Below are positions 1-6,982 of a DNA stretch of 6,982 nucleotides, in pieces (positions within the stretch are counted from its first letter, which is position 1; every line of letters starts with the position of its first letter). The position numbers and the translations under genes were made by a program. Source of the DNA: a virus (lineage: Duplodnaviria > Heunggongvirae > Uroviricota > Caudoviricetes). The notes beneath the pieces are model-generated. The model did not search any database and had not been told where the DNA came from. It saw nothing but the letters and a program-made list of their open reading frames with translations. The stretch lies in IMG/VR virus record IMGVR_UViG_2547132417_000010. One strand, written 5' to 3'.

Positions 1-4338: not shown

Positions 4339-6564
4339 ATGACAAAATATACTTTTGCTTTTCCGTGGAATGCCCCACGGTCGGCAATAGTCAGTCCATA
4401 TCTTACCTACGACCAACAGTATCGCCGCGACCGTATGTTCGCGGCTTTGCTGCATGCGAAAAAGGTGCTTTCTCTCCAGCCCGACTGCGTGCGGTTAGAT
4501 GTTTATCGCACTGCTGCGGTGCTGGAGCAAAATCAGGGCAGTCAACGAACCAATGCCTTTTTAATCAGCTTCTGCAAAAAGGAATTGCCGCGTCTTGAAC
4601 TGGTCGCAAAAAAATACGAATGCGCGGGTATCAACAGCAATGTATCAACCGCTGTTTTTGGAGGTCATTTTGATACCCAGCTTATGCAATATCTGGCGTC
4701 TCGCATGGTTAATATGGTCGCCCGATATAACCGCCTCCCGGACATGTCGCGCGCTGATGTTGACCTGTTGGCCGCTGATATTGCTAATTTCATTCGTGGT
4801 GAACTTGCCAACATTGATGACAACGGATTCGGCGAGCTTAAAACGCTGTACACCTGGTATATCCGTGCTGGCTTTATTTCCCTCCAATTCAACGTTATCC
4901 CACCACATTGGGATCGGGTTGCAAAAAAATATGTCGGCGCGGATGAAATCGCACCGGCTATCGCCAAGATGTTTAACGATGGGTGGTGGCGTGGTCGTTT
5001 GCGCCGTGTTGCGGCTACTTGGCGCGAACACCTGCAAATTGCAGTCGGCAACGTCAGCAAGAAAAAAAACACCTACGCGAGTAAAAACTGCGTGACTGAC
5101 TGGCGTGAACAAAAGCGCCGCACTCGTGAATTTCTCAAAGGTCTGGATCTCGAAGACGAAGACGGCAACCGTATCAGCCTGATTGAAAAATATGATGGCT
5201 CAGTTGCTAACCCTGCCATTCGCCGCTGTGAGCTCATGACCCGCATTCGTGGGTTTGAAAACATCTGTAATGAGCTCGGTTATGTTGGTGAGTTTTACAC
5301 TCTAACCGCGCCGTCAAAATATCACGCCACGACTAAAGCCGGGTACCGTAACAGCAAATGGAGCGGTGCTAGCCCGGCTGACACGCAAAACTATCTAACC
5401 GGTATCTGGGCGCGTATCCGTGCCAAACTGCATCGGGAAGATGTCCGTATTTTCGGTATTCGTGTCGCCGAACCCCATCACGACGGCACTCCACACTGGC
5501 ACATACTGATGTTCATGCTGCCGGAAGATGTTGAATATGTTCGATCCATCGTCCGTAAATACGCATGGAAAGAAGACCGCCACGAACTGAAAAGCGATAA
5601 AGCCAAAAAAGCACGTTTCCACGCCGAGGCCATTGACCCGGAGAAAGGCAGCGCAACCGGCTATGTTGCTAAATACATCTCAAAAAATATCGACGGTTAT
5701 GCTCTCGATGGTGAAACCGATGATGAAAGTGGTGAACTGCTGAAAGAGACAGCCCCCGCCGTTTCAGCATGGGCAGCGCGCTGGCACATCCGTCAGTTTC
5801 AGTTTATCGGTGGTGCGCCGGTGACGGTCTACCGTGAGTTGCGTCGCCTCGCTGATACCGAAACCGCGCACGGCCTGAGCGTTGAGTTTGCCGCCGTCCA
5901 TGATGCCGCCGACGCAGGTGACTGGGCTGGTTATGTTAATGCGCAGGGTGGGCCGTTTGTCCGTCGCGATGATTTACAGGTGCGTACACTGTATGAACCC
6001 CGTACCGAGCTTAATCAGTACGGTGAGGAAACGGTATGTATTAAGGGGGTCTACGATTCCTCCATAGGTGCAGGAAGCCCGATTTTAACCAGGCTTACTC
6101 AGTGGAAGATTGTTCCGAAGCGTGCTGTTGATTTGGCCGTTGACCTTCAGGACGGCAAAGCCGTCCCTCGGAGTTCTGTCAATAACTGTACGGGAAGCGA
6201 AAGCGATCCACCGATACTGGATTTAACAAAACCACTGAGTCGGCGTGAAAGACGAGAATTGACCAACCGACTCAGGAAGCAAAAGCCAGCAGCACGGCGA
6301 AAATTCATCCACGGAACGGATGAGCAAAACGCAGCTATAGCTAAAACTATCGACGAAATACATCTGACAACCGGCATTAATATCAGCCGGGGCGAAGCCC
6401 TGCACCTGATGGCCGGTGGTAAAAGTTGTTTTGATGGTAAATGGCTACGCGGAACGGCCAAAGGAGAAATATTTTCCGCAGCACCATCGCATGAGGCTAA
6501 AGCTCGGAAAATCCTTAATCGTGTTGCGGCGATGGCTGAAGCATCAAAACCAATACATAAGTAA
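4339..6564 (+). CDS. Rolling-circle replication initiation endonuclease (P2 gpA family, HUH superfamily), 741 aa
   Basis: HUH motif TPHWHILMF (His codons at 5494..5496 and 5500..5502) and double-tyrosine motif YVAKYISK (Tyr codons at 5662..5664 and 5674..5676), as in the phiX174/P2 A-protein active site. Size and position after the TraR-like gene match P2/186 gene A. Start codon is uncertain: the GGAG at 4324..4327 is 11 nt from the ATG at 4339. Confidence 0.85.
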   Translation: MTKYTFAFPWNAPRSAIVSPYLTYDQQYRRDRMFAALLHAKKVLSLQPDCVRLDVYRTAAVLEQNQGSQRTNAFLISFCKKELPRLELVAKKYECAGINSNVSTAVFGGHFDTQLMQYLASRMVNMVARYNRLPDMSRADVDLLAADIANFIRGELANIDDNGFGELKTLYTWYIRAGFISLQFNVIPPHWDRVAKKYVGADEIAPAIAKMFNDGWWRGRLRRVAATWREHLQIAVGNVSKKKNTYASKNCVTDWREQKRRTREFLKGLDLEDEDGNRISLIEKYDGSVANPAIRRCELMTRIRGFENICNELGYVGEFYTLTAPSKYHATTKAGYRNSKWSGASPADTQNYLTGIWARIRAKLHREDVRIFGIRVAEPHHDGTPHWHILMFMLPEDVEYVRSIVRKYAWKEDRHELKSDKAKKARFHAEAIDPEKGSATGYVAKYISKNIDGYALDGETDDESGELLKETAPAVSAWAARWHIRQFQFIGGAPVTVYRELRRLADTETAHGLSVEFAAVHDAADAGDWAGYVNAQGGPFVRRDDLQVRTLYEPRTELNQYGEETVCIKGVYDSSIGAGSPILTRLTQWKIVPKRAVDLAVDLQDGKAVPRSSVNNCTGSESDPPILDLTKPLSRRERRELTNRLRKQKPAARRKFIHGTDEQNAAIAKTIDEIHLTTGINISRGEALHLMAGGKSCFDGKWLRGTAKGEIFSAAPSHEAKARKILNRVAAMAEASKPIHK

Positions 6565-6654
6565 TTCATATCCATATCATGCACATACAGCAATCGCTCT
6601 ATTCGTTTTTTTTCTTCCCATCTTTTGCCAATACGTGCTACTGTATAAATATGG

Positions 6655-6680
6655 GTCTTCCCCGATCATGGTGGGAAGAC
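6655..6680. repeat. Inverted repeat (8-bp stem GTCTTCCC / GGGAAGAC, 10-nt loop) abutting the transposase-like stop codon
   Basis: 6655..6662 is the exact reverse complement of 6673..6680. No T-run follows on either strand, so it is not a classic intrinsic terminator; it may be part of an IS terminal structure. Confidence 0.4.
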
Positions 6681-6982
6681 TCAGTACGCCATATTCAGTT
6701 TCCCATAGTGGAACATAACTCCCAGTTTAAAGCGTTCCCGGTTTCGGTATCCCCTGGCCTTTATCCTCAGCAGTCTGATCTTGCTGTTCAGCGCCTCCGC
6801 ATTTCCATTCGAGACGCGATGACGCATTGCATTCAGTATTCCGTATAACCGTTTTTTAATGGTTTTCGCTGCGTTTTTCATCATCGGCACATCACATTCA
6901 GACGCCAGCGATATCCACTGCAACCAGTCATTCCTGCGTTCTGTGCTCCAGGGGCGATCCCAGATATTTTTTGCCAGCTCTT
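6681..6982 (-). CDS. ISL3-family-like transposase, C-terminal portion (frame open to the window end; N-terminus outside window)
   Basis: Minus-strand frame is open from 6982 down to the TGA at 6681..6683 and translates ...ELAKNIWDRPWSTERRNDWLQWISLASECDVPMMKNAAKTIKKRLYGILNAMRHRVSNGNAEALNSKIRLLRIKARGYRNRERFKLGVMFHYGKLNMAY. The segment SNG.AE.LN.KI......ARGYRN.E.F resembles the conserved C-terminal signature of ISL3-family transposases from memory; unverified. Confidence 0.5.
   Translation of the reverse strand, partial: ELAKNIWDRPWSTERRNDWLQWISLASECDVPMMKNAAKTIKKRLYGILNAMRHRVSNGNAEALNSKIRLLRIKARGYRNRERFKLGVMFHYGKLNMAY

Follow-up and report, generated by a model that had tools for sequence, protein, structure and literature searches.

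What has inserted downstream of gene A in this prophage, and why at that exact position? The window, by which we mean the whole 6,982-nucleotide stretch of DNA analysed (draft contig APZL01000010.1), encodes gpA and ends within a transposase gene on the opposite strand. The original prediction took the space between the two for a P2-type variable slot, the place of tin and old, where an insertion sequence (IS) had either landed in anti-phage cargo or replaced it. The evidence presented here makes it very likely that the window ends in the right end of an ISEc53 element, which transposed into the exact middle of the predicted LexA operator at the prophage's p95 homologue, a site of the type that its clade prefers as a target.

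The prophage and its insertion sequence

The prophage is 186-like (Eganvirus), not P2-like. Besides gpA, which ends at its stop at 6564 as predicted, and a 186-type CI repressor (Table 1), the window encodes CII (Phage_CP76), Fil, Dhr and a TraR/DksA zinc finger, and the nearest cultured relatives are the Eganvirus phages SW9 (closest), PSP3 and 186. Records for comparison were found through the 741-aa gpA ORF; gpA with the NCBI-style start (709 aa) gave no match. These are the window itself (L127), the complete chromosome CP189652.1 (L125), which matches the window over its full length with 0 mismatches, and the contig AQFE01000032.1 (L126), which has 0 mismatches to window positions 1-6652 and lacks the IS. 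Both window ends fall in repeats. The right end lies within the IS, where the draft contig stops because the IS is a repeat, and the left end lies within ISEc52. In all three records an ISEc52 insertion cuts the integrase short, leaving residues 1-260 of 349. Because ISEc52 is present in all three records and ISEc53 in two of them, the prophage appears to have been unable to excise before its SOS switch was cut.

Table 1. Features of the window that bear on the insertion (positions in window coordinates; a dot marks features given without a strand)
Feature	Position	Strand	Basis
CI repressor, 186-type	1455-2318	-	Pfam Phage_CI_repr and Phage_CI_C
gpA, rolling-circle replication endonuclease	4339..6564	+	Pfam Phage_GPA, E=1e-130; 98-99% DNA identity to E. 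coli prophage 'replication endonuclease' genes
Putative p95-type SOS promoter	6615..6644	+	-35 TTCCCA at 6615-6620, 18-bp spacer, -10 TACTGT at 6639-6644; homology to 186 p95
Left 14 bp (TACTGTATAAATAT) of the predicted 20-bp LexA box split by the IS	6639..6652	.	Remaining ACAGTA lies past the far IS end, outside the window
Target-site duplication copy ATAAATAT	6645..6652	.	IS flanked by ATAAATAT on both sides in L125; single copy in L126
First 330 bp of ISEc53	6653..6982	-	Identity to ISEc53 copies; the end adjoining the transposase C-terminus is here called IRR
IS terminal inverted repeat with internal palindrome (the hairpin)	6653..6680	.	Recurs at the IRR of relatives; missing from the empty site
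ISEc53 transposase, last 99 codons and stop	6681..6980	-	Stop codon 6681-6683, coding 6684-6980; complete protein 406 aa

In P2 the tin/old region likewise extends from gene A to the capsid gene block, whereas the window phage, a member of the 186/Eganvirus group, lacks tin and old; neither gene is present in the gpA-portal interval of L125 or L126. What follows gene A in this group is a LexA-controlled SOS operon. Past the IS, L125 encodes, in order, a 60-aa ORF, a 77-aa DinI-family ORF, three more ORFs (69, 223 and 74 aa, the third encoding a DUF2188 protein), and the portal and terminase genes. Between gpA and the portal, L125 and L126 have only ORFs of 60, 77 (DinI), 69, 223/263 and 74 aa, none longer than 263 aa, and SW9 shares the order A, 60-aa ORF, DinI. 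The expectation of cargo beyond the window thus holds for small variable accessory genes ahead of the portal. It does not hold for a recognised defence system, as PADLOC returned on this interval nothing beyond a match of the 74-aa DUF2188 protein to the candidate family PDC-S16 (1e-13) and a marginal one to PtuB (1e-3).

The SOS operon differs in its first genes from that of phage 186, which has tum and orf97; the window-type operon starts with the separate 60-aa ORF and lacks orf97. The 77-aa DinI-like ORF shares 47% identity with the C-terminal half of Tum (residues 71-145), and BLASTP found no similarity between the 60-aa ORF and the N-terminal half of Tum. The 60-aa ORF is a member of phrog_1993, a family of unassigned function, and we assume for it an antirepressor role.

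The minus-strand gene at the window end had been described as ISL3-like, and this description is borne out. Positions 6653-6982 are 100% identical at the DNA level to E. coli copies annotated 'ISL3-like element ISEc53 family transposase', and the name ISEc53 is assigned here through the NCBI annotation of these identical copies. The 99 residues within the window match the C-terminus of Pfam DDE_Tnp_ISL3 (PF01610, E=2e-20). The full transposase, encoded at 12343-13560 of L125, has this domain (E=1e-58) together with the N-terminal Zn_ribbon_ISL3 (PF14690) and HTH_Tnp_ISL3 (PF13542) domains that lie beyond the window, and scores 328 bits with NCBIfam transpos_ISL3 against a cut-off of 180. The complete element measures 1,885 bp (L125 12315-14199; 0 mismatches to the copy in L001), and both of its ends begin GGGTCTTCCC...TGGTGG, forming the terminal inverted repeats. 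The catalytic domain, the zinc ribbon and HTH, the terminal inverted repeats and an 8-bp duplication, all of them features that ISEc53 shares with the ISL3 family, place the window element in that family. Structurally it does not differ from the annotated ISEc53 copies; what is added here is the target site.

ISEc53 also carries a clbS-like passenger gene (ClbS/DfsB family) on the same strand as the transposase and upstream of it. Its product, a 172-aa DUF1706 protein, is almost the same as PDB 5cof (E=5e-114) and shows a clear relationship to ClbS (6anr, E=4e-55), which confers self-protection against colibactin. That clbS-like genes in E. coli adjoin a single ISL3 transposase has been reported, with no mention of SOS or LexA (preprint 10.1101/2025.11.17.686825). 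The related ISKox3 is 84.5% identical to ISEc53 in DNA over the transposase and IRR and shares its terminal repeats, 8-bp duplication and SOS-box target; at 1,316 bp it has no passenger and lacks the 636 bp at the ISEc53 IRL side that hold the clbS-like gene. The IS group has matches in 1,329 of 5,426 complete E. coli genomes. A search for an internal LexA box, which could have placed the transposase under SOS control, found none in either ISEc53 or ISKox3.

The 116-bp noncoding stretch reported downstream of gpA (6565-6680) indeed contains no convincing ORF, and the inverted repeat at 6655..6680 has the reported perfect 8-bp stem and 10-nt loop, its arms being GTCTTCCC (6655-6662) and GGGAAGAC (6673-6680). 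A 65-nt stretch that includes it has a folding energy between -19.4 and -20.3 kcal/mol; relative to shuffled sequences, z lies at about -2.3 to -2.5. The assignment of the hairpin to the stretch between gpA and the transposase has to be revised, as it lies inside the IS, which starts at 6653. It begins 2 bp within the element, where the terminal GGGTCTTCCC pairs with its own inverted copy 10 nt further inward, just before the transposase stop codon; ISKox3 and other relatives have the same terminal sequence, GGGTCTTCCCCGATCATGGTGGGA(A)G.., at their IRR. A perfect, GC-rich stem 90 bp past the gpA stop might be read as the phage's own gpA terminator or as a phage regulatory site. We give this reading practically no credence, given that the hairpin begins inside the IS, is missing both from the isogenic empty site of L126 and from the IS-free record L002, recurs at the same end of ISEc53 and ISKox3 copies in unrelated contexts, and is not followed by a T-run on the plus strand. 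The hairpin belongs to the IS and is not a phage feature.

The insertion site

An 8-bp target duplication had been proposed as a check on the element, and it is found: ATAAATAT at 6645-6652 abuts the IS and its second copy is present in L125. The empty site of L126 reads TACTGTATAAATATACAGTA, a 20-bp box that can be written TACTGT-ATAAATAT-ACAGTA. In L126 and in L002, which is 99% identical, its context is ...TTCCCA-N18-TACTGTATAAATATACAGTA-N13-GGGAGGG-N6-ATG. This box matches the classical CTGT-N8-ACAG SOS-box pattern and is the sole CTGT-N8-ACAG in the 18.5 kb of L126. The IS is at the exact centre of the operator, the 8-bp duplication being the 8-bp spacer of the box. The cuts separate CTGT from the 8-bp spacer on both strands, which leaves a single half-site at each junction; when both IS junctions were checked for regeneration of the box, none was found. 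What had been considered a landing in cargo, or a replacement of it, is an insertion placed to the base pair in the centre of an SOS operator.

The identity of the operator is supported by phage 186. The site aligns nearly base-for-base with the -35 and -10 elements of 186 p95, where the 186 GenBank record annotates a LexA binding site, and the same record places tum downstream of that site with the remark 'expression repressed by LexA; inhibits CI DNA binding'. The SOS operon of 186 occupies the same place after gene A, with nearly identical -35, spacer, -10 and LexA half-sites, and the two phages have the CI type in common; the difference is that in the window prophage the IS has severed the operon from its promoter. 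The p95 assignment rests on homology, because a generic sigma-70 promoter scan left the p95-type promoter uncalled. By the same homology with 186, LexA is expected to bind the box from 6639 onward.

The same base pair has been used in related prophages. In E. coli ET490 (L003) this position is occupied by ISKox3, inserted in the opposite orientation and with the duplication ATAAATAT, and a prophage of E. coli LR-21-1 (L004) also has ISKox3 there, with the duplication ATAAACAT; the gpA/IS junction region of the latter is only ~84% identical to that of the window. Between them, these ISKox3 insertions represent both orientations. The three cases represent independent IS insertions at one base pair across related prophages.

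Target preference and target choice

Descriptions of the ISL3 family are not known to report more than an AT-rich target preference. For a survey of the clade, IS ends were gathered by pattern scans of one-genome-per-species contigs and of viral contigs. The first scan, with GGGTCTTCCCNNNNNNTGGTGG on the one-genome-per-species contigs, was too loose, its 120 loci being mostly chance matches in GC-rich genomes with ~25 real IS ends; a tighter pattern on the viral contigs was clean. The resulting flanks derive from prophages, plasmids and chromosomes. CTGT is found at -12 to -9 from the IS end, that is 8 bp outside the element, in 87 of the 101 unique 24-bp flanks, and at neighbouring offsets in none. 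The flank logo, TACTGTATATATAT (T-A-C-T-G-T-A-T-A-T-A-T-A-T), fits the left half of the LexA-box consensus TACTG(TA)5CAGTA.

Clustering by the 40 nt outside the box gave 86 flank clusters with unrelated outer sequence, among which 71 have CTGT at -12, 10 (~12%) have a one-base variant and 5 (~5%) have no box. With a background of CTGT in the outer flanks of 0.5%, the binomial P for 71 of 86 is ~1e-155. Fifty-six different 8-mers abut the IS. Matching duplications are present in 23 of the 28 complete unique insertions, and removal of the IS rebuilds a perfect CTGT-N8-ACAG in 21 of these 23; the remaining two rebuild ATGT..ACAG and CTGT..ACAT. Two elements (L142 and L186) have half-boxes on both sides with differing 'duplications', which suggests recombination between copies in different boxes. 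Individual ISEc53 insertions illustrate the pattern, such as CTACTGTATAAATAT|IS|ATAAATATACAGTT between a tail-fibre gene and an 85-aa ORF (L001) and TACTGTATAAATAT|IS|ATAAATATACAGG in a lambdoid prophage (L197). One E. coli copy of ISEc53 lies at CTGT-AAAACTTA-ACAC, downstream of a porin gene and with no obvious promoter. ISKox3 is experimentally active, with insertions into Klebsiella capsule genes (wzy, wzc and wza) under selection that produced the 8-bp AT-rich duplications ATACATAT, TTATAATT and ATTTGTAA (PMC12057282). Relatives from marine gammaproteobacteria (L026, L033, L084 and L120) have very similar ends and AT-rich flanks without CTGT, so the specificity seems confined to the enterobacterial clade. 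Overall, these data show that the ISEc53/ISKox3 clade targets CTGT-N8-ACAG SOS boxes almost exclusively, a preference that is strong and not absolute.

The genes behind the targeted boxes mark these as genuine SOS operators. The flanking ORFs start ~30-80 bp from the box and read away from the IS, typically with a ribosome-binding site ahead of them. Among the flanking ORFs of 38 representatives, five are DinI, three UmuD/S24 peptidases, ten belong to phrog_3893 (79-aa phage proteins) and three to phrog_1993; an anti-repressor phrog is matched by two of the 38. The orientation of the IS relative to the SOS gene, when tested, showed no bias (22 vs 16).

Several other explanations of the locus can be weighed against these observations. 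That the IS landed by chance in a variable anti-phage cargo slot equivalent to that of P2 tin/old, or replaced its content, with no choice of site, is extremely unlikely. Related prophages do have small variable genes in the space from the DinI-like gene to the portal (kinase-family in L004, hypothetical in L003, DUF2188/PDC-S16 in L125), but the IS sits upstream of them in the operator centre, no tin or old is present, and chance would have to account for one base pair being hit in three independent insertions into related prophages and for the same box in 71 of 86 unrelated sites. Selection in place of targeting, with near-random insertion into AT-rich DNA and persistence only of those copies that silence SOS-controlled prophage or plasmid genes, is also quite improbable. 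Silencing of an antirepressor or of a plasmid umuDC-type operon is plausibly advantageous, and in the window prophage induction would be lethal to the host because the integrase is already broken. Selection would, however, accept insertions anywhere in the promoter or gene, whereas those observed are always centred with the duplication equal to the spacer; it also fits poorly with CTGT at one offset in 87 of 101 flanks and never beside it, and with the lack of orientation bias. A negligible probability attaches to the idea that the CTGT flank is part of the element, as a longer terminal repeat, or that all copies descend from one ancestral insertion. Many E. coli copies of ISEc53 do share the identical flank TACTGTATAAATAT, but the empty site carries the full box without the IS, the 8-mers next to the IS are diverse and the outer flanks unrelated, the spacer is repeated directly on the two sides, as in a duplication, and not in inverted form, and nearly identical IS copies stand in diverse flanks.

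This leaves the question of what reads the box. We infer that the palindrome itself is what is recognised, either by the transposase or by a complex of transposase, LexA and DNA. Choice of the target through LexA bound to the operator, a tether that would replace direct reading by the transposase, is possible, if on the unlikely side. It would explain why the logo of the insertion sites agrees with the LexA consensus at ~14 positions in each half, among them the TA outside CTGT and the alternating AT spacer, and why most sites are real promoter operators beside SOS genes. The copy at a box-like site without an obvious promoter argues against it, as does the rarity of CTGG/CCAG half-sites among targeted sites (2 of ~100), given that LexA tolerates such half-sites in many chromosomal SOS boxes of E. 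coli. The logo is in effect that of LexA and fits direct reading and a LexA tether or licence alike. Unoccupied boxes in the examined loci (9 perfect and 7 variant in 745 kb) are too few for a comparison with the targeted ones.

Consequences for prophages and plasmids

In phage 186, SOS induction proceeds through the LexA-controlled, p95-driven Tum antirepressor, and CI is not inactivated through RecA. After insertion, the -35 and -10 elements and one half-site are left next to gpA, directed into the IS and antisense to its transposase, and the 60-aa/DinI operon retains only one copy of the spacer with the half-site ACAGTA, at a distance of 1.9 kb from the promoter. The split box and the displacement of the promoter 1.9 kb upstream would cut the tum-like operon off and make the prophage blind to SOS induction. 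A prophage unresponsive to DNA damage is the most likely outcome because SOS induction of 186 needs LexA-controlled Tum. Generic scans of the IS detected no outward promoter and no convincing terminator. The alternative outcome would be constitutive read-through across the IS from a promoter that probably loses LexA repression. Constitutive read-through would be harmful; the genotype is nonetheless present in several assemblies.

Taken alone, the locus adds a further copy of a known IS; what this copy reveals is the homing of its clade to SOS operators. In the open-access literature we found no description of ISKox3, ISEc53 or any other ISL3 member with SOS or LexA boxes as its target, and this homing appears undescribed. 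This abundant and active enterobacterial clade, found in roughly one in four complete E. coli genomes and on ~1,600 plasmids, uses the SOS operator as its landing pad, and each insertion would uncouple a gene from DNA-damage control, whether a prophage antirepressor, dinI or a plasmid umuDC-type operon. For a lysogen this would be a one-step route to no longer being inducible by DNA damage. A DDE transposase that reads a 16-20-bp palindromic target would be a useful model for target-site selection.

Colibactin kills competitors partly through prophage induction, and a colibactin-resistance-type gene on ISEc53 therefore makes a suggestive combination with colibactin-driven induction. A further proposal, which we regard as speculative and rather doubtful, is that the transposase is guided by operator-bound LexA or licensed by the departure of LexA during the SOS response. 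The elements would then be 'SOS-box hunters' that rewire both the induction of prophages and the plasmid mutagenesis operons under SOS control, and ISEc53 would be a compact mobile module that neutralises colibactin through its clbS-like passenger and disconnects prophage antirepressors from the DNA-damage signal set off by colibactin.

Other target-restricted elements include IS1397 and ISKpn1 (intergenic repeats), IS4321 and IS5075 (Tn21-family terminal repeats), the 'res hunters' Tn5053 and Tn402, and Tn7 at attTn7. They likewise use a conserved, recurring site, often on mobile elements, that serves as a safe and transmissible landing pad, but they differ in transposase family and in target. 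To our knowledge, none of their targets is the operator of a global stress response, so their insertions would rewire no regulon.

The same reading extends to resistance plasmids, where ISKox3-like sequence is found in 1,590 plasmid records. On the IncX3 blaNDM plasmid pEc-MW07_NDM the junction is GCTGTATGCATAT|ISKox3|ATGCATATACAGT, directly upstream of a 79-aa ORF that is followed by an S24/umuD gene. The familiar ISKox3/umuD junction of IncX3 blaNDM plasmids is an SOS-box insertion, which gives a base-pair-level explanation for the presence of ISKox3 beside a split or truncated umuD region on these plasmids, an arrangement that at least two dozen papers show. Similarly, an IncF plasmid carries ISEc53, with the duplication ATGTATAT, in a box directly upstream of a DinI-like gene and umuD. 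The arrangement of ISKox3 beside umuD is routinely drawn in the resistance-plasmid literature.

Genes and sequences at the targeted LexA boxes

The commonest neighbours of ISEc53 and of its passenger-free relative ISKox3 are genes of the phrog_3893 family, which encode prophage proteins of 79 aa with the pattern MPRxxDI...ANxWI and are repeatedly found directly behind LexA boxes. This arrangement recurs at many loci, and in examples such as L157, L138 and L082 the open reading frame starts about 30 bp from the box. The phrog_3893 proteins are candidates for LexA-controlled antirepressors.

Two complete ISKox3 copies (L142 and L186) have SOS half-boxes at both flanks, yet their 8-bp 'duplications' differ. 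This suggests that IS copies residing in different SOS boxes have recombined, an IS-mediated rearrangement between SOS operators. The ISEc53 copy in L198, whose clbS-like gene is frameshifted, lies in the near-cognate box CTGT-AAAACTTA-ACAC. The site is flanked by hchA on one side and, on the other, by a porin gene carrying the annotation ompC, with an obvious SOS gene absent. This placement hints that DNA sequence alone may be enough for targeting.

Only at IRR, the IS end beside the transposase C-terminus, are the outermost 8-10 bp repeated in inverted orientation, and the opposite end, IRL, has no such copy. ISEc53 forms an 8-bp stem from this repeat, and in ISKox3 and others the stem has 6-7 bp or is bulged. 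The inverted copy could serve as a second transposase binding site or as a transcription barrier.

Coordinates of features in the window and in the compared loci
Feature	Location	Strand	Remarks
ISEc52 end (IS3 family)	window 1-~315		98-99.7% identity
Prophage integrase, truncated	window 199-1083	(-)	
YebY/DUF2511 gene, 112 aa	window 1107-1445	(-)	between integrase and CI
ISEc53 terminus with inverted repeat of its outermost 8-10 bp	window 6653-6680		also at IRR ends of relatives
Group II intron-type reverse transcriptase (RVT_1 + GIIM), AAA_15/AAA_21 ATPase, HNH-hit ORF	L125 1-4531		
ClbS/DUF1706 protein, ISEc53 passenger	L125 13582-14100	(-)	inside ISEc53, beyond window
True 'cargo' interval, DinI to portal	L125 14846-16599		ORFs of 69, 223 and 74 aa
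Complete ISKox3 copies	L142 4410-5725; L186 601-1916		
ISEc53 copy	L198 3020-4903		E. coli 120899 chromosome

Order of insertions and the ISEc53 passenger

ISEc52 cuts the integrase after residue 260 of 349, and the C-terminal part is gone. The window shares this break with the complete chromosome L125 and also with L126, which is without ISEc53, indicating that the break is older than the ISEc53 insertion. The prophage had probably already lost its ability to excise before ISEc53 arrived.

The ISEc53 passenger protein matches PDB 5cof (5e-114) and ClbS 6anr (4e-55). A gene of the colibactin-resistance type is carried by an IS that probably disables SOS-triggered prophage induction, and a functional tie between the two is speculative.

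Accessory genes of the prophage and its surroundings

Gene content between DinI and the portal differs in relatives, such as the ISKox3-bearing prophage L004, which encodes a kinase-family protein there. In L125, the 74-aa DUF2188 protein of this interval matches the PADLOC candidate family PDC-S16 (1e-13), and for the 223-aa ORF the sole match, to PtuB, is marginal (1e-3). The YebY/DUF2511 gene occupies a moron-like position that is conserved in relatives. Outside the window, the reverse transcriptase and ATPase region adjoins the prophage on its left in the complete genome; its genes may constitute a defence-type pair.
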